Below are positions 1-64,000 of a stretch of DNA of 64,000 bases, in pieces (position 1 is the stretch's first letter; each line of letters opens with the position of its first letter). Origin of the DNA: Candidatus Shapirobacteria bacterium (lineage in GTDB: Bacteria > Patescibacteriota > Microgenomatia > UBA12405); NCBI GenBank assembly GCA_041661765.1, contig JBAZTV010000003.1, positions 79,914-143,913 of the forward strand, read 5' to 3'. A program made the position numbers and the translations under genes. A model generated the notes under the pieces. It ran no database searches and was not told the DNA's origin. It saw only the letters and a list, made by a program, of their open reading frames with translations.

Positions 1-690
1 CCCATCAAACAATTTTATTTTGTCTGTTTTATAAATATTTTTTCCATCAACTTTTATCAATTCAGCGTTAAATTTTTGACCACTCTTTTTTAATTCGCTG
101 TAAATTGAAAAATATTTTTCTTTTGTAAAAGCCGCAATCTCCTTTTCTCTTTCACAAATTAATCTCACCGCCACCGATTGAACTCTTCCCGCCGACAACC
201 CTCTTCTCACTTTCTTCCATAAAATAGGTGACAAGCTATAACCAACCACTCTATCTAAAACCCTTCTGCCCTGTTGAGCATTTACCAAATCCATATCAAT
301 TTCTCGCGATTTTTTTAAAGCTTCTTCAATTGCCTCTTTTGTAATTTCATGGAAAGTAACCCTCGAAATTAATTTTTCATCAACCGGTTTTTTTGCATTT
401 AAAAGAATCCATTTCACATGCCACGAAATCGCTTCTCCTTCACGATCAGGATCAGAAGCCAATAAAATCTGATCAACACTTTTTGAAGCCTTAACTAATT
501 CATCAACCACTTTTTTCTTTTTACTATCAGTCACGTATTCCACTTCAAAATTTTTAAAATCCACTGCCATTTTATTTGTCGGTAAATCTCGAATATGTCC
601 CACAGTAGCCAATACTTTATAATCTCCACCTAAATATTTTCCAATAGTTCTGGCTTTTGTTGGTGACTCCACAATTAATAGTTTTTTCAT
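1..690 (-). CDS. topA: DNA topoisomerase I, N-terminal (Toprim) part; the rest runs off the left edge of the window
   Basis: Minus-strand translation begins MKKLLIVESPTKARTIGKYLGGDYKVLATVGHIRDLP..., the classic Topo IA Toprim N-terminus. ATG at 688-690. Confidence 0.8.
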   Translation of the reverse strand, partial: MKKLLIVESPTKARTIGKYLGGDYKVLATVGHIRDLPTNKMAVDFKNFEVEYVTDSKKKKVVDELVKASKSVDQILLASDPDREGEAISWHVKWILLNAKKPVDEKLISRVTFHEITKEAIEEALKKSREIDMDLVNAQQGRRVLDRVVGYSLSPILWKKVRRGLSAGRVQSVAVRLICEREKEIAAFTKEKYFSIYSELKKSGQKFNAELIKVDGKNIYKTDKIKLFDG

Positions 691-741
691 TTTATCTCTC
701 ATTCTCATCTATAGTATCACCCCTGTCAAGCCGTTAATGTA

Positions 742-1053
742 TTACCGTTTTAATGTCACCACTCTGGTTGGTATTGAATTTTTATCAATATTTAATCTTT
801 TTCTAGTGATAAAATTCGGTTCCAAAACCAAATCACAAGGACCTTTTACTCTTTCAACTTCTTCTAAAACCATTTCACCAATATTAAAACGATAATCACT
901 TTTATAACCTTCAGAACTACCATTATAAATCGACACAATTTTTCCATCTGGTTTTCTCAAAGAAACAACACTGCCTTCACAAATATTCCTTATTTGACGT
1001 TTTTTATTCCATTCTCTTAAATAATTTCCTATATTTAAACATTTTTCAATCAT
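742..1053 (-). CDS. hypothetical small protein (possibly PUA/ASCH-like fold)
   Basis: Intact 103-aa ORF between pbp2 and topA, same orientation; no confident motif. Confidence 0.35.
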   Translation of the reverse strand: MIEKCLNIGNYLREWNKKRQIRNICEGSVVSLRKPDGKIVSIYNGSSEGYKSDYRFNIGEMVLEEVERVKGPCDLVLEPNFITRKRLNIDKNSIPTRVVTLKR

Positions 1054-1086
1054 CGCTTTGTTTTAATAATTAACCTGTTTTACGGA

Positions 1087-2724
1087 TTATTGTAACACAC
1101 TCTTTTTTTCTGATTTTCTTGGCACCACTGTATTTGGCTCATCAAACCATTCTTTTAAAATATCTCCTACAATTGGTGCCGCAACATCCGATCCTTCACC
1201 ACCTCTTTCAACTAAAACAGTAATTGAAATCTGTGGATCATCTGCCGGAGCAAAAGCTGTTAACCATGCCTGAGTATCTTTACTTCCATCACCCACTTCT
1301 GCCGTCCCGGTTTTACAAGCAATTTCAGTTTTAAAATTAAATAAAGGCCAAGCAGTTCCACCTGTTTTACAAGCCGCTTTCATTCCCTCAATCACTGTTT
1401 TTACATTTTCTTTTTTTATTTTCAAATCTTCACATTCCACTTTCGAATCTTTCAAAATACTCATTTTACATTTCTTGCCTTCATTGGCAATGATATTTGT
1501 CATTTGATTTACCTGCAATGGTGTTACACTCAAATCTCCCTGACCAATTGATAAATGAATTGTATTTCCTAAAAACCAATTCTCTCCCTTAACTTCTTTT
1601 TTCCATTTCTCATCAGGCACAATCCCCTCCAGTTCTCCAGCTAATTCCACCCCCGTTCTACTCCCATATCCATATTTTTTAGCCCAAGTGTCTATTCTTT
1701 CCAACCCCAACCTTTCTCCTAAAGTATAAAAAAAGATATCATTCGATCTTTTAAGCGCCTTCACTACATTTACCATCCCATCAGTATTTCCGCTCCAAGT
1801 TTTATAAGAATAATCACCCACTTTAAAAACACCTATATCTTCAATTTCAGTGTCTTTATTTATCACTCCACTTTCCAATCCAGCCGTCGCCATCACTATT
1901 TTAAAGACAGATCCTGGACTAAATCTTCCCGCAGTTGCTCTATTCATCAACGGTAAATTATAATTATCACTCAAATAATCTCTAATTTTATTTTGGTCAA
2001 TATCGTAAGAAAAATCATTTGCATTAAAAGACGGACTAGAAACCATAGTAATTATCTTTCCAGTTTTTGGTTCACTTATTATCACCACCGCTTTTTTACC
2101 ACCAAGCATTTTGTAAATTTTATCCTGCCAATAAGCATCTATCGATAAATTTAAGTCAGATGCCACAATTGGTTCTTGTCTTCCTAATTCTCTAACATAT
2201 TTCCCCAAAGCGTCAATTTCCACTAACCTTTTTCCATCAATTCCCCTAATTTGACAATCTAAAAATGATTCCACCCCACTTCTTCCAACCACTTCATCAT
2301 TACCTAATTTTATTCCACATTTATTTTCACTTTGGTCATTTTCATTGACTTTTCCAACATATCCAGTAATCAACGACATCGATTCTCCGTAAAGATAGGA
2401 TCTTTTTAATTCATAAGCCAAGTTTTCCTCTTCAAATTTATATCCTTGAAAATCTCCTAAACTCTCATAAATTTTATTACCTCCATCCATTCTAAAATAT
2501 TGATAAATACTTTTTACTATCACTCTCCCTTTTCTATCCAATATTGTTGTTCTAGCTGCTGGAATTTTTTTCTCCATTAATTTATTTTCCATTGCTAAAT
2601 CTTTATAATAAACACCCTTAATTACATCTAATTTAAAAATAGACACCAAAATAATCCCAAAACTTAATATCAAGCCAAATCTTAAAATCCAATATTTCCA
2701 AGAACCATCATCTATTTGATTCAT
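1087..2724 (-). CDS. mrdA: penicillin-binding protein 2 (peptidoglycan D,D-transpeptidase)
   Basis: N-terminal TM anchor. SVFK (SxxK), SGN (SxN) and KTGTA (KTG) transpeptidase motifs. 4-bp overlap with mreB. Confidence 0.85.
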   Translation of the reverse strand: MNQIDDGSWKYWILRFGLILSFGIILVSIFKLDVIKGVYYKDLAMENKLMEKKIPAARTTILDRKGRVIVKSIYQYFRMDGGNKIYESLGDFQGYKFEEENLAYELKRSYLYGESMSLITGYVGKVNENDQSENKCGIKLGNDEVVGRSGVESFLDCQIRGIDGKRLVEIDALGKYVRELGRQEPIVASDLNLSIDAYWQDKIYKMLGGKKAVVIISEPKTGKIITMVSSPSFNANDFSYDIDQNKIRDYLSDNYNLPLMNRATAGRFSPGSVFKIVMATAGLESGVINKDTEIEDIGVFKVGDYSYKTWSGNTDGMVNVVKALKRSNDIFFYTLGERLGLERIDTWAKKYGYGSRTGVELAGELEGIVPDEKWKKEVKGENWFLGNTIHLSIGQGDLSVTPLQVNQMTNIIANEGKKCKMSILKDSKVECEDLKIKKENVKTVIEGMKAACKTGGTAWPLFNFKTEIACKTGTAEVGDGSKDTQAWLTAFAPADDPQISITVLVERGGEGSDVAAPIVGDILKEWFDEPNTVVPRKSEKKSVLQ

Positions 2725-3833
2725 TCTTTCAATCCCGACACCAATTTAACTTGTTTAAGTGTTTCTCTATTTTGAATCAATTCACCACATCCTTTAACCA
2801 CCATCATTCCTGGTTCTTCTAAAACTTTAGTAAATATCTTTGTTTCACTTTCAATCAACTGTGCTAAACCTTTTATTTTTCCCCCATTTCCCACTAATAC
2901 AATTCCTCTCTTTAAAATGTCTTCCATCAATTCTGGCGGAGTTTCATCTAAAACCGTCGACACTAGTTTGACAATTTTGATCAATTCCATAGTTATTGCC
3001 TCTCTCACTTCTATTTCTGTTAATCTAATTGTTTTTGGTAAACCAGTTTCTAAGTCTCGACCTCTCACCAATGCTGTTTTTTTATCACCATCATTATTTG
3101 AAAAATTTCCAATTTCCATCTTAATTCTCTCCGCACTATTCTGACCAATCAAAATTCCATATTTCATTTTCACATAATTAACAATACTATTATCTAAATC
3201 ATCTCCAGCAGTCTTAATTCCTCGACCTACCACCACTCCCCCCATCGAAATTACACTCACTTCAGTCTTTCCCCCACCCACGTCCACAATCACCAGCCCC
3301 GAACAACTATCCACTGGCAAACCAATTCCAATCGCTGCCAAAACCACCTCTTCTAAAAGAATAACTTCCTTAGCTCCAGCATTTAAAAAAATTGATTTTA
3401 CTGCCCTTTTTTGCACCTGATTAATTGAACTTGGCACTCCCACAATTACTCTTGGTTTAAAAATTTTAGGATATTTTGATGGAATTTCATAAACCAATTT
3501 CAAATAATAAGAAATCAAACTTTCCAATGCCTCAAAATCTGAGATCACCCCATTTTTAATTGGACTCACAACTTCAATCTGCTTTGGCTCTCGATTTAAC
3601 ATCTCTTTTGCCTTAAATCCAAAAGCAATTGGACCACTTTGCTTTGTCCTTGGAGCCGATAAACCAGTCCATCTTTTCTTTTTCTGTCTAGCAATCATAG
3701 TTGGTTCATCCACAATCACTCCTCTATCCTTTAAATAAATCAAAGTATTACTACTTCCCAAATCCACTCCAATTTCCCAACTAAAATTGGATATAAATTT
3801 TTCTAATTTTTCTTTGATTCCAAATAACTCCAT
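2721..3833 (-). CDS. mreB: rod shape-determining actin homologue MreB
   Basis: Motifs GVDLGSSNTLIY, VIVGVPS and LVIVDVGGGKTEVSVIS, typical of the MreB/actin ATPase fold. Confidence 0.9.
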   Translation of the reverse strand: MELFGIKEKLEKFISNFSWEIGVDLGSSNTLIYLKDRGVIVDEPTMIARQKKKRWTGLSAPRTKQSGPIAFGFKAKEMLNREPKQIEVVSPIKNGVISDFEALESLISYYLKLVYEIPSKYPKIFKPRVIVGVPSSINQVQKRAVKSIFLNAGAKEVILLEEVVLAAIGIGLPVDSCSGLVIVDVGGGKTEVSVISMGGVVVGRGIKTAGDDLDNSIVNYVKMKYGILIGQNSAERIKMEIGNFSNNDGDKKTALVRGRDLETGLPKTIRLTEIEVREAITMELIKIVKLVSTVLDETPPELMEDILKRGIVLVGNGGKIKGLAQLIESETKIFTKVLEEPGMMVVKGCGELIQNRETLKQVKLVSGLKE

Positions 3834-3851
3834 CTGTTAAAATTATACTCT

Positions 3852-5867
3852 ATGAAGTCCTTTATTAAGCTAATCCGTTTTTTGTTTTTAGCTCTGTTTT
3901 TTTTCACCCCTCTTATTTTCACTCAATCAAATTCTGAGCTTTTTGAATTACCAAAAATGTATTTCGTTTATATTTCAACTACACTAATAACTACCTTTCA
4001 TTTAATTAATGTTTTCCAAAAAAAAGCTCCGTTCCATCAAAAAACTTTTTTAGATATTCCTCTTTTTCTCTTTTTTATCTCCCAAGTAATTTCCACTTAT
4101 TATTCCATTGATCCACATACTTCATTTTATGGCTATTATTCTCGTCTCAACGGCGGTCTTTTGTCGCTGATTTGTTATCTGCTTCTTTATTTTATTTTAT
4201 CTGTTTATCTCAACTCCGATTTTAAAAATAAGATTATCAATTTTTCACTATTTTCGGCATTTTTAGTTTCTATTTATGCCATCACCGAACATTTTGGTAT
4301 CGATAAAAATCTATGGGTTCAAGATGTCCAATCCCGAGTTTTTTCCACTCTAGGCCAACCAAACTGGCTCGCCGCCTATCTTTGTATTTTCATTCCTTTT
4401 TCAATTTATAAATTTTTTGAATCAATAAAAATGTACGGGCGCGGCGTGACGCGCCCTTACCTGTATTTAATATTAACTTCAATTTTTTACGTCGCAATTC
4501 TTTTTACCAAATCAAAATCTGGCATCATTGCTTGTCTCATCTCTATTATCATTTATTTTACAATTTACTTTTTCCAGAATTTAAAAAATAAATCATCCTT
4601 AAGCAAAATCTCCATTTTTGCTTTAATTTTTATTTTATTAACCTTCACCATTAATAATCCTATCAAGGATTATTTTTTTTCATCTATAGAGACGCAACGC
4701 ATGGCGTCTCTACAATCTACAAATAATCCTGAGTCATCCAAAATCCTAATCACCTCTTCCGGCAACATCCGAAAAATTGTTTGGAAAGGGGCCATTGATC
4801 TTTGGAAAAAATTCCCCATTTTTGGCACTGGCGTTGAAACTTTTGCTTATTCCTATTATTGGACCCGTCCAGTCGAACATAATCTCACCTCAGAGTGGGA
4901 CTTTCTTTATAACAAAGCCCACAACGAATACATTAACTATCTCGCCACCACTGGCGCTGTCGGTTTCCTCACCTATTGTTTTGTAATCATCTCTGTTTTG
5001 TTTTTCTCCTTAAAGTCTCCCTTGTCAAAGGGAGATTTAGAGGGATTGAACCTAGTCATACTAGCCAGTTTCTCTAGCCTTTTAATAACTAATTTTGCCG
5101 GTTTTTCAGTTGTTACCACTTCACTCTTTTTTTTCCTTCTCCCCACCTTACTATTAGATGAATGCCCTACCTGCCCTGTCAAGGGAAGGTGGTCCCAATT
5201 TATTGGGACCGAAAGGGTTTTAACCATAACCACTATTATCATCAGTTTATTCTTCATCCAAAAAATAATTTACTTCTATATAGCCGACATCGCCTACAGC
5301 CAATCTGAAAAATACGATTCTCAAAACGACTACTCCACCGCTCTCTCTTTTGCTCAAGTTAGCCATCAACTAAATCCCAACGAACCACTCTACACTGACA
5401 AATTAGCCACTATCTATTCTAAAATTGCTCTAAGCACCGGCAAACAAGAATATGTCGATCAAGCCGTCATTTATTCCGATTTAACTATTAAAACCTCTCC
5501 GGCCAACATTAATTTTTGGAAACAACGTGCTCAAAATTATCTTTACATATCCAGCGTTGATACTAAATATTTCACTATTTCTATTACCGCCCTCACCAAT
5601 GCTGCTAGCCTTGCCCCCACTGATCCTAAAATTTTCTATTCCCTCGGCCAATTTTTAGAAACCGCCAACCTCACCGACCAAGCCATTCCCTATTATCAAA
5701 AAGCCATCGAACTAAAATCAAATTACGACCATGCCTATTTTGCCCTCGGTAAAATTTATTTAACCAAAAAAGAAAATAACCTAGCCAAAGAAAACCTTCA
5801 AAAAACTATTGATTATTCATACCCCACCAACATCGAAGCCCAAAAATTACTTGATCAAATTAAATAA
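3852..5867 (+). CDS. polytopic membrane protein, O-antigen ligase/Wzy_C-like, with C-terminal TPR repeats
   Basis: At least 10 predicted TM helices, then TPR-like repeats (AIPYYQKAIELKSNYDHAYFALGKIY). Contains five in-frame GC-rich palindromes (see findings). Confidence 0.6.
   Translation: MKSFIKLIRFLFLALFFFTPLIFTQSNSELFELPKMYFVYISTTLITTFHLINVFQKKAPFHQKTFLDIPLFLFFISQVISTYYSIDPHTSFYGYYSRLNGGLLSLICYLLLYFILSVYLNSDFKNKIINFSLFSAFLVSIYAITEHFGIDKNLWVQDVQSRVFSTLGQPNWLAAYLCIFIPFSIYKFFESIKMYGRGVTRPYLYLILTSIFYVAILFTKSKSGIIACLISIIIYFTIYFFQNLKNKSSLSKISIFALIFILLTFTINNPIKDYFFSSIETQRMASLQSTNNPESSKILITSSGNIRKIVWKGAIDLWKKFPIFGTGVETFAYSYYWTRPVEHNLTSEWDFLYNKAHNEYINYLATTGAVGFLTYCFVIISVLFFSLKSPLSKGDLEGLNLVILASFSSLLITNFAGFSVVTTSLFFFLLPTLLLDECPTCPVKGRWSQFIGTERVLTITTIIISLFFIQKIIYFYIADIAYSQSEKYDSQNDYSTALSFAQVSHQLNPNEPLYTDKLATIYSKIALSTGKQEYVDQAVIYSDLTIKTSPANINFWKQRAQNYLYISSVDTKYFTISITALTNAASLAPTDPKIFYSLGQFLETANLTDQAIPYYQKAIELKSNYDHAYFALGKIYLTKKENNLAKENLQKTIDYSYPTNIEAQKLLDQIK
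4437..5210. repeat. cluster of five GC-rich short palindromes/hairpins embedded in-frame in the Wzy/TPR gene (4437-4456, 4687-4712, 5016-5035, 5174-5185, 5191-5210)
   Basis: Sequences: gggcgcg-gcgtga-cgcgccc; tagagacgc-aacgcatg-gcgtctcta; tctccctt-gtca-aagggaga; ccct-gtca-aggg; ggtcccaa-ttta-ttgggacc. All stand out against AT-rich surroundings. Confidence 0.8.
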
Positions 5868-6417
5868 AATCAATTTTACTTTGCAAAAACATTTCTCCTT
5901 TAATTTCTTTATATAATTTTCCACCATCTTTTTTTATATGATCAATAAAAACTATACCATCTAAATGATCCGATTCATGTTGCCACACAATTGCTTCAAA
6001 TCCACCTAACTTTCGGTTTTTTCTGACTAATTTTTCTTCTTCAATTTCATCCCAACTCACATCAATTTCCAAAAATCTTTTTACTGTTCCAAAATATTTT
6101 GGAAAAGATAGACATCCTTCCAAAAAATCCTCTTCCTTTTTATTTTCACCAACAATTTTTGGATAAACTTTTCCGCCATAACTTTTTTCAATTTTAGGAT
6201 TAATAAAAATCAAAGGCTCTCTATTAGACAATTCTTTGCTTCCAAAAAATCTCTTACTTACTCCAATTTGAGGCGCCGCTAAACCCGCAGCATTCTCGCC
6301 ATTTTTCAATATATTTTTTAAATCATCCATTTCCTCCAGCAACCTTTCGTCTATATTTTTAATTTCTTCTGTTTTTTGTCTTAATATTCCTGCTGGATAA
6401 ATCACAATTTTTCTCAT
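5860..6417 (-). CDS. def: peptide deformylase
   Basis: Motifs GLAAPQIG, EGCLSFP and QHESDHLDG, the three PDF signature motifs. Confidence 0.9.
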   Translation of the reverse strand: MRKIVIYPAGILRQKTEEIKNIDERLLEEMDDLKNILKNGENAAGLAAPQIGVSKRFFGSKELSNREPLIFINPKIEKSYGGKVYPKIVGENKKEEDFLEGCLSFPKYFGTVKRFLEIDVSWDEIEEEKLVRKNRKLGGFEAIVWQHESDHLDGIVFIDHIKKDGGKLYKEIKGEMFLQSKIDFI

Positions 6418-6444
6418 ACGCTATTTTACCAAATAAAAATAAAG

Positions 6445-6475
6445 TCTCCCTGTCAAGGGAGATGTCCGAAGGACA
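6445..6475. promoter_or_regulatory. two adjacent hairpins in the def/fmt divergent intergenic region
   Basis: tctccct-gtca-agggaga (6445-6462), then tgtcc-gaa-ggaca (6463-6475). The first hairpin is the same motif as the intragenic copies at 5016 and 5174. Confidence 0.5.
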
Positions 6476-6503
6476 GAGGGTTTAAATTTGCTAAAATATC
6501 ATC

Positions 6504-7370
6504 ATGACCAACCTCATTTTTTTTGGTTCCTCCGAATATTCCCTAATTATTCTAAAAAAAATTCTCGAAATTAAAGATTTTAATTTAATTAGTGTTGTCA
6601 CTAAAACAGATAAAGCCGTCGGTCGTAATCAAAAAATAACAGCCAATCCTGTGGCTAATTTTGCCCACCAAAACAACATTAAACTCTATCAAGTCGAAGA
6701 ATTTACTCCCGAATTCAAATCTGAAATCCAAAATCTGAAATCTGACATATTTATCTGTGTTGCCTTCGGTCCCCCTTATTTCGATCAGGAAATGATTGAC
6801 ATTCCCAAATTCAAAATTATTAACATTCACCCCTCTCCTCTACCAAAATATCGCGGCGCAACTCCTGGTCCTTGGCAAATTATCAATGGTGAAACCAAAA
6901 CAGCTGTCTCTTTTTTCCAAATCGATTCTCTTCCTGATCATGGCCCTATCATTTCTCAAATTCCTTTCGATATTAGTCCCACCGATACCGCCACCAGTTT
7001 TTATCAAAAAGCTTTTATCATTGCCGCCAATAATCTAGAGACAGTTATTAAAAAATATATCAATAATCTGAAATCTTTAACTCCCCAAGACCACACCCAA
7101 AAAACCTATTTCCCAAAATTTACCAAAGACAATGCTCAAATCGATTGGTCTTGGGATATTTCTAAAATTGAGCGTTTTATCCGAGCTCTCAACCCTTGGC
7201 CAATTGCCTGGACATTTGTCACCAACCAACAATCACAAAAAATCAAAATGAAAATTTTATCCGCTTCCATCATTAATCAACAATTAATCCCCAACACTGT
7301 TCAAATCGAAGGTAAAAAAATCGTCAGCTGGTCCGAAATCTGTAAATATTACACTATAAATAAAAACTAA
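6504..7370 (+). CDS. fmt: methionyl-tRNA formyltransferase
   Basis: N-terminal formyltransferase fold with NIHPSPLPKYRGATP (the SLLP/HPS motif); C-terminal Fmt domain. Confidence 0.85.
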   Translation: MTNLIFFGSSEYSLIILKKILEIKDFNLISVVTKTDKAVGRNQKITANPVANFAHQNNIKLYQVEEFTPEFKSEIQNLKSDIFICVAFGPPYFDQEMIDIPKFKIINIHPSPLPKYRGATPGPWQIINGETKTAVSFFQIDSLPDHGPIISQIPFDISPTDTATSFYQKAFIIAANNLETVIKKYINNLKSLTPQDHTQKTYFPKFTKDNAQIDWSWDISKIERFIRALNPWPIAWTFVTNQQSQKIKMKILSASIINQQLIPNTVQIEGKKIVSWSEICKYYTINKN

Positions 7371-7470
7371 TTATTAAGAATAAATTAAAAAATTTTTGCC
7401 TATAAATAGGGTTTTCTTTTTTTGACATTTTTTTTAAATACTTTTTAATTAATTAAAGGAGGTAAAAAAT

Positions 7471-7572
7471 ATGCCAGTCAAAAAACCAGCAAAAAAAGTA
7501 GTCAAGAAAGTTGCTAAAAAAGCAACTAAAAAAGTCGCAAAGAAAAAAGTGGCCAAAAAAGCCAAAAAATAA
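7471..7572 (+). CDS. 33-aa lysine/alanine-rich basic protein (histone H1-like AKK/PAKK repeats); not in the supplied ORF track
   Basis: Encodes MPVKKPAKKVVKKVAKKATKKVAKKKVAKKAKK. AGGAGG sits 8 nt upstream of the ATG. TTGACA-like -35 at about 7424. Hairpin plus T-run follows immediately. Confidence 0.55.
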   Translation: MPVKKPAKKVVKKVAKKATKKVAKKKVAKKAKK

Positions 7573-7595
7573 AAACTGAAAGTTCGAACAAAAAG

Positions 7596-7622
7596 CGGTG
7601 CTTATTTAAGTGCCGTTTTTTG
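7596..7622. terminator. bidirectional intrinsic terminator between the K-rich ORF (+) and rpmB (-)
   Basis: cggtgctta-tt-taagtgccg stem (with two G-U pairs) followed by TTTTTT. The reverse complement also ends in a T-run. Confidence 0.5.
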
Positions 7623-7826
7623 TTATTTAGTCTCTTTTTTAAGCCTTTTCAAACACTTTGTACAAAAACTACCACTAATTTTATCTTCACCAACAGTCAA
7701 AGTAACCTTCTGGATATTAGCCATAAAAGTCCTAGGTGTTCTATTTTGGGCATGTGATCGGTTTTGGCCAATCTTTGTCCCCTTATTACATAAACTACAT
7801 GTTCTCATAGTAAGGTATAATATCAA
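7623..7826 (-). CDS. rpmB: 50S ribosomal protein L28
   Basis: MRTCSLCNKGTKIGQNRSHAQNRTPRTFMANIQKV matches the L28 pattern (CxxC...SHS/N-RT-R-F-PN). Confidence 0.85.
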   Translation of the reverse strand: MILYLTMRTCSLCNKGTKIGQNRSHAQNRTPRTFMANIQKVTLTVGEDKISGSFCTKCLKRLKKETK

Positions 7827-7846
7827 AACAAACTATTTTTTGAAAT

Positions 7847-8449
7847 ATGATAAATTTCCTTTCCTTTTTAGTCTTAATTATCAGTATTACTATTCATGAG
7901 TTTTGTCATGCTTTAGCTGCCGATCGTCTTGGTGATCCAACTCCACGTTCTCTTGGTCGACTAACATTAAATCCTTTAGCCCATGCCGACCCCATTGGCA
8001 CCATTTTTTTACCTCTTTTAAGTGTTTTTACAGGAATTCCCACTATTGGTTGGGCTAAACCAGTTATTATTGATCCTTACAATTTCAAAAATCCTAAAAA
8101 AGATGAAATATTAGTCTCTATCGCTGGTCCCGCTGGAAATATTTTACTCGCCCTTTTTGCTTCTCTTCTTTTTAAATTTTTAGGAGTCCAAAATATTTTA
8201 CTCTACCTTTTAATATTAATTAATATCTCTTTAGCCGTTTTTAATCTTTTACCAATTCCTCCCCTCGACGGCTCTAAAATTTTTCTAAACTTACTTCCTG
8301 AAGAAAAGTCTATTCAATGGCAAGAAGCTTTTGATCGTTATGGATTTATTCTTCTGATTATATTAGTTTTCCTTCCAATTGGTGGCAGTTCAATTTTTCA
8401 AATTATTCTATCACCAATTGTCCAATTTACCCTGTCGCTACTTACTTAA
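7847..8449 (+). CDS. site-2 protease family (peptidase M50) membrane metalloprotease
   Basis: HEFCHALAA (HExxH) lies inside the first TM segment; multiple TM helices; LDGSKI motif. Confidence 0.75.
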   Translation: MINFLSFLVLIISITIHEFCHALAADRLGDPTPRSLGRLTLNPLAHADPIGTIFLPLLSVFTGIPTIGWAKPVIIDPYNFKNPKKDEILVSIAGPAGNILLALFASLLFKFLGVQNILLYLLILINISLAVFNLLPIPPLDGSKIFLNLLPEEKSIQWQEAFDRYGFILLIILVFLPIGGSSIFQIILSPIVQFTLSLLT

Positions 8450-8659
8450 TCTCTTATTCAAATCTTCGACCATTTTCCCTATTTGGTCATCAGTCATTCC
8501 ATGAACTAAAGCTCCTTGTTCTAAAGTTTCCATTGACGCCGCCATACAACCAACGCAATGAAATCCATATTCTCCAGTTAACACTGAAGCCAAATCTGGA
8601 TTTTGTTCCACTAAATCTAAAATCAAAATATCTTTGGTAATTTTCGTTTTATTTTTCAT
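8438..8659 (-). CDS. DUF1858-like small redox-disulfide domain protein
   Basis: 73 aa with FHCVGCMAASMETLEQG, resembling the hybrid-cluster-protein-associated disulfide domain family. Confidence 0.45.
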   Translation of the reverse strand: MKNKTKITKDILILDLVEQNPDLASVLTGEYGFHCVGCMAASMETLEQGALVHGMTDDQIGKMVEDLNKRLSK

Positions 8660-8845
8660 GGTTAAATTATATCAAAAATGGTAAAATTAATTGTCCTACC
8701 AAAAGCAGTACTTTAAGAAGGTGTTTTTTCTAACTATCCATCTAAGATGGAAGGCATATTTTTAGGGTTTGCGCCCTAAAAGAGTCTTCCGACATTTTTT
8801 AGTATGGAAAAGCCATTATTGAAGAAAACTTTTGGTGGGGCTTTC

Positions 8846-9987
8846 TTATTTCAAATCCTTTTTTACTCTTTCCAAGATAATATTAAGACTTTTTTCATTA
8901 TTCAAAGCCTCTTTTTTAATTGTCTCTTCAAATTTATTTTCAAAATATTTTGGATCATCTAAATATTGATACAAAAAATTGACCAACTCGCTATTTTTTT
9001 CCCTAACCCATCCCAATTTTTTCTTTTTAATTAAATCAATATTACCATCCTCCTGACCTCCAATATGAGTAATTGCTATAAAAGGTTTTTGACAAGCCAC
9101 ACTATCAAATAAAAAATTAGGACCGGCTTTTCCAAAAACAATATCTGATGCTCCTAGAGCTTCAGCCATATTGTCAATCCATCCCATATTTTTAATAATA
9201 ACCACATCATCTTTTCTCAATTTAGCTAAAATTTTATTGTACCTCTCCACTAAATTATAAGAAAATTTATCAACCCCTGTATTAATTACAAAAGTTACTT
9301 TACTTTTAAGAAAAATTAAAGTCGGCAATAGTTTTGGTAAAGCACTTGTTCCCAAACTCCCACCACCAACAAAAATCACTGGCCTATCATTTTTAATCCC
9401 CAATTTCTTTCTGACTTCTTTTTTGTCAATTTTTTTGTACATTTCTGGCCTCACCCACCAGCCAGTTTTCAAAATCTCATTCTTTTTAATATCATATTTC
9501 AAAGCTAATTTTTCTCCAATTTCATCATAAACTATATTTAAATCACAACCTTTAACAAATGAAATTGGAATAATTGTCCAAGGATCGGCCACTATTGTCC
9601 ATAATTTAAATTTTTTATTTTTTTCTTTTTTCCAATCAGCCAAACTATGAGAATGAACAAAATATGCCGAAATTATTAAATCTGGCTTTATTTTATTAAC
9701 TTCTTTCTTCAACCTTGGTAAATTAAAAACTGTACTTTTTCGCATCAAATCTCTGGCAAATTTCATATCAAAAACCTTACTAGCCCATCGATTTGTTAAT
9801 GGAATATATCGATAAGCAAAAGTATATAAATCGTCACCAACTCCAGTTTCTGCCTTAATTTCAGCATAAACAACCTCGTAATCATTTTCTTTTTCATGTT
9901 CCTTAAGATAGTTAAAAATTGCCTTAGCTATCGACCTATGTCCCCATGGCATGTGATCAGTTAAGACTAAAATCTTTTTCTTTTGCA
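8846..9987 (-). CDS. glycosyltransferase family 28, MGDG-synthase/UgtP-like diacylglycerol glycosyltransferase
   Basis: KILVLTDHMPWGH N-terminus, IFVGGGSLG, and a C-terminal GT28 motif FGKAGPNFLFDSVACQKPFIAI...GQEDGN that aligns to B. subtilis UgtP. The track ORF extends upstream to 10078 but would overlap tRNA-Thr; trimmed to the Met at 9987. Confidence 0.75.
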
Positions 9988-10012
9988 TGTTCTTATTATA
10001 TAATACCCTACT

Positions 10013-10086
10013 GCCTAAGTAGCTCAGTTGGTTAGAGCAGCTGTTTTGTAAACAGCAGGTCGTGAGTTCGAATCCCACCTTAGGCT
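10013..10086 (+). tRNA. tRNA-Thr (anticodon UGU)
   Basis: Acceptor gcctaag/cttaggc, D-arm gctcagttggttagagc, anticodon stem gctgt/acagc, loop tttgtaa, T-loop ttcgaat. The T-stem has one A-C mismatch. Confidence 0.75.
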
Positions 10087-10130
10087 CTTTTTTATTTAAC
10101 TTTTTGATACAATATCAAAGTATCAATTGT

Positions 10131-10203
10131 GCCCGGATAGCTCAGTTGGTAGAGCATCCCCTTGGTAAGGGGAAGGTCATGAATTCGAGTTTCATTCCGG
10201 GCT
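10131..10203 (+). tRNA. tRNA-Thr (anticodon GGU)
   Basis: Acceptor gcccgga/tccgggc, anticodon stem tcccc/gggga, loop ttggtaa, T-arm atgaa-ttcgagt-ttcat. Confidence 0.8.
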
Positions 10204-10247
10204 CATTTTATCTAAAAGGAGGGTATGCCCTCCGAAACTTTAGTGAA

Positions 10248-10330
10248 GGAGGGGTGCTCCGAATGGTAAGGAACTTGTTTTGAAAACAAGCGTCAGTAAT
10301 GACATGTAGGTTCGACTCCTATCCCCTCCG
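10248..10330 (+). tRNA. tRNA-Ser (anticodon UGA), with long variable arm
   Basis: Acceptor ggagggg/cccctcc, anticodon stem cttgt/acaag, loop tttgaaa, long variable arm gtcagtaatgacatg, T-loop ttcgact. Confidence 0.75.
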
Positions 10331-10544
10331 CATTATGTCTATCTTTCCATGTAATCTTTACACTATGGTTAGAAACCCCTTACCTTCCCTTGTATTTTTT
10401 CGAAAATTTCAATTTATCGTTTTGACGGCCTGTAACACACGAAATTTTAGCGAAATTCAGTTCAAATAATGCCTAAGGTGTTGGTAAATAGTGTTTATAT
10501 CAAAATAATTTTTTATAAAAATTTATTATTGAAATTTTTTAAAA

Positions 10545-10553
10545 TGTTATAAT
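10545..10553 (+). promoter_or_regulatory. extended -10 promoter (TGtTATAAT) for the TIR-like/caspase-like cassette
   Basis: tgttataat sits 35 nt upstream of ATG 10588, with a weak TTGAAA upstream. Confidence 0.4.
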
Positions 10554-10587
10554 GGAGACAATATTGATTGTTATATTTTAATAAAAA

Positions 10588-10998
10588 ATGAGTAATCCTA
10601 GAGCTTTTATTAGTTTTGATTTTGACCATAATGAAACGGAAAAATATTTATTTATTGGTCAATCTAAAAATTCCAAAACACCTTTTGATATAGAAGACTG
10701 GTCTTCTAAGTCATCTCTACCTCAAAATCAGTGGGAAAGAATTATTGAAGATAAAATCAATAAATGTAACTTAATGATAGTTTTAGTTGGAAAAAATATG
10801 GCTTCAGCTTCAGGGGTAGCAAAAGAGATCTCTTTTGCTAAAGAAAATAACGTGCCATTTTTTGGAGTTTATGTTGACGATGCAAATACTTCTAATAACT
10901 TACCGTCTGATTTAGCTAGAAACAGAACAACAAACTGGGATTGGGACAATATTGCTTCTGCTATCAAACAAATGATGGAAGAAGGAAAAAATAAATGA
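10588..10998 (+). CDS. TIR-like domain protein (DUF1863 / MTH538-like TIR)
   Basis: N-terminal AFISFDFDH (the TIR beta-A 'FISY-' strand), then LMIVLVGKNMASASGVAKEISFA..NVPFFGVYVD, which matches the TIR-like pattern [S.S.WV..EI..A...PII.V]. Confidence 0.6.
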   Translation: MSNPRAFISFDFDHNETEKYLFIGQSKNSKTPFDIEDWSSKSSLPQNQWERIIEDKINKCNLMIVLVGKNMASASGVAKEISFAKENNVPFFGVYVDDANTSNNLPSDLARNRTTNWDWDNIASAIKQMMEEGKNK

Positions 10999-11933
10999 GA
11001 AAAGCATTAATTGTTGGAATTAACGATTATAAAGATTGTCCACTTTTAGGATGTGTTAATGATGCATCTTCTCTTTCTAGTATTCTTTCAAGTAATGGTG
11101 ATGGTTCCCCAAATTTTGATGTAATGCTTAAAACTGATATAAAAAATAAATCTGAATTAAAAACTCATATAAAAGAGCTATTTGAAGGAAATGTTGAAAC
11201 AGCTCTATTTTATTTTTCTGGTCACGGTTTTTTAAATAATCTTGGTGGATATATAGTAACACCAGATTATCAACCAAACGATGAAGGTGTCTCTATGAAT
11301 GAAATATTAACTTTTGCCAACCAATCGAAAGCACAAAATAAAATTATTATATTAGATTGTTGTCATTCTGGATCATTCGGATCTCCTCCTGAACAATCCG
11401 TTAGTATTTCTCAAATTACAGAGGGTTTGACTATACTTACTGCTAGTAAAGAAAATGAATCTGCTGTTGAAGAAAACGGACATGGAATTTTTACTAATTT
11501 ATTGTTAGGTGCATTAAGAGGTGAAGCATCAGACCTAATGGGTAATATTACTCCTGGAAGTGTATATTCCTATATCGACCAAGCTTTAGGCCCATGGGAT
11601 CAAAGACCAATTTTTAAAACTAATATTACTAAATTTACACCAATAAGAAATATATCCCCATTAATTCCACTTGATATCCTTAGAAAGATAACTTTATATT
11701 TTCCTACACCTCAAGAGGAATTTAAATTAGATCCTTCTTTTGAAGATTCAGATAAAAATGCCGATCTAAATAATGTTGAAATTTTTAAAAACTTACAAAA
11801 ATTTGAGAGAAATGGATTAGTAATACCTGTTGGTGAAGATTATATGTATTATGCTGCAATGAAATCAAAATCTTGTAAATTAACAGCCTTAGGTTGGCGT
11901 TATTGGGCATTAGTAGATAAAAATAGAATTTAA
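10995..11933 (+). CDS. caspase-like (peptidase C14 / CHAT-type) protein with about 150-aa uncharacterised C-terminal domain
   Basis: ALIVGINDY...L.GCVNDA, His in FYFSGHG and Cys in IILDCCHSG: a canonical caspase His-Cys dyad in the correct order and spacing. ATGA start/stop overlap with the TIR-like gene. Confidence 0.7.
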   Translation: MRKALIVGINDYKDCPLLGCVNDASSLSSILSSNGDGSPNFDVMLKTDIKNKSELKTHIKELFEGNVETALFYFSGHGFLNNLGGYIVTPDYQPNDEGVSMNEILTFANQSKAQNKIIILDCCHSGSFGSPPEQSVSISQITEGLTILTASKENESAVEENGHGIFTNLLLGALRGEASDLMGNITPGSVYSYIDQALGPWDQRPIFKTNITKFTPIRNISPLIPLDILRKITLYFPTPQEEFKLDPSFEDSDKNADLNNVEIFKNLQKFERNGLVIPVGEDYMYYAAMKSKSCKLTALGWRYWALVDKNRI

Positions 11934-11934
11934 T

Positions 11935-13275
11935 TTATTTTATATACAATCTCTTGTTGTGCAATGTAAATTTCGTTTTTATAGCTGATAATACTTGTTG
12001 CCTCTCCTCTACTGTCCCCACTTTTAAGGTATGAACTAGATATTCTTTAACCATATTTTTATCAATATGATTAAAGGCATCATAATCTATTTCTTTTAAG
12101 TTTCCACTTATATATTCTTCATTTAAAACTTCTGTTCTAAGTCGATGAAATCTATCAATATCTTTTTTAAGTTGATGGGCTAATTCAATTTCATTTAGTT
12201 TTAATTCATCAATGTGAGCCATTAATTGTTTAATTAAATCTTCTTCAGTAATATAAGGTTCGCTACATTGGTAATCTATTGATCTAGAGCAGTGATAATA
12301 AACATGTTTTCTAGCATCACCATTTAGAAGTTTCCGATATCTCTCCTCTCCTATTACTGAAGCCCCACAAGAACTACATTTACATAAATGTTTAAATGGG
12401 AAAACATTTTTGTTCCATTCTTTAGCTGGACAAATAAGTTGATATTGAACCTTATCAAATATTTCTTTAGTAATTAATGGTTCGTGATTTCCCTTATATT
12501 TCTTACCATCAAAACTAAATTCACCATAATAAAATGGATTTTTCAAAATGGCATAGATTTTACTTAAAGCAATTGGTTTACCACTTCTGGTAGTAAATCC
12601 AATATCATCCAACCATATTTTTAATACCCTACCACTGTAACCTCTTTCTGATACTTTAGTAAACATTAGTTTTACAGTTGGTGCTCTTTCTTTATCAATC
12701 TCTACATAACTAATTCTATTTTCATTCATTATATTTATATAACCTACAGGAGCCATATTAGGTCGCCATCCAGCTTCACATTTGGCTCTAAGCCCTCTTT
12801 TTACATTAATACCCCTATTATCATTTTCTAGCTTGGCTTGAGAGCATAAAATCATTAGTAAAAACTTTTCATTTGGGTTATTGGAAAATGATTGAGAAAA
12901 AGTCCGAATGGTTTTTAATTTTCCCTGATCCATTAGATCTACTAAGGTTCCAAGATCACCTGCATTTCTGCTCAGTCTATCAGGTGCCCAAGTTAAAATG
13001 GCATCAAATTCTCCACTTCGAATATCTATTAAAAGTTTATTAAAGACTGGTCGAAGCCCTGATGATTTGGCCGAATGACTTTCTTGTCTAACTTCTTTGA
13101 TAATTAATCCATCTCTATTGGCTAAATCCTTCATTTCCTTAATCTGGGAATCGATCGACATGGCTTGTCGCTCATCAGATTCGGTTGATTTACGAGCATA
13201 AAGACAATATTTTGTTTGCTCAATTTCCTGTATCTTTCCATCTTTTTCATTATTCATGATGGAACTATACCGCAA
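11935..13275 (-). CDS. large serine recombinase (resolvase/invertase N-domain + recombinase domain + Zn-ribbon)
   Basis: CLYARKSTESDERQAMSIDSQ (catalytic Ser in YxRxST), GEFDAILTWAPDRLSRN, and C-terminal CKCSSCGA..YYHC zinc ribbon. Confidence 0.85.
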   Translation of the reverse strand: MRYSSIMNNEKDGKIQEIEQTKYCLYARKSTESDERQAMSIDSQIKEMKDLANRDGLIIKEVRQESHSAKSSGLRPVFNKLLIDIRSGEFDAILTWAPDRLSRNAGDLGTLVDLMDQGKLKTIRTFSQSFSNNPNEKFLLMILCSQAKLENDNRGINVKRGLRAKCEAGWRPNMAPVGYINIMNENRISYVEIDKERAPTVKLMFTKVSERGYSGRVLKIWLDDIGFTTRSGKPIALSKIYAILKNPFYYGEFSFDGKKYKGNHEPLITKEIFDKVQYQLICPAKEWNKNVFPFKHLCKCSSCGASVIGEERYRKLLNGDARKHVYYHCSRSIDYQCSEPYITEEDLIKQLMAHIDELKLNEIELAHQLKKDIDRFHRLRTEVLNEEYISGNLKEIDYDAFNHIDKNMVKEYLVHTLKVGTVEERQQVLSAIKTKFTLHNKRLYIK

Positions 13276-13306
13276 CCATTACAGTAGTCTAGAAGATGAT
13301 TATTAT

Positions 13307-14794
13307 TTAATAAATATCAGACAAGTGACGAGAACCTCGATCATAAAAATTACCTGTCGTAAGGACATACATAGCTGGTGTTGGCTGATTATCTAACTCT
13401 AAAATTTTTAAAATTAATAAAGAAAATGCATCGGCAAGGTCGTCGTGTTTTTCGATTCCAAAACCAACTAATTGAGAAATCAATTCTTCGGCTCCTTTTT
13501 TAGGAAACAAAATTTTTCCTTGTTCAATTAAATGGGTAACTAAAGCTAACCTAGATCTTTTATCCTGCCCATTTACCTTTACTCCTTCACAATGAATATT
13601 ACGACTATTAAGATGTTGAATAATTGATTGTTGGTAACCAACATCTTCGACAAAAATTTTTGATTCTCTACCTAAAATTGCAGATATTTCTTCTATTTTA
13701 GCTACTGTCTGAGGAAAAGTTAGTCTTTGATTTACTGGATTTGGATAAATATATATTTCAAGTTTTTCTTTTCTTCCAAAAACTTTGGCAGTAATCATAG
13801 AGGTAAAATCAGCAGATTCTTTTTGAGAAATTGCCAAATCAATTCCAGTTCCAACCATACGAAAATCTCTTTTATCTCTTTCAATCCCTTCATAATATTT
13901 AATCCATTCTGGATGAACTAATCTATCAGCATCGGAAATAATTTTTAGTAAATACTCGCGATACCAAGCCGAATCTGTCCCTATAGATGCCTTTAATTTA
14001 TTGATAGCTTCCATATTGGGAAATTTTCCAGGCCAAGCAATAATTTCATTATCATCTATTAAAGGATAAGCAAGAAATTTACTATCACTTTGTTTATTCT
14101 TTTCCATCATGGCTTTAAGTCTCATTAATAAACAATCTTCGTGGAGTAAATTGCCGACGATTATAAACTTAGTTGAAATATCACCTATTGGTAGAATCTC
14201 ACCTGTTAACCATTGAAAAGTTTTATCTCTACTTTCTCTGGTTTTTATACTATTAAGGTCTTCAACATCATCACATACAACTAAGTCTGGTCTATATTGA
14301 CCATGTCGAACTCCTCTAATACTTTGTTCAGTTGAGGCAATAGTAATTCGAGCATCAAAATTAGAAAGCACTATTGAAGTAGCACCCCATTCGTCACTAA
14401 CTTCCTGAAATGGACCAATATCATTTTTTAATAATTCATTAGTTTCCAACTCTCTTTTAATATTCGATAAATGTAATCTAGCTTGAGATTGAGTCTGACT
14501 AACAATTAATACAAATTTCTTTTGTTGACAACCAGTTATTGCCCAAATCGGATAAGACAAACTCATAATAGTAGACTTACTTGAACCACGAAATGCAACT
14601 AATACCGCCATTTTTAAATTTATATCTTCAGTAATAGAAAACATTTCATTGTGAAATTGAGCAAAAGGATAACTAATATAATGACTAAAATAGATAGTAA
14701 AAAACCAAAAATGACTGTTTTTGGCTAAGGCTCTTCGAACGGACCTTTTCTTTTTTATTTCAATTAGTTCATTTTCGTTTAATTTTTGAATCAT
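13307..14794 (-). CDS. phage terminase large subunit (Terminase_6-like ATPase + RNaseH-like nuclease)
   Basis: Walker A-like VAFRGSSKST, Walker B LVVCDDVEDL, and C-terminal nuclease acidic residues (GTGIDLAIS..., EKHDDLADAF). Confidence 0.75.
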   Translation of the reverse strand: MIQKLNENELIEIKKKRSVRRALAKNSHFWFFTIYFSHYISYPFAQFHNEMFSITEDINLKMAVLVAFRGSSKSTIMSLSYPIWAITGCQQKKFVLIVSQTQSQARLHLSNIKRELETNELLKNDIGPFQEVSDEWGATSIVLSNFDARITIASTEQSIRGVRHGQYRPDLVVCDDVEDLNSIKTRESRDKTFQWLTGEILPIGDISTKFIIVGNLLHEDCLLMRLKAMMEKNKQSDSKFLAYPLIDDNEIIAWPGKFPNMEAINKLKASIGTDSAWYREYLLKIISDADRLVHPEWIKYYEGIERDKRDFRMVGTGIDLAISQKESADFTSMITAKVFGRKEKLEIYIYPNPVNQRLTFPQTVAKIEEISAILGRESKIFVEDVGYQQSIIQHLNSRNIHCEGVKVNGQDKRSRLALVTHLIEQGKILFPKKGAEELISQLVGFGIEKHDDLADAFSLLILKILELDNQPTPAMYVLTTGNFYDRGSRHLSDIY

Positions 14795-15207
14795 TTTTGT
14801 TTTTCTTCAATTAATTCCGGTAAATTTTCAGGTAAAACTGAAGCAAGTTTTAAGGCTTTCATCACTAAAGCTTCTTGTTCTGGAGTTAATTGTTCATCAT
14901 CATGTTTCAATTTGGCGGTTACTTCTATTTTGGTGGCATAAGCTTGATGATGGTTTTTTAACCAAAAAATTATCGCAGTTAAATTTTTATCCCTAATAGC
15001 ACTCATTAATTGAGATTCAGCCATATCATTTACTAATTCATTACCATCCAAAAGAGCTTCGTCTACTTGAGTAGAAAAATTTTCATCATCTTTTTTCCAG
15101 CGATAAAAAGTGGCCCGACCAACACTTACTTTTTCACAAGCTATTTGAATAATTGGTGTTTTTTTTAATTGTTCAATTAATAATTGTTTGTTTTTGTCAG
15201 TTTTCAT
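14791..15207 (-). CDS. terminase small subunit-like HTH protein
   Basis: IACEKVSVGRATFYRWKKDDENF helix-turn-helix. Sits immediately upstream of, and overlapping, TerL. Confidence 0.45.
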   Translation of the reverse strand: MKTDKNKQLLIEQLKKTPIIQIACEKVSVGRATFYRWKKDDENFSTQVDEALLDGNELVNDMAESQLMSAIRDKNLTAIIFWLKNHHQAYATKIEVTAKLKHDDEQLTPEQEALVMKALKLASVLPENLPELIEEKQK

Positions 15208-15935
15208 ATTTTTTTTAGTTTTTTAAAACGATCAATAATTACTTGACAATATTCTGGATCTATTTCAACCATTAGACATTTTCTTTTTGTTTGTTCACAA
15301 GCAATCAAGGTCGACCCCGAACCACCAAAACAGTCATAAACATAATCACCAATTTGGGAACTGTTTAGGATTAAATGACGAAGAAGTGAAATTGGTTTCA
15401 TGGTTGGGTGAAGTGGACTTTTATTAGGTTTTGGAAAAGCTAAAACACTTTTATCTTTACTTTTAAAAAACTGATGAGTACCATACCAACCATAAACTAT
15501 TAATTCATGTTGAGGCAAGTAATCCATTCTTCCAATAACTGCATGATTTTTGACCCAAATTAATAACTGACAAAATTTAAAATTCGAGTCATCTAAAGCA
15601 TTTTTTAAAGCAAACAACATTCGATCAGAATTAAAAATATAGTAGGTATTTTTGGGTGACAAAAACGGTTTAACAATCTCTAACCATTGCTGAGTAAATT
15701 GTTTATACGATTGTTCAGATTGAACCTGGTCGTTGGCAATTATTTTTCTATCTTTTTTTGACTTTGCAAAGCAATTTTTACTCTCAACATAAGCAACACC
15801 ATAAGGAACATCTGTTAATATTAACTTGATTTTTTTATCTGCTAATAATTTTTCTACAGATGATTTATCAGTGGCATCACCACACAAAAGTAGATGATCT
15901 CCGAGAGCAATTAAGTCTCCTTTTTTAATTAACAT
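15204..15935 (-). CDS. DNA methyltransferase (N6-adenine/N4-cytosine, beta class)
   Basis: LILTDVPYG (D-[PV]PY motif IV), then C-terminal FGGSGSTLIACEQTKRKCLMVE (motif I FxGxG). Confidence 0.8.
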   Translation of the reverse strand: MLIKKGDLIALGDHLLLCGDATDKSSVEKLLADKKIKLILTDVPYGVAYVESKNCFAKSKKDRKIIANDQVQSEQSYKQFTQQWLEIVKPFLSPKNTYYIFNSDRMLFALKNALDDSNFKFCQLLIWVKNHAVIGRMDYLPQHELIVYGWYGTHQFFKSKDKSVLAFPKPNKSPLHPTMKPISLLRHLILNSSQIGDYVYDCFGGSGSTLIACEQTKRKCLMVEIDPEYCQVIIDRFKKLKKI

Positions 15936-17223
15936 ACTTTACCTCCTGACCAGTTAATTTTTTATAACGGGAAACAATTAGGTCACAAAATATTGGTTCA
16001 TATTCAACCATTAAACATTTCCGTTTTAATTGTTCACAAGCAATAAGTGTAGAACCTGATCCACCAAACAAATCAACAACAGTATCGCCAATATTAGTAC
16101 ACCTTCTCAGGGCTCTTTCGTGAAGTGTTGGGCTTTTTTCAGTTGGATGTTCATAATCACCTCCGGGTAATCTTTTAACTAACCAAATATTGAGTAAATC
16201 CAAAATGTCGTCTATTGTCCTATTTCCTGAGCCAATTTCTTTGTTTAAAATTTCATTTAAGTTTTTCGGATTTTCCGAAATTGTTGGTTTACCAATTACC
16301 CCATAGATACAAGCTTCGTAACTTTTATTAAAAGCAATGTTAGGTGTAGGTGAAAAACCATTTTTAATCCATAAACAAACCCTTTTGTTTTCTATTCCGA
16401 TTTCTTTATATAAATCTTGAATTAGGCCGATATGATTTTCGTCGTTCCAATAAAAAATATGACAATCTGGCTTGGAGATTGTTAAAACATTTTGAATTGT
16501 CTTTTTCAAAAACTCTTTATATTCATCATCAGTTTTATTATCATTGGTTTGTCCACCATATTTTCCCTTACCACCAATTCCTTTATTGTAATCCAAAGAA
16601 ATATTATAGGGTGGGTCACAATAGACCATAGATACGGACTTATTTGATGTTAATTTTTCAACAACTTTTAAATCAGTACTATCTCCACAAACCAATAGAT
16701 GTTGACCAAGTTGGATAATGTCTCCTAATTTTGTTTTTGGAATTTTTATTTTTTCTAATTCTTTTTCTGTGTCAAAATTATCATCCTCAGTTTCAAGATT
16801 TTCATCCCAAATTTTAGATAAATCATTATTGTCAAAACCAATGTCCATCAGCATTTCAATTTGAAAATTTTTTAGAAGTTCAAAATTCCAATCACCAGTG
16901 TTGCGATTTAATCTAAGGTTCAATTCTTTTTCCTTTTCAACATCTGGGACATTGACATAAACTACTGGCACCTCTGCAAAACCTAACTGTTTTGCTATCT
17001 CTAATCTAAAATGTCCACCAATAACAATATTCTTACGATTTATTGCAGAATTCGCAATAATGGGATCTATTAACCCAAATTTTTTAATACTTTGCTTTAG
17101 TCCGCTTATTGCTTCATCAGACCATTTTCTTGGATTGTATGATGATGGTTTTAAATCTTTGACAGGTATATAGATGACTTTGAGTTGGGTTCTTTGATTC
17201 ATATAAACCAAAGTTACCACCAC
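15925..17223 (-). CDS. ParB-like nuclease domain fused to DNA methyltransferase (phage-type ParB-MTase)
   Basis: N-terminal ParB-N (IPVKDLKPSSYNPRK...IGGHFRLEIAKQLG), VYCDPPYN (DPPY), and C-terminal FGGSGSTLIACEQLKRKCLMVE, almost identical to the downstream MTase. Confidence 0.8.
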   Translation of the reverse strand: MVVTLVYMNQRTQLKVIYIPVKDLKPSSYNPRKWSDEAISGLKQSIKKFGLIDPIIANSAINRKNIVIGGHFRLEIAKQLGFAEVPVVYVNVPDVEKEKELNLRLNRNTGDWNFELLKNFQIEMLMDIGFDNNDLSKIWDENLETEDDNFDTEKELEKIKIPKTKLGDIIQLGQHLLVCGDSTDLKVVEKLTSNKSVSMVYCDPPYNISLDYNKGIGGKGKYGGQTNDNKTDDEYKEFLKKTIQNVLTISKPDCHIFYWNDENHIGLIQDLYKEIGIENKRVCLWIKNGFSPTPNIAFNKSYEACIYGVIGKPTISENPKNLNEILNKEIGSGNRTIDDILDLLNIWLVKRLPGGDYEHPTEKSPTLHERALRRCTNIGDTVVDLFGGSGSTLIACEQLKRKCLMVEYEPIFCDLIVSRYKKLTGQEVKYVN

Positions 17224-17254
17224 ATAAATCAGGTGTATAAGGCATTAATGAAGT

Positions 17255-18001
17255 CTAATTAATGCCAGTTTTTTGTTTATATCTTTTAATAAAGCTACCA
17301 ACATCCTCATATCCATAATCTTTGCCATATTTTTCTGATAAAACATCTGCAATTTTTTCATAGGACATTCCTGATTGTTTTAATTTATATGCTTCACAAT
17401 CTCTTTCAAACATTTTAATCGGTTGAAATTTATCAGTAGTTTTATCCCCTAATTTTTTTTGTTCAAGCATTACATATGGCCAGATGTTTTTTATATCCTC
17501 CAATGTAGTGTTTGCATTTAATTCGAGTGATAATTTTCTAAATTCATCTTCCCATCCAAATACTAGTGATAAATTACCAATTGGTGGAGACATATTATCT
17601 ATGTCATTAAATAAAAGATACATTTTGATTGAATTTTCCCAACTTTTAGATAACTTATATTTTTTGATTAAGCTTAAAATATCATTTCTAAAATTATTTA
17701 TGGGTACTTGATCATTAAATTTTTTATTAGCCTGTTCTTTTTCTGTCCAGTTACCATCTTTGGCCAATTTTTCTTCAAGATCTCTTTCTTGAGACCAATT
17801 ATCATCAGAGTATTTTCCCGACACTTCGTTTAACCAATCTTGCCATTCATGACTTTTTTGTTCATTATCAAAACCTTTGGTTTTAATATTCCATTTTTCC
17901 CTTAATTCTAAAATGTCATGTAAAAAATCTGATCTGGAAGTTAAAATTAGAATTTTTTGCTTTATTCTTTGGCTCTGTTTTTTAAAATAATCCTTGGTCA
18001 T
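17255..18001 (-). CDS. hypothetical protein (phage-remnant block), possible C-terminal HTH
   Basis: 248-aa ORF co-oriented with the MTases; no recognised catalytic motif. Confidence 0.35.
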   Translation of the reverse strand: MTKDYFKKQSQRIKQKILILTSRSDFLHDILELREKWNIKTKGFDNEQKSHEWQDWLNEVSGKYSDDNWSQERDLEEKLAKDGNWTEKEQANKKFNDQVPINNFRNDILSLIKKYKLSKSWENSIKMYLLFNDIDNMSPPIGNLSLVFGWEDEFRKLSLELNANTTLEDIKNIWPYVMLEQKKLGDKTTDKFQPIKMFERDCEAYKLKQSGMSYEKIADVLSEKYGKDYGYEDVGSFIKRYKQKTGIN

Positions 18002-18163
18002 GTATATATTATATGAAAAAAATTATAAACTTTATTGAAATTTGGATCTTTACCGATTTTTAGCTCTAACTTTTAGTATATAATGTAATCAAATGTTTGC
18101 TAATAATGGGTATAAATTATTAGACTTCTAATCTTTTAAAAAATGGGTAATCAATAATAATAA

Positions 18164-21100
18164 ATGAGTATAAATAACCTCCCAAAACAAATTCTTAACT
18201 ATTTTGCCACTTTTACTGAAACAAGATTTAATTTCCGACGACTAATTAACTATAAATGGACTAATAATGAACTAACCCTCGATTTTTCTTTATTTCCTGA
18301 ATTTCAAAATCAAATTCTAGAAAAAATAAAAACTGGAGATTTGTCTCCCGTTACTATTATTCAAGATAAATACACTGTTGTTATTCCAAAAGAGCAAATT
18401 ATTTCTGAAGTACAAAAAATTGTTTCTAAAAAATTAGATAGTTCTTATCTTAATCAGTCTATTAGTAATGAAGAATCTAATATTAAAGATGAATCGGAAG
18501 ATAATTCAGAAAATATTGACGAACAAAAGGAATTGGCAAAAAAAGAAGCCTTGCGTTTATACAATCTTGAACTCCGACGTCAATTTGAAACCAGTTTAAA
18601 CAATCTTCAAGAAAAATTAACTAACCAGAAAAAAGACGAATTACACATTGAACATACTCCACCGTCAATTTTTGGCATAACTAATTATATAAATCAGAAC
18701 TTTGAAAAAATTAAGCGTCTAGCACAAGACTATATAGATTCTGAATCATACATTAATTCAATAAAGGATTATTTTGAAAAAAATGTTGACGACGTTGTTA
18801 TTTATGACCTTTTTTACAACTTACAAAAATATGCCGACTTTGCTCAACTTGGAACTTTGTATTTATTTTTTCACAATTTAGAGAAAAGTTCTGAAAGTTA
18901 CCCTGTTTATTTTGTTGAGGCAGAATTTAAAAATAATACCACTGAGATTACTTTATCTTTTCCAAGAAATTTAATTTTACTTAATACTCCAGCCATCAAT
19001 TATTTTAAATTTGATAGTGTATTAACCATACCTCGAGCCTCCTCTCCCGCATTAGCAAAATCTCACTTAGGCGGTATTGAATCATTTTTCCAAAATCAAT
19101 ATGGTTTTCAAACACCATTTGTTTTAGAATCTGCCTTTGATCCAATTACTCATGCAAAAGAAGAATACCCACAAATAAAAAGTCGAATTGGGTTACAAAC
19201 TGTAATAAACGAAGATAAAAAATTGCTTGATTATTCAGAACTTATGACTAATCTTGAGTTAGGCGAAGATAGTAAATTTTCTGGATTTATTGATCAATAT
19301 ATTAGAGGTACTGTTCCAAATCATCAAGAAGAAGTTGATCAAGTATTTAAAGACAATTTTCCATTAGAATCTCCAAAACGATATATTTCAGATAGTCCAA
19401 TTCCATTAAACAATTCACAAAAAAGAATTCTTTTGGCTCTCGCTAATCAAAAAAATAATATTATTGTTGTTGATGGCCCTCCTGGCACTGGAAAATCTCA
19501 CACTATTGCGGCTTTGACTTATTGGGCTAATGAACAAAAAAAATCAGTAGTCGTCACTTCGCACAAAAAAGAAGCTTTAGACGTTATTGATCGAATGTTG
19601 ACAGATAAGTTTAAAAGTCTACATCCTCAAGCAAAACCTTCTATTGTCAGAATGGATAAAGAAACAGGTTCTGCTAATAATTTACCTAATACTTTGCAGA
19701 CAAGTGTTATAAATGCGGCCAATGAAAGAAATCTAAACTTTAATTACCAAGCATTAAAAAGTGATACCGACAACCTTGAGCAAAAATTAATTACTACTGT
19801 TGAAAATAAACTTAAACAAAATATAGATTATCAACAACAAATTAAGGATTTTGTTAATTTAAATGTTATAGAAACTGAACTTTGTACCGACTCAAATATT
19901 TCGACAGTTATTTCTTCCATCACTACCCCTAAACAAATTACTGACTTTGCAAAATTAAAAGGGTTTTTAGACTCTGACACTTTAAATATTTTTTCAGATA
20001 TTAGTTTAGATGAATATCAATTTATTCTGGAACATCAACAAAATATTCCTGATTTTATTGATGCTTGCGAAAAACTGAATCAAACTTCAGCAGACATAAT
20101 TGATGAAAAAATAAATATTAATGAAATTCCACAGAAATTTCTTGATTTAATAGTTTTACTTCAAAAATATTTTAAACCCAATATTAGTCTTGGAAAACTA
20201 ACAATTAAAGATACTGTAGGTGGAATATTTCCTAAAATTTTTGGAAAAGGACCTAAGGAAAATCAATTAAAAGAATTATTATCGCAATTAAAATTGCTGG
20301 AACATAAAAGTAATTTAAACGATATTGCTCAATATATTGGAAAGGACGTGAACTCTATAACTATTGAGGAAATTTCTTTAAGTATTCAAAAAATACAATT
20401 CGCTCTATCAATTAAACCTTATCTAAATTTAATTTCATCTTATAAATCTCTTCCTAATAATAGTCAAAAAAATATCACCCAAATTTTTGACACAATGAAG
20501 AAATTTAGTCAGGCACCACAAATATTTGATCCGGAGATTTCTTCTGTATTAACCCAACTTTATGCAACTTATGGATCAATTTTAGAAACAGTTGATGTGG
20601 TTGAAGATAATTTAAGTAGTTTATCAAAACTATTTAGCACTGATAATTTGGCTACTAAAATTTGGCAATGGATCCAACTTCACTCCCAACTGTCACAAAA
20701 AGAAAATTCTTTGTCACTTAATAAAAGTGATGTTGAGACTTATTTTAGACTTCAACAAAAAGAGGTAGAAAATATTAATGATCAAAGATTAAAGGATCTT
20801 AATAATCATTTGGGTGAAATTGCTCGTATAAAAGTTTCTTATGAAGGTGGTAAAAGATTTTCTATGGATGAAGCCAAAGTGTTACTCTCTTCTGTTTCTT
20901 GTATTATTGCTGAACCATCAACAATTTCTAAATTTTTCCCAATGCAAGAGGATTTAATCGATGTCCTTATTATTGACGAAGCCTCTCAAGTTTCTATTGC
21001 CGATTCAATCTCTCTTATTTTAAGAGCTAAACAAGTAGTTATATTCGGAGATGAGTATCAGTACGGTGCTGTCAGTGCCCAAAATGTCAGCTCTAAGTAT

Positions 21101-22414
21101 TCGACCAGTTACTTTACTGAAATAGTTTCAGCTTATGCTGATGATTATCAAACAGCTGTTTCAGAAAAAGCGAAGAAAGAATTAGTAGACGAAATATCCA
21201 AAGACATTAACCCCGACGAACAACAAAGCGATACTCTTCTTAAACCACAAGATGGCACAATTCTTTGGCTTAAAACCTTTGATATCCGCACTTCAACATT
21301 AACTTTTGCTAAGGCTATTGCCAATTACAGCACATCTCTTAAAGAACATTTCCGTAGTTTTCCAGAAATTATTGGTTATTCTAATGAAACATTTTATAAA
21401 ATTGCCCAAATGGAACTTTTGGTTAATCGAATCAGAACTAAACCAATTGGTGAAGTGTTGCAATTTATTAAAGTTGACTGTCAAGGTAATGCTGGAGCTA
21501 ATGTAAATTTAGATGAAATTGAAGCAATCGGTAATGATATTCAAAAAAGACTTGATAATGGTTTTATTGGAAGTATTGGTATTATAACTTCATTTAAAGA
21601 ACAACAATCCCGAATGGAACAGTATTTAAATGAGCGTTTTAATATGCCAATTTTGACCCGTGATCATAAAATAGCAATTTGGTTTGTGGGAGATGTACAG
21701 GGCGAAGAAAGAGATTTAATCTATTATTCTTTTGTTGAGGCTAAAGAATTAAACAGTGCTAATTTAGCTAGTATTTATCCAGTAATTGGTGGTACCGCCG
21801 ATAGTATTCGTAGTTTAAAAATGCAACGTCTAAACGTTGGTTTTAGCCGTGCCAAAGATACGATGGTTTTTGTACACAGTCAACCAATTGAGCAATTTAG
21901 TAATACTCGTTTAGGTGATGCTTTAAAGCACTATCATCACGAATTAGAAATTAACCAAGCTAATGATTTCTTTATTGAAGATGAGTCAGTTTTTGAATCT
22001 CCAATGGAAAAGAAAATTTATAGTTTATTGACACAAACAAAATTTGTTCAAGATAATCGTGAACATTTAAAAATTATTCCTCAGTTTGATATTGGAAAAT
22101 ATATTGCTCGTGAATATGCTGTTTCAATTCCTAAATACCGAACAGACTTCTTAGTTTCTTATTCAAATGGTGGCAAAGAAAAAGTGTTGATTTTGGAATA
22201 CGATGGACTAGAATTTCATTTTAAAAATCCATCTGAAGTTGATCATTTAAATTTTTCTCAAGAATACATTGATTATGATATTTCTCGTCAATTAGAACTT
22301 GAAAGTTATGGTTATCACTTTTTACGCCTCAATAAGTTTAACCTTCGACCTCAAAATTCTGGTGAAACTGAAGTTGATGTCTTGAACAATTTATTGATGG
22401 ATCGATTAAAATAA
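18164..22414 (+). CDS. 1416-aa Upf1/DNA2-like SF1 helicase with about 420-aa unknown N-terminal domain and C-terminal restriction-endonuclease-like (DUF559/Vsr-like) domain
   Basis: Walker A IIVVDGPPGTGKSHT (~aa 440), Walker B VLIIDEASQV (~aa 935), AAA_12-like GDVQGEERDLIYYS and R-finger region. C-terminal ...KVLILEYDGLEFHFKN..., a PD-(D/E)xK-type E-x-D...H pattern typical of DUF559 tails. Confidence 0.8.
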   Translation: MSINNLPKQILNYFATFTETRFNFRRLINYKWTNNELTLDFSLFPEFQNQILEKIKTGDLSPVTIIQDKYTVVIPKEQIISEVQKIVSKKLDSSYLNQSISNEESNIKDESEDNSENIDEQKELAKKEALRLYNLELRRQFETSLNNLQEKLTNQKKDELHIEHTPPSIFGITNYINQNFEKIKRLAQDYIDSESYINSIKDYFEKNVDDVVIYDLFYNLQKYADFAQLGTLYLFFHNLEKSSESYPVYFVEAEFKNNTTEITLSFPRNLILLNTPAINYFKFDSVLTIPRASSPALAKSHLGGIESFFQNQYGFQTPFVLESAFDPITHAKEEYPQIKSRIGLQTVINEDKKLLDYSELMTNLELGEDSKFSGFIDQYIRGTVPNHQEEVDQVFKDNFPLESPKRYISDSPIPLNNSQKRILLALANQKNNIIVVDGPPGTGKSHTIAALTYWANEQKKSVVVTSHKKEALDVIDRMLTDKFKSLHPQAKPSIVRMDKETGSANNLPNTLQTSVINAANERNLNFNYQALKSDTDNLEQKLITTVENKLKQNIDYQQQIKDFVNLNVIETELCTDSNISTVISSITTPKQITDFAKLKGFLDSDTLNIFSDISLDEYQFILEHQQNIPDFIDACEKLNQTSADIIDEKININEIPQKFLDLIVLLQKYFKPNISLGKLTIKDTVGGIFPKIFGKGPKENQLKELLSQLKLLEHKSNLNDIAQYIGKDVNSITIEEISLSIQKIQFALSIKPYLNLISSYKSLPNNSQKNITQIFDTMKKFSQAPQIFDPEISSVLTQLYATYGSILETVDVVEDNLSSLSKLFSTDNLATKIWQWIQLHSQLSQKENSLSLNKSDVETYFRLQQKEVENINDQRLKDLNNHLGEIARIKVSYEGGKRFSMDEAKVLLSSVSCIIAEPSTISKFFPMQEDLIDVLIIDEASQVSIADSISLILRAKQVVIFGDEYQYGAVSAQNVSSKYSTSYFTEIVSAYADDYQTAVSEKAKKELVDEISKDINPDEQQSDTLLKPQDGTILWLKTFDIRTSTLTFAKAIANYSTSLKEHFRSFPEIIGYSNETFYKIAQMELLVNRIRTKPIGEVLQFIKVDCQGNAGANVNLDEIEAIGNDIQKRLDNGFIGSIGIITSFKEQQSRMEQYLNERFNMPILTRDHKIAIWFVGDVQGEERDLIYYSFVEAKELNSANLASIYPVIGGTADSIRSLKMQRLNVGFSRAKDTMVFVHSQPIEQFSNTRLGDALKHYHHELEINQANDFFIEDESVFESPMEKKIYSLLTQTKFVQDNREHLKIIPQFDIGKYIAREYAVSIPKYRTDFLVSYSNGGKEKVLILEYDGLEFHFKNPSEVDHLNFSQEYIDYDISRQLELESYGYHFLRLNKFNLRPQNSGETEVDVLNNLLMDRLK

Positions 22415-22418
22415 CTTT

Positions 22419-24443
22419 ATGACTCAAATTAAACTAACCATTGAAGAAAAAGCCCAAATTATTGAAGCACTCAATCAAGATTTAGAACCATCAGCTGATT
22501 TACTACCTAAAATATTTCCTGGTACCGCTGAAAAATTTGATGTAGCCTCTCTTGATCGAGCTAAAATTCCTACCCTTGAATATGCTGGTAAAAGAACTAA
22601 AGCAGCAATCCTAGCTGAAGGTACTGCCGGTATTGGTGCAGCCCCTCTTCAAACTGTCCGTTGTTTTGGAAATGCCACTGAAAATGATTGGAAAAATTTA
22701 ATTGTTCAAGGTGACAATCTTCAATTTTTAAAAACTTGTTATAAAAATACTGATCCATTAATTATGGATAAGATTAAGGGTAAAGTTAAACTAATTTACA
22801 TTGATCCACCATTTGCAACTAAAAGTGATTTTGGAGGTAAAGATGGAGAATATAGTTATACCGATAAAGTTGATCGAGCCCACTTCCTTGAAACACTCCG
22901 TGAACGCCTTATCTATCTTCGTGAACTCCTCGCTGACGATGGTTCAATCTATGTCCATTTGGACCAAAAAATGAGCCATTATGTAAAAATAACAATGGAT
23001 GAGATATTTGGAAAAGATAATTTTAGAAATGAAATTGTTTGGACTTACAACGGAAAAGGATTGGCTAATGCTAGAAGTGGTTATGTAAAATACTTTGCCA
23101 ACATTTTATTTTATTCTAAGTCAAATAAAACCGAAATAAATAATAAAATTGATAAAGTTTCTGATTCTGTCATTCAACGTTTTGGAAGATATTTAAATGA
23201 ATTTAATCAAATTTCATTTGCATCTTTGAAAAAAGGAAATGAAAAATCAGAATTAGAAAAAAGTAGAAATAGATTTATTAAAGAATTTAATAGAGAACCT
23301 GAAGATGATGATATTGCGGTTGATTATAGTAAGGGTATGTTTTTAAAAGATATTTGGGATGATATACCGATAGTAAGAGAGAATAAAAAATATTCTGAAT
23401 ATCAAAATTATCCAACACAAAAGCCCGAACTCTTATTGGAAAGAATCGTGACTGCTTCATCTAATGAGGGTGATATTGTAATGGATTGTTTTTCGGGGTC
23501 TGGGACAACAGTTGCTGTGGCTGAAAAATTAGGGAGAAGATGGATTGGATGTGACTTTGGAAAACATGCAATTTATACAATTCAAAAAAGAATTCTTAAT
23601 ATTGCGGAAAGTAAAAAACTTGGAAAAGACTTAAAGGCTGGTGAAAAACATGGATTAAAACCAAAACCATTTTGTGTTGTGTCATCTGGAGCTTATGATT
23701 TTTCCCATGTTATGGATTTACGCAAAAATAAAGATACTTATATTGATTTTGTCTTGGCTCTTTTCCAACTCGTCCGTGACAATGAAAAATCAGCTAAATT
23801 TCGATTATCAAATATTTACTCTCTAAAAGATGGTAATCCAGTCGAAGTTTATCCTGTTTGGGACGATCAGTATCTTAAAGATGTTCGTATTGATGAAATT
23901 TATTTACAAGGAGTGATTGATCAAGCCGGTGGTCGGTTGCAGGGTGATTATTACATTATTACTCCTGAATCGTGTGCCAATATTGGTGATACTACTCTTA
24001 AAAACCAAGATAATAAGGATGTTAATTTTAAAATTCTTTCCTTCCCTTATAAAATTTTAGAGGCTATCTCTCAAAAACTAACAATAGAAGAACAACCTAG
24101 TTCTTCCCAAAATATTAATAATTTAGTTACTTCTACTTCTTTTTACTTTAATGAAGACGTTGAAATTGAAGTCGTTAAAACAGATAGTGGTCTTAAAATA
24201 ACTAAATTTGATAGCAAAATATTAGATGGTGCTGGTAATCGTTTTGAAGGAATTTCTGGATTAGCGATGTTACTTATCGATCTTAATTATGTTTCTAATA
24301 AGCCATTTGATATGGATGTGGCTGTATATGCCAAAGAAATTGGTGAAGATGGAACTTGTAAAGTTGATGAATTAACTCCAAGTGTGGGTGTTATTGCTAT
24401 TGATAAACACGGTAATGAAAGTAAACCGTTTCAAATAAAATAA
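22419..24443 (+). CDS. mod: Type III restriction-modification methyltransferase (Mod) subunit
   Basis: LIYIDPPFAT (motif IV DPPF) precedes MDCFSGSGTTVAVAEKLGRRWIGCD (motif I): the beta-class order of Type III Mod. 674 aa, with a central variable (target-recognition) region. Confidence 0.8.
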   Translation: MTQIKLTIEEKAQIIEALNQDLEPSADLLPKIFPGTAEKFDVASLDRAKIPTLEYAGKRTKAAILAEGTAGIGAAPLQTVRCFGNATENDWKNLIVQGDNLQFLKTCYKNTDPLIMDKIKGKVKLIYIDPPFATKSDFGGKDGEYSYTDKVDRAHFLETLRERLIYLRELLADDGSIYVHLDQKMSHYVKITMDEIFGKDNFRNEIVWTYNGKGLANARSGYVKYFANILFYSKSNKTEINNKIDKVSDSVIQRFGRYLNEFNQISFASLKKGNEKSELEKSRNRFIKEFNREPEDDDIAVDYSKGMFLKDIWDDIPIVRENKKYSEYQNYPTQKPELLLERIVTASSNEGDIVMDCFSGSGTTVAVAEKLGRRWIGCDFGKHAIYTIQKRILNIAESKKLGKDLKAGEKHGLKPKPFCVVSSGAYDFSHVMDLRKNKDTYIDFVLALFQLVRDNEKSAKFRLSNIYSLKDGNPVEVYPVWDDQYLKDVRIDEIYLQGVIDQAGGRLQGDYYIITPESCANIGDTTLKNQDNKDVNFKILSFPYKILEAISQKLTIEEQPSSSQNINNLVTSTSFYFNEDVEIEVVKTDSGLKITKFDSKILDGAGNRFEGISGLAMLLIDLNYVSNKPFDMDVAVYAKEIGEDGTCKVDELTPSVGVIAIDKHGNESKPFQIK

Positions 24444-24444
24444 T

Positions 24445-27333
24445 ATGGAAGATAAAAAATTTACCAAACCAAAGGGTAGACGATTTAACACTGTTGATCG
24501 AATCAATTTATCTCAGCATGTTTTAAATATAAATCTAAAAAAAAGTAGTCGTAAAAAATTTAATTTTAATGAAATTGAAGATTTTGTTAGGGCTATTGCT
24601 GACGGCAGACAATATCAATATGATGCCATCAGGGATGTAATGACCTATCTGTGGGGTGGTGGTTATCAAGATGTAACTGAATTAGCTAAAGAAAATTTTA
24701 CAGTAAATGAACATTTACGAGAAAAATTTGGAAATGAAGAATTAATGCTTGGTAATTTACCTCTCCCCGATCGTCTATCTGGAGTGGTTCATATGGCCAC
24801 CGGTACGGGTAAATCATATATTATTTATGCGGTAGCTTATTTGTCTATTGTTATGGGTTTGACTAAAAGAGTATTGGTGCTAGGACCATCCTCAACTATT
24901 ATTGAAGAAGGTTTGCGAGATAAATTTCAAAAATTTATGGCTCGTGATGATTGGAATAAAAAACTTCCCAAAGAATATCAAGGTAAGGCTATTGAATTAT
25001 TAAAAAATAATGATGTTATTGAAGACAACAGTATCACTATTGAAAATATTAATGCTATCTATACTGTCGGTGGTATTCGTGACACTTTATTTAAAGGAGT
25101 TAATGAAGTTTTAGTTTTAGGAGATGAAATTCATCATGCTTATTCTCATTTAAACTTCAATCAAACCCAAAAAAGACTGGAATTAGATCAAAATGTTGAT
25201 GAAAATGTTGGTAAAGATAGCGATGAAAAATCTGAGAGATTATGGATGAAGTTTTTAAGACAATATCCTGAAATTACTAGACATATTGGTTTTACAGGTA
25301 CTCCATATAATCAGGATAATTATTTTGCTGATGTTATTTATGATTACAATATTAGAGCGGCTATAAATAACAAATATATTAAAGATATTAATCCAATTAT
25401 TGGAACTGAATCTGATCAAGGTGATGTTCAATGGACTACTGAAAAAAGATTTGAAGTTGTTTATGAAAACCATCTCGATAATTCTAATAAATATTCCTAT
25501 ACAAAAAATGATGTTCGCAGGGTTAAACCAATTACTGTTTTTTATTGTCCTACTCGAAATAATGCTCAATCAAAAACAGAAGAATTTATTCGCTTTTTAA
25601 TTAAAAGAGAAAAAGAAGTTCTTCATTCCACTTTATCTGATGCAGAACTAGACCAAAAGATACGCCAAAAGGTAATTTGTGTTATTACGGGTATTACAGA
25701 ATCTACATATAAAAACCAACTTGACCATGTTGAAGAAACTGATCCAACTAAGATTGGAGGTTTAGTTGAATTTATTTTTTCTGTCGGTAAATTACTTGAA
25801 GGTTGGGATGTTGACAATGTGTTTCAGATCGTCCCAATGGAAGAAAGAATTTTTAATTCAAAATTATTAATATCACAAGTTTTGGGTCGTGGTTTAAGAA
25901 TTCCTCGTTGTTTAAAACCTGTTGATATCGCCACTAATTACCCAATGTTGACGGTTACTAATCATGAAAAATTTGCTGACAAAATTAAAGAAATTCTTAA
26001 TGCTGTTATCAACTCTGATATGTTCATTGTTTCTGAACCATTGGAAATTAAAGACGATCCAAATTGGCGAGGAAAATATCACTTTTCTCTTTTTAATTTA
26101 AATTATCTTTCTGGTGAAAAATTTGAAGATGCTCCAGTAGAACCAAAACAATTACAAAATAGACAATTAATTTTAGAAAAGTTTGATCTAAAAGAAAATT
26201 TAACTATTTTTTTTGATAAAGGTAAAAGAGAATACCGTTTAAAAAAACAAACTGTCACATTAGACTCAATTGTTGATTCTTTATATAGACGTTTTAAAGG
26301 TAGAGAATATGAAGAAATTCGGTTTGATTTTGGAAACGGAGAAGAAACTCGATGTCCTACTGAAGATGAAATTAGAAATACTATTCTAGTAGCAATGGAA
26401 AAAGCCGGAATTTCTAAGGATGGTTTGGCTGATGATAATAAAAAACAAATTGATTTATATTTTAATCAATTTTTACCAAAAGGATCAAAAATTCGAATTC
26501 CTATCAATGTGACTGGTAATGTTTTTCCTATAAGTAGTCAAAAAATTGAACGTAGTAGTCTTCGGGTTGGTGAATTAGAACGAGACGCAACTGCTTTTAT
26601 GAGTGAAAATTATCAACAAGAAGTTGATGAAAAAACCAAAGCGTTATTAAAATATATACAAGAAAATAGAAAACAATTATTAAATGAAGGTCAACAAATG
26701 CTTGGATTTACTGATCCAAATCAGCTATTGGTTAAATATCAAGATAATGTTAAATCGCTAATTAATGGTGATCCCCGACCACCTTACATCGTAACAAATT
26801 CATCATTTAAAACACCTCAAAGCGTGGTTTTAGTTTCATATTATCCAGAAAAAGAATTTTCATTTAGATTAATTGAAAATAGTTTATATCTCGATTCTTG
26901 GATTAAATCTCCAGATAAAGGATTTTATTCAATTGAATATGAATATTGGAAAGGCGGAAAAGATAGAGTATTAAGAAGTTTTAACCCTGATTTTTTTATA
27001 AAAATTGATCTCGATAGGTATATTAAAACTTTAAAGGAAAAAGGTGAAAAAGACAATTTAAAAAATCTTATAGAACTACAAGAAAAAGGAATTGAAACTA
27101 TTATTAAGGTAGTCGAAATAAAATCTGATGAGGATGATGATGAAGCTACTCCAGCTAAAGCTGAAAAAGCCAAAATACATTTTAATTCTCTGAATCAAAA
27201 ATTGAGCGAGAGTAATCCAATAAACTTTGACAAAAAATACCAGTCAGAATTAAAACAATTTTATGTTTTTGATTTATTAAAACCAAACGGATTTATTGAA
27301 TGGTTTTCTAAATTAAAAACTGGAAGTTTATAA
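24445..27333 (+). CDS. res: Type III restriction enzyme (Res) subunit, SF2 DEAH helicase + C-terminal nuclease region
   Basis: Walker A HMATGTGKSY and DEAH-type motif II LVLGDEIHHA, with helicase motifs downstream. Start is 1 bp after the Mod stop, the typical mod-res operon. Confidence 0.8.
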   Translation: MEDKKFTKPKGRRFNTVDRINLSQHVLNINLKKSSRKKFNFNEIEDFVRAIADGRQYQYDAIRDVMTYLWGGGYQDVTELAKENFTVNEHLREKFGNEELMLGNLPLPDRLSGVVHMATGTGKSYIIYAVAYLSIVMGLTKRVLVLGPSSTIIEEGLRDKFQKFMARDDWNKKLPKEYQGKAIELLKNNDVIEDNSITIENINAIYTVGGIRDTLFKGVNEVLVLGDEIHHAYSHLNFNQTQKRLELDQNVDENVGKDSDEKSERLWMKFLRQYPEITRHIGFTGTPYNQDNYFADVIYDYNIRAAINNKYIKDINPIIGTESDQGDVQWTTEKRFEVVYENHLDNSNKYSYTKNDVRRVKPITVFYCPTRNNAQSKTEEFIRFLIKREKEVLHSTLSDAELDQKIRQKVICVITGITESTYKNQLDHVEETDPTKIGGLVEFIFSVGKLLEGWDVDNVFQIVPMEERIFNSKLLISQVLGRGLRIPRCLKPVDIATNYPMLTVTNHEKFADKIKEILNAVINSDMFIVSEPLEIKDDPNWRGKYHFSLFNLNYLSGEKFEDAPVEPKQLQNRQLILEKFDLKENLTIFFDKGKREYRLKKQTVTLDSIVDSLYRRFKGREYEEIRFDFGNGEETRCPTEDEIRNTILVAMEKAGISKDGLADDNKKQIDLYFNQFLPKGSKIRIPINVTGNVFPISSQKIERSSLRVGELERDATAFMSENYQQEVDEKTKALLKYIQENRKQLLNEGQQMLGFTDPNQLLVKYQDNVKSLINGDPRPPYIVTNSSFKTPQSVVLVSYYPEKEFSFRLIENSLYLDSWIKSPDKGFYSIEYEYWKGGKDRVLRSFNPDFFIKIDLDRYIKTLKEKGEKDNLKNLIELQEKGIETIIKVVEIKSDEDDDEATPAKAEKAKIHFNSLNQKLSESNPINFDKKYQSELKQFYVFDLLKPNGFIEWFSKLKTGSL

Positions 27334-27392
27334 TTCAAAGTTAACTAATACAAAAAATTAGAGGTATTGCAGAAAAGATAATTGAATAAATA

Positions 27393-28910
27393 ATGAATTT
27401 TAATAAAACTCTCTCTAAATCTGAATATATGCTTTTTCTTAAGCATCCAGCTTGGTTGTGGCTTAAAAAATACGATAAAAACAAATTACCTCCAACAGAT
27501 GATGCTTTGCAAGCAATGTTTGATGATGGAAATTTATTTGAATCTTATGCCAATAAATTATTTCCAGATGCAGTGAAACTTGGTTTTGAAAGTTATGATG
27601 ATTATTTAAATCTACCTAATAGAACCATAGAAGCAATTAAAAATAAAGTTGAAGTTATTTTGCAAGGCAGATTGGAGTTTGAAGGTAAAACTTGTATTTT
27701 TGATGTGTTACAAAAAGTTGGAGATAATGAATTCAATTTAATTGAAATAAAGGCCAGTACAAAAGCAAAAACAGAACATGAATATGATTTGGCTTTTCAA
27801 TTAATGGTTTTAGAAAAATCTGGTTATTCTGTTAAAAATATCTTGGTTATTCATGCTAATAATGAGTATGTGAGAGACGGTGAAATAGATGTTAAGGGTA
27901 TTACTGGTCAGACTGATGTCACCGAGAAAGTAAAAGCCTTAAAAGAAATCACTGAACAACAAGTTGATTTAGCTTTTGAAGTATTAGATAGTGACAAATG
28001 TCCAGACTTATCACCTCGATATGTTAATAAAATAGGAGTCGCTGATGTTAATTGGTTTGCAGACTGGATGGAAGTATATAAAAACTTGAAACCAAATGAT
28101 GACCCTTACAATATTTATGAACTTAGCTACCCTACCGCAGAACAAATTGGAAAAATTGAAGATGCTGGGATAATCAAAATAAATGATATTCCTGATGAAC
28201 TTGCTCTTAGAGGTAAACAATTAGCTCAAATAAAAACAACCAGAGAAAATAAAAGAATTATTGATAAAGATAAAATAAAATCTTTTATTGATACTTTTCA
28301 ATACCCTCTTTATTTTTTTGATTATGAAACTTTTTCTTCAGTGATTCCCCAATTTGATGGTTGTAGTCCTTACAAAGATTATCCTTTTCAATACTCCCTT
28401 CATATAATGGAATCTCCTAATTCTGAATTAAAACATTTGGAATACCTTCATAATGAAAAAACAAATCCGATGCCTAAACTACTTGAGCAACTCAAGAAAG
28501 ACATAGGAGAATCAGGAACAGTTCTGGCTTGGAATATGAGTTATGAAAAAGGGCGTAATGAGTGCATGGCAGCTCTTTATCCAGAATATGCAGATTTTTT
28601 AAAGCAATTAAATGAAAGAATAAACGATCTAATGATTCCTTTTTCGAATATGTGGTTTTTTGATAAAGATTTTTTTGGGAGTGCCTCTGTAAAGAAAGTT
28701 ATGCCCGTTATGGCTCCAGAGTTAAGCTATAAAGAATTAGATGTAGGAGACGGTTTGTTGGCTAGAAGAACATGGACTCAAACAGTTTTAGAAGATAAAA
28801 ATCAACCTAACCGTAGTAAAATTATAGAGAATTTGAGTAAATATTGTACACTTGATACTTTTGCTATGGTAAGAATTTTAGAAGAATTAAAAAAAATTAT
28901 TAACGAATAA
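27393..28910 (+). CDS. DUF2779-like protein: N-terminal PD-(D/E)xK (RecB/Cas4-like) nuclease fold + C-terminal RNaseH-like/DEDD-like region
   Basis: N-terminus LSKSEYMLFLKHPAWLWLKK resembles the DUF2779 start signature (from memory). FDVLQKVGDNEFNLIEIKAST has a D...E-x-K arrangement. Later FFDYETFSS resembles an exonuclease DxE. Confidence 0.5.
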   Translation: MNFNKTLSKSEYMLFLKHPAWLWLKKYDKNKLPPTDDALQAMFDDGNLFESYANKLFPDAVKLGFESYDDYLNLPNRTIEAIKNKVEVILQGRLEFEGKTCIFDVLQKVGDNEFNLIEIKASTKAKTEHEYDLAFQLMVLEKSGYSVKNILVIHANNEYVRDGEIDVKGITGQTDVTEKVKALKEITEQQVDLAFEVLDSDKCPDLSPRYVNKIGVADVNWFADWMEVYKNLKPNDDPYNIYELSYPTAEQIGKIEDAGIIKINDIPDELALRGKQLAQIKTTRENKRIIDKDKIKSFIDTFQYPLYFFDYETFSSVIPQFDGCSPYKDYPFQYSLHIMESPNSELKHLEYLHNEKTNPMPKLLEQLKKDIGESGTVLAWNMSYEKGRNECMAALYPEYADFLKQLNERINDLMIPFSNMWFFDKDFFGSASVKKVMPVMAPELSYKELDVGDGLLARRTWTQTVLEDKNQPNRSKIIENLSKYCTLDTFAMVRILEELKKIINE

Positions 28911-28947
28911 AATAGTTAAATTATTTTAAATTTTTTATTAAATTAAA

Positions 28948-29733
28948 ATGAAATGTACTAATTGTCAGACTGAGACAAGTGATATTGGAGATTTACATTG
29001 TCGCAAGATTTTTAAAAATGAATTTGAAAGACTTTTAGAAAAATGGGAATCAACAAAAGCGATAGATTATTTTAAAGCCTTTTTATTTAAAGATCCTTCA
29101 AGTAATGAATGGAAAAATAATAAATGGAAAAAGGTTTATGAAAATATGGTTAAAGAGGAAGAAAAAAAAGAAATGACTGTTCTGGGGATGAAAATTAGAA
29201 AAAAGCAATTATTGAATGAAAGGGAGTTGATAATTTTAAAGAATAATCAAAAAAATGAATGGTTAGGGTATTACCATTACACTCAATATCAAATAAATAA
29301 AGATATTTGGGAACAAATTAAAGCCTGTAGTTTTTATAGAGATGCCGATAAGCCAGATGTTGGAATAAAAATAACTGAAAAAATAAACAACAAAAATCCA
29401 GACAAAACTGCCTTAGCTGCCCTTTACACCACCAGAGGTGGTGCATATAAAGATTTTGGTAATTACAATGAAGCCATAGAATGTGCAAACAAAGCTATTC
29501 AAATAAATAAAACATTTTATCCATATACCCTTTTGGGTGCAGTTTACATTTTAAAAGAAAGTTTTAGTAAAGCGGATGAATGTTTTGAAATAGCGATTAG
29601 GTTAGGTGCTGATCATAGACTTATTGGTTATGAAATTCAAAAAGCTTCCCAAAAATTAAGTGCAACAGCTAAAAAAGAAATAAGGGGTATATTTTATAAA
29701 AAATATACTGCCTTTAAGGAACCGAATAATTAA
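28948..29733 (+). CDS. hypothetical protein, N-terminal Cys4 zinc-ribbon-like + C-terminal TPR repeats
   Basis: CTNCQ...HCRK; TPR-like ALAALYTTRGGAYKDFGNYNEAIECANKAIQIN. Confidence 0.4.
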   Translation: MKCTNCQTETSDIGDLHCRKIFKNEFERLLEKWESTKAIDYFKAFLFKDPSSNEWKNNKWKKVYENMVKEEEKKEMTVLGMKIRKKQLLNERELIILKNNQKNEWLGYYHYTQYQINKDIWEQIKACSFYRDADKPDVGIKITEKINNKNPDKTALAALYTTRGGAYKDFGNYNEAIECANKAIQINKTFYPYTLLGAVYILKESFSKADECFEIAIRLGADHRLIGYEIQKASQKLSATAKKEIRGIFYKKYTAFKEPNN

Positions 29734-29762
29734 TAAATTTTGTTTAGTGCTAACATCAACTA

Positions 29763-30536
29763 ATGTTTAAAAAGTTTTCCATAATATTTTTTGTAATACT
29801 GTTAATTTCTTTTGGAATTTTTCTTTTAAAACCTAAATCAAAAGATCTTAATATGCCTATAATTTTATGGGTATGGGAAAGGCCAGAAAATCTCTATTTT
29901 TTGAAAGATAAAAATGTAAGTTTTGCTTATTTGTCAGGGACAGTAACTAAAAAGGATGAAAAAATAGAATATTATTCCCGTCGACAACCACTGAGAATTC
30001 CTGATAAAAGTAACATTATCTCGGTTGTTAGAATTGAAGACAGATCAATAGATCATATCTTTGAAGATAAATATTTACCAGAAATTTCAGATTATATTGT
30101 GAAATCTTGTATAGAAAAAACAAGTAATACTTCTTGTCAAATTGATTTTGATGCGACTGAATCCCAAATAGAGTTTTATAAAAAATTAGTGGTTAGTGTT
30201 AGAGATAAATTACCCAAAGAAATGAAATTATCCTTAACCGCTTTGGTGTCATGGTGTACTAATGATGAATCTTGGTTTAAAGATTTACCTGTCGATGAAG
30301 TGGTACCAATGTTTTTTAGATTGGGAAAAGATGAAAATGTTTATTGGCAAAAAATTGAAGATGGAAGTTTAAAGTTAAATCCTCTTTGTCAAAAAGCCAT
30401 TGGTATCTCTACTGATGAAAATATGCCAAATAAAATTTATCTTAAAAATAAACCTATATATATCTTTAACAATGAGTATTGGACACCTGTAAATTGGGAT
30501 ATAATGAAATTAGAAATTCAAAAAATATATGAGTAA
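29763..30536 (+). CDS. membrane-anchored/secreted hypothetical protein
   Basis: N-terminal hydrophobic anchor FSIIFFVILLISFGIFLL. Confidence 0.4.
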   Translation: MFKKFSIIFFVILLISFGIFLLKPKSKDLNMPIILWVWERPENLYFLKDKNVSFAYLSGTVTKKDEKIEYYSRRQPLRIPDKSNIISVVRIEDRSIDHIFEDKYLPEISDYIVKSCIEKTSNTSCQIDFDATESQIEFYKKLVVSVRDKLPKEMKLSLTALVSWCTNDESWFKDLPVDEVVPMFFRLGKDENVYWQKIEDGSLKLNPLCQKAIGISTDENMPNKIYLKNKPIYIFNNEYWTPVNWDIMKLEIQKIYE

Positions 30537-32682
30537 ATCAATCAAAATATTATTTCTATTTTTAATTATTTCCTTATTTTATAAGTCAACTGTTATTGCT
30601 TGTGCTCCTGGTTTTCCTGAATACATTTATGATCCTAGTCAGATTCTTACTGATTATTACCCACTAATAAGTGGAATCGGAGAGACTGATTATAAAAAAA
30701 ATCCAATACTAAATCAAAATTTTGAAGTCATTGCTCCGATATGGGGTCCAGAATATTTACTACCAGTTTATCTAAGTTCAATTAATAAGGAATTACCTAA
30801 CGACATTAAAAATGCTTGGGCAAATATTGTTAATGATCGGGATTACTATATGAGGTTAAAAAGGAATCAACTGTCAGAAGACTATGTAAGTGTTGATTCA
30901 CCAATGTCTGGCGGAGAAAAAAATGAATTAACTTTTTGGCAAAAAATTAGTTTGACAATTGATGGATTTTTGATTAAAAATAAATCTGAATCAGAGATGG
31001 AGAATGAATATAAAATGGCGGCTGATGAATACCATAAAGGAAATTACAACAAATCAATTGCTCTTTTTAATAGAATTTATAAAAACAAAAAACATTCTTA
31101 TCGAGATAAAGCTGCTTTGAGTCTTGGTTGGTCTTATATCGCCAAGGCCAATCAACAATATGAGTTAGATTTAAAAAATAAAGTAAAAGATGCTGAAAAA
31201 AAACAAATTGAAAATTTAAAAATAGCTCAAACTTATTATCAAAAAATAGTGGCTGATTCATCACTTTCGGAGGTAAGACTAGAAGCCGAAAAATATTTAG
31301 ATTATGTTCTCTACAGAACAGATCCGGTTTTTAGAATGACAAGAGCAGCAAAAGTGATGTTGGCAACAACAGATCCACAAGAGTTTTTAAGAAACTTAAA
31401 CGATTATATTCCTCTATGGTACAAATATTTTTATCGTCATATTGTTTATGATAAAGAAGTAGTTGAGTTTGAAAAATATAGTAAACAAATAAAAGAATCT
31501 GGAGATGAATTTAGTCAATTTTTATTAGCTTGGACTGATTTAAATTATAATAGTTTGGATAATAATATCGATAAATATAAAGAAAGTAATTCCCCTCTTT
31601 GGTTAATCATATCTCAACGCCAAATCGAGACAAATAACAAAGAATGGAACTATATTAATGATGAAATAAATAAAATATCAACTAATTCTCCTTTTTATTT
31701 AACAGCTCAATACTACAATTTTGACAAACAGTCTGGAGACTCAAAATTAAAAGAAGTTATCAAAGATCCAATTAAAAAATTAATAAGCCAAACCGACACA
31801 GATAAACAATACAGTGCTCAGAATTTATTTAACAGTTTAATGTTTAATTTATCTGACGACTTAGTTGAAAAGCAAAAGTATTCATTAATGAATAATCTTA
31901 ATTCTTATTGGACATTTTGGGATTCGACTAGTTGGGCACCATATTACCAGTACTTGAATTATAAAAATGCAGATAAAAATAAGGTTTACTTTATTAGTTA
32001 TAAAATGAAACAAATGTTAGCTTCATTAGATATTAATAAATTTAATGAATTGCTTTCTAAAAAAGATATTTTTAATCCTCAAATTAAACAATATTTAAGA
32101 TTAGTTTTGTTTACAAAATCGGTATTGAATAATCAATTTGATATTTCTAAAAATATGGCTGTTTTATTGGCCAAGAATAATTCCGAAATAGCAAAAGATT
32201 TGGCTGCTTTTATTAAAACTCAAGACCAAGATGAGCAAAAATTCTTAGCCGCTAAATTTATATTAGATTATCCAGAGATTACTGATTTTTCTAGTCAAAG
32301 TTTTGATGAATTTTCTTTGTATGAGGTAAAAACGATTAAAGAAATAGATAATTTTCGAAGAAATTGGGCATTTGAAGATAGTCTAGCTATGCCTGGTTAT
32401 CCCGACTATTATGAAAAATATGAAGAATATAAAAATAATAAGATAAATTCTGATGATTTATTAGTAAATAAAATTAGTCAAATTGTCATTGACTATGCAA
32501 TTAAAAATTCAAATCATAGTTTAGTTCCAATGGCATTAAGTCAGGTGGTTGATTTAGTTCATTACGGAACTAATACAGATAAAAAATCAGCCGAATATGC
32601 CAAGAGAGCTTTTACCTTACTTCATACTAATTACCCAAATAATTATTGGGCAAAACAAACTCCATACTGGTATGAATACTAA
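30529..32682 (+). CDS. large secreted hypothetical protein (717 aa) with TPR-like segment
   Basis: Signal peptide MSKSIKILFLFLIISLFYKSTVIACA; no catalytic motif recognised. Confidence 0.45.
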   Translation: MSKSIKILFLFLIISLFYKSTVIACAPGFPEYIYDPSQILTDYYPLISGIGETDYKKNPILNQNFEVIAPIWGPEYLLPVYLSSINKELPNDIKNAWANIVNDRDYYMRLKRNQLSEDYVSVDSPMSGGEKNELTFWQKISLTIDGFLIKNKSESEMENEYKMAADEYHKGNYNKSIALFNRIYKNKKHSYRDKAALSLGWSYIAKANQQYELDLKNKVKDAEKKQIENLKIAQTYYQKIVADSSLSEVRLEAEKYLDYVLYRTDPVFRMTRAAKVMLATTDPQEFLRNLNDYIPLWYKYFYRHIVYDKEVVEFEKYSKQIKESGDEFSQFLLAWTDLNYNSLDNNIDKYKESNSPLWLIISQRQIETNNKEWNYINDEINKISTNSPFYLTAQYYNFDKQSGDSKLKEVIKDPIKKLISQTDTDKQYSAQNLFNSLMFNLSDDLVEKQKYSLMNNLNSYWTFWDSTSWAPYYQYLNYKNADKNKVYFISYKMKQMLASLDINKFNELLSKKDIFNPQIKQYLRLVLFTKSVLNNQFDISKNMAVLLAKNNSEIAKDLAAFIKTQDQDEQKFLAAKFILDYPEITDFSSQSFDEFSLYEVKTIKEIDNFRRNWAFEDSLAMPGYPDYYEKYEEYKNNKINSDDLLVNKISQIVIDYAIKNSNHSLVPMALSQVVDLVHYGTNTDKKSAEYAKRAFTLLHTNYPNNYWAKQTPYWYEY

Positions 32683-33868
32683 AAGATTAATTGCGATTAT
32701 TATAATCGTATTATTAATTTCTCTTTCTTTTTCTGTTTTTAAAAAATGCTTGATTAAAAAAGATTTAATAACGGATATTATTAAAAGTAAAATATTACCA
32801 AAAATAACTTCAGAAGAAATTACAAAAGATAAAGAAATATTATTTAGTATTGGAAAAAATAATGTGATTATTACTCCAAGCTCTGTGGATATAAATGGAG
32901 ATAAATTTAATGATGAATTATTAAATCAAAATGGATTACATTTAGATTCATCTAATTACCCTAATTTATTTGAGCCGGAAAATGAGTTTGCTCGTCTTCA
33001 TGCAAAAGAAATTTCTGGAGGTGATAAATTAGACACAAAATTAATCTATATTGCTCGTCAGGTGCCAAATCATGGAGATATAGTGGATGGTTATTATGTA
33101 ATTGTTGATCCAGAAATTGGGAAAGTTGTTGATACTGGTTATAATAGCCTTTTTGGTAATGTCCATTTTAATAATTCATGTACTAGCTGTGCCCTACCAG
33201 TTTTATTGTTTAGAGAATACAATCGTCAACAACAGAAATTTATACTTACTAATAATCAACATAAAAAAGAATTTGTGGAGTTGTTGAGGCAATATACAGA
33301 TAGAGGTAATAAAGAATCCTGTCTTTTAAATGGAGAAAATATTTTAATAAATGAATTAATTAAAACTGTCAAAGACAGTGACAAATGTTCCGATATTAAT
33401 GATCCTGATAATTACCCAGCAGACTCTTTTATAACAGTTGGAGAATATAAACAAATTATTAATAATATTAAAGAAATTATTAATGGTAAAAATATTGAGA
33501 TGGTAAACCAAGGTTATTTTGGAGAAGGACTAGCTCCACTAAAATCAGTAACTTATTATGGATATGTCAATAAAATATCAACTTCAGGAGAAGCCAGATT
33601 TTATTGGTATGATACAAAAATCAAAAAGATTAAAGACGCTGATAATCAATATGCTTGGTTCTGGGCTATGCCAATAGATGTTCCATCTGATTCAGTATTA
33701 ACTGAAAAATGGGTAAAGTTTATTAATGAAAACATAGATTCAGTTTTTAAAATAACAGGGACAAGAGGTAAAAATGATTGTAGTTATTGGGGTTCAGATC
33801 ATTGTGTTGAAGACATTAATGTTAAAAGTATTGAAGTGGTTGGTAAAAATAAATTAATTGAATTTTGA
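32672..33868 (+). CDS. membrane-anchored hypothetical protein
   Basis: The track ORF starts at 32597 inside the upstream gene. A more likely start is the Met at 32672 (MNTKRLIAIIIIVLLISLSF, a signal/anchor), which overlaps the upstream stop. Confidence 0.45.
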   Translation: MNTKRLIAIIIIVLLISLSFSVFKKCLIKKDLITDIIKSKILPKITSEEITKDKEILFSIGKNNVIITPSSVDINGDKFNDELLNQNGLHLDSSNYPNLFEPENEFARLHAKEISGGDKLDTKLIYIARQVPNHGDIVDGYYVIVDPEIGKVVDTGYNSLFGNVHFNNSCTSCALPVLLFREYNRQQQKFILTNNQHKKEFVELLRQYTDRGNKESCLLNGENILINELIKTVKDSDKCSDINDPDNYPADSFITVGEYKQIINNIKEIINGKNIEMVNQGYFGEGLAPLKSVTYYGYVNKISTSGEARFYWYDTKIKKIKDADNQYAWFWAMPIDVPSDSVLTEKWVKFINENIDSVFKITGTRGKNDCSYWGSDHCVEDINVKSIEVVGKNKLIEF

Positions 33869-33879
33869 TATTATAACTT

Positions 33880-34056
33880 ATGAAATTTATATTTATTATT
33901 ATTTTTATAATTGGTTTTTTGTTTATTAATGCTGCACATATTCCAGCATGGTTTTTAAGTGGAGAAAAACCAACACACCCTGGTTGGAAAATATATGGAA
34001 TAATTGGAGTACTAATTTGGATCTTACTTCTAATACTTGGAAATACTATTTTATAA
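33880..34056 (+). CDS. 58-aa two-TM small membrane protein; not in the ORF track
   Basis: Encodes MKFIFIIIFIIGFLFINAAHIPAWFLSGEKPTHPGWKIYGIIGVLIWILLLILGNTIL. Lies between two diverged copies of the upstream gene's 3' end. Confidence 0.3.
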   Translation: MKFIFIIIFIIGFLFINAAHIPAWFLSGEKPTHPGWKIYGIIGVLIWILLLILGNTIL

Positions 34057-34093
34057 CCCATAAGTAGCAATCCTGATTAATTTCAATATTAAC

Positions 34094-34167
34094 TCAGATC
34101 ATTGTGTTGAAAATATTAATATAAAAAACATCGAAGTAGTAGATAAAAATAAAGTAATGAATTTTTA
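34094..34167 (+). repeat. degenerate duplicate of the last ~75 bp (including stop) of gene 32672..33868; original at 33793-33868
   Basis: tcagatcattgtgttgaa is identical in both copies; the remainder is about 70% identical. Both translate in-frame to ..SDHCVE[DN]IN[VI]K[SN]IEVV[GD]KNK...F*. Confidence 0.7.
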
Positions 34168-34194
34168 GATATTAATTTAGTGATATTATGAGTT

Positions 34195-34725
34195 ATGGAC
34201 AAAGATAAATTAAAAGATATTGAGGATGAAGAAAAAAAACTAAGAAATAGCATTGTTCGTCAGTTGGCAATGACAATTGAAATTAGTTTTGAATCATTTG
34301 GAATTATTTGTAAGGTTGTAGAATACAATTTTCGTCCAAACGACATTGAATTTTGCCTTGAATTGGCACTTGGTACACCTCTGGAAAAAGTAATTAAACA
34401 TCATAAAGACATAGCTATGGCAGTCTCGTCACCAACTGGTGATGTTGAAATTGAAGCACCTATTCCTGGTAGGTCTCTATTTGCAGTTAGAATACCAGTA
34501 AGAACAGGTTGGATGAAATCACAATACGAATATCAGAAACAGCTTGGGGCTGATACAAAAAAGATGACCGAAGAAGTAAAATTGGAGAATGAAGAGGAAT
34601 CTAGTGGTCCAAAAACATTTTTAGATTATCTATCTTTGCCTTTTCTTTTAGCTGCAACAATATTTGAAATAACTAGTGAATATTTAAGAAAATTAGGGAA
34701 TTTTATTAATGGTAGATTAAAATAA
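34195..34725 (+). CDS. hypothetical protein
   Basis: 176-aa ORF immediately upstream of the FtsK-like gene. Confidence 0.35.
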   Translation: MDKDKLKDIEDEEKKLRNSIVRQLAMTIEISFESFGIICKVVEYNFRPNDIEFCLELALGTPLEKVIKHHKDIAMAVSSPTGDVEIEAPIPGRSLFAVRIPVRTGWMKSQYEYQKQLGADTKKMTEEVKLENEEESSGPKTFLDYLSLPFLLAATIFEITSEYLRKLGNFINGRLK

Positions 34726-34728
34726 AAA

Positions 34729-35751
34729 ATGCTTAACTATATTATTCCTCAAGAAAAAAGAAACCAAGAAGATAAAGATCCTATGTTTGAAAATGCTGTT
34801 AATTTAATTTTAGAAACAGGAGCGGCCAGTACAACTTTAATTCAAAGAAAGCTTATGGTGGGTTATGCCAGAGCAGCAAAAATTTTAGATGAAATTGAAA
34901 CAGCTGGATTTATTGGTCCTTCAAATGGGGCTAAACCAAGAGAAATTTTGATTAAAAGTGTGAATGGTCAGTGGCAAATACCAAATCCTCCACTAGAACC
35001 AAAAATAATTGAAGAAGAACCACCAATAAAATGGAATAAAACAAAATATGCTGATGATAAATCCGACCAATTTGAGATTAGTCTTGGTATAGATGAAAAA
35101 AATAGAGACATGAGTTTTAATCTTGAACGTTATGGTAATTTATTAATTATTGGTTCTCAATTTACTTCAGCAGTTGACCTTTTAAACAATATTCTAGTAA
35201 GTTCCATGGCAAAATATTCACCAGAAAAACTTAGAATTATTGCGATCGACGGAATTAGAGGTGATTTAATTGTTCCAAATAAAGCTTCCCATTTACTAAC
35301 TCCATTAATTGTCGAACCAGAAAAAAGTATTAGTGCTTTAAAATGGTCTGTTTCCGAAATTCAAAGACGAATGAAAATGGAAAGTCAGATAGATAATTCA
35401 AAAGTGTTAATTTTAATTAATTCACTTAACCAAATGCTAATGTTTTCACCATCAGAAATAGAAGATAATCTTTATCTACTTATCACTCAAGGAAGAAAAT
35501 ATGGTTTTTATTTTGTGATCGGTGCTGATTATTTAAGCCCTAAAATGTCAAAAGAAATTATGGCTAATAGTCCAGCCAAATTAGTTTTTAAACCAACAGA
35601 TCAAAAAGTTGCTAGAGATACTGGTATTCCAGAATCAACTGATTTAGTTTCTCCCGATGAGGCTATTTTAGAAACAATGTTTGAAGGCAAGAAAAAAATA
35701 ACAATCAAAAAACTAAATCCAAAAGAAATTTACGAGGAAATTTTTGAATAA
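34729..35751 (+). CDS. FtsK/SpoIIIE-family protein with permuted architecture (gamma winged-helix at N-terminus) and degenerate P-loop
   Basis: The N-terminus DPMFENAVNLILETGAASTTLIQRKLMVGYARAAKILDEIETAGFIGPSNGAKPREIL is a near-consensus FtsK-gamma. Downstream, LLIIGSQFTSAVDLLNNILVSS...RIIAIDGIRGDL aligns to the FtsK motor, but Walker A reads GSQFTSA instead of GTTGSGKS. Confidence 0.65.
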   Translation: MLNYIIPQEKRNQEDKDPMFENAVNLILETGAASTTLIQRKLMVGYARAAKILDEIETAGFIGPSNGAKPREILIKSVNGQWQIPNPPLEPKIIEEEPPIKWNKTKYADDKSDQFEISLGIDEKNRDMSFNLERYGNLLIIGSQFTSAVDLLNNILVSSMAKYSPEKLRIIAIDGIRGDLIVPNKASHLLTPLIVEPEKSISALKWSVSEIQRRMKMESQIDNSKVLILINSLNQMLMFSPSEIEDNLYLLITQGRKYGFYFVIGADYLSPKMSKEIMANSPAKLVFKPTDQKVARDTGIPESTDLVSPDEAILETMFEGKKKITIKKLNPKEIYEEIFE

Positions 35752-35757
35752 ACAGAT

Positions 35758-36066
35758 ATGAAAAATAAAAATATCCATAGTAAGTATTTATATTTAATAT
35801 TAACCGGCATTATTATTGCAATTTTAATTTGGCTAAATTATTTTATTAAATTTAATCGTCAAGATTCTGAAAGAAAAAGATTGGATTTATTAGAATGTAA
35901 AAATTATGTAAAAAATAATGCTGAAACCTTTTCATGTGATGATTTTATAGAAGATAATACTGGTCCAATTAAAGGGTTTAAATGTATTAATGAAAAAAAA
36001 ATTAAAAAAACAGGATATATAGAATCTGATGAATTAGCAAAATGTATGGAAAATAAGGGCTGGTAA
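35758..36066 (+). CDS. small membrane-anchored hypothetical protein
   Basis: Single TM segment YLYLILTGIIIAILIWLNYFI. Confidence 0.35.
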   Translation: MKNKNIHSKYLYLILTGIIIAILIWLNYFIKFNRQDSERKRLDLLECKNYVKNNAETFSCDDFIEDNTGPIKGFKCINEKKIKKTGYIESDELAKCMENKGW

Positions 36067-36106
36067 TAGTGTTATTTTTTTTAAGCTCAAGTTTTTAAAA
36101 TTAGTC

Positions 36107-36811
36107 TTAGTCGTATAATTTAATTCCACCATTTGGATCTGGAAATTTAATTCTACTTCCCTCTTTAAAAGCATAAATAGGAGCTTCACTTAAAATTCTG
36201 CCGTTTATTTCTCCTTTAAAACTATGGTCACAATCTGGTATTTCAAAAATTTCTTTGTGTTTGGCATTAATGAAATAATCAAAAAATTTATCACCAATTT
36301 GTTTACCTAAAGCATAATCTCCCTGACCGACAACAATAATTACTTCACCCTTATATTCCCTGATTCCTTCAGCTCCATGTTCGCCACTAAAAACTATAGC
36401 TGGTTCAGTTAGAAGTATTTTTGTAACCTCTGGATATTCCCAAGCCGTCATAGAGATAGCTCCAGCCCCTGCAGAAGTTCCCATTAGATATATTTCCGGT
36501 TTATTACTGCCACAGATTTCTTTGGCATTATCTAGAACATAAGATAACGTTTCTCTTAGATTAATATCCCAACCAAAACCAAGAGATGAAATATTTGGAA
36601 TTCTAATCACAGCTCCAACTTTATTTTCAATTAAATAATCAGCCATCTTAATATATTTATCGTTATAACCACCAATAGAACCATCAGCTCCAGGAACATT
36701 AACAATAATTTTCCCATTGTTAAAAGGATGTATTGCCACATCAAGTTCAAAATCCATCGAGATTCCATTTTTTGTCTTTGTCCAGTGTAATTTAGTGGTT
36801 TTTATATCCAT
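36107..36811 (-). CDS. alpha/beta-hydrolase fold protein
   Basis: GxSxG nucleophile elbow LMGTSAGAG, with later Asp and His (DCDHSF). Confidence 0.55.
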   Translation of the reverse strand: MDIKTTKLHWTKTKNGISMDFELDVAIHPFNNGKIIVNVPGADGSIGGYNDKYIKMADYLIENKVGAVIRIPNISSLGFGWDINLRETLSYVLDNAKEICGSNKPEIYLMGTSAGAGAISMTAWEYPEVTKILLTEPAIVFSGEHGAEGIREYKGEVIIVVGQGDYALGKQIGDKFFDYFINAKHKEIFEIPDCDHSFKGEINGRILSEAPIYAFKEGSRIKFPDPNGGIKLYD

Positions 36812-36814
36812 TTT

Positions 36815-37204
36815 TTATATCTCCAAATATTTTTTCAATTGATCTGGATCTTCTTCTAAATTAATTTCAATTTGTGATTTTAAACAATTGTGTTGTTTTA
36901 AAACTTCTTTTTCAGCATTAAAAACATTGTCATCAAACCATAAAAATGGTTTGGAAAAATCAATTGCTTCTGTTTTTAATGTATCCCAACTGGTTGGTAA
37001 AATATTTTTCATCAATTCAATTGTTTTTTCATCAAAAAATCTTTCCATAAACCTAATTGTAAAAACAGCATCACCTTTACAATGAGTTGTGAGCCAATAA
37101 ATTTGATGATTTTTGAGAACATATTCTAAAAATTCTTTAACAAATTTTGCTTGGTTACCTGATTTTGTTAATAAAACACCGTCAATATCTAGATAAATGT
37201 TCAT
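36815..37204 (-). CDS. HAD-superfamily-like small hydrolase
   Basis: N-terminal DIDGVLL (DxDG motif I). Confidence 0.45.
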   Translation of the reverse strand: MNIYLDIDGVLLTKSGNQAKFVKEFLEYVLKNHQIYWLTTHCKGDAVFTIRFMERFFDEKTIELMKNILPTSWDTLKTEAIDFSKPFLWFDDNVFNAEKEVLKQHNCLKSQIEINLEEDPDQLKKYLEI

Positions 37205-37229
37205 AAGATAATATAATCTTATCTAAATA

Positions 37230-38303
37230 ATGATTTATTTGAAAGAAAAACAATACTACGAAGATCTTTATGATCTGTTAACTGTTAAAAATTGCCTTGA
37301 TTTTATTGAAATATGGAAAAGAAAAATTAAAAAAGATAGAGAAGAAATCAATGATTTTAAATTAGCAGATCCAAAAGGATTTGTAGAAGGACTAGGAGAG
37401 ATATCTCTCTATTATAAAAAAGGTGAGGAATATCGAAACAAGGAAAAAACAATAAGAGAATGGATGGATAAGGACCGAATAGAGCAGGAAATATATGACA
37501 ATGCAAAAGAACCAAGTTCAATATTTTGCCCAGATTGTAATTGGGCGATGAAGCTTGAAGACAAAACTTTATATAACCTTTCTGAAAAACAATCAAACAT
37601 ATTATTCTTTTTTAGATGTCCTAATTGTAAAAAAGGGAGAGGCATTTTTGATAATGGTGAAGAATTTGAACCTAAAAGACTAATCTGCCCTAAATGTAAT
37701 CGAGAATTGAAGGAAGATCGGCAACGAAAAGGTGAAGTAATTACTACTATCGAAACCTGTAAATGTGGTTATGAAAACAAGGATATTTGGGATATGAAGG
37801 CTGATAGTGATGAATATAAAAAGAAACAAGAAAAAGATAAACAATTATTAGAAACTTTTAGAGGAATATTTTGCTTAAGTAAGGAAGAAGGTGAAGAGTA
37901 CGTTTCAAGCCAAACAAAATCAGAATTATATTCTAAACATGAAGAAGAAAGAAAAACCAAAGAAGCTGACCCACGTTACAAGAAAGCAAAAGCATTAAAA
38001 AAGTTAAAAGTATTTGATTTACAAAAATTATTAAAGGAAACTTTAGAAAAAGAAAAATATATTGATCTTTCTTTTGATAAACCAGAAATTACTAGAGATG
38101 TGATAATTCCCTTCTCTATTCAAGAATCAGACACTTCAAAAAGTGACTACGATAGTCAAAATAATCTTAAAAAATTGATTAAAAAAACTTTGGAAGATAC
38201 AAATTGGCGATTAATGAGTGATGGAATTAGCCAGAGACTTGGAATTTTAACTGGTAGAATAAGGGGTTATGAAAATGAGGAAGATTTAATAAAGATTGTC
38301 TGA
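37230..38303 (+). CDS. hypothetical Lys/Glu-rich protein with three CxxC zinc-ribbon pairs
   Basis: CPDCNW, CPNCKK, CPKCN, CKCG. Confidence 0.4.
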   Translation: MIYLKEKQYYEDLYDLLTVKNCLDFIEIWKRKIKKDREEINDFKLADPKGFVEGLGEISLYYKKGEEYRNKEKTIREWMDKDRIEQEIYDNAKEPSSIFCPDCNWAMKLEDKTLYNLSEKQSNILFFFRCPNCKKGRGIFDNGEEFEPKRLICPKCNRELKEDRQRKGEVITTIETCKCGYENKDIWDMKADSDEYKKKQEKDKQLLETFRGIFCLSKEEGEEYVSSQTKSELYSKHEEERKTKEADPRYKKAKALKKLKVFDLQKLLKETLEKEKYIDLSFDKPEITRDVIIPFSIQESDTSKSDYDSQNNLKKLIKKTLEDTNWRLMSDGISQRLGILTGRIRGYENEEDLIKIV

Positions 38304-38340
38304 AAGAATAAATTTTTTGTTTATGTATAATAAAGTATGT

Positions 38341-38369
38341 GATCAGAGAAGGGATTCTCTCCTCTGATC
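38341..38369. terminator. bidirectional hairpin between convergent genes 37230..38303 (+) and the lexA operon (-)
   Basis: gatcagag-aagggattctctc-ctctgatc (8-bp stem). Confidence 0.5.
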
Positions 38370-38386
38370 GCAAAGTGAATCTAATT

Positions 38387-38665
38387 TTAACTTAGATATT
38401 TTTTAAGCCAGTTGCCATGTTCTAAAGCGAGTCCAAAACCTTGCCAATCATTTGTTAGTCTGACGACAAGTAGTTTATCTGTATTATCTGTCACTGTGTT
38501 TAAAGCACGAGCGATAGTATCAGCAGTGTAACCAGTTTTAGCCTCAATTACCCATACTGTCTCACAAGGTTTAACTCCTGAAACAGCTATTTCACCCAAT
38601 TTTTTTTCGAGTAAAGAATAGACTTGACCTGGGCGGTTTAAATCATATGTTATTAGAAATATCAT
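38387..38665 (-). CDS. small hypothetical protein co-transcribed downstream of lexA (possible Cas2/VapD-like fold)
   Basis: 92 aa; N-terminus MIFLITYDLNRPGQ and the ETVWVIEA/LLVVRL strand pattern resemble small Cas2/VapD-like nucleases. This is inference only. Confidence 0.4.
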   Translation of the reverse strand: MIFLITYDLNRPGQVYSLLEKKLGEIAVSGVKPCETVWVIEAKTGYTADTIARALNTVTDNTDKLLVVRLTNDWQGFGLALEHGNWLKKYLS

Positions 38666-38741
38666 ATATTTTTTATCCTTTTAATGAACCAAACTCGTGG
38701 AAAGTTTGTTAAACCCGTAAATCTCTTTAGCTAGAATCCAA

Positions 38742-39368
38742 CTACAGGCCAAACACATTAACTACAACTCCCTGAATTATCAAAGGATCTCCACTTTGTA
38801 ATATGATTGGCTTATGTAATGAATTTGAAGACTTTGGCATTAGGGCTATATAGTCACTACCTTTCTTCAAAAATTTGACTGTGGCTTCGTCATTAATCAA
38901 TGCCACCACTTTTTGTCCATCGTCAGCTGTTTGTTGTAATTTCACTAAAATCAAATCTCCATCGTTTATATGTGCTTCATTCATCGAATCTCCAACCGCC
39001 CTAAGATAAAAATAACCCTTTTCATCACCACTAATAAATTTTTTATCTGTTGGAATATATCCTTCAATATTTTCTATCGCTAAAAGAGGTGATCCACAAG
39101 CAACATTACCAACGATTGGAATATTTACTGTAGTTTTAGATTCCTTGGTGATATTTATACCCCTTTGCTGATATTTGTCACGAATCAATAGGTTGTTGTC
39201 TTCCAATTTTATAATTGCTCTTTGAACTGAGGTTAGTGATTTATAATTAAAATGTTCCTTAATTTCCGTTAAAGTAGGAGACACTCCATTGTTCTCAATA
39301 TGCTCCTTTATAAATAAAAAAATTCTCTTGTCACTATCTTTTATTGTCATAACACTATTATAACACAA
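38742..39368 (-). CDS. lexA: LexA repressor (wHTH + S24 peptidase)
   Basis: N-terminal winged HTH. Cleavage-site region VACG. Catalytic Ser in AVGDSMN and Lys in EATVKFLKK. The true start may be the Met at 39350 (MTIKD). Confidence 0.85.
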   Translation of the reverse strand: MCYNSVMTIKDSDKRIFLFIKEHIENNGVSPTLTEIKEHFNYKSLTSVQRAIIKLEDNNLLIRDKYQQRGINITKESKTTVNIPIVGNVACGSPLLAIENIEGYIPTDKKFISGDEKGYFYLRAVGDSMNEAHINDGDLILVKLQQTADDGQKVVALINDEATVKFLKKGSDYIALMPKSSNSLHKPIILQSGDPLIIQGVVVNVFGL

Positions 39369-39402
39369 CTTGTGTAAGTTTTCTACTTACTCAACTGGTC
39401 TT

Positions 39403-39421
39403 TGTAGCTCAAAGAGCTACA
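39403..39421. promoter_or_regulatory. 19-bp palindrome TGTAGCTC-AAA-GAGCTACA upstream of lexA (candidate SOS/LexA operator)
   Basis: Perfect inverted repeat 35-55 nt upstream of the lexA start, overlapping the expected -35 region. A tgttataat extended -10 lies at the lexA 5' end. Confidence 0.4.
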
Positions 39422-39611
39422 ATTTCCACATCCCCTTTTTATAGTGTCTCATTTGTCTCATTTAGCTTCAAATCTTTGATAGAATGAGACAGTGAGGAAG
39501 TGGGTGTTATAGGGACAGAAGGGTGCCAGACCTCACTGCTCCGCATATTTACAAAAAAAAAGACAGTCATTCCCAGTTGTTAATCAACTAAAAATAACTG
39601 TCCTAAAAGAA

Positions 39612-40667
39612 CTAAGAGTGTCTCTGGAATCTGTTCCAAAATTCTACATATATTTCCGCAATTTCGGGCAAATCTGGCACATCGGCAAATATTTTTCTCC
39701 CTAAAAATGCATTTGCCATTGATTTGTAAACCATGGAAACCAAATTTATCAGTTCTTGTGGCAGCGGATCAGGTTTCGGACAAAATTGTTGCCAATCTTC
39801 TACCTCAACATTTTTTGCCTTTTCTTTGGCAATTTTTATTTCATCGTACCAGGGCGTCGTCATATAGTATTGCCGAAGTATTTCTTTACTCAACTGAATT
39901 CCTTGATAAGAAAAACGACATTCGTCCGGTGTTCCAAAAACATCAACCACAATAATTTCACCATCCGAATTAAAAGCCAACTCTATTTTTCCATCATCGT
40001 TACTTAAACCCACCTCATTTGTCATCGTCGAAACAACTTTCTCCACCTGCGACAACACTAATATCATTTCATAAATTTCTTCATTTGAAACGCCAATCAT
40101 TCCCCTCACCTGATCAAAAGTCACAAATCGATCTGTTCTTTCAAGTTTAGTCGTTATCTCAAAAAATGGCTTGGGTAAAACTTCTCCAAAAACCGGCATA
40201 TGATCCAATCTCAAATCTTTATAATTCAGCAATCCTTTTTCCAGTCTTAAAAAAACACTTGAACCCTTTGGTAATTTGTTTCTGTAAATAAATTCAAAAG
40301 GTATTAGCAAATTCTTTAAATTATCTACTTTATACTGAGAATAGTCATAAACCCCACTACTAAACTCCGGCTTTTTTACCCTAACCAAATTTACCATCAT
40401 TGTATCCGTTGAATTTTCCAAACTTTCAATAAAAACAGGTGTTCTGTTTTGACTAATTAAACCTTTGTAATGCGATTTAATTCTTGTTGTTTTTTCTAAT
40501 CTTTCAAAAGCACAAGCCGCTATTATTGCTAAAGCAGCACCTTTATTCGGAATTAAATCTGGCATCTCCCCATAATCAAAAACTGAATACCTATCTGAAA
40601 AAATAAACTCCCCAAAAACACACCCATCCTGCCCTAAATGTTCAACCAAATCCTTAACACTACCCAT
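39612..40667 (-). CDS. SAICAR synthetase-like protein (PurC family, long form)
   Basis: RYSVFDYGEMPDLIPNKGAALAIIAACAFERLEK resembles the PurC RISAFD...IPGKG...ISAFWFE core. Confidence 0.55.
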   Translation of the reverse strand: MGSVKDLVEHLGQDGCVFGEFIFSDRYSVFDYGEMPDLIPNKGAALAIIAACAFERLEKTTRIKSHYKGLISQNRTPVFIESLENSTDTMMVNLVRVKKPEFSSGVYDYSQYKVDNLKNLLIPFEFIYRNKLPKGSSVFLRLEKGLLNYKDLRLDHMPVFGEVLPKPFFEITTKLERTDRFVTFDQVRGMIGVSNEEIYEMILVLSQVEKVVSTMTNEVGLSNDDGKIELAFNSDGEIIVVDVFGTPDECRFSYQGIQLSKEILRQYYMTTPWYDEIKIAKEKAKNVEVEDWQQFCPKPDPLPQELINLVSMVYKSMANAFLGRKIFADVPDLPEIAEIYVEFWNRFQRHS

Positions 40668-40713
40668 TTACACCAACACTCCCTTCTAATTTTAAATGTC
40701 CTAATCTAATTTT

Positions 40714-41919
40714 TTGCCTTCAAAAAATCGATCGTTTCCGATTATATCAAAAACCAAAATAGGTTATAATTTCAACATGGACTACTCTCAACTCTCACTC
40801 GAAAAACACAAACTTAACAAAGGTAAAATTGCCATCACCAGTAAATTTGGCGAAGTCAAAACTAAAGATGATTTAAGTATCGCCTACACTCCCGGAGTCG
40901 CCGCCGTTTCCACCCTTTTGGCCCAACATCCCGAATTAGCCTCCGAATATTCCATCAAATCCAATACCGTCGCCGTTGTTTCCGATGGTTCAGCCGTATT
41001 AGGTTTGGGTAATATTGGTCCTTTTGGCGCTCTACCAGTTATGGAAGGCAAGGCTTTGCTTTTCAAAGAATTTGCCAATGTTGATGCTTTTCCCATTGTT
41101 TTAGAAACTCAAGACCCCGATGAAATTATTAATATCGTTAAAAATATTGCCCCCGGTTTTGGTGGAATTAATTTAGAAGATTTTGCCGCCCCTAAATGTT
41201 TTTACATTGAAAATAAATTAAAAGAAATTTTAGATATTCCCGTCATGCACGATGATCAACATGGTACCGCCATCGTCGTTTTAGCCGCCTTAATTAACGC
41301 TCTAAAACTAACTAACCAAACCACAAAAGATACTAAAATCGTCATTTGTGGCGCTGGTGCTGCCGGCACTGCCATTGCCAAATTATTAAGTCTTTATGGT
41401 TTTAAAGATTTAATTATTGTCGATTCTAAGGGTATAATTAGTCAAGATCGTCTCGATTTAAATGATGCTAAAAAAGAATTTTTAACTTTTACTAATCCTC
41501 AAAATTTAAATGGTAATTTAAGTCAAGCCATGATCGGCAGACATGTTTTTATCGGCGTTAGTGGACCAAATATCGTCACCAGAGACATGGTCAAAACCAT
41601 GGGCGAAAAACCAATTATCTTTACCATGGCCAATCCAATTCCAGAAATTGATCCCATTATCGCCAAAGATTCCGGCGCTTTTATTATCGGCACCGGCCGC
41701 AGTGATTTCCCTAATCAAATTAACAATGTTTTGGCTTTCCCTGGGGTTTTTAGAGGCGCTTTGGATAATAAAGTTAGCAAAATAACTAATCAAATGAAAT
41801 TAGCTGCCTCTCAAGCCTTAGCCGATTATGTTAAAGATTCTGAATTATCTGTCGATTTTATTTTACCCAGCCCTCTCGATAAAGGTGTCGTCAACATTAT
41901 TGCCTCAGCCATTAAATAA
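40714..41919 (+). CDS. NAD(P)-dependent malic enzyme (short form)
   Basis: Motifs YTPGVA, VVSDGSAVLGLGNIG, IFTMANPIPEI and VICGAGAAGTAIAKLL (Rossmann). Alternative start at Met 40774 (MDYSQ). Confidence 0.85.
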   Translation: MPSKNRSFPIISKTKIGYNFNMDYSQLSLEKHKLNKGKIAITSKFGEVKTKDDLSIAYTPGVAAVSTLLAQHPELASEYSIKSNTVAVVSDGSAVLGLGNIGPFGALPVMEGKALLFKEFANVDAFPIVLETQDPDEIINIVKNIAPGFGGINLEDFAAPKCFYIENKLKEILDIPVMHDDQHGTAIVVLAALINALKLTNQTTKDTKIVICGAGAAGTAIAKLLSLYGFKDLIIVDSKGIISQDRLDLNDAKKEFLTFTNPQNLNGNLSQAMIGRHVFIGVSGPNIVTRDMVKTMGEKPIIFTMANPIPEIDPIIAKDSGAFIIGTGRSDFPNQINNVLAFPGVFRGALDNKVSKITNQMKLAASQALADYVKDSELSVDFILPSPLDKGVVNIIASAIK

Positions 41920-42429
41920 CGGTTTTCGTATTTCTTTAATAAATTTCCACTCTTGATTTGAAAATCTCAATCCTAAAATATTAGCTAATTCTTTGTATCT
42001 TTGAATCGCCATTTCTGATTGTAAATCTTCCATTCCTTTAATTTCTCCAAATGACGGCATTGAAATTCTTTCAAACTCCGCTTCTGGGTGGTTTATTATT
42101 TTTTTAATTTGATCACCAAAAAAATCAACAAAGAAAAAACCAGTTGAAATTCGATATCCAGGTTTACCCTTTGATCCTTGTAATTGAACTATATTTAATT
42201 CTTCTGTTTCTGTCTTTAAACTCAACGCGACCCCTTCTCTTTCTTTATACCTCAAAATTAAACTTGAGTCTCCATCAGTAATTGTTTTCAAATCCTTTCT
42301 TTCATCACCACACAAAAAAACCAAATCGATTCTATTTTTATCTAATGTTAAAATTTTATTAGATCGCAAAAATTTTCCATAATAATCAGGCGACAAATTT
42401 ATATTTACAATTTCTTTTATTGATTCCAT
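41905..42429 (-). CDS. hypothetical protein
   Basis: 174-aa ORF; no motif recognised. Confidence 0.35.
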   Translation of the reverse strand: MESIKEIVNINLSPDYYGKFLRSNKILTLDKNRIDLVFLCGDERKDLKTITDGDSSLILRYKEREGVALSLKTETEELNIVQLQGSKGKPGYRISTGFFFVDFFGDQIKKIINHPEAEFERISMPSFGEIKGMEDLQSEMAIQRYKELANILGLRFSNQEWKFIKEIRKPLFNG

Positions 42430-42533
42430 GAAAAATCATTTTTTAATCAAGTAATTTTACCATAAAGTAATATTTTTAATCTGCCCCTTTAGTTTCATGT
42501 GTTAAAATATTATCCTTAAACAGTCAACTCTCT

Positions 42534-43148
42534 ATGAAAAATATCCTAAAAAATCTCCTCCCCAATATTAAAAAATGGTATTTTGTCCTTCCCGACAAAA
42601 AAAGACATTTCGAATTGATTACTGCTGTCCTTTCTATTCCTATGATATTGACTGTTATTATCGTCAATCTGAACACTATTAATAAAAATAAACAAACAGC
42701 GATTGAAGCGAATTCTACTACTCCTATTCAAGTTATCATCGATAATCCCGCTACCAACTCCAGTAACACTAATCCACCAAAAACCACATTAAAAACTACT
42801 TCTACACCCACTACCACTCCTACCAAAGTTGAATGTAAAAAAGATATTGGCGAAATTGAAATTTTGTCACCTCAAGAAGGTGAAATTATTAATTCCGACA
42901 ATGTTTGTATCAATATTTCCACTGATAGTAATTATTGTCCTGTCACCTGGTCCTACAAATTGGATAACAGTAATTGGTCTGATTACAATAATAACGATAT
43001 TTGTCTTTATAACTTAACTACCGGCAAAAAGGAACTTCAAATTAAAGTCAAAAGCACTGTGGTTGATAAAATCATTACTCTTGAGAGAAACTTCACATAT
43101 CAAAATTCCACCACACCAACACCAACAGTCACTCCCATCAATAATTAA
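42534..43148 (+). CDS. membrane-anchored secreted protein with Thr/Pro-rich linker
   Basis: TM segment LITAVLSIPMILTVIIV, then TTLKTTSTPTTTPTK. Confidence 0.45.
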   Translation: MKNILKNLLPNIKKWYFVLPDKKRHFELITAVLSIPMILTVIIVNLNTINKNKQTAIEANSTTPIQVIIDNPATNSSNTNPPKTTLKTTSTPTTTPTKVECKKDIGEIEILSPQEGEIINSDNVCINISTDSNYCPVTWSYKLDNSNWSDYNNNDICLYNLTTGKKELQIKVKSTVVDKIITLERNFTYQNSTTPTPTVTPINN

Positions 43149-43167
43149 TAAATTTTGATAAACTTGA

Positions 43168-43530
43168 TTGGTGTCTAAAATCCGACGAAAAGTCTTAATT
43201 ATTCTTATTATTCTCTTAATAATTTTACCTGTCTCTATTTTTTGTTTTATTGTTTTTCAAAAAAATAAAACAAACCAAATTAATGCTGACTTTACCGCTA
43301 CTATAATTACACCCCCACCAATAACCGAAATAACCTGGCAAGAAGCCGTCAATCTAATCCAAAACTGCCAAATTCAATCTGTCTTTCAAAAACAAAATTT
43401 AGAAATCACTCTAACTGACAAAAATAAACAAGTCTTTAAAACCACCGAACCAAAAAAAGGTGATGTTTTTATTCAAACTAATCATCTTCGTTCTGACTGC
43501 AACGACACAATTCAAACCATCACTGAATAA
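43168..43530 (+). CDS. small membrane-anchored hypothetical protein
   Basis: TM segment VLIILIILLIILPVSIFCFIVF. Confidence 0.4.
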   Translation: MVSKIRRKVLIILIILLIILPVSIFCFIVFQKNKTNQINADFTATIITPPPITEITWQEAVNLIQNCQIQSVFQKQNLEITLTDKNKQVFKTTEPKKGDVFIQTNHLRSDCNDTIQTITE

Positions 43531-43622
43531 AACATTTCAGTTGTATTTAAGGAAATGGTAAAATAATAACAGGTAATGACGATCACGCTAATTTTAAGTT
43601 ATAAATTAAATAGGAGATCTAA

Positions 43623-43928
43623 ATGAATATTCAGATCAAAGGTGTTAACTTAATTATTTCCCTAAAAATCCGCAAAATGATCAAGGATAAATTTGTCGAC
43701 AAACTTGATAAGCTTCTTCCTCAATTTAATAACGAACTAAAAACAGCCTGCCTTCGTATTGAAAAAGACAAGCGATATAAGGATTTTACTGTTCAATTTG
43801 ATATGACTCTTCCTGGCCAAAAAAATAGTTTTCATGCTGAAACTAAACATCACGAGTTAGAAGCCGCTATAGTCGATTTACGTGAAGCCATCGAGAGACA
43901 AATTAAAAAATATAAACACGCCGATTAA
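43623..43928 (+). CDS. hpf: ribosome hibernation promoting factor / ribosome-associated inhibitor A (S30EA family)
   Basis: MNIQIKGVNLIISLKIRKMIKDKFVDKL matches the HPF N-terminal pattern (MNIxIxGxNxExTxAxRxYxxxKxxKL). Confidence 0.7.
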   Translation: MNIQIKGVNLIISLKIRKMIKDKFVDKLDKLLPQFNNELKTACLRIEKDKRYKDFTVQFDMTLPGQKNSFHAETKHHELEAAIVDLREAIERQIKKYKHAD

Positions 43929-43945
43929 TATGATAAACTACACCC

Positions 43946-44131
43946 ATGTCTGCAACAAAATCTAAAAAAACACCACGAATTTTGATCGCCCTCGTCTGTT
44001 CAGTTTGTGGCGCTCAAAATTATTTAACTGAAAAAAATAAAACCAACACTCCTGATAAATTAAAATTTACCAAATATTGTCGTTGGTGTCGAAAGAAAAC
44101 TGAACATAAAGAGTCAGCAAAATTAAAATAA
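43946..44131 (+). CDS. rpmG: 50S ribosomal protein L33
   Basis: RILIALVCSVCGAQNYLTEKNKTNTPDKLKFTKYCRWCRKKTEHKE: the L33 CxxC...CxxC zinc ribbon and NKRNTPD-like motif. Confidence 0.85.
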   Translation: MSATKSKKTPRILIALVCSVCGAQNYLTEKNKTNTPDKLKFTKYCRWCRKKTEHKESAKLK

Positions 44132-44148
44132 AATATGAATTTATAAAA

Positions 44149-44177
44149 GGGCGGACACACATGTCCGCCCTTTTTTG
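44149..44177 (+). terminator. rho-independent terminator after rpmG
   Basis: gggcggaca-cac-a-tgtccgccc followed by TTTTTT. Confidence 0.8.
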
Positions 44178-44393
44178 TAAATGAACCATTGAATACGTCA
44201 TCTATTTCCCAACTTTAAAATTTATAATATAATTAATACATATGAGTAAATCATCAAACAAACCAATGACCGACAATCGATCTACTATTATCAAAGGTTT
44301 CGTTAAACCAGAAGTACCAAATTTCCCTGGCAATAAATCCACTTCCGGCTTTAAACCTGGATCTAGATTTCAAACCATCAATCGTGGACGTCG

Positions 44394-44732
44394 CTAATCT
44401 CCTATTTTTTCTTTAATCAATTTGTCAATCCAATACATTTTTTGGACTCCATTTTCTAGTTTAAAATAATGAAAAATATACGGTACCAACAACACTAATA
44501 ATAAAAAATCGACCAAAAATAAAAACAAAAATTGATAAATCAAACTAAACATCATCGATATCATAAATAAAATTGCCACCGTCAACGTCACCAATAAATG
44601 AATCAATCTTTCATGTTGTATAAATCTAATCATTTCCCGATGATTTTTAATCACCACTTTCCAATTTTGATTTTTATTATCTTTTATTTTTTTATCAATT
44701 TCCTTTAAATATTGGTTTAAAAAATCAGTCAT
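44394..44732 (-). CDS. small membrane protein, hypothetical
   Basis: Two TM helices (LIHLLVTLTVAILFMISMMFSLIYQFLFLFLVDFLLLVLLVPYIF). Confidence 0.4.
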   Translation of the reverse strand: MTDFLNQYLKEIDKKIKDNKNQNWKVVIKNHREMIRFIQHERLIHLLVTLTVAILFMISMMFSLIYQFLFLFLVDFLLLVLLVPYIFHYFKLENGVQKMYWIDKLIKEKIGD

Positions 44733-44734
44733 AT

Positions 44735-45403
44735 TTAAAGTTTACACTCTTTCACTTTTTTCGCCACCGTTTCCCAACTATCACACGGAATCACATTAAT
44801 ATCTTTTCTTTCTGCCTCCGTATGATCATACAAATAAATCACTCCCTTATATTTCTTGCTAAAAAATTTTGTCAAATCAGGATTATCATCAACTATCCCC
44901 ACCACTTGAGGATATAAATATTCTAAAACTTTAGCTTTCCATTTATTACCCATCTTTCGGTTAATATTTCTAGGCTTAGCGATAATTGTAGCCTTTGGAA
45001 AATTATGTTTTTTTAACCAAAAATTTGTTCCACTGATAATATCTACTGGTCTAACTGTAATATATGCCACAATTGGAACTAGTTTGTTTATTTCTTGAAT
45101 CAGTTTATTTGAATTTTTAATCAATGGTAATTCTTTTTGAATCTCGTTTGAATGAACAATTTCATTAATAATTATGTTTACTTCATCACTCTGCCAATAA
45201 GGAATTTTATCTGTGTGTCGATATTTTTTACAGATCTCCTCAACACTCAAGTTTTCTGGATTTCCAAACTTTTCTATTAATTTTTCCACCATAAAACCAA
45301 TCGTAAAAGACAAAGTTTCATCTATGTCCAACGCCAAACCTGTAACCCCTGCCAATTTCAATCTTCTTTTTAAGGCAACTATTTCCTTATTTTTAATCCT
45401 CAT
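44735..45403 (-). CDS. HAD-superfamily hydrolase, possibly a 5'(3')-(deoxy)nucleotidase
   Basis: LALDIDETL (DxDxT motif I); sits within a nucleotide-metabolism gene run (dcd, kinase, tmk, thyX). Confidence 0.4.
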   Translation of the reverse strand: MRIKNKEIVALKRRLKLAGVTGLALDIDETLSFTIGFMVEKLIEKFGNPENLSVEEICKKYRHTDKIPYWQSDEVNIIINEIVHSNEIQKELPLIKNSNKLIQEINKLVPIVAYITVRPVDIISGTNFWLKKHNFPKATIIAKPRNINRKMGNKWKAKVLEYLYPQVVGIVDDNPDLTKFFSKKYKGVIYLYDHTEAERKDINVIPCDSWETVAKKVKECKL

Positions 45404-45972
45404 TTTTTATTCAAAAAATTTTTCCACATCTGCGAAGCTTTAGGTTTTATATCTCCCAAATATTTACTATTTTTAGTTTTTTCTCCATAAGGTTTTTCAC
45501 AATCACTACTCAACTTCTCAAATGCCATTTGGGCAATCGGCATCTTATAATACAACAAAATTGGCATCGTCGCTGTATTGTGTAATTCCAATGTCATTTT
45601 TAAATTGTTCCCTGGATCTAAAAAACCAGCAGTTATATGTATCAATAATCCCATTCTCCCAACCGAACTCTTTCCCTCTAACCTCCCCACCATTCCATTA
45701 GACACCCCTGTTTTTTCATAAATCATTCCCAGCGCAAAACCTCCCGGATGTAATACAAATGGAACTTCTTCATCAATCTCAACTTCTTTCATTATATGAT
45801 CCATTGGTTTTTTAGGATCAATCACAAAATTCTTAGTCGTATCAAAAACTAAAAAATGTTTATCTAAGTGCAAATCCACTGAAGCTGGTTGTAAACTGTT
45901 TTTTTTAAAAGGAAATATGGAAATATCACCAGTTTTAAGACATTTTTTTATATCTCTGTCTGAAAGAATCAT
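45400..45972 (-). CDS. dcd: dCTP deaminase (dUTPase-fold)
   Basis: MILSDRDIKK...LQPASVDLHL...GRLEGKSSVGRMGL...DPGNNLKMTLEL: the Dcd signature arrangement. Confidence 0.85.
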   Translation of the reverse strand: MILSDRDIKKCLKTGDISIFPFKKNSLQPASVDLHLDKHFLVFDTTKNFVIDPKKPMDHIMKEVEIDEEVPFVLHPGGFALGMIYEKTGVSNGMVGRLEGKSSVGRMGLLIHITAGFLDPGNNLKMTLELHNTATMPILLYYKMPIAQMAFEKLSSDCEKPYGEKTKNSKYLGDIKPKASQMWKNFLNKK

Positions 45973-46030
45973 ATAGATTACTATATCATCTTTTATTTTT
46001 AATTTGTACCCCTTTCAACATTCTTCTTTT

Positions 46031-46630
46031 TTATTTAATTCGATTATAAATTTCCTCAATTTGTTGATTTAAAAAATTAATATCTCCATTATTCACAATT
46101 GTAAAATCAGCCATAGCAATCGGCCCACCTTTATTTAAATTTTCTAATTCAGAATAATCTCTTGATTTAGCCTCTTCTTTAGTAAAAGACCGATGTCTCA
46201 AATCTATATCATCTATACCTGATACTCTTATTGAAATTCTTTCATATCTCAATTCTGGTGGCGCCCAAACTGCAATTAAAACCATAGCTCCACTAAAATG
46301 TTCTTTTAAAACCTTATACTCCTCCCAACTATACAAACCATCAGCAATTACATTTCCATTTTTAATTAATTTATCAAATTTAGATAAATTTAAAGTCGCA
46401 TAAGCCGCCATTCCATGCCTAACCCTGAATTCCTCTCTTATTAGCTTCTCATTGGCTTCATTTGGTTCTAACCCTCTTTTTTTAACTTCATCTAAAGTTA
46501 TTTGTCCAAATCTTACAAATTGAAATTCATTTTTTACAAAAAAATCAGAAACAACACTTTTTCCTGCACCACACATTCCTGATATACAGACAATTTTATT
46601 CATTTTCACCACCCTTTTTCCATTTAACAC
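46031..46630 (-). CDS. P-loop nucleotide/nucleoside kinase (adenylate/cytidylate/dephospho-CoA kinase-like)
   Basis: Walker A ISGMCGAGKS at the N-terminus; about 200-aa kinase-sized fold. Confidence 0.5.
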   Translation of the reverse strand: MLNGKRVVKMNKIVCISGMCGAGKSVVSDFFVKNEFQFVRFGQITLDEVKKRGLEPNEANEKLIREEFRVRHGMAAYATLNLSKFDKLIKNGNVIADGLYSWEEYKVLKEHFSGAMVLIAVWAPPELRYERISIRVSGIDDIDLRHRSFTKEEAKSRDYSELENLNKGGPIAMADFTIVNNGDINFLNQQIEEIYNRIK

Positions 46631-47339
46631 TTTTTAAAATCTGCCCATACAAATCATCTTCTATCGTTATTGCCAATTCTTTTAATTCTTCAACGCTCGG
46701 ATTCTTATTTTTAAAATTAACAAAAGGAGTCTCTTCAATAATTGCAATTGGTGTTTGTTCATTGCCCTCTCCCATCACTAAAACAGCCGCCGCCGCCAGG
46801 GCATCAGCCACATTTACTTTCTCAACCTCAAACTTTTTTCCAAAAATATCCTTACTCCCGATGTAATTATTCAACGCATTAAATCCGGAATAAGACACCG
46901 ACACTCCAGTTACACCCCATCTCAACGGAGTAGTTTTACTATCCACAATAATTACCCCTAAATTTTTTATCTTGAACTTTTTTGTCAAATAACTTCTTAT
47001 TTTGTTTGCCGAATCTTGAGGATTTTTTGGCCACAAAATATAATATCCATTTCCATTTGATTCATCTATACCAGCCGAAGGAATCAAAATATTATTTTTA
47101 ATCGACAAATAAAAATTATATTTATTTTTTTTAGGTAAATAATAATCTGCTTGGTTTTTAATCAACAAATCTTTATCACTTTTCCCAATTTCAACCACGC
47201 TTCCTTCACAAATCGACACAATTTTTGATGTAATTGCCACCACAGAATTATCCTTAAGATTGGCAATACTTTTATCTAATATTTCTAATAAATTACCACC
47301 TACTACAATAGCCTTAGTTTTTATTGGTTCAACTTTCAT
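46596..47339 (-). CDS. CofE-like F420-0:gamma-glutamyl ligase family protein
   Basis: VAITSKIVSICEG...IPSAGIDESNG...GVIIVDSKTTPLRWGVTGVSV resembles the F420_ligase family. Confidence 0.6.
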   Translation of the reverse strand: MKVEPIKTKAIVVGGNLLEILDKSIANLKDNSVVAITSKIVSICEGSVVEIGKSDKDLLIKNQADYYLPKKNKYNFYLSIKNNILIPSAGIDESNGNGYYILWPKNPQDSANKIRSYLTKKFKIKNLGVIIVDSKTTPLRWGVTGVSVSYSGFNALNNYIGSKDIFGKKFEVEKVNVADALAAAAVLVMGEGNEQTPIAIIEETPFVNFKNKNPSVEELKELAITIEDDLYGQILKSVKWKKGGENE

Positions 47340-47829
47340 TTTGGTTTATTATTCTTCTAGCAATAAAAGGTTTGTAATAATAACAAAATTCATCTATTGA
47401 CCACAAAACTGTACCTTTGGAAATAAAGGAACTATGCCAAATAGTCGGTTGATTCAACCTATCTAAATACACTCCTAAATGTAAATTTAATAATCTTTCC
47501 TCTTCATTTGGAAATTTTTCACTTCTTGGTTTCAACTCATTCCCAAAACTATTTCGTAAATTATCAGCATAAACAATATCCCCTTCTTTAAGCCTAGAAA
47601 AAAAATCCCCTATATTATCTTGATTTTTTATTACATCAAATCCATTGACCATTTCTTTAGAAAGGATTAAATCTTTCCTGCCAAGATATAAATCATGATT
47701 TATATAAAAATAGTCCTGAACTGCTAAACGACAATTTCCTTCAACTATTTCTGTTTGTAAATCTTCATAAGAAACTGGACCTCTAAGATAATTATATTTA
47801 AAATTATGTAATCTTTCTAAATCACTCAT
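47329..47829 (-). CDS. hypothetical protein (possible papain-fold Cys...His enzyme)
   Basis: 166 aa; candidate Cys in GNCRLAV and His in IWHSS. Weak. Confidence 0.3.
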   Translation of the reverse strand: MSDLERLHNFKYNYLRGPVSYEDLQTEIVEGNCRLAVQDYFYINHDLYLGRKDLILSKEMVNGFDVIKNQDNIGDFFSRLKEGDIVYADNLRNSFGNELKPRSEKFPNEEERLLNLHLGVYLDRLNQPTIWHSSFISKGTVLWSIDEFCYYYKPFIARRIINQNES

Positions 47830-47896
47830 GGGGCAATTATATCAAAAGTTTTTATTACCTTCTGTAGATTCACCTTGTTATAGATTTAGTAAAGTG

Positions 47897-47968
47897 CAGG
47901 CCCATGAGGATTCGAACCTCAAATAAAGGTTTTGGAGACCTTGGTGATAACCATTTCACTATGGGCCT
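47897..47968 (-). tRNA. tRNA-Trp (anticodon CCA)
   Basis: Minus-strand acceptor aggccca/tgggcct, D-stem gtga/tcac, anticodon stem aaggt/acctt with loop ctccaaa, T-arm tgagg-ttcgaat-cctca. Confidence 0.8.
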
Positions 47969-48009
47969 AAATTTTAAAGTGGATCTATCCACAAAATTTC
48001 TAACAAGGG

Positions 48010-48082
48010 TGGACCCAAGGGGACTCGAACCCCTGACCTTCCCCATGCCATGGGGACGCGCTACCAACTACGCTATGGGCCC
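48010..48082 (-). tRNA. tRNA-Ala (anticodon GGC)
   Basis: Minus-strand acceptor gggccca/tgggtcc giving the G3:U70 Ala identity pair; anticodon stem tcccc/gggga, loop atggcat; T-loop ttcgagt. Confidence 0.8.
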
Positions 48083-48134
48083 TAAAAGGTTCTCTATTTT
48101 ATCAAAATTTCTTTTGTGTTACCATAAATCTAAT

Positions 48135-49019
48135 ATGACCAACATTTCTAAGGCCGTCATCACCGCCGCTGGCCGAGGCACTCGTTTCCTTCCTGTTGTT
48201 AAATCTTATCAAAAAGAATTAGTTCCAATTCTTGCCAAACCAAATATTCAATATTTAGTTGAAGAAGCTATTGGAGCCGGTATTACTGAAATAGCCATTG
48301 TTCATCGTCCCGGTGAAGATGCTATTAAAGACTACTTCTCTCCAGATCTTGAACTGGAAAAATACTTACAAGAAAACAATAAAATGGAGTATCTTGATAG
48401 TTTAAAAGCTATTAGCGACAAAGTTAATTTTTCCTACTTTGCCCAAAGCCCAGAGTTACCCTACGGCAATGGTTCCCCTATTATCGCTGCCAAAGAATTT
48501 ATTGGCACCGACCCTTTTGTTTATATGTTCGGCGACGACTTAATTGTTGAATCAATTCCTGGACAATATTTAACTAAAATGATTGCCTCGTTCAACAAAT
48601 ACCAAATCGACGCCATCGTTTCTACTCAAGAAATGCCCACCATTGAAATGAAACGCTACGGAGCTGTTGTTCCCCATTCCAACCCTTCTATTCCTCATCA
48701 AATTAGTGCTCTACTTGAAAAAACCGATCCACCTCCATCTAATTTCGCCGTTGTTGGTCGATATGTCATCTCTAATAAAATTATGGATGTAATTAAAAAT
48801 CAAAATACTTCCAAAGACAATGAACTTTGGTTGGCTGATGGTTTAAATACTTTAACTCAAACAGGCATTGTAGCCGATGAACCAATAACCAATGGCGTTT
48901 GGATGACCACTGGCGATCCTCTTCGATGGCTTCAAGCCAACATTGCTGTTGCCCTTCAAGACCCAAAATTCAAAGATGATTTAAGAGAATTTTTAAAAAA
49001 TTTAAATGTCAATAAATAA
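48135..49019 (+). CDS. galU: UTP--glucose-1-phosphate uridylyltransferase (copy 1)
   Basis: KAVITAAGRGTRFLPVVK...LVPILAKPNIQYLVEEAIGAGI. The track ORF start at 47904 overlaps the tRNAs, so it is trimmed to Met 48135. Confidence 0.8.
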   Translation: MTNISKAVITAAGRGTRFLPVVKSYQKELVPILAKPNIQYLVEEAIGAGITEIAIVHRPGEDAIKDYFSPDLELEKYLQENNKMEYLDSLKAISDKVNFSYFAQSPELPYGNGSPIIAAKEFIGTDPFVYMFGDDLIVESIPGQYLTKMIASFNKYQIDAIVSTQEMPTIEMKRYGAVVPHSNPSIPHQISALLEKTDPPPSNFAVVGRYVISNKIMDVIKNQNTSKDNELWLADGLNTLTQTGIVADEPITNGVWMTTGDPLRWLQANIAVALQDPKFKDDLREFLKNLNVNK

Positions 49020-49887
49020 AGCCGTTATTGCCGCTGCTGGTCGAGGTACTCGTTTTTTACCCGTAGCAAAGGCTTATGCAAAAGAATTAGTTCCCGTTCT
49101 TGCCAAACCAAATATTCAATATTTAGTTGAAGAAGCCATTGGCGCTGGTATCACCAACATTGCCATTGTTATTCGTGTTGGCGAAACTACAATTAAAAAT
49201 TATTTTTCCCCCGACAAAAACTTAGAAAAATATTTAATCGAAAATAATAAAATCGAATATCTAGACAGTCTTAAAAATATTTGGAAAAAAGCTAAATTAA
49301 CTTTCATCGAACAACCATTAGGTTTACCCTATGGCACCGGCTCTCCTGTTTTAGCCGCCAAAAAATTCATTGGTAACGACGATTTTGCCTATTTCTACGG
49401 CGACGATTTTATTTTAGAAACCACTCCAGGTCAACTACTTTCCAAAATGATTTCCAAATTTTACCAATATCAAGCCTCTGCTATTTTAGCTGTTCAAAAA
49501 GTCCCCATGGAAGAAATTTATCGTTATGGCAGTATTAAATACATCAACGATCCCAATTATCCTAATCGCATGTCCGAAATTCTCGAAAAACTTCCAGCCG
49601 ACCAAGCCCCATCCAACTCAGTTAATATCGGCCGCTTTATTGCTTCAAATAAAATTTTGAAAAATATAGATATCAATAAACTCTCCAGAGACAACGAATT
49701 ATGGTTCACTGACGCCCTTACCAAACTCGCTCAATCCAATATTGTTCTGACCCAATCCACTCAAGACTCACTCTGGTTAACTACTGGTGACCCTCTCCGC
49801 TGGCTCAAAGCCAATATTTCAACTGCTCTCCAAGACCCAACACTAAAAGACGACCTATCCTCCTTTCTAAAAACTCTTTCGGTTTAA
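49006..49887 (+). CDS. galU: UTP--glucose-1-phosphate uridylyltransferase paralog (copy 2)
   Basis: KAVIAAAGRGTRFLPVAK...LVPVLAKPNIQYLVEEAIGAGI; a tandem paralog overlapping copy 1 by 14 bp. Confidence 0.8.
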   Translation: MSINKAVIAAAGRGTRFLPVAKAYAKELVPVLAKPNIQYLVEEAIGAGITNIAIVIRVGETTIKNYFSPDKNLEKYLIENNKIEYLDSLKNIWKKAKLTFIEQPLGLPYGTGSPVLAAKKFIGNDDFAYFYGDDFILETTPGQLLSKMISKFYQYQASAILAVQKVPMEEIYRYGSIKYINDPNYPNRMSEILEKLPADQAPSNSVNIGRFIASNKILKNIDINKLSRDNELWFTDALTKLAQSNIVLTQSTQDSLWLTTGDPLRWLKANISTALQDPTLKDDLSSFLKTLSV

Positions 49888-50016
49888 AACCAGAGGGATT
49901 TCTACACACCCGATAAGTATTTTTATATAAGCCAAAGATCCCTATAGTTAATTTATTACTGCTATCTAAATCAAATAAATCCCTTATTTGTGCCTAATTT
50001 TAAAACAACTTACTAC

Positions 50017-50045
50017 TTGACATAGACCTATAATAACAATATAAT
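50017..50045 (+). promoter_or_regulatory. consensus sigma70-type promoter TTGACA-17-TATAAT
   Basis: ttgaca (50017-22), 17-nt spacer, tataat (50040-45). Confidence 0.55.
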
Positions 50046-50051
50046 ACATAC

Positions 50052-50263
50052 AGGATTAATAAAATAATTCGTACTTTTATAATCAACCCTAAATTGTTCA
50101 AAGGAGAGATTTGGAGTGTGGCTCCTCTAGAGTTTCGCACCCCGTTTCTCCTTTGAACAATTAAATTTAAAGGAGAGATTTGGAGTGTGGCTCCTCTAGG
50201 GTTTCGCACCCCGTTTCTCCTTTGAATTTAAAACAAAAAAGCCGCAACTAGCGGCTTTTTTTT
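50052..50263 (+). ncRNA. candidate ~210-nt small RNA containing two tandem ~65-nt hairpin repeats, ending in an intrinsic terminator
   Basis: Repeat 1 (50094-50160) has a perfect 14-bp stem ttgttcaaaggaga/tctcctttgaacaa. Repeat 2 (50163-50229) is near-identical. Terminator gccgc-aacta-gcggc + T8 at 50241-50263. Not protein-coding; the minus ORF 50000-50209 is a repeat artefact. Confidence 0.45.
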
Positions 50264-50277
50264 ATGTATATTTTAGT

Positions 50278-50306
50278 TTGACGATATCTTATAAGAGTGA
50301 TATAGT
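50278..50306 (+). promoter_or_regulatory. promoter-like TTGACG-17-TATAGT upstream of secreted-protein gene 50456
   Basis: ttgacg (50278-83), 17-nt spacer, tatagt (50301-06). Confidence 0.4.
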
Positions 50307-50455
50307 ATGCCTAAGTTGACACAGCTTATAACTTTTGACATTGCGTCAAATCTCTATAATTGTATCGTTCTTTAACAATCCTGAAGAATTAATAAAATAA
50401 TAAGAGACTTATCTCTTTTTATATATATAAAAATAATAAGAAAGGATGAATTAAG

Positions 50456-51145
50456 GTGAAAAAAAAATTATTATCTCTCTTAATTGTATGTTTAATATGT
50501 TTGTTCCCATCCACAGTATTAGCATGTTACGGACATGACGAAGGAGGTTACTTAGGCCAATATTCCACTTACAATGGAATTGTCCGTGCTAATAGTAACC
50601 ACCAGCCCAATGGGCTGTACTATCAACCAACCAATTTCCAATGGTTAGCATTCAGTAGGTCCAACATGGTCTATGATTACAACAACCAAGCAATTGGGTA
50701 TGTGTTGTATGAAAAAAAGTACGCACAATTCGACAATAAATTATTTGACACCGGTGAAACCAGAACTAATGGGTTCACTTGGAATTCAAACTTCAGCTAC
50801 AGTAATATTGCTAATTCGAACAACTACTACCACCTAAATTATTATTATCCACCTCCATGTCCAAATTACCCTAATATCCCTCAAAATTACTATCCATTAG
50901 GAAATATTAGTACTCAATACTCTGGGGAATTTGTCGCACCAACAGATGGAGCCGTATCAGGCGACTGCACACTCAACGGCATACAACTTTACGATAATAA
51001 TGAAAATACTTTTCTTGTTTTCTCAGTTCACCAAGGTGACACAGTTTATGCCCCATTCGGTAATATTTGGTTCACAAACCAATTATCTCTTCAGGATGTA
51101 AAAAATAAAGTCCAACAAAATAGCCCTTATAGGACTAGCCAATGA
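50456..51145 (+). CDS. secreted Tyr/Asn-rich hypothetical protein
   Basis: Signal peptide MKKKLLSLLIVCLICLFPSTVLA; GGAAGG RBS-like element upstream. Confidence 0.5.
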   Translation: MKKKLLSLLIVCLICLFPSTVLACYGHDEGGYLGQYSTYNGIVRANSNHQPNGLYYQPTNFQWLAFSRSNMVYDYNNQAIGYVLYEKKYAQFDNKLFDTGETRTNGFTWNSNFSYSNIANSNNYYHLNYYYPPPCPNYPNIPQNYYPLGNISTQYSGEFVAPTDGAVSGDCTLNGIQLYDNNENTFLVFSVHQGDTVYAPFGNIWFTNQLSLQDVKNKVQQNSPYRTSQ

Positions 51146-51149
51146 ATTT

Positions 51150-51192
51150 AAGACCGGTAGGTTTGTACAAACAAACTTCCCGGTCTTTTTAT
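51150..51192 (+). terminator. intrinsic terminator after 50456..51145
   Basis: aagaccgg...ccggtctt outer stem with an inner gtttgtacaaac palindrome, then TTTTT. Confidence 0.6.
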
Positions 51193-51487
51193 TTTTATAT
51201 CCTATAAACTTGACAAATTTAACTTATAATGCTAAAATTCCAGCATAATAATCATCTCGATTATTAACAAGCGTCTAGTGAAAGCAGGCATTCGCGCTTA
51301 CTTCCCCTCTACGCAGTTCTTTTAAAATCCGTAAGATTTTTTAACTAAATTATTCTCAATATAATATATACCATCTTGGGTTCAAAATTTTGAATCTAAA
51401 ACGGTATATATTATATGCCAAATTAATTTCTTTATTATGGCCTAAAGCCATTTATATAAAAAAACAAATTTGAAAGGGGTAATTTAA

Positions 51488-52252
51488 ATGTTATTTAAAA
51501 CTTTAACAGCTGCTATTATTGGAATCGTCTTGTCGGTAATTGGATTGATTTTTAGTATCATCCTTCTTCCCGTTTTTATGGGAAGCTGGGCCATCATTTG
51601 TGTGATCGGCTTAGCCATTGTAATCCTTGGAGCAATCATTTCAATTGTTTCTCTCCGATTTACGACTAGACCATGGGTAACAACAGCCGCCACTGCCATT
51701 GGGATCACCGGAATCACATTGTTTGTTGCAACTTTTTTAATTTGGGGAAGTATCATGCTCGCCCAATCATTCACAACCCAACAAACAGGATCTGTTTCCA
51801 AAACCTCTATTGAAGCAATAGCTCCAACACCAGTTTCTTCTACTCCTGTCATCACAACACATGAAGGTCTAGACCAACCCTCAAAAAGTTGGTTTTTAGC
51901 CAAATCGGGAACTTTGATCTCTGGCGATGTAGCTATTTTTGATAACGACAACAACAGCAAAAAAACACCTGTTTATGACTCAAAAGAAGGTACTGCGGAT
52001 GTTATTTACCTCACCTCAGACACCTACATTTGGACCGAGTGGGGGTGCTATACCATTGAAAATGCCAACGCTCAAGACGTTACCACTCTTATCAACGATA
52101 AATTGACAAATGGTAATTTCACCAGCATTAGGTTCTTTAATGGATATAGTAAATTGGGGAATAATAATCCAACTGCTATAAGCAATAAAGTTGATGCTTC
52201 CAGTATCACCTTAGCCACTGTAACAGCCACCTCAACAGAAACTAAAAAATAA
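51488..52252 (+). CDS. polytopic membrane protein with Thr/Ser-rich extracellular tail
   Basis: Three or four TM helices N-terminal, then ATVTATSTETKK. The minus ORF 51484..51960 is its antisense shadow. Confidence 0.5.
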   Translation: MLFKTLTAAIIGIVLSVIGLIFSIILLPVFMGSWAIICVIGLAIVILGAIISIVSLRFTTRPWVTTAATAIGITGITLFVATFLIWGSIMLAQSFTTQQTGSVSKTSIEAIAPTPVSSTPVITTHEGLDQPSKSWFLAKSGTLISGDVAIFDNDNNSKKTPVYDSKEGTADVIYLTSDTYIWTEWGCYTIENANAQDVTTLINDKLTNGNFTSIRFFNGYSKLGNNNPTAISNKVDASSITLATVTATSTETKK

Positions 52253-52288
52253 AATCTTACGGATTAGCGGCCGGATATATGCAAACTT

Positions 52289-55200
52289 TTGTCGCAAGAC
52301 AAATTTTTGAACAACATATACCCGGCCCTTTTCCTTTTTAAAAACAATCTTTGCTATTATTACTTAGTGTCGAAGCTTAAACAATTCCTATTTCCAGTAT
52401 TATTAATATTACTCACTGGCATCATCTGCTTTCTCAACTACACTCCAAACACCTTTCTCACCGGCTGGGACACTCTCCACCCCGAATTTGATTTCGGTCT
52501 CAATTTCAAAAGATTAATCTTTAGTGTTTGGCATTCCGAACAAGGTCTTGGGGCCATCCCCGGCCATGCTCAAATGGCCGACATCCCCCGAGTTATAATT
52601 CTTTATCTTTTCCATTTTTTTCTACCATTAAATTTCCTTCGCTACAGCTATATTTTTCTTTGTTTTATTCTTGGACCACTTGGTATTTATTTTCTTATCA
52701 AGAATATTTTTCAAAAAAACCAACATCGAAATCTAATCGCTTTTATTTCTTCTCTTTTTTATATTTTCAACCTCTCCACCGTCCAGCAATTTTATGTTCC
52801 TTTTGAAATGTTCCCCACCCAATGGGCTTTTCTTCCCTGGATAATTTTATTTTCCCTTAAATATATTCAAAACAAAAAACAAAAAAATCTCATTTTATTT
52901 TGCATTTTTACTATTCTTGCTACTCCTCAAGCCTATGCTGCCCAACTTTGGTACGCCTTTTTTGCTATTTATTCAGCCTTTCTTTTTATTTATTCTTTTC
53001 TTCAAAAAAATTTCAAACCAGCCATTAAACTTTTTATTTTTACCCTTCTTTTAAACGCATTTTGGCTCATCCCTAATATTTTTTATATTACCACTTCCAG
53101 TGAAGCTCCCAGAATCAATCATGACAATCGTCTTTATTCCCAAGAATTCCTACTAAAAAATCGTGCCAATGGAGGTTTAAATGATTCAACTATTGTTAAA
53201 GGTTTTTACCTAGACTGGAGCATCTACAATTTTCAAAAAGATAATTTTGAAAATATTATGCCTCAATGGAATCAACATCTAAAAAATCCATTAATTTTAA
53301 TTATCGGTTATTCCCTTTTTATTATCAGTTTTATCGGTCTAATTTTTGCCTTTATTAAAAAAGACAAACTATTTATTTCCCTCTCTCCTTTTTTTATTGT
53401 TCCATTTATTTTATTAAGTAACCAAGTTCCTGTTTTTTCTCAATTCTTCGATTTTCTAATCCAAAATTCGACTATCAAAGAATCTTTTCGTTTTATCTTT
53501 ACAAAACTTTCCATTATTTTTATTTTTGGTTTTATTCTATTTTTCTCTTACTCCATCAGTTTGTTTTTTCAAAAAATAAAAACTCTTAAATTTATTAATC
53601 TCTATTCTATTTTAATTTCTATAATTTTAGTAATTTACGGATTTCCTGTTTTTCAAGGCTATTTAATCTCTCCAAAAGTCCGAGTCAATATTCCAAATGA
53701 ATATTTTCAAATGTGGCAATTTATGAAAACCCAAGACAATGGTCGAATTTTAAGTTTGCCATTAAACCAATCATCTGGCTGGCAATACTACAATTGGGGG
53801 TATCAAGGATCTGGATTTTTATGGTTTAATTTAAAACAAGATCTCCTCGATCGTGATTCCGACCGTTGGAACGATAAAAACGAACAGTCATACAAAGAAT
53901 TTTTTAACGCTCTCTACGGTCAAAAACCCGATTCTTTTTCCAACACTCTCAATAAATACCAAATTAAATACATCATATGGGATCAAAATATGACCTATTA
54001 TTCAGAAAAAAACAGTGACCAGATTACTTTTAAAAATGAAATTGCCAATCTTTTTGTTCAATTAGAAAATCAAAATTTAATTAAAAAGATAAATCAATTT
54101 GGTTCAGTTTACATTTATGAAACCAACAATTATTCACTTGAAGCTCAAAATAAAACCATTAGCAATTTCATTAGTCCTCAATATCAATGGGGGTATATCG
54201 ATGTTGCCAATCAATCAGATTATATAACCAATAACAGTTCTAATAGTATTTATTATCCTTTCCGAGACCTTCTCGACCAAAATCAAAAGATTGATATTAA
54301 TAAAATTAATATCAATCAAGTGTCTGACAATCTATGGCAAATAAATCTAAAAACTAACAATAATGAAACTTTTTTTATTCCTTCCCCTGCTTCGACTGAA
54401 ACAATAATTTCTGCCGGTGCCTATCTTATTAAAAGAGATAACCAATTAACTCTAAAATTTCAGTTTCCAATTTCGCAAGAACTTTCTAATTCTATTCAAA
54501 CCGAATTTGATCTACCCAAGGATATTTCTCAAATCAACTTCAATGACACCATCTTTCCAATAAATCCAATTCTTCTTTCTGACTCCAAATATCTTGGTAT
54601 TGTCAATATTTTTACCAATTCCAACAATTTTTTAAACAACAAAATTATTAATTTCAATTTTAATCAGCAAAATACTAACGCTGTAAAAAAAATTTCTTTT
54701 ATTGCAAATAGTTTTAACTTCACCGAAAACCATGATTTCGAACAAATCAATAATAGTAAAAATTATACCCTCGAATTAAATAAAATTCCTCATGCCTATG
54801 GATATATCATTGGTATTAAAAATAAATTTTTTTCTGGTATTCCTCTTCGTGTTTGTCTTCGAAATAATTATTCTTTTATCTGCTCTGTCGAAGATGAACT
54901 AAATAAAAACAAAGATTATTCTTGGGATTATTTTTTGATTCCTCCCACTGACAATGATTTTGGTTATCAGCTTAGTATCACTAATTATTCTTTCGGTGGA
55001 CTAACTTCCAAATCATCAATTAATCAAATCGCTATTATTCCAATCCCTTTTAATCTTTTAAGTCAAATAAAATCAGAAGATAAAAATGTCAATCAACCTA
55101 GTGATAATTTTTTAATTTTAAATCAGTCATATAGTAAATTTTGGATTGCTTTTTATTGGAAAAACGGCCATCCAATTATTTTAAAAGACCATATTCTTGC

Positions 55201-55351
55201 CAACAATTGGGCCAACGCCTGGGAGGTTCCTTTAAATTTTAATTCTAAAGTTTATTATATTTTTTGGCCACAAATCTTTGAATTTCTCGGATTTGGTTTA
55301 ACTATTTTCATCCTAGTCTGGTCTTGTAAAAAATCAAAAAAACAACTTTAG
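52289..55351 (+). CDS. large (about 1000 aa) polytopic membrane protein with big extracytoplasmic domain, possibly a GT-C-type glycosyl/arabinosyl-transferase-like protein
   Basis: At least 12 TM helices in the first ~450 aa, then a soluble domain and a C-terminal TM. Start uncertain (TTG at 52289 or GTG at 52368). Confidence 0.45.
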   Translation: MSQDKFLNNIYPALFLFKNNLCYYYLVSKLKQFLFPVLLILLTGIICFLNYTPNTFLTGWDTLHPEFDFGLNFKRLIFSVWHSEQGLGAIPGHAQMADIPRVIILYLFHFFLPLNFLRYSYIFLCFILGPLGIYFLIKNIFQKNQHRNLIAFISSLFYIFNLSTVQQFYVPFEMFPTQWAFLPWIILFSLKYIQNKKQKNLILFCIFTILATPQAYAAQLWYAFFAIYSAFLFIYSFLQKNFKPAIKLFIFTLLLNAFWLIPNIFYITTSSEAPRINHDNRLYSQEFLLKNRANGGLNDSTIVKGFYLDWSIYNFQKDNFENIMPQWNQHLKNPLILIIGYSLFIISFIGLIFAFIKKDKLFISLSPFFIVPFILLSNQVPVFSQFFDFLIQNSTIKESFRFIFTKLSIIFIFGFILFFSYSISLFFQKIKTLKFINLYSILISIILVIYGFPVFQGYLISPKVRVNIPNEYFQMWQFMKTQDNGRILSLPLNQSSGWQYYNWGYQGSGFLWFNLKQDLLDRDSDRWNDKNEQSYKEFFNALYGQKPDSFSNTLNKYQIKYIIWDQNMTYYSEKNSDQITFKNEIANLFVQLENQNLIKKINQFGSVYIYETNNYSLEAQNKTISNFISPQYQWGYIDVANQSDYITNNSSNSIYYPFRDLLDQNQKIDINKININQVSDNLWQINLKTNNNETFFIPSPASTETIISAGAYLIKRDNQLTLKFQFPISQELSNSIQTEFDLPKDISQINFNDTIFPINPILLSDSKYLGIVNIFTNSNNFLNNKIINFNFNQQNTNAVKKISFIANSFNFTENHDFEQINNSKNYTLELNKIPHAYGYIIGIKNKFFSGIPLRVCLRNNYSFICSVEDELNKNKDYSWDYFLIPPTDNDFGYQLSITNYSFGGLTSKSSINQIAIIPIPFNLLSQIKSEDKNVNQPSDNFLILNQSYSKFWIAFYWKNGHPIILKDHILANNWANAWEVPLNFNSKVYYIFWPQIFEFLGFGLTIFILVWSCKKSKKQL

Positions 55352-55376
55352 CTACTTTTGTTATAATTAATCAATT

Positions 55377-55628
55377 ATGAATAATTTAAATTTTTTAGCA
55401 GGCCCACAATTTTATATTCCTTTTTTAATCTGGATCATTTTCTGGAAAGGTTTTGCTCTGTGGAAATCTGCCGGTAAAAAACAACTTATATGGTTTGTTC
55501 TTTTATTGATTTTAAACACTGGTGGTCTTTTCGAAATCGCCTATATTTTCTTCTTTAACAAGTGGGACCTCGACAACGGCAAAACCCTCAAATTTTTAGA
55601 GAAAAAGTTTAAAGAAATCAAAAAATAG
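55377..55628 (+). CDS. small two-TM membrane protein
   Basis: 83 aa (FYIPFLIWIIFWKGFALW..., LIWFVLLLILNTGGLFEIAYIFFF). Confidence 0.4.
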   Translation: MNNLNFLAGPQFYIPFLIWIIFWKGFALWKSAGKKQLIWFVLLLILNTGGLFEIAYIFFFNKWDLDNGKTLKFLEKKFKEIKK

Positions 55629-55645
55629 TTTTATTTTTATTGTAA

Positions 55646-55674
55646 GGGTCAGGCATGCCTGACCCTTTTTTTTT
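55646..55674. terminator. bidirectional terminator (perfect 20-bp palindrome + T9) between 55377..55628 and glyA
   Basis: gggtcaggcatgcctgaccc followed by ttttttttt; the reverse complement also works for the convergent glyA. Confidence 0.75.
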
Positions 55675-55683
55675 GTTTAATCA

Positions 55684-55712
55684 GTAGAGACGTGCCGCCG
55701 GCGCGTCTCTAC
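55684..55712. repeat. GC-rich palindrome of the TAGAGACG...CGTCTCTA family
   Basis: gtagagacg-tgccgccggcg-cgtctctac. Related copies at 4687-4712 (intragenic) and 60730-60760. Confidence 0.8.
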
Positions 55713-55728
55713 ATTAAAAAAATCAATT

Positions 55729-56898
55729 TTAAATCCCTTTTATTATCCCGGCCATCTTATTACCCAACTCCTCAAATTCTTTCTCTTTCCATCCTCGAGT
55801 TGTCATTGCTGGTGTCCCAATTCTAATTCCCGACGGTCTAAATGGACTACCTTTTTCATGTGGCACCGTATTAGCATTAACCACAATTCCCTCCTCTTCT
55901 AATTTCACTGCAACTTCTTTTCCTTTTTCCAAACCAACTTCCACTACCATCAAATGATTATCTGTTCCAAAAACTTTAATTCCATTTCTTCTCAAAGTTT
56001 CGGCCAATACTTTGGCATTTTTAATTATTTGACTAGCGTAATCTCTAAATTCTTGAGTATCTACTTCCCCAAAAGCCACCGCCAAAGCCGCAATCTGGTT
56101 TTCATGCGGACCACCTTGCATTCCCGGAAACACTGCCTTGTCAATTTTTTTAGCCAAATCTGGATCTTTTTCTAAACCTTTTTTAGTTACTCCAATTATT
56201 GCACCACGTGGACCCCTTAAGCTTTTATGAGTCGTTGAAGTCACTATATGAACATATTCATTCGGACTTGGGTGAACACCTCCCACCACTAAACCTACAA
56301 TGTGAGAAATATCAGCCACCAACCAAGCACCAACACTGTCAGCAATTTCTCCAAATCTTTTAAAATCCAAAATATATGGATAAGCTGTTGTTCCCGCCAT
56401 AATCATTTTCGGCTTTTCTTCTAAAACTAATTTTTGCAATTTATCATAATCAATTCGACCATCTTCCTCCACATCGTATTGCACACTCTCAAAAAATTTT
56501 CCCGAAAAAGAAACTTTTGGATGACCATGAGTTAAATGACCACCAGCTGAAAGTTTCAACCCACAAATTTTATCATCTCTCTCTAAAAGTGCCATTTGAA
56601 CCGCACTGTTAGCCGGACTTCCAGAATATGGTTGTACATTTAGATGCTCAACTTTTAAAACCTTCTTTCCTCTTTCAATAGCCAAATTTTCAATTTGATC
56701 CACAAATTCATTTCCTTGATAATATCTCTTTCCAGGATAACCTTCAGCGTATTTATTCGTCAAACAGCTCCCCAAAGCCATTCTTACCTCATCTGAAACA
56801 AAATTTTCGCTTGGAATTAAATGTATTAAATTTTGTTGCCTTTCTTCTTCTTTTTTAATTAAATCTCTAATTTGTTTATCTATCATAAAATAATTCAA
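55729..56898 (-). CDS. glyA: serine hydroxymethyltransferase
   Basis: Motifs NKYAEGYPGKRYY, VQPYSGSPAN and TSTTHKSLRGPRG (PLP-lysine motif). Confidence 0.9.
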   Translation of the reverse strand: MNYFMIDKQIRDLIKKEEERQQNLIHLIPSENFVSDEVRMALGSCLTNKYAEGYPGKRYYQGNEFVDQIENLAIERGKKVLKVEHLNVQPYSGSPANSAVQMALLERDDKICGLKLSAGGHLTHGHPKVSFSGKFFESVQYDVEEDGRIDYDKLQKLVLEEKPKMIMAGTTAYPYILDFKRFGEIADSVGAWLVADISHIVGLVVGGVHPSPNEYVHIVTSTTHKSLRGPRGAIIGVTKKGLEKDPDLAKKIDKAVFPGMQGGPHENQIAALAVAFGEVDTQEFRDYASQIIKNAKVLAETLRRNGIKVFGTDNHLMVVEVGLEKGKEVAVKLEEEGIVVNANTVPHEKGSPFRPSGIRIGTPAMTTRGWKEKEFEELGNKMAGIIKGI

Positions 56899-56952
56899 AA
56901 AACTAATAATTCAAAAACAGTTTAAAAAAATTATTTATATCATAAGTTTATT

Positions 56953-57912
56953 TTACAATAATTTACTTTGTTCTTCCCATTTAAAAAGTTCTCCCAATGA
57001 TTTTTCTTGATGAATTCGATCAATAATCTTACTTAAAAGCGGCGCTAATGAAATTATTTTCATTTTCTTTATCTTATTCTCTTCAGAAATTGGAATTGTA
57101 TCCAAAAAAATAACTTCGGACGCACAACAATTTTCCAAGTTTTCTATTGCCTTTCCGTTTAATAAAGCATGTGTAGCACAAATAATTACCTCTTTAGCTC
57201 CGTATTTTTTAACCACATCAGCAGCCGCACAAATTGATCCACCAGTATCAACCATATCGTCAATTATAATAGCTGTTTTTCCTTTCACATCACCTACTAC
57301 ATGAGCCACCTCACATTTATTATGTTCTCTCCTGATTTTATCAATAATAGCAATTGGTGCATTTAACAAATCTGCCATTTTATTGGCTCTTTTTACTCCC
57401 CCCACATCTGGCGAAACTATCACAATATCTTTATATTTTTTCTGAACCAAATATTTTGTTATTAACGGATAACCCACAAAATGATCAACAGGAATATCGT
57501 AAAAACCCTGAATCTGGTCCGCATGCAAATCCACTGTCACTAACCGATCCACTCCAGCTTTAGTAATTAAATCAGCTATCAATTTTGCCGTTATCGATTC
57601 GTGTGATTGAGTTCTTCTGTCTTGTCTGGAATAACACATCTGTGGACAGATTAAATTAATCCTTCCTGCCGACGATCTTTTCAAAGCATCCACCAAAATC
57701 AAAAGTTCCATCAAACAATCGTTAACTGGGTTTGTCATTGTTTGAATAATAAAAATATCATCACCTCGAACCTTTTTACCCAATCTCACATAAATCTCTC
57801 CGTTTGCAAATTTTTTAATAATTATCGGAGTCAATGGGATTTTCAACTTTTTTGATATTTTTTGGGCCAAATTTGGATGTGATGTTCCAGCAATTAACTG
57901 AATTCCATTCAT
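56953..57912 (-). CDS. prs: ribose-phosphate pyrophosphokinase
   Basis: N-terminal LIAGTSHPNLAQKIS...FANGEI; PRPP-binding loop IIDDMVDTGGS. Confidence 0.9.
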   Translation of the reverse strand: MNGIQLIAGTSHPNLAQKISKKLKIPLTPIIIKKFANGEIYVRLGKKVRGDDIFIIQTMTNPVNDCLMELLILVDALKRSSAGRINLICPQMCYSRQDRRTQSHESITAKLIADLITKAGVDRLVTVDLHADQIQGFYDIPVDHFVGYPLITKYLVQKKYKDIVIVSPDVGGVKRANKMADLLNAPIAIIDKIRREHNKCEVAHVVGDVKGKTAIIIDDMVDTGGSICAAADVVKKYGAKEVIICATHALLNGKAIENLENCCASEVIFLDTIPISEENKIKKMKIISLAPLLSKIIDRIHQEKSLGELFKWEEQSKLL

Positions 57913-58592
57913 AAAAATTTCCTTTTATTAATTTCTTGTAAAATAATTTTATGTATTTCTTCTTTGGGCATTAATTTTCCACCACGACAACAATCTACCA
58001 ACACCCATCTTTTCGGTTCTTTTGTAACCATTTTTTTATACTCCTTAGCCGATTCCATTTGATGATTAAAATCTTCCTCTGCTGCATCCATTGCCTGTCC
58101 ATTAGTATAGTTTCTCTCCATTTTTTTTAAAATATTTTCCCTACAAATTGGTGGATCCACCAATAAAACCAAAACCAAGTCGGGTTTTTTAATTCCCATT
58201 TGATTGTAGCCAGCATCCCAAAGCCAATTAGCGTAAATTTCCCTTTCTTCTTCTGGTCTCTTGGCAATTTGATGAACATTCGAAGTAAAATATCGATTAG
58301 AAATTACTATTTCTCCCCTTTTCAACGCTGGCTCAATTATTTTTTTACTACCATCAGCTTCATCAAGAATATAAGGCAACACTGTTAAATAAGAACTTAT
58401 TTCCATTGGATTTCCAAATTCTTTCGACAACATTCTTCCCACATGTCTTCCCCAAAAACTCGTTTCATAATGAGGATAATCATCCACCACCACTTCTCTA
58501 TTTTCTTTTTTTAATCTTTCGACCAACAATTCTGTTTGCGTTTTTTTTCCCGCTCCATCAATTCCTTCAATTACAATAAACTTACCTTTCAT
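57909..58592 (-). CDS. tmk: thymidylate kinase
   Basis: GKFIVIEGIDGAGKKTQ P-loop; DRY-like region (NRYFTSN). Confidence 0.85.
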   Translation of the reverse strand: MKGKFIVIEGIDGAGKKTQTELLVERLKKENREVVVDDYPHYETSFWGRHVGRMLSKEFGNPMEISSYLTVLPYILDEADGSKKIIEPALKRGEIVISNRYFTSNVHQIAKRPEEEREIYANWLWDAGYNQMGIKKPDLVLVLLVDPPICRENILKKMERNYTNGQAMDAAEEDFNHQMESAKEYKKMVTKEPKRWVLVDCCRGGKLMPKEEIHKIILQEINKRKFL

Positions 58593-59302
58593 TCTTTTAA
58601 CCTTGCTCCTTTAATGGTTTTCCATAAACCACATGATAATTTCCCTTGGTCACAAATTTTTTCTGAAATACAAGGTGGTCCGGCACTTTCAAAAATGTTT
58701 GGCGCCACTTCTCTAACTAAATCCAACATCTGCTTAGCTACTTCTCTAATTTCCCATTGTGATCTAATGCAAGATCTAACACTTAAAAAGTGTAATAATT
58801 CTCTCGCATTCATACTCATCACCATTTTTATTTGAACTGATTGCGGTTGACAAAATCTGGCATCTTCAGCCTTAACCCCAGCGTCTGTTAATTCATTATA
58901 AAGTTCTTGGGAGTTATCTAAATGTTTTAAATATTTTTCATAAAGTTTTTTATCTTCCAATCCTTTAATTACTGGTGGCACCCTATAACCGGCATCTCCT
59001 CTTTTTACATATCGACCCGATTGAATCGAAAAAGATGCAATTCTGTGTCGAATCAAATGAATTTCCGTCACCCTGCTAACCCCATCAATTGAAAAAGTAA
59101 AAGTCGCGTGTTCCAACGTCGAAGTATGCCCTGATTCAATTACCTGTTTTATTAATTTATTTCTGACTTCTTCTGTTGTTTTCTCCTTAAGCTCTTCAGC
59201 CCCAACCGAACTATAACATTGTCTAATAGCTGCCACCACATTCTGCTCTGGATCAGCCGTATGGCTTAATAGTTTCACCTTTAATTGATCTTCTTTAGCC
59301 AT
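58589..59302 (-). CDS. thyX: FAD-dependent thymidylate synthase ThyX
   Basis: ThyX motif RHRIASFSIQSGRY (RHRxxSxxxxSxR). Confidence 0.85.
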   Translation of the reverse strand: MAKEDQLKVKLLSHTADPEQNVVAAIRQCYSSVGAEELKEKTTEEVRNKLIKQVIESGHTSTLEHATFTFSIDGVSRVTEIHLIRHRIASFSIQSGRYVKRGDAGYRVPPVIKGLEDKKLYEKYLKHLDNSQELYNELTDAGVKAEDARFCQPQSVQIKMVMSMNARELLHFLSVRSCIRSQWEIREVAKQMLDLVREVAPNIFESAGPPCISEKICDQGKLSCGLWKTIKGARLKE

Positions 59303-59429
59303 TTTTTGTAAAAAAATATAATCTAAGTCAGATTAAACCAACACCCCCTTTAAATCAATTAAACAAACCATATCAAAAAAAAATTTTGCGGTTTTTATTT
59401 AAAAATATTTATATTGCTATACTGTAATA

Positions 59430-59987
59430 GTGATAAAAACTATCCATCAACAAAAACATTATAACTACATTATGCTTTTCCTTGGTGTCGGTCTTGCCAT
59501 TTTGCTTTCCCAAAATCAACTATTCAATAAATTTGTCCTAAGTCTTGGCCAATATAGTTATATTAGTGCCATTATTGCCGGTGCCATGTTTGTCTGCACT
59601 TTCACTGTTGCCACCGGCGGACTAATTATTCTAACCTTAGCAAAAACACTTAATCCAACAGAATTAATATTTTTTGGCATGGTCGGTGCTGTTATTTTTG
59701 ATATGTTTGTTTTTAAATCTATTAAAAATACAGTTGATCAAAAAATTAAAGAAGTTTTTAAAAATCATCAATTTAGTTATTTTAAAAAAATACTCCACAC
59801 AAAATATTTTGCTTGGATGGAACCATTAATCGGTATTTTAGTTTTTATTTCTCCCCTACCTGACGAATTAGGCATCAGTTTATTAGGTCTATCAAAACTT
59901 AAAGCGTATCAATTTCTTTTTATTTCTATTCTTAACCATTCTATCGGTATGTCTTTCATCGTTTACGCAATTAAAATTATTAGCTAA
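59430..59987 (+). CDS. polytopic membrane protein, hypothetical
   Basis: Four to five TM helices. Confidence 0.4.
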   Translation: MIKTIHQQKHYNYIMLFLGVGLAILLSQNQLFNKFVLSLGQYSYISAIIAGAMFVCTFTVATGGLIILTLAKTLNPTELIFFGMVGAVIFDMFVFKSIKNTVDQKIKEVFKNHQFSYFKKILHTKYFAWMEPLIGILVFISPLPDELGISLLGLSKLKAYQFLFISILNHSIGMSFIVYAIKIIS

Positions 59988-60713
59988 TTATTTAAATTCA
60001 AAAGTTACAGTTAATGTTTTTGAAATAGTTGAAGTTCCAGGACTTAATTCCGCCCCACCATCACCAGAAGATAAAGTTTTATAAATTGGAGAATAATTAC
60101 CGCTACCACCTTCAACCACATTAATCACTTTACCTAATTTTCTTCCGCTAGAGTTGGCAATTAACCCTGCCTTTTCTTTAGCATCAGCCATAGCACTATT
60201 ATACAAAGTCTTTTCCGTATCAGTAGTATTTTCAATCCTAAAACTTGGACCATAAATATTATTCGCTCCGCTTTTATTTAATAGATCCATTAAAGCATTT
60301 GCTTTCGACATATCTCTTAAAGTAATCTCTATTGTACTATTCACCACCCATTGATTATTTTTTGATTTATCTGTCTCCTGTTGTTCATAAACATTCACAT
60401 TTTGTGTTTGAATATCTCCCTCAACAATTCCAAAATCTTTAATTGAAATTGTCAATTCCTTAACTCTTTTGTTAACTTCATCAACTGCTTCTTCCTTTTT
60501 TTCTTTAATTACATTCACTCCGACACTAAAACTAGCCACTTCGTTTGCCTGTTTTGTCTCTGACTCTCCCATTACTACCACTGTTTCCTCCTGAAATTTT
60601 ATTTTTCCCCAACTAATATTTTTCCAAGGCAACACAAACGCTGCAATTATAATCAAAACCAAAACCACAATTCCTTTATTTTCTGTATGTTTTTTCATAA
60701 ACAATTTTAACAT
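59988..60713 (-). CDS. SIMPL/DUF541-family periplasmic protein (26-kDa immunogenic-protein-like)
   Basis: N-terminal anchor, then ...KAGLIANSSGRKLGKVINVVEGG...SPGTSTISKTLTVTFEFK, the typical DUF541 C-terminus. Confidence 0.6.
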   Translation of the reverse strand: MLKLFMKKHTENKGIVVLVLIIIAAFVLPWKNISWGKIKFQEETVVVMGESETKQANEVASFSVGVNVIKEKKEEAVDEVNKRVKELTISIKDFGIVEGDIQTQNVNVYEQQETDKSKNNQWVVNSTIEITLRDMSKANALMDLLNKSGANNIYGPSFRIENTTDTEKTLYNSAMADAKEKAGLIANSSGRKLGKVINVVEGGSGNYSPIYKTLSSGDGGAELSPGTSTISKTLTVTFEFK

Positions 60714-60729
60714 TAAAAATTATTCTTTT

Positions 60730-60760
60730 AGTAGAGACGCGCCGTCGGCGCGTCTCTACT
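60730..60760. repeat. 31-bp perfect palindrome of the TAGAGACG...CGTCTCTA family (likely bidirectional terminator for 60812..61657)
   Basis: agtagagacgcgccg-t-cggcgcgtctctact (15-bp arms). Confidence 0.8.
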
Positions 60761-60811
60761 TTATATCAAAGTAAATAAATCAAACCACATCATTTTATAT
60801 ATCAAAATATA

Positions 60812-61657
60812 TCATTTACATAAAGGGCATTTATCGCCAGAATAATAACAATCACATTTTTCACAATGTTTCAAATTATCAGTATTTTCTAAACTATAAA
60901 CCAACTCTCCATTAGCGCCTACTGAAACAACTATTCCAATTTCACTATTTCCATTATTCCAAGAACTTCCATGTCCTCCTTCAGCGTTAATTTCATTCCC
61001 CATTCTTGCCATAATACTTTCAAACAAATAATTATCACCACCTGCCTCTTCCATCGCCAATCGAACATCTTTTTCCATTTTTATTTTATTCTCGACATCT
61101 TCTCCATTTTCAATAAAGTCCCAAATATCCATAAACTCAGGCATTAATTTTTTACATTCCTGTATCCAATCATCAATTTCTTCAATCCTAAATCCTATCG
61201 GTTGTTGCCTTACGCTTTCTTTATTATTAATTGAATTTATAGATTTTCCATTATTATTTAACAATCTTTTAACCAATTCAAACGATTCATTTTCATCACA
61301 AAGCAAAGGCATGTGTTTTCCATAAAGTGCCCACTCGTTTTTTCCAAAAACAGGGAATTCTATGTTTAATCTACCTTCTTTATATACTTCTCCTCCATCA
61401 TCAGGGCTTATCCAAACCACCAGGTTGTATCCTGCTTTACCTAAAGCAAAAACGTTAAGTGTTGCTTCTTTTTCTTCTTCAGAATGTCCATTATATTCCC
61501 AATTATCTTTTTCTATATTATTTTCTGAATAAAGATCTGAAATATTTATTCTATTTCTCAAATCTAAATCATTAGCTCTCTCTTCTAAAAACGCCCCCGC
61601 AATTTCACCTAGAGAATTTTGATTAATATCGTAAAACTTTTTATTTTCTAAATTCAT
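60812..61657 (-). CDS. hypothetical protein with C-terminal CxxC..CxxC zinc ribbon
   Basis: CEKCDCYYSGDKCPLCK at the C-terminus. Confidence 0.4.
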   Translation of the reverse strand: MNLENKKFYDINQNSLGEIAGAFLEERANDLDLRNRINISDLYSENNIEKDNWEYNGHSEEEKEATLNVFALGKAGYNLVVWISPDDGGEVYKEGRLNIEFPVFGKNEWALYGKHMPLLCDENESFELVKRLLNNNGKSINSINNKESVRQQPIGFRIEEIDDWIQECKKLMPEFMDIWDFIENGEDVENKIKMEKDVRLAMEEAGGDNYLFESIMARMGNEINAEGGHGSSWNNGNSEIGIVVSVGANGELVYSLENTDNLKHCEKCDCYYSGDKCPLCK

Positions 61658-61740
61658 ATTACTTTTGCTCGAAAGTTTTGGTTATCCGGCTTTACGGTTG
61701 CGGCACAGCCTAGGAATTTCACCTAGTTCCCCATTAATAA

Positions 61741-62163
61741 TTATTGTTTATTTTGTTTTACTGCTTCTAAAAATAAATAATCAGAAAGTCTATTAAAATA
61801 GACCAACATTTTTTTGTCAATTTTTTGCTCCCTATTCAAAGAAACCATTCGTCTTTCCACTCTTCTACAAACAGTCCTCGCCCAATTTAATTTCAATGCC
61901 TTTTTGCTTTTAAATTTCAAAAATTTATTTAAATTAAAATCTTTATCTATTTTTAAATGATCAATCTTAAATTTAACTCCACCTCCCAACTCACCCATTA
62001 TCCCACTTAAATCATCAACAATTTTTTTTTCCACTCCAATTAACTCCAAAATTGATTGCAATTCATCAATCGAACCCACTACTTCAACCAACAAATCATC
62101 CTTGTCGATTCGTTGGTTTCCGCAAGTCGTCTGCCCTTTGTCTCCAGTTTTAGTTGTTATCAT
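61741..62163 (-). CDS. PduO-type ATP:cob(I)alamin adenosyltransferase
   Basis: MITTKTGDKGQTT...VVGSIDEL..., the PduO/MMAB N-terminal signature; sits adjacent to the B12-dependent RNR. Confidence 0.7.
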   Translation of the reverse strand: MITTKTGDKGQTTCGNQRIDKDDLLVEVVGSIDELQSILELIGVEKKIVDDLSGIMGELGGGVKFKIDHLKIDKDFNLNKFLKFKSKKALKLNWARTVCRRVERRMVSLNREQKIDKKMLVYFNRLSDYLFLEAVKQNKQ

Positions 62164-62165
62164 AA

Positions 62166-64000
62166 TTAACTACACTTACTATAACCACAAAACTCATTTG
62201 TGCATTTAAAACATCCTTCTTCTGCTCGAAGTGGACTGCCACAATCCGGACAAGAAATTACTTTACTTTCCAAAACTGCTTGCTCAACCCTAATATTCTC
62301 CAATGCTACTACATTAATTGAATCTTTTTCACCAGCAAACATATTTAATTGCTCTCCCCGAGAAATTTCCAAAAGAGATTTTCCAACTGCATCAAACATA
62401 CTCAAAACTGTTCCGTTTCCTAAACCAATTTTTTGGCCACATGAAATTCCAACTAAATTATCAGCAATTTCATCCAAACTCGCCCCATATTTCAATGACA
62501 ATGAAGCTAATCGTCCAATTGCCTCGGCCGCTCCAGCCGTAAATCCACCACTCTTACCCAAAGTCACAAATACTTCCACTGGACCATCGCCCGCTTCATA
62601 AAAAATTGAAGTATAAACACTTCCCAAATCACACTTCTTTTTAAGCCTTAATCCTTGAGCCATAATTGGAGTACTTTTCTTTTTTGGCAACACTTTTTCC
62701 TCGCCCGACAAAGCTTCGGCGACGGCGGGTTTAGCCTTAACTTTTTGCATTGGCTCAAACGATCTTGAACCACTTCTATAAATAGTAATACCTTTAGTTC
62801 CCAAAGAATAAGACTCCAAATAAGCCCTTCTCACATCATTAACTGTCGCTTCTTCCGGCAAATTGATTGTCTTAGAAACTGCATTATCAGTATATTTTTG
62901 AAAAGCCGCCTGAACTCTAATATGCCATTCCGGTTTAATTTCCAAAGCCGTCACAAAAACCGACTTTAAATCTTCAGGAAGTTCTTCTACTCCTTTTAAA
63001 ATTCCACCATTTTTAACAATTTTTTCAATCAATTCTTCAGAATAAATCCCTCTCCTTTTTAATTCCCCAACCAAAGTCGGGTTAACATTGTAAAGAGTTT
63101 TTCCTTCAACTGTATTTTTTTGATAACCCAAAGAAAAAATTGGTTCAATCCCTGAGCTAGTATCCGCCAACATACTAATTGTTCCCGTTGGAGCAATTGT
63201 TGTTAATGCCATATTCCTTGGTTTATAGTCAGTGTTAGCAAAAATACTCACATCCCATAAAGGAAAAGTTCCTCTGGTTTTTGCTAATTCGCAAGTCGCC
63301 TCTCTGGCCGATTCAGTCACAAATTTCATTATCTTTTCTGCCCAGGCAATTCCCTCTTCAGAATCATATCTCACTCCCAATTTAAACAATGCATCAGCAA
63401 ACCCCATAACTCCCACCCCAATTCTTCTAGTATTACTTACCATATCTCTAATTTTTTGAACTGGAAATTCATTAACCTCCACCACATTATCCAAAAAATG
63501 AACTCCAATTCTAACTGTCTCTTTCAACTCTGTCCAATTCAAATCTTTTCCATTTACAAATCTTGCCAAATTAACACTACCCAAATTACATGCATCATAA
63601 GGCAAAAGTGGTTGTTCTCCGCATGGATTAGTTGCTTCAATTCGACCAATACTTGGCACTGGGTTTGAAGTCGAATCATTCATCCTATCAATAAAAACTA
63701 AACCTGGATCACCAAATTGCCATGCTAATCTAGTAATTAAATTAAACACTTTGTAAGCATTTAATTTCATTGTTACCTCATTAGTTCTGGGATTGATCAA
63801 TTCATATCCCTCACCAGTCTGATTCGCAGACGCCCAATCATATAATTTTTTCACCCCAATCTCTACATCTCTCAATCTTTGGTCAACATTTCTGTTTTGT
63901 TCAGCCAATCTTATTTCTTCAATTATCTCTTCTGGAACAGAATCATCAGTCACAAATTTTTTATCAACCTCGATTTTTTCCATAAAAGCATTAGTCACTG
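62166..64000 (-). CDS. nrdJ: class II (adenosylcobalamin-dependent) ribonucleotide reductase NrdJ, C-terminal ~610 aa; N-terminus runs off the right edge
   Basis: Active-site NPCGEQPLLPYDACNLGSVNL. C-terminal Zn ribbon CPDCGSPL...CFKCTNEFCGYSKC. Confidence 0.8.
   Translation of the reverse strand, partial: VTNAFMEKIEVDKKFVTDDSVPEEIIEEIRLAEQNRNVDQRLRDVEIGVKKLYDWASANQTGEGYELINPRTNEVTMKLNAYKVFNLITRLAWQFGDPGLVFIDRMNDSTSNPVPSIGRIEATNPCGEQPLLPYDACNLGSVNLARFVNGKDLNWTELKETVRIGVHFLDNVVEVNEFPVQKIRDMVSNTRRIGVGVMGFADALFKLGVRYDSEEGIAWAEKIMKFVTESAREATCELAKTRGTFPLWDVSIFANTDYKPRNMALTTIAPTGTISMLADTSSGIEPIFSLGYQKNTVEGKTLYNVNPTLVGELKRRGIYSEELIEKIVKNGGILKGVEELPEDLKSVFVTALEIKPEWHIRVQAAFQKYTDNAVSKTINLPEEATVNDVRRAYLESYSLGTKGITIYRSGSRSFEPMQKVKAKPAVAEALSGEEKVLPKKKSTPIMAQGLRLKKKCDLGSVYTSIFYEAGDGPVEVFVTLGKSGGFTAGAAEAIGRLASLSLKYGASLDEIADNLVGISCGQKIGLGNGTVLSMFDAVGKSLLEISRGEQLNMFAGEKDSINVVALENIRVEQAVLESKVISCPDCGSPLRAEEGCFKCTNEFCGYSKCS

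What the first reader, a model, noticed from the sequence alone, without database searches (positions are those of the whole stretch)
50017..50263. Candidate structured sRNA: consensus promoter, two tandem 65-nt long-stem hairpins, intrinsic terminator
A textbook TTGACA-17-TATAAT promoter (50017-50045) precedes two tandem copies (1-2 nt different) of a ~65-nt element. Each folds with a perfect 14-bp closing stem (ttgttcaaaggaga/tctcctttgaacaa) around an inner ggag...ctcc hairpin. A gccgc-aacta-gcggc-T8 terminator follows. There is no plausible ORF (the only ORF is an antisense repeat artefact). The unit is separate from the downstream gene, which has its own promoter (TTGACG-17-TATAGT). It could be a novel regulatory sRNA, a protein-sponge RNA with duplicated binding modules, or a decayed repeat array. 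It is not CRISPR, since the spacer is only ~4-10 nt.
Basis: seen in the sequence. Interest (0 to 1): 0.65.

Follow-up and report, generated by a model that had tools for sequence, protein, structure and literature searches.

The report
Conserved modular hairpin small RNA gene
The flagged stretch is a real small RNA gene that is not in Rfam or the papers I could search: a Candidatus Shapirobacteria genome (one of the tiny "candidate phyla radiation" bacteria) carries it with its own promoter and terminator, it consists of one to three copies of an almost invariant 70-base hairpin, and about forty related genomes have it too, but its function is unknown.

Summary
Window 50017-50263 contains the only perfect TTGACA-17-TATAAT promoter in 64 kb, two tandem about 70-nt hairpin units that differ at 2 of 61 bases, and an intrinsic terminator.

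Scans of public genomes and metagenomes found the same gene in about 40 Patescibacteria loci (Shapirobacteria, Woesebacteria and relatives). Every locus has the same promoter. Most also have a leader hairpin. Each has 1-3 units and, in most complete loci, a G+C-rich terminator whose sequence differs between lineages.

The 53-nt unit core matches at 47-53 of 53 positions, while the neighbouring galU gene is only 69-84% identical in DNA. The outer stems differ between lineages but stay complementary. A second unit type carries an extra hairpin with compensatory changes. G-U pairs, promoter and terminators all point to the + strand.

There is one locus per genome and none in viral contigs. No Rfam family matched, and nothing turned up in the literature I could search. 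Two pairs of 99.9%-identical strains differ by exactly one unit.

So this is a stand-alone, structured small RNA, not a MITE, a CRISPR or TIGR array, a type III antitoxin or a riboswitch. Function is inferred only. The most likely role is a multivalent RNA whose repeated modules bind a sequence-specific partner, more probably a protein than an mRNA. Expression has not been shown.

The parts
49981..49998 (+). Conserved upstream box CCCTTATTTGTGCCTAAT, about 20 nt 5' of the -35. Possibly a regulator binding site.
   Evidence: Aligned in most Shapirobacteria-type loci. It appears in inverted orientation (GCACAAATTAG) in L009/L015. Its function is not tested.
50017..50045 (+). Sigma-70-type promoter TTGACA-17-TATAAT, with a conserved CCTATAAT inside the spacer.
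   Evidence: 12/12 match. Unique in the window, 0.03 expected. TTGAC is invariant and the -10 sits at a fixed distance in all 30 distinct upstream regions.
50053..50070 (+). Leader hairpin GGAUUA-AUAAAA-UAAUUC.
   Evidence: Predicted in the minimum-energy fold. Hairpins of different sequence occupy the same place in L003, L009 and L015, and the leader is absent in L032, L042 and L044.
50073..50081 (+). Conserved single-stranded leader motif ACUUUUAUA (family consensus ACUUU(U)AAAA).
   Evidence: Conserved in all loci that have a leader, including L003, whose leader hairpin differs. Unpaired in the fold.
50092..50162 (+). Hairpin unit 1 (type A). The invariant core is 50100-50154.
   Evidence: 16-bp perfect outer stem. 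Model score 100.2 bits. The core is identical to the commonest family sequence.
50161..50231 (+). Hairpin unit 2 (type A; apical A-to-G change at 50200, C-to-U at 50168 giving a U-G pair). The invariant core is 50169-50223.
   Evidence: The strain in L001 lacks one unit through recombination between units 1 and 2.
50235..50263 (+). Intrinsic terminator AAAAAA-GCCGC-AACTA-GCGGC-T8.
   Evidence: Most complete related loci have a G+C-rich hairpin plus T run about 35 nt after the last unit, with at least 9 different stem sequences.

Best explanation
**What it is.** Window 50017-50263 is a stand-alone gene for a structured small RNA of about 210 nt, read on the + strand. It runs from a consensus promoter, through a short leader hairpin and the motif ACUUUUA, to an intrinsic terminator. 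The body is built from reiterated modules, two here and one to three elsewhere.

**The module.** Each module is a long bulged hairpin with these parts:
- an outer stem that is free to vary;
- an invariant 9-10-bp lower stem, AAAGGAGAG/UUUCUCCUUU;
- a small internal loop;
- an invariant second helix, GAGUGUG/CGCACCC, with an unpaired A;
- an apex that comes either as a short CU-rich loop (type A) or as an inserted hairpin (type B).

**How it most likely works (inferred).** The RNA acts in trans. Each module is a separate, equivalent, sequence-specific binding site for one conserved partner, more probably a protein than an mRNA. The RNA would then work as a multivalent sponge or scaffold, or be cut at its AU-rich linkers into about 70-nt hairpins.

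**Shown and not shown.** Shown by comparison: the gene architecture, the strand, the secondary structure of the stems, strong purifying selection on the core, single-copy status, and turnover of unit number. Inferred: transcription, trans action, and the nature of the partner.
For: **Gene architecture.** It is conserved in about 40 loci from at least four named lineages. TTGAC and the -10 are invariant. Terminators differ in sequence but keep the hairpin and T run.

**Structure.** Over 46 distinct units, 95.7% of cells are paired. Eight pairs show changes on both sides. None of 500 shuffles reached the observed covariation score, and slid registers drop to 41-57% paired. The type B apical hairpin has compensatory changes at 3 of 6 pairs.

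**Strand.** On the + strand 95.7% of cells pair, with 154 G-U pairs. On the - strand 85.4% pair, with 30 G-U pairs.

**Selection.** The core matches at 47-53 of 53 positions, while the adjacent galU gene is 55-89% identical in protein and 69-84% in DNA.

**Independence from neighbours.**
- In L063 the upstream gene has its own terminator before the RNA promoter.
- In L042 the RNA lies between a divergent and a convergent gene.
- L044 is a different genomic context.
- The next gene usually has its own promoter.

**Modularity.** Complete arrays are A (8), AA (13), AB (5), BA (1) and at least AAA (1). Types A and B share the lower stem, internal loop and second helix but differ at the apex. This places the constrained determinant in the lower part, as expected for a protein site.

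**No mRNA target found.** None in the window scores above shuffled queries, and Shine-Dalgarno motifs are rare in this genome.
Against: No transcript data of any kind were available. No partner protein was identified. The genes next to the RNA encode sugar-nucleotide enzymes and variable envelope proteins, not RNA-binding proteins. Invariance of both strands of a helix also fits a tertiary fold (ligand-binding or catalytic) or a dual-use pairing strand. A CU-rich GCUCCUC stretch is predicted unpaired in most type B units and partly unpaired in type A, which would suit a base-pairing seed. The inner helices are almost invariant, so they are supported only by one-sided changes (U-G/U-A, G-C/G-U). 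One common variant (U to C at alignment column 71) creates an A-C mismatch on the + strand.
Confidence: 0.55

Rival explanations
1. A base-pairing regulatory sRNA. The CU-rich stretch GCUCCUC (in the type A apex, and in the 3' internal loop of type B), or the strand UUUCUCCUUU, resembles the 16S anti-Shine-Dalgarno sequence. It would pair with GGAG-containing ribosome binding sites of a few mRNAs, and several modules would give several seeds.
For: GCUCCUC, or at least CUC, is retained in both unit types although its position in the fold differs. The architecture (promoter, hairpins, terminator) is typical of trans-acting sRNAs. TAGAGGAG occurs 4 times outside the locus in the window against 1.1 expected for all 6 matches. 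Those four sites were not examined.
Against: Far more than a seed is invariant. RNAduplex scans of all 5' regions in the window gave nothing better than shuffled queries. Only 4 of 45 long ORFs have GGAG upstream. The candidate seed strands are mostly buried in very stable stems (-37 kcal/mol per unit).
Confidence: 0.2
2. A new ligand-binding or catalytic RNA fold, for example a module that cleaves itself out of the array or senses a metabolite.
For: Near-total invariance of about 50 nt, including both helix strands and the internal loop, is typical of aptamer or ribozyme cores. Tandem arrangement and AU-rich linkers would suit processing into monomers.
Against: No match to any ribozyme or riboswitch model in Rfam 15, even at E = 10. 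The predicted fold is a simple bulged hairpin with no multi-helix junction. There is no expression platform coupled to the terminator, and no conserved downstream gene.
Confidence: 0.1
3. A cis-acting element of the neighbouring operons: a 3'-UTR stabiliser or terminator of galU, or a leader (attenuator or processive antiterminator, like put or EAR) for the downstream envelope genes.
For: In most loci the RNA sits directly after galU and before membrane or glycosyltransferase genes on the same strand. The scan listed no terminator between galU and the RNA promoter in the window.
Against: The RNA has its own invariant consensus promoter. In L063 an upstream terminator precedes it. L042 has no co-oriented neighbours, and L044 sits in another context. 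Downstream genes vary and usually have their own promoter.
Confidence: 0.08
4. A DNA-level repeat: a MITE or REP-like palindrome, a recombination site, or a decaying duplication with no RNA function.
For: The units are palindromic, tandem and variable in number between near-identical strains.
Against: One locus per genome and per window. The core is conserved far above a neighbouring enzyme gene. G-U pairs are asymmetric between strands. Promoter and terminator are conserved.
Confidence: 0.03
5. A guide or antitoxin array (CRISPR, TIGR stem-loop array, or type III toxI-like), or a mini-ORF attenuator (GUG UGG CUC CUC UAG = MWLL behind an AAAGGAG Shine-Dalgarno sequence).
For: - The layout of promoter, tandem repeats and terminator resembles toxI and TIGR arrays (PMC12045711).
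- TIGR stem-loop arrays also have variable palindromic flanks.
- The only two base changes seen inside the type A mini-ORF keep its reading unchanged: CTC to CTT in L042 and TAG to TAA in L024.
Against: - The interior of the units is constant within and between genomes, so there are no spacers.
- Arrays have only 1-3 units.
- Pfam found no toxin, Nop or Cas domain in the flanking proteins.
- The downstream genes are variable secreted or membrane proteins.
- Type B units change the frame and length of any ORF, while their hairpin covaries.
Confidence: 0.04

Closest known systems
Protein-sponge sRNAs with reiterated hairpin modules (CsrB/RsmY/RsmZ, CrcZ)
   Same: Stand-alone gene with a strong promoter and an intrinsic terminator. 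The body is made of repeated, equivalent hairpin modules whose number varies between lineages.
   Different: Csr/Rsm modules are short hairpins that show GGA in the loop. Here the GGA of AAAGGAGA lies in a stem, and the second GGA is lost in types A2 and B. About 50 nt per module is invariant, rather than a 3-5-nt motif. No Rfam Csr/Rsm model matched above threshold. No partner is known.
Type III toxin-antitoxin antitoxin arrays (toxI of ToxIN, cptI, tenpI)
   Same: Promoter, tandem direct repeats, Rho-independent terminator, then a protein gene on the same strand. Processing into unit-length RNAs is plausible.
   Different: Those repeats are about 34-45 nt pseudoknot units and are followed by an endoribonuclease toxin gene. 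Here the units are 69-90 nt hairpins. The downstream proteins are unrelated secreted or membrane proteins with their own promoters, or are absent altogether as in L042.
TIGR stem-loop arrays (TIGR-Tas; PMC12045711)
   Same: Found in Patescibacteria among other hosts. Tandem units are flanked by variable but always palindromic sequences, and a terminator follows the array.
   Different: TIGR units carry two variable 8-12-nt spacers between short box C/D motifs. Most arrays have 5-15 units and lie next to a Nop-domain Tas gene. Here the interior is invariant, there are 1-3 units, and no Nop domain was found in the eight flanking proteins.
Tandem or multi-seed base-pairing sRNAs with C/U-rich loops (LhrC1-5, RsaE/RoxS)
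   Same: CU-rich unpaired stretches that could pair with ribosome binding sites. The functional element is reiterated.
   Different: In those RNAs only the seed is conserved and the stems drift. LhrC copies each have their own promoter and terminator. RsaE scored 21.8 bits against a threshold of 79.
REP/BIME/MITE intergenic palindromes
   Same: Tandem imperfect palindromes in an intergenic region, with copy number that changes by recombination.
   Different: Those elements are dispersed in tens to hundreds of copies and have no promoter of their own. This element is at one locus per genome and is framed by a conserved promoter and terminator.

Membership tests
Any Rfam 15 family | Covariance-model score at or above the family's gathering threshold | tested here: not met
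   The whole window at gathering thresholds gave only tRNAs and an AdoCbl-II riboswitch elsewhere. The locus at E up to 10 had a best hit of BTnc231, 27.1 against 80.4 bits. The type A+B array of L025 had best hits of 36 against 80.4 and GcvB 34.2 against 42. In the alignments shown the matches rest largely on the terminator.
CRISPR array | Short repeats (about 23-47 nt) separated by unique spacers of similar length, usually many units, with cas genes nearby | tested here: not met
   The period is 69-81 nt. The segments between cores are 13-30 nt, self-complementary, and shared between genomes. Arrays have 1-3 units. No Cas domain was found in the flanking proteins.
TIGR-Tas array | Two variable 8-12-nt spacers per unit between box C/D motifs | tested here: not met
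   The unit interior is identical within arrays and matches at 47-53 of 53 positions between genomes. Criteria taken from PMC12045711.
TIGR-Tas array | Adjacent Nop-domain Tas protein | tested here: not met
   Pfam scan of the eight proteins flanking the locus found NTP_transferase, F420_ligase, SHMT or no family. The rest of the window was not scanned.
Type III toxin-antitoxin (ToxIN-like) | Endoribonuclease toxin gene directly downstream of the repeat array and terminator | tested here: not met
   The downstream 229-aa protein has a hydrophobic N-terminus that looks like a signal peptide, no Pfam family, and no homologue outside its own cluster. Downstream genes differ between loci, and in L042 the downstream gene is convergent.
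MITE / REP dispersed repeat | Many dispersed copies per genome | tested here: not met
   Only the two tandem units are found in the 64-kb window, by pattern with 3 mismatches and by covariance model. Each genome in the 185,579-species scan has one locus; the two CAYRMT01 contigs are one locus broken at the repeat.
Csr/Rsm-type sponge RNA | Multiple GGA motifs displayed in hairpin loops or single-stranded linkers | tested here: not met
   The invariant GGA lies inside the lower stem. The second GGA (UUGGAGU) is replaced by CAGAG or CUGAG in types A2 and B.
Csr/Rsm-type sponge RNA | CsrA/RsmA encoded in the genome | not tested
   Only a 64-kb window and 8-kb loci were held. No whole genome was available.
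Riboswitch / cis-regulatory leader | Consistent position in the 5' UTR of a conserved gene class, with an expression platform | tested here: not met
   Downstream genes vary and have their own promoters. L042 is stand-alone. The terminator does not overlap the units.
Trans-encoded bacterial small RNA (generic) | Own promoter and terminator conserved with the body; non-coding; conserved structure | tested here: met
   No conserved reading frame: type B changes frame and length.
Trans-encoded bacterial small RNA (generic) | A detectable transcript of the predicted size | not testable with these tools
   No expression data were accessible.

The most novel reading that the evidence does not exclude
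The about 53-nt invariant module is the RNA half of a lineage-specific ribonucleoprotein, or a new functional fold (self-processing or ligand-binding), peculiar to Microgenomatia-type Patescibacteria. One version: its lower stem copies a Shine-Dalgarno/anti-Shine-Dalgarno duplex (AAAGGAG/CUCCUUU) in an organism that hardly uses Shine-Dalgarno sequences. It would then act as a decoy for a factor that recognises the 3' end of 16S rRNA.
Probability: 0.12. Interest if true: 0.8.

Novelty: new member of a known kind. Interest (0 to 1): 0.55.

Why it matters
My literature searches found almost nothing on regulatory RNAs of candidate phyla radiation bacteria, and nothing for this group. These organisms have genomes under 1 Mb, and most are known only from metagenomes. 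This RNA is more conserved than the enzyme gene next to it and is driven by a textbook promoter. It is built from exchangeable modules whose number changes between near-identical strains.

That makes it a concrete, easily synthesised handle on RNA-based regulation in these organisms. It also gives a ready-made covariance model for annotating their genomes. If the partner proves to be a protein, it would point to an unknown RNA-binding factor in a group where Hfq-, ProQ- or CsrA-type systems are not established.

Tried and rejected
1. **Rfam.** Searched at gathering and at permissive thresholds on the window locus and on a type A+B array. Nothing reached a family threshold.
2. **Viral contigs.** Two patterns, 0 hits, so no sign of a phage origin.
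3. **Minus-strand RNA.** A neat three-way junction can be drawn and two point variants would suit it. Overall, though, pairing is 85% against 96% and G-U pairs are 30 against 154. Promoter and terminators also point the other way.
It is weakened (A opposite C) in type A2 units and absent as a local hairpin in type B units.
5. **Peptide coding.**
   - A TTG-started 17-aa frame is lost in type A2.
   - A GUG-started 12-aa frame changes at almost every variant.
   - The 4-codon MWLL frame is intact in all type A units, but this is not significant, and it is replaced by frames of other lengths in type B.
6. **mRNA targets.** RNAduplex of the apex, the 3' stem strand and the leader against all 5' regions in the window gave nothing better than shuffled queries.
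7. **Integron attC site.** Compared by eye, the ends do not fit RYYYAAC/GTTRRRY.
8. **SRP RNA, 6S RNA, K-turn.** By eye there is no GGAA-tetraloop/AGCA motif and no tandem G-A pairs. The variable length also argues against 6S.
9. **CCTATAAY box as a general promoter element.** It is not enriched in the window: 5 found, 5.25 expected.
10. **More distant relatives next to galU homologues of 62-65% identity (L067, L070).** The covariance model found no unit there, so the family seems limited to a subset of the group.
11. **Literature.** Searches by topic and by sequence string found no description.

Full report
**1. The observation**

A TTGACA-17-TATAAT promoter lies at 50017-50045. It is the only perfect match in the 64-kb window, where dinucleotide shuffles give 0.03 on average.

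Two direct copies of 61 nt follow, at 50097-50157 and 50166-50226, with 2 differences and a period of 69. A 49-nt core pattern with up to three mismatches finds only these two places.

- Unit 1 is closed by a perfect 16-bp stem.
- Unit 2 is closed by a different 16-bp stem with one U-G pair.

The terminator GCCGC-AACTA-GCGGC-T8 is at 50235-50263. The 220-nt + strand folds at -87.4 kcal/mol, z = -9.9. The only ORF over the repeat is a 69-aa antisense frame. Rfam 15 has no family for it, at gathering thresholds or at E up to 10.

**2. Source and close strains**

The adjacent 293-aa NTP-transferase (GalU-like) protein is 100% identical to a protein named by NCBI as coming from a Candidatus Shapirobacteria MAG.

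A contig from another sample (L001) is 99.98% identical to the window over 8.7 kb but is exactly 69 nt shorter. It has one unit, made of the left arm of unit 1 and the right part of unit 2. The window's two units differ at several positions, while the rest of the DNA differs at 2 of 8,726 bases. I therefore read the two-unit form as older and L001 as a deletion by recombination between the units.

A second, independent pair shows the same pattern. L063 and L064 have two units. L065 is 99.9% identical and has one, 75 nt shorter.

**3. Relatives**

A pattern taken from the core (GGAGTGTGGCTCC-N5-15-CGCACCCC) was scanned over one genome for each of 185,579 species. It found 10 true loci, all in Patescibacteria MAGs:
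- three labelled Shapirobacteria;
- one labelled Woesebacteria;
- one labelled 'Patescibacteria group';
- five contigs from four MAGs labelled 'uncultured Gammaproteobacteria', which share the same gene neighbourhood and are probably mislabelled.

It also gave four chance hits in G+C-rich DNA.

A looser pattern over JGI metagenomes added about 30 loci. No hit was found in 2.9 million viral contigs with either pattern. Each genome has one locus.

**4. Anatomy of the family**

Every locus that is complete on the 5' side has TTGAC(A), a 17-nt spacer that usually contains CCTATAAT, and a TATAAT-like -10.

Most then have a small leader hairpin. Its sequence differs between lineages but keeps its pairing. 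ACUUU(U)AAAA follows. L032, L042 and L044 lack the leader.

Then come the units. Among non-redundant complete arrays there are 8 with one type A unit, 13 with AA, 5 with AB and 1 with BA. One array has at least three units.

In most complete loci the array is followed about 35 nt later by a G+C-rich hairpin and a T run, with at least nine different stem sequences.

**5. The unit**

An alignment of 46 distinct units (A1) shows an invariant block: AAAGGAGAG ... GAGUG.G ... CACCC.G.UUCUCCUUU. The ten positions on either side vary.

For the structure of a long hairpin with a small internal loop and an unpaired A:
- 95.7% of 1,195 cells are standard pairs;
- 8 outer-stem pairs have changes on both sides;
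- the covariation score is 0.264, against 0.098 in shuffles (0 of 500 reach it);
- sliding the partner by 1-3 columns drops pairing to 41-57%.

The outer stems fall into at least six unrelated sequence classes. Examples are AAAUUGUUC/GAACAAUUU, UUAAAGAC/AUCUUUAA, CUUAGACACC/GGUGGCUAAG and UUAACAAUU/GUUUGUUAA.

The inner helices are almost invariant. They are supported only by one-sided changes: U-G/U-A in 41/4 units and G-C/G-U in 38/7.

A second unit type (B, 7 distinct sequences) keeps the lower stem, the internal loop and the second helix. It replaces the short apex by an inserted hairpin that shows clean compensatory changes: CCCGC/GCGGG, CCCGA/UCGGG, CCGCC/GGCGG and CCUGA/UUAGG.

**6. Strand**

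The same pairs counted on the complementary strand are 85.4% paired, with 30 G-U pairs. On the + strand they are 95.7% paired, with 154 G-U pairs. Three positions that are G-U on the + strand would be A-C on the other strand in nearly all units. Together with the promoter and the terminators, this fixes the + strand.

Two variants do not fit this. U to C at column 71 gives an A-C mismatch on the + strand. G to A in the L024 apex also disrupts a + strand pair. I report both as evidence against.

**7. Selection**

Against the window:
- the neighbouring galU gene is 55-89% identical in protein and 69-84% in DNA;
- the 53-nt unit core matches at 47-53 positions;
- the core is identical in many genomes whose galU DNA is about 70% identical.

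Leader, outer stems and terminators appear to diverge in step with the neighbouring genes. This argues for vertical descent under strong constraint rather than recent transfer.

Units within one array are nearly always identical to each other, even where arrays differ between lineages. Examples are A2/A2 in L017, A3/A3 in L049, and the CUAAAG variant in both units of L024. This concerted evolution fits the inter-unit recombination seen directly in the two strain pairs.

**8. Context**

In most loci the order is galU, galU, RNA, a variable secreted or zinc-ribbon membrane protein, sometimes a family 2 glycosyltransferase, and a roughly 900-1,000-aa polytopic membrane protein. The 229-aa protein after the RNA in the window has no relative outside its own cluster.

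Three loci show that the RNA is independent of its neighbours:
- In L063 another gene with its own terminator precedes the RNA promoter.
- In L042 a single unit with its own promoter and terminator lies between a divergent rfbB-like gene and a convergent gene.
- In L044 the surroundings are different again.

Two more distant galU loci (L067, L070; 62-65% identity) have no unit within 3.5 kb.

**9. What it does**

Nothing here measures function. I considered six readings.

- *Binding module.* The lower stem, internal loop and second helix are invariant. The outer stem and apex are free. Module number varies. No mRNA target stands out. Shine-Dalgarno motifs are rare in this genome, with 4 of 45 long ORFs having GGAG upstream. 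Together these fit best with a reiterated, sequence-specific binding module for one conserved partner, probably a protein.
- *Base-pairing sRNA.* This would use the CU-rich GCUCCUC stretch, or the anti-Shine-Dalgarno-like strand. It remains a serious rival.
- *New aptamer or ribozyme fold.* The data do not exclude it.
- *Cis-acting roles.* These are unlikely given the stand-alone loci.
- *DNA-level repeat.* Unlikely given single-copy status and the strand asymmetry.
- *Guide or antitoxin arrays.* The interior of the units does not vary, and no nuclease or Nop-domain gene is nearby.

**10. Novelty and limits**

The family is absent from Rfam 15. Searches of 8 million papers by topic and by sequence string did not find it.

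It is a new family of an established kind: a bacterial small RNA with repeated hairpin modules.

The limits are:
- no expression data;
- no whole genome in hand;
- inner helices supported mainly by conservation and thermodynamics;
- a family alignment that was seeded with patterns from the core, which biases it towards conserved cores.

Noticed in passing
window 61671-61748 (-): AdoCbl-II (cobalamin) riboswitch, RF01689, 44.5 bits against a threshold of 36.5. It lies just upstream of the ORF at 60812-61657 on the same strand.
   Followed up: no
L067 5618-5672 (+): Type III hammerhead-like sequence (CUGAUGA ... GAAA; RF00008, 37.1 bits, below the 48.5 threshold, E = 6e-7). It sits in a related Patescibacteria contig just upstream of a CCTATAAT-CTTGAC promoter, roughly where the hairpin RNA gene lies in other genomes.
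   Followed up: partly
window 50027-50034; related loci directly after their terminators: A CCTATAA(T/C) box is conserved inside the spacer of the RNA promoter. In most related loci it also sits immediately 5' of the -35 of the next promoter (CCTATAAC-TTGACA). It is not enriched in the window as a whole: 5 found, 5.25 expected. It may be a regulator site shared by the two promoters.
   Followed up: partly
window 49981-49998: A box CCCTTATTTGTGCCTAAT is conserved about 20 nt upstream of the -35. In L009/L015 a similar sequence appears in the opposite orientation (GCACAAATTAG).
   Followed up: no
window, whole: Most long ORFs have A/T-rich sequence and no Shine-Dalgarno motif upstream: GGAG occurs within 20 nt of the start in 4 of 45. 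Meanwhile the RNA carries two perfect AAAGGAG/CUCCUUU duplexes.
   Followed up: partly
window 48135-49019 and 49006-49887 (+): Two tandem paralogous GalU-like NTP-transferase genes, about 73% identical in DNA to each other. The pair is conserved in most related loci. The 371-aa ORF listed from 47904 starts inside the antisense tRNA genes, so it is probably too long at its 5' end.
   Followed up: no
L067 5690-5860 and L070 5455-5640: The two loci that lack the hairpin RNA share a long conserved sequence downstream of a CCTATAAT-TTGAC promoter (CCGATACT..AAAGTATCAA..TTAACAAAGTAAAACTA..ATCAAAACA..GCGTTTT). It could be a structured 5' leader or another RNA.
   Followed up: no
window 10013-10330 (+) and 47897-48082 (-): tRNA clusters of three and two genes. 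The pair at 47.9-48.1 kb is kept next to galU in related loci.
   Followed up: no
window 1-64000: GC skew is strongly negative over most of the window and turns positive between about 20 and 36 kb. The turn coincides with a block of + strand genes.
   Followed up: no
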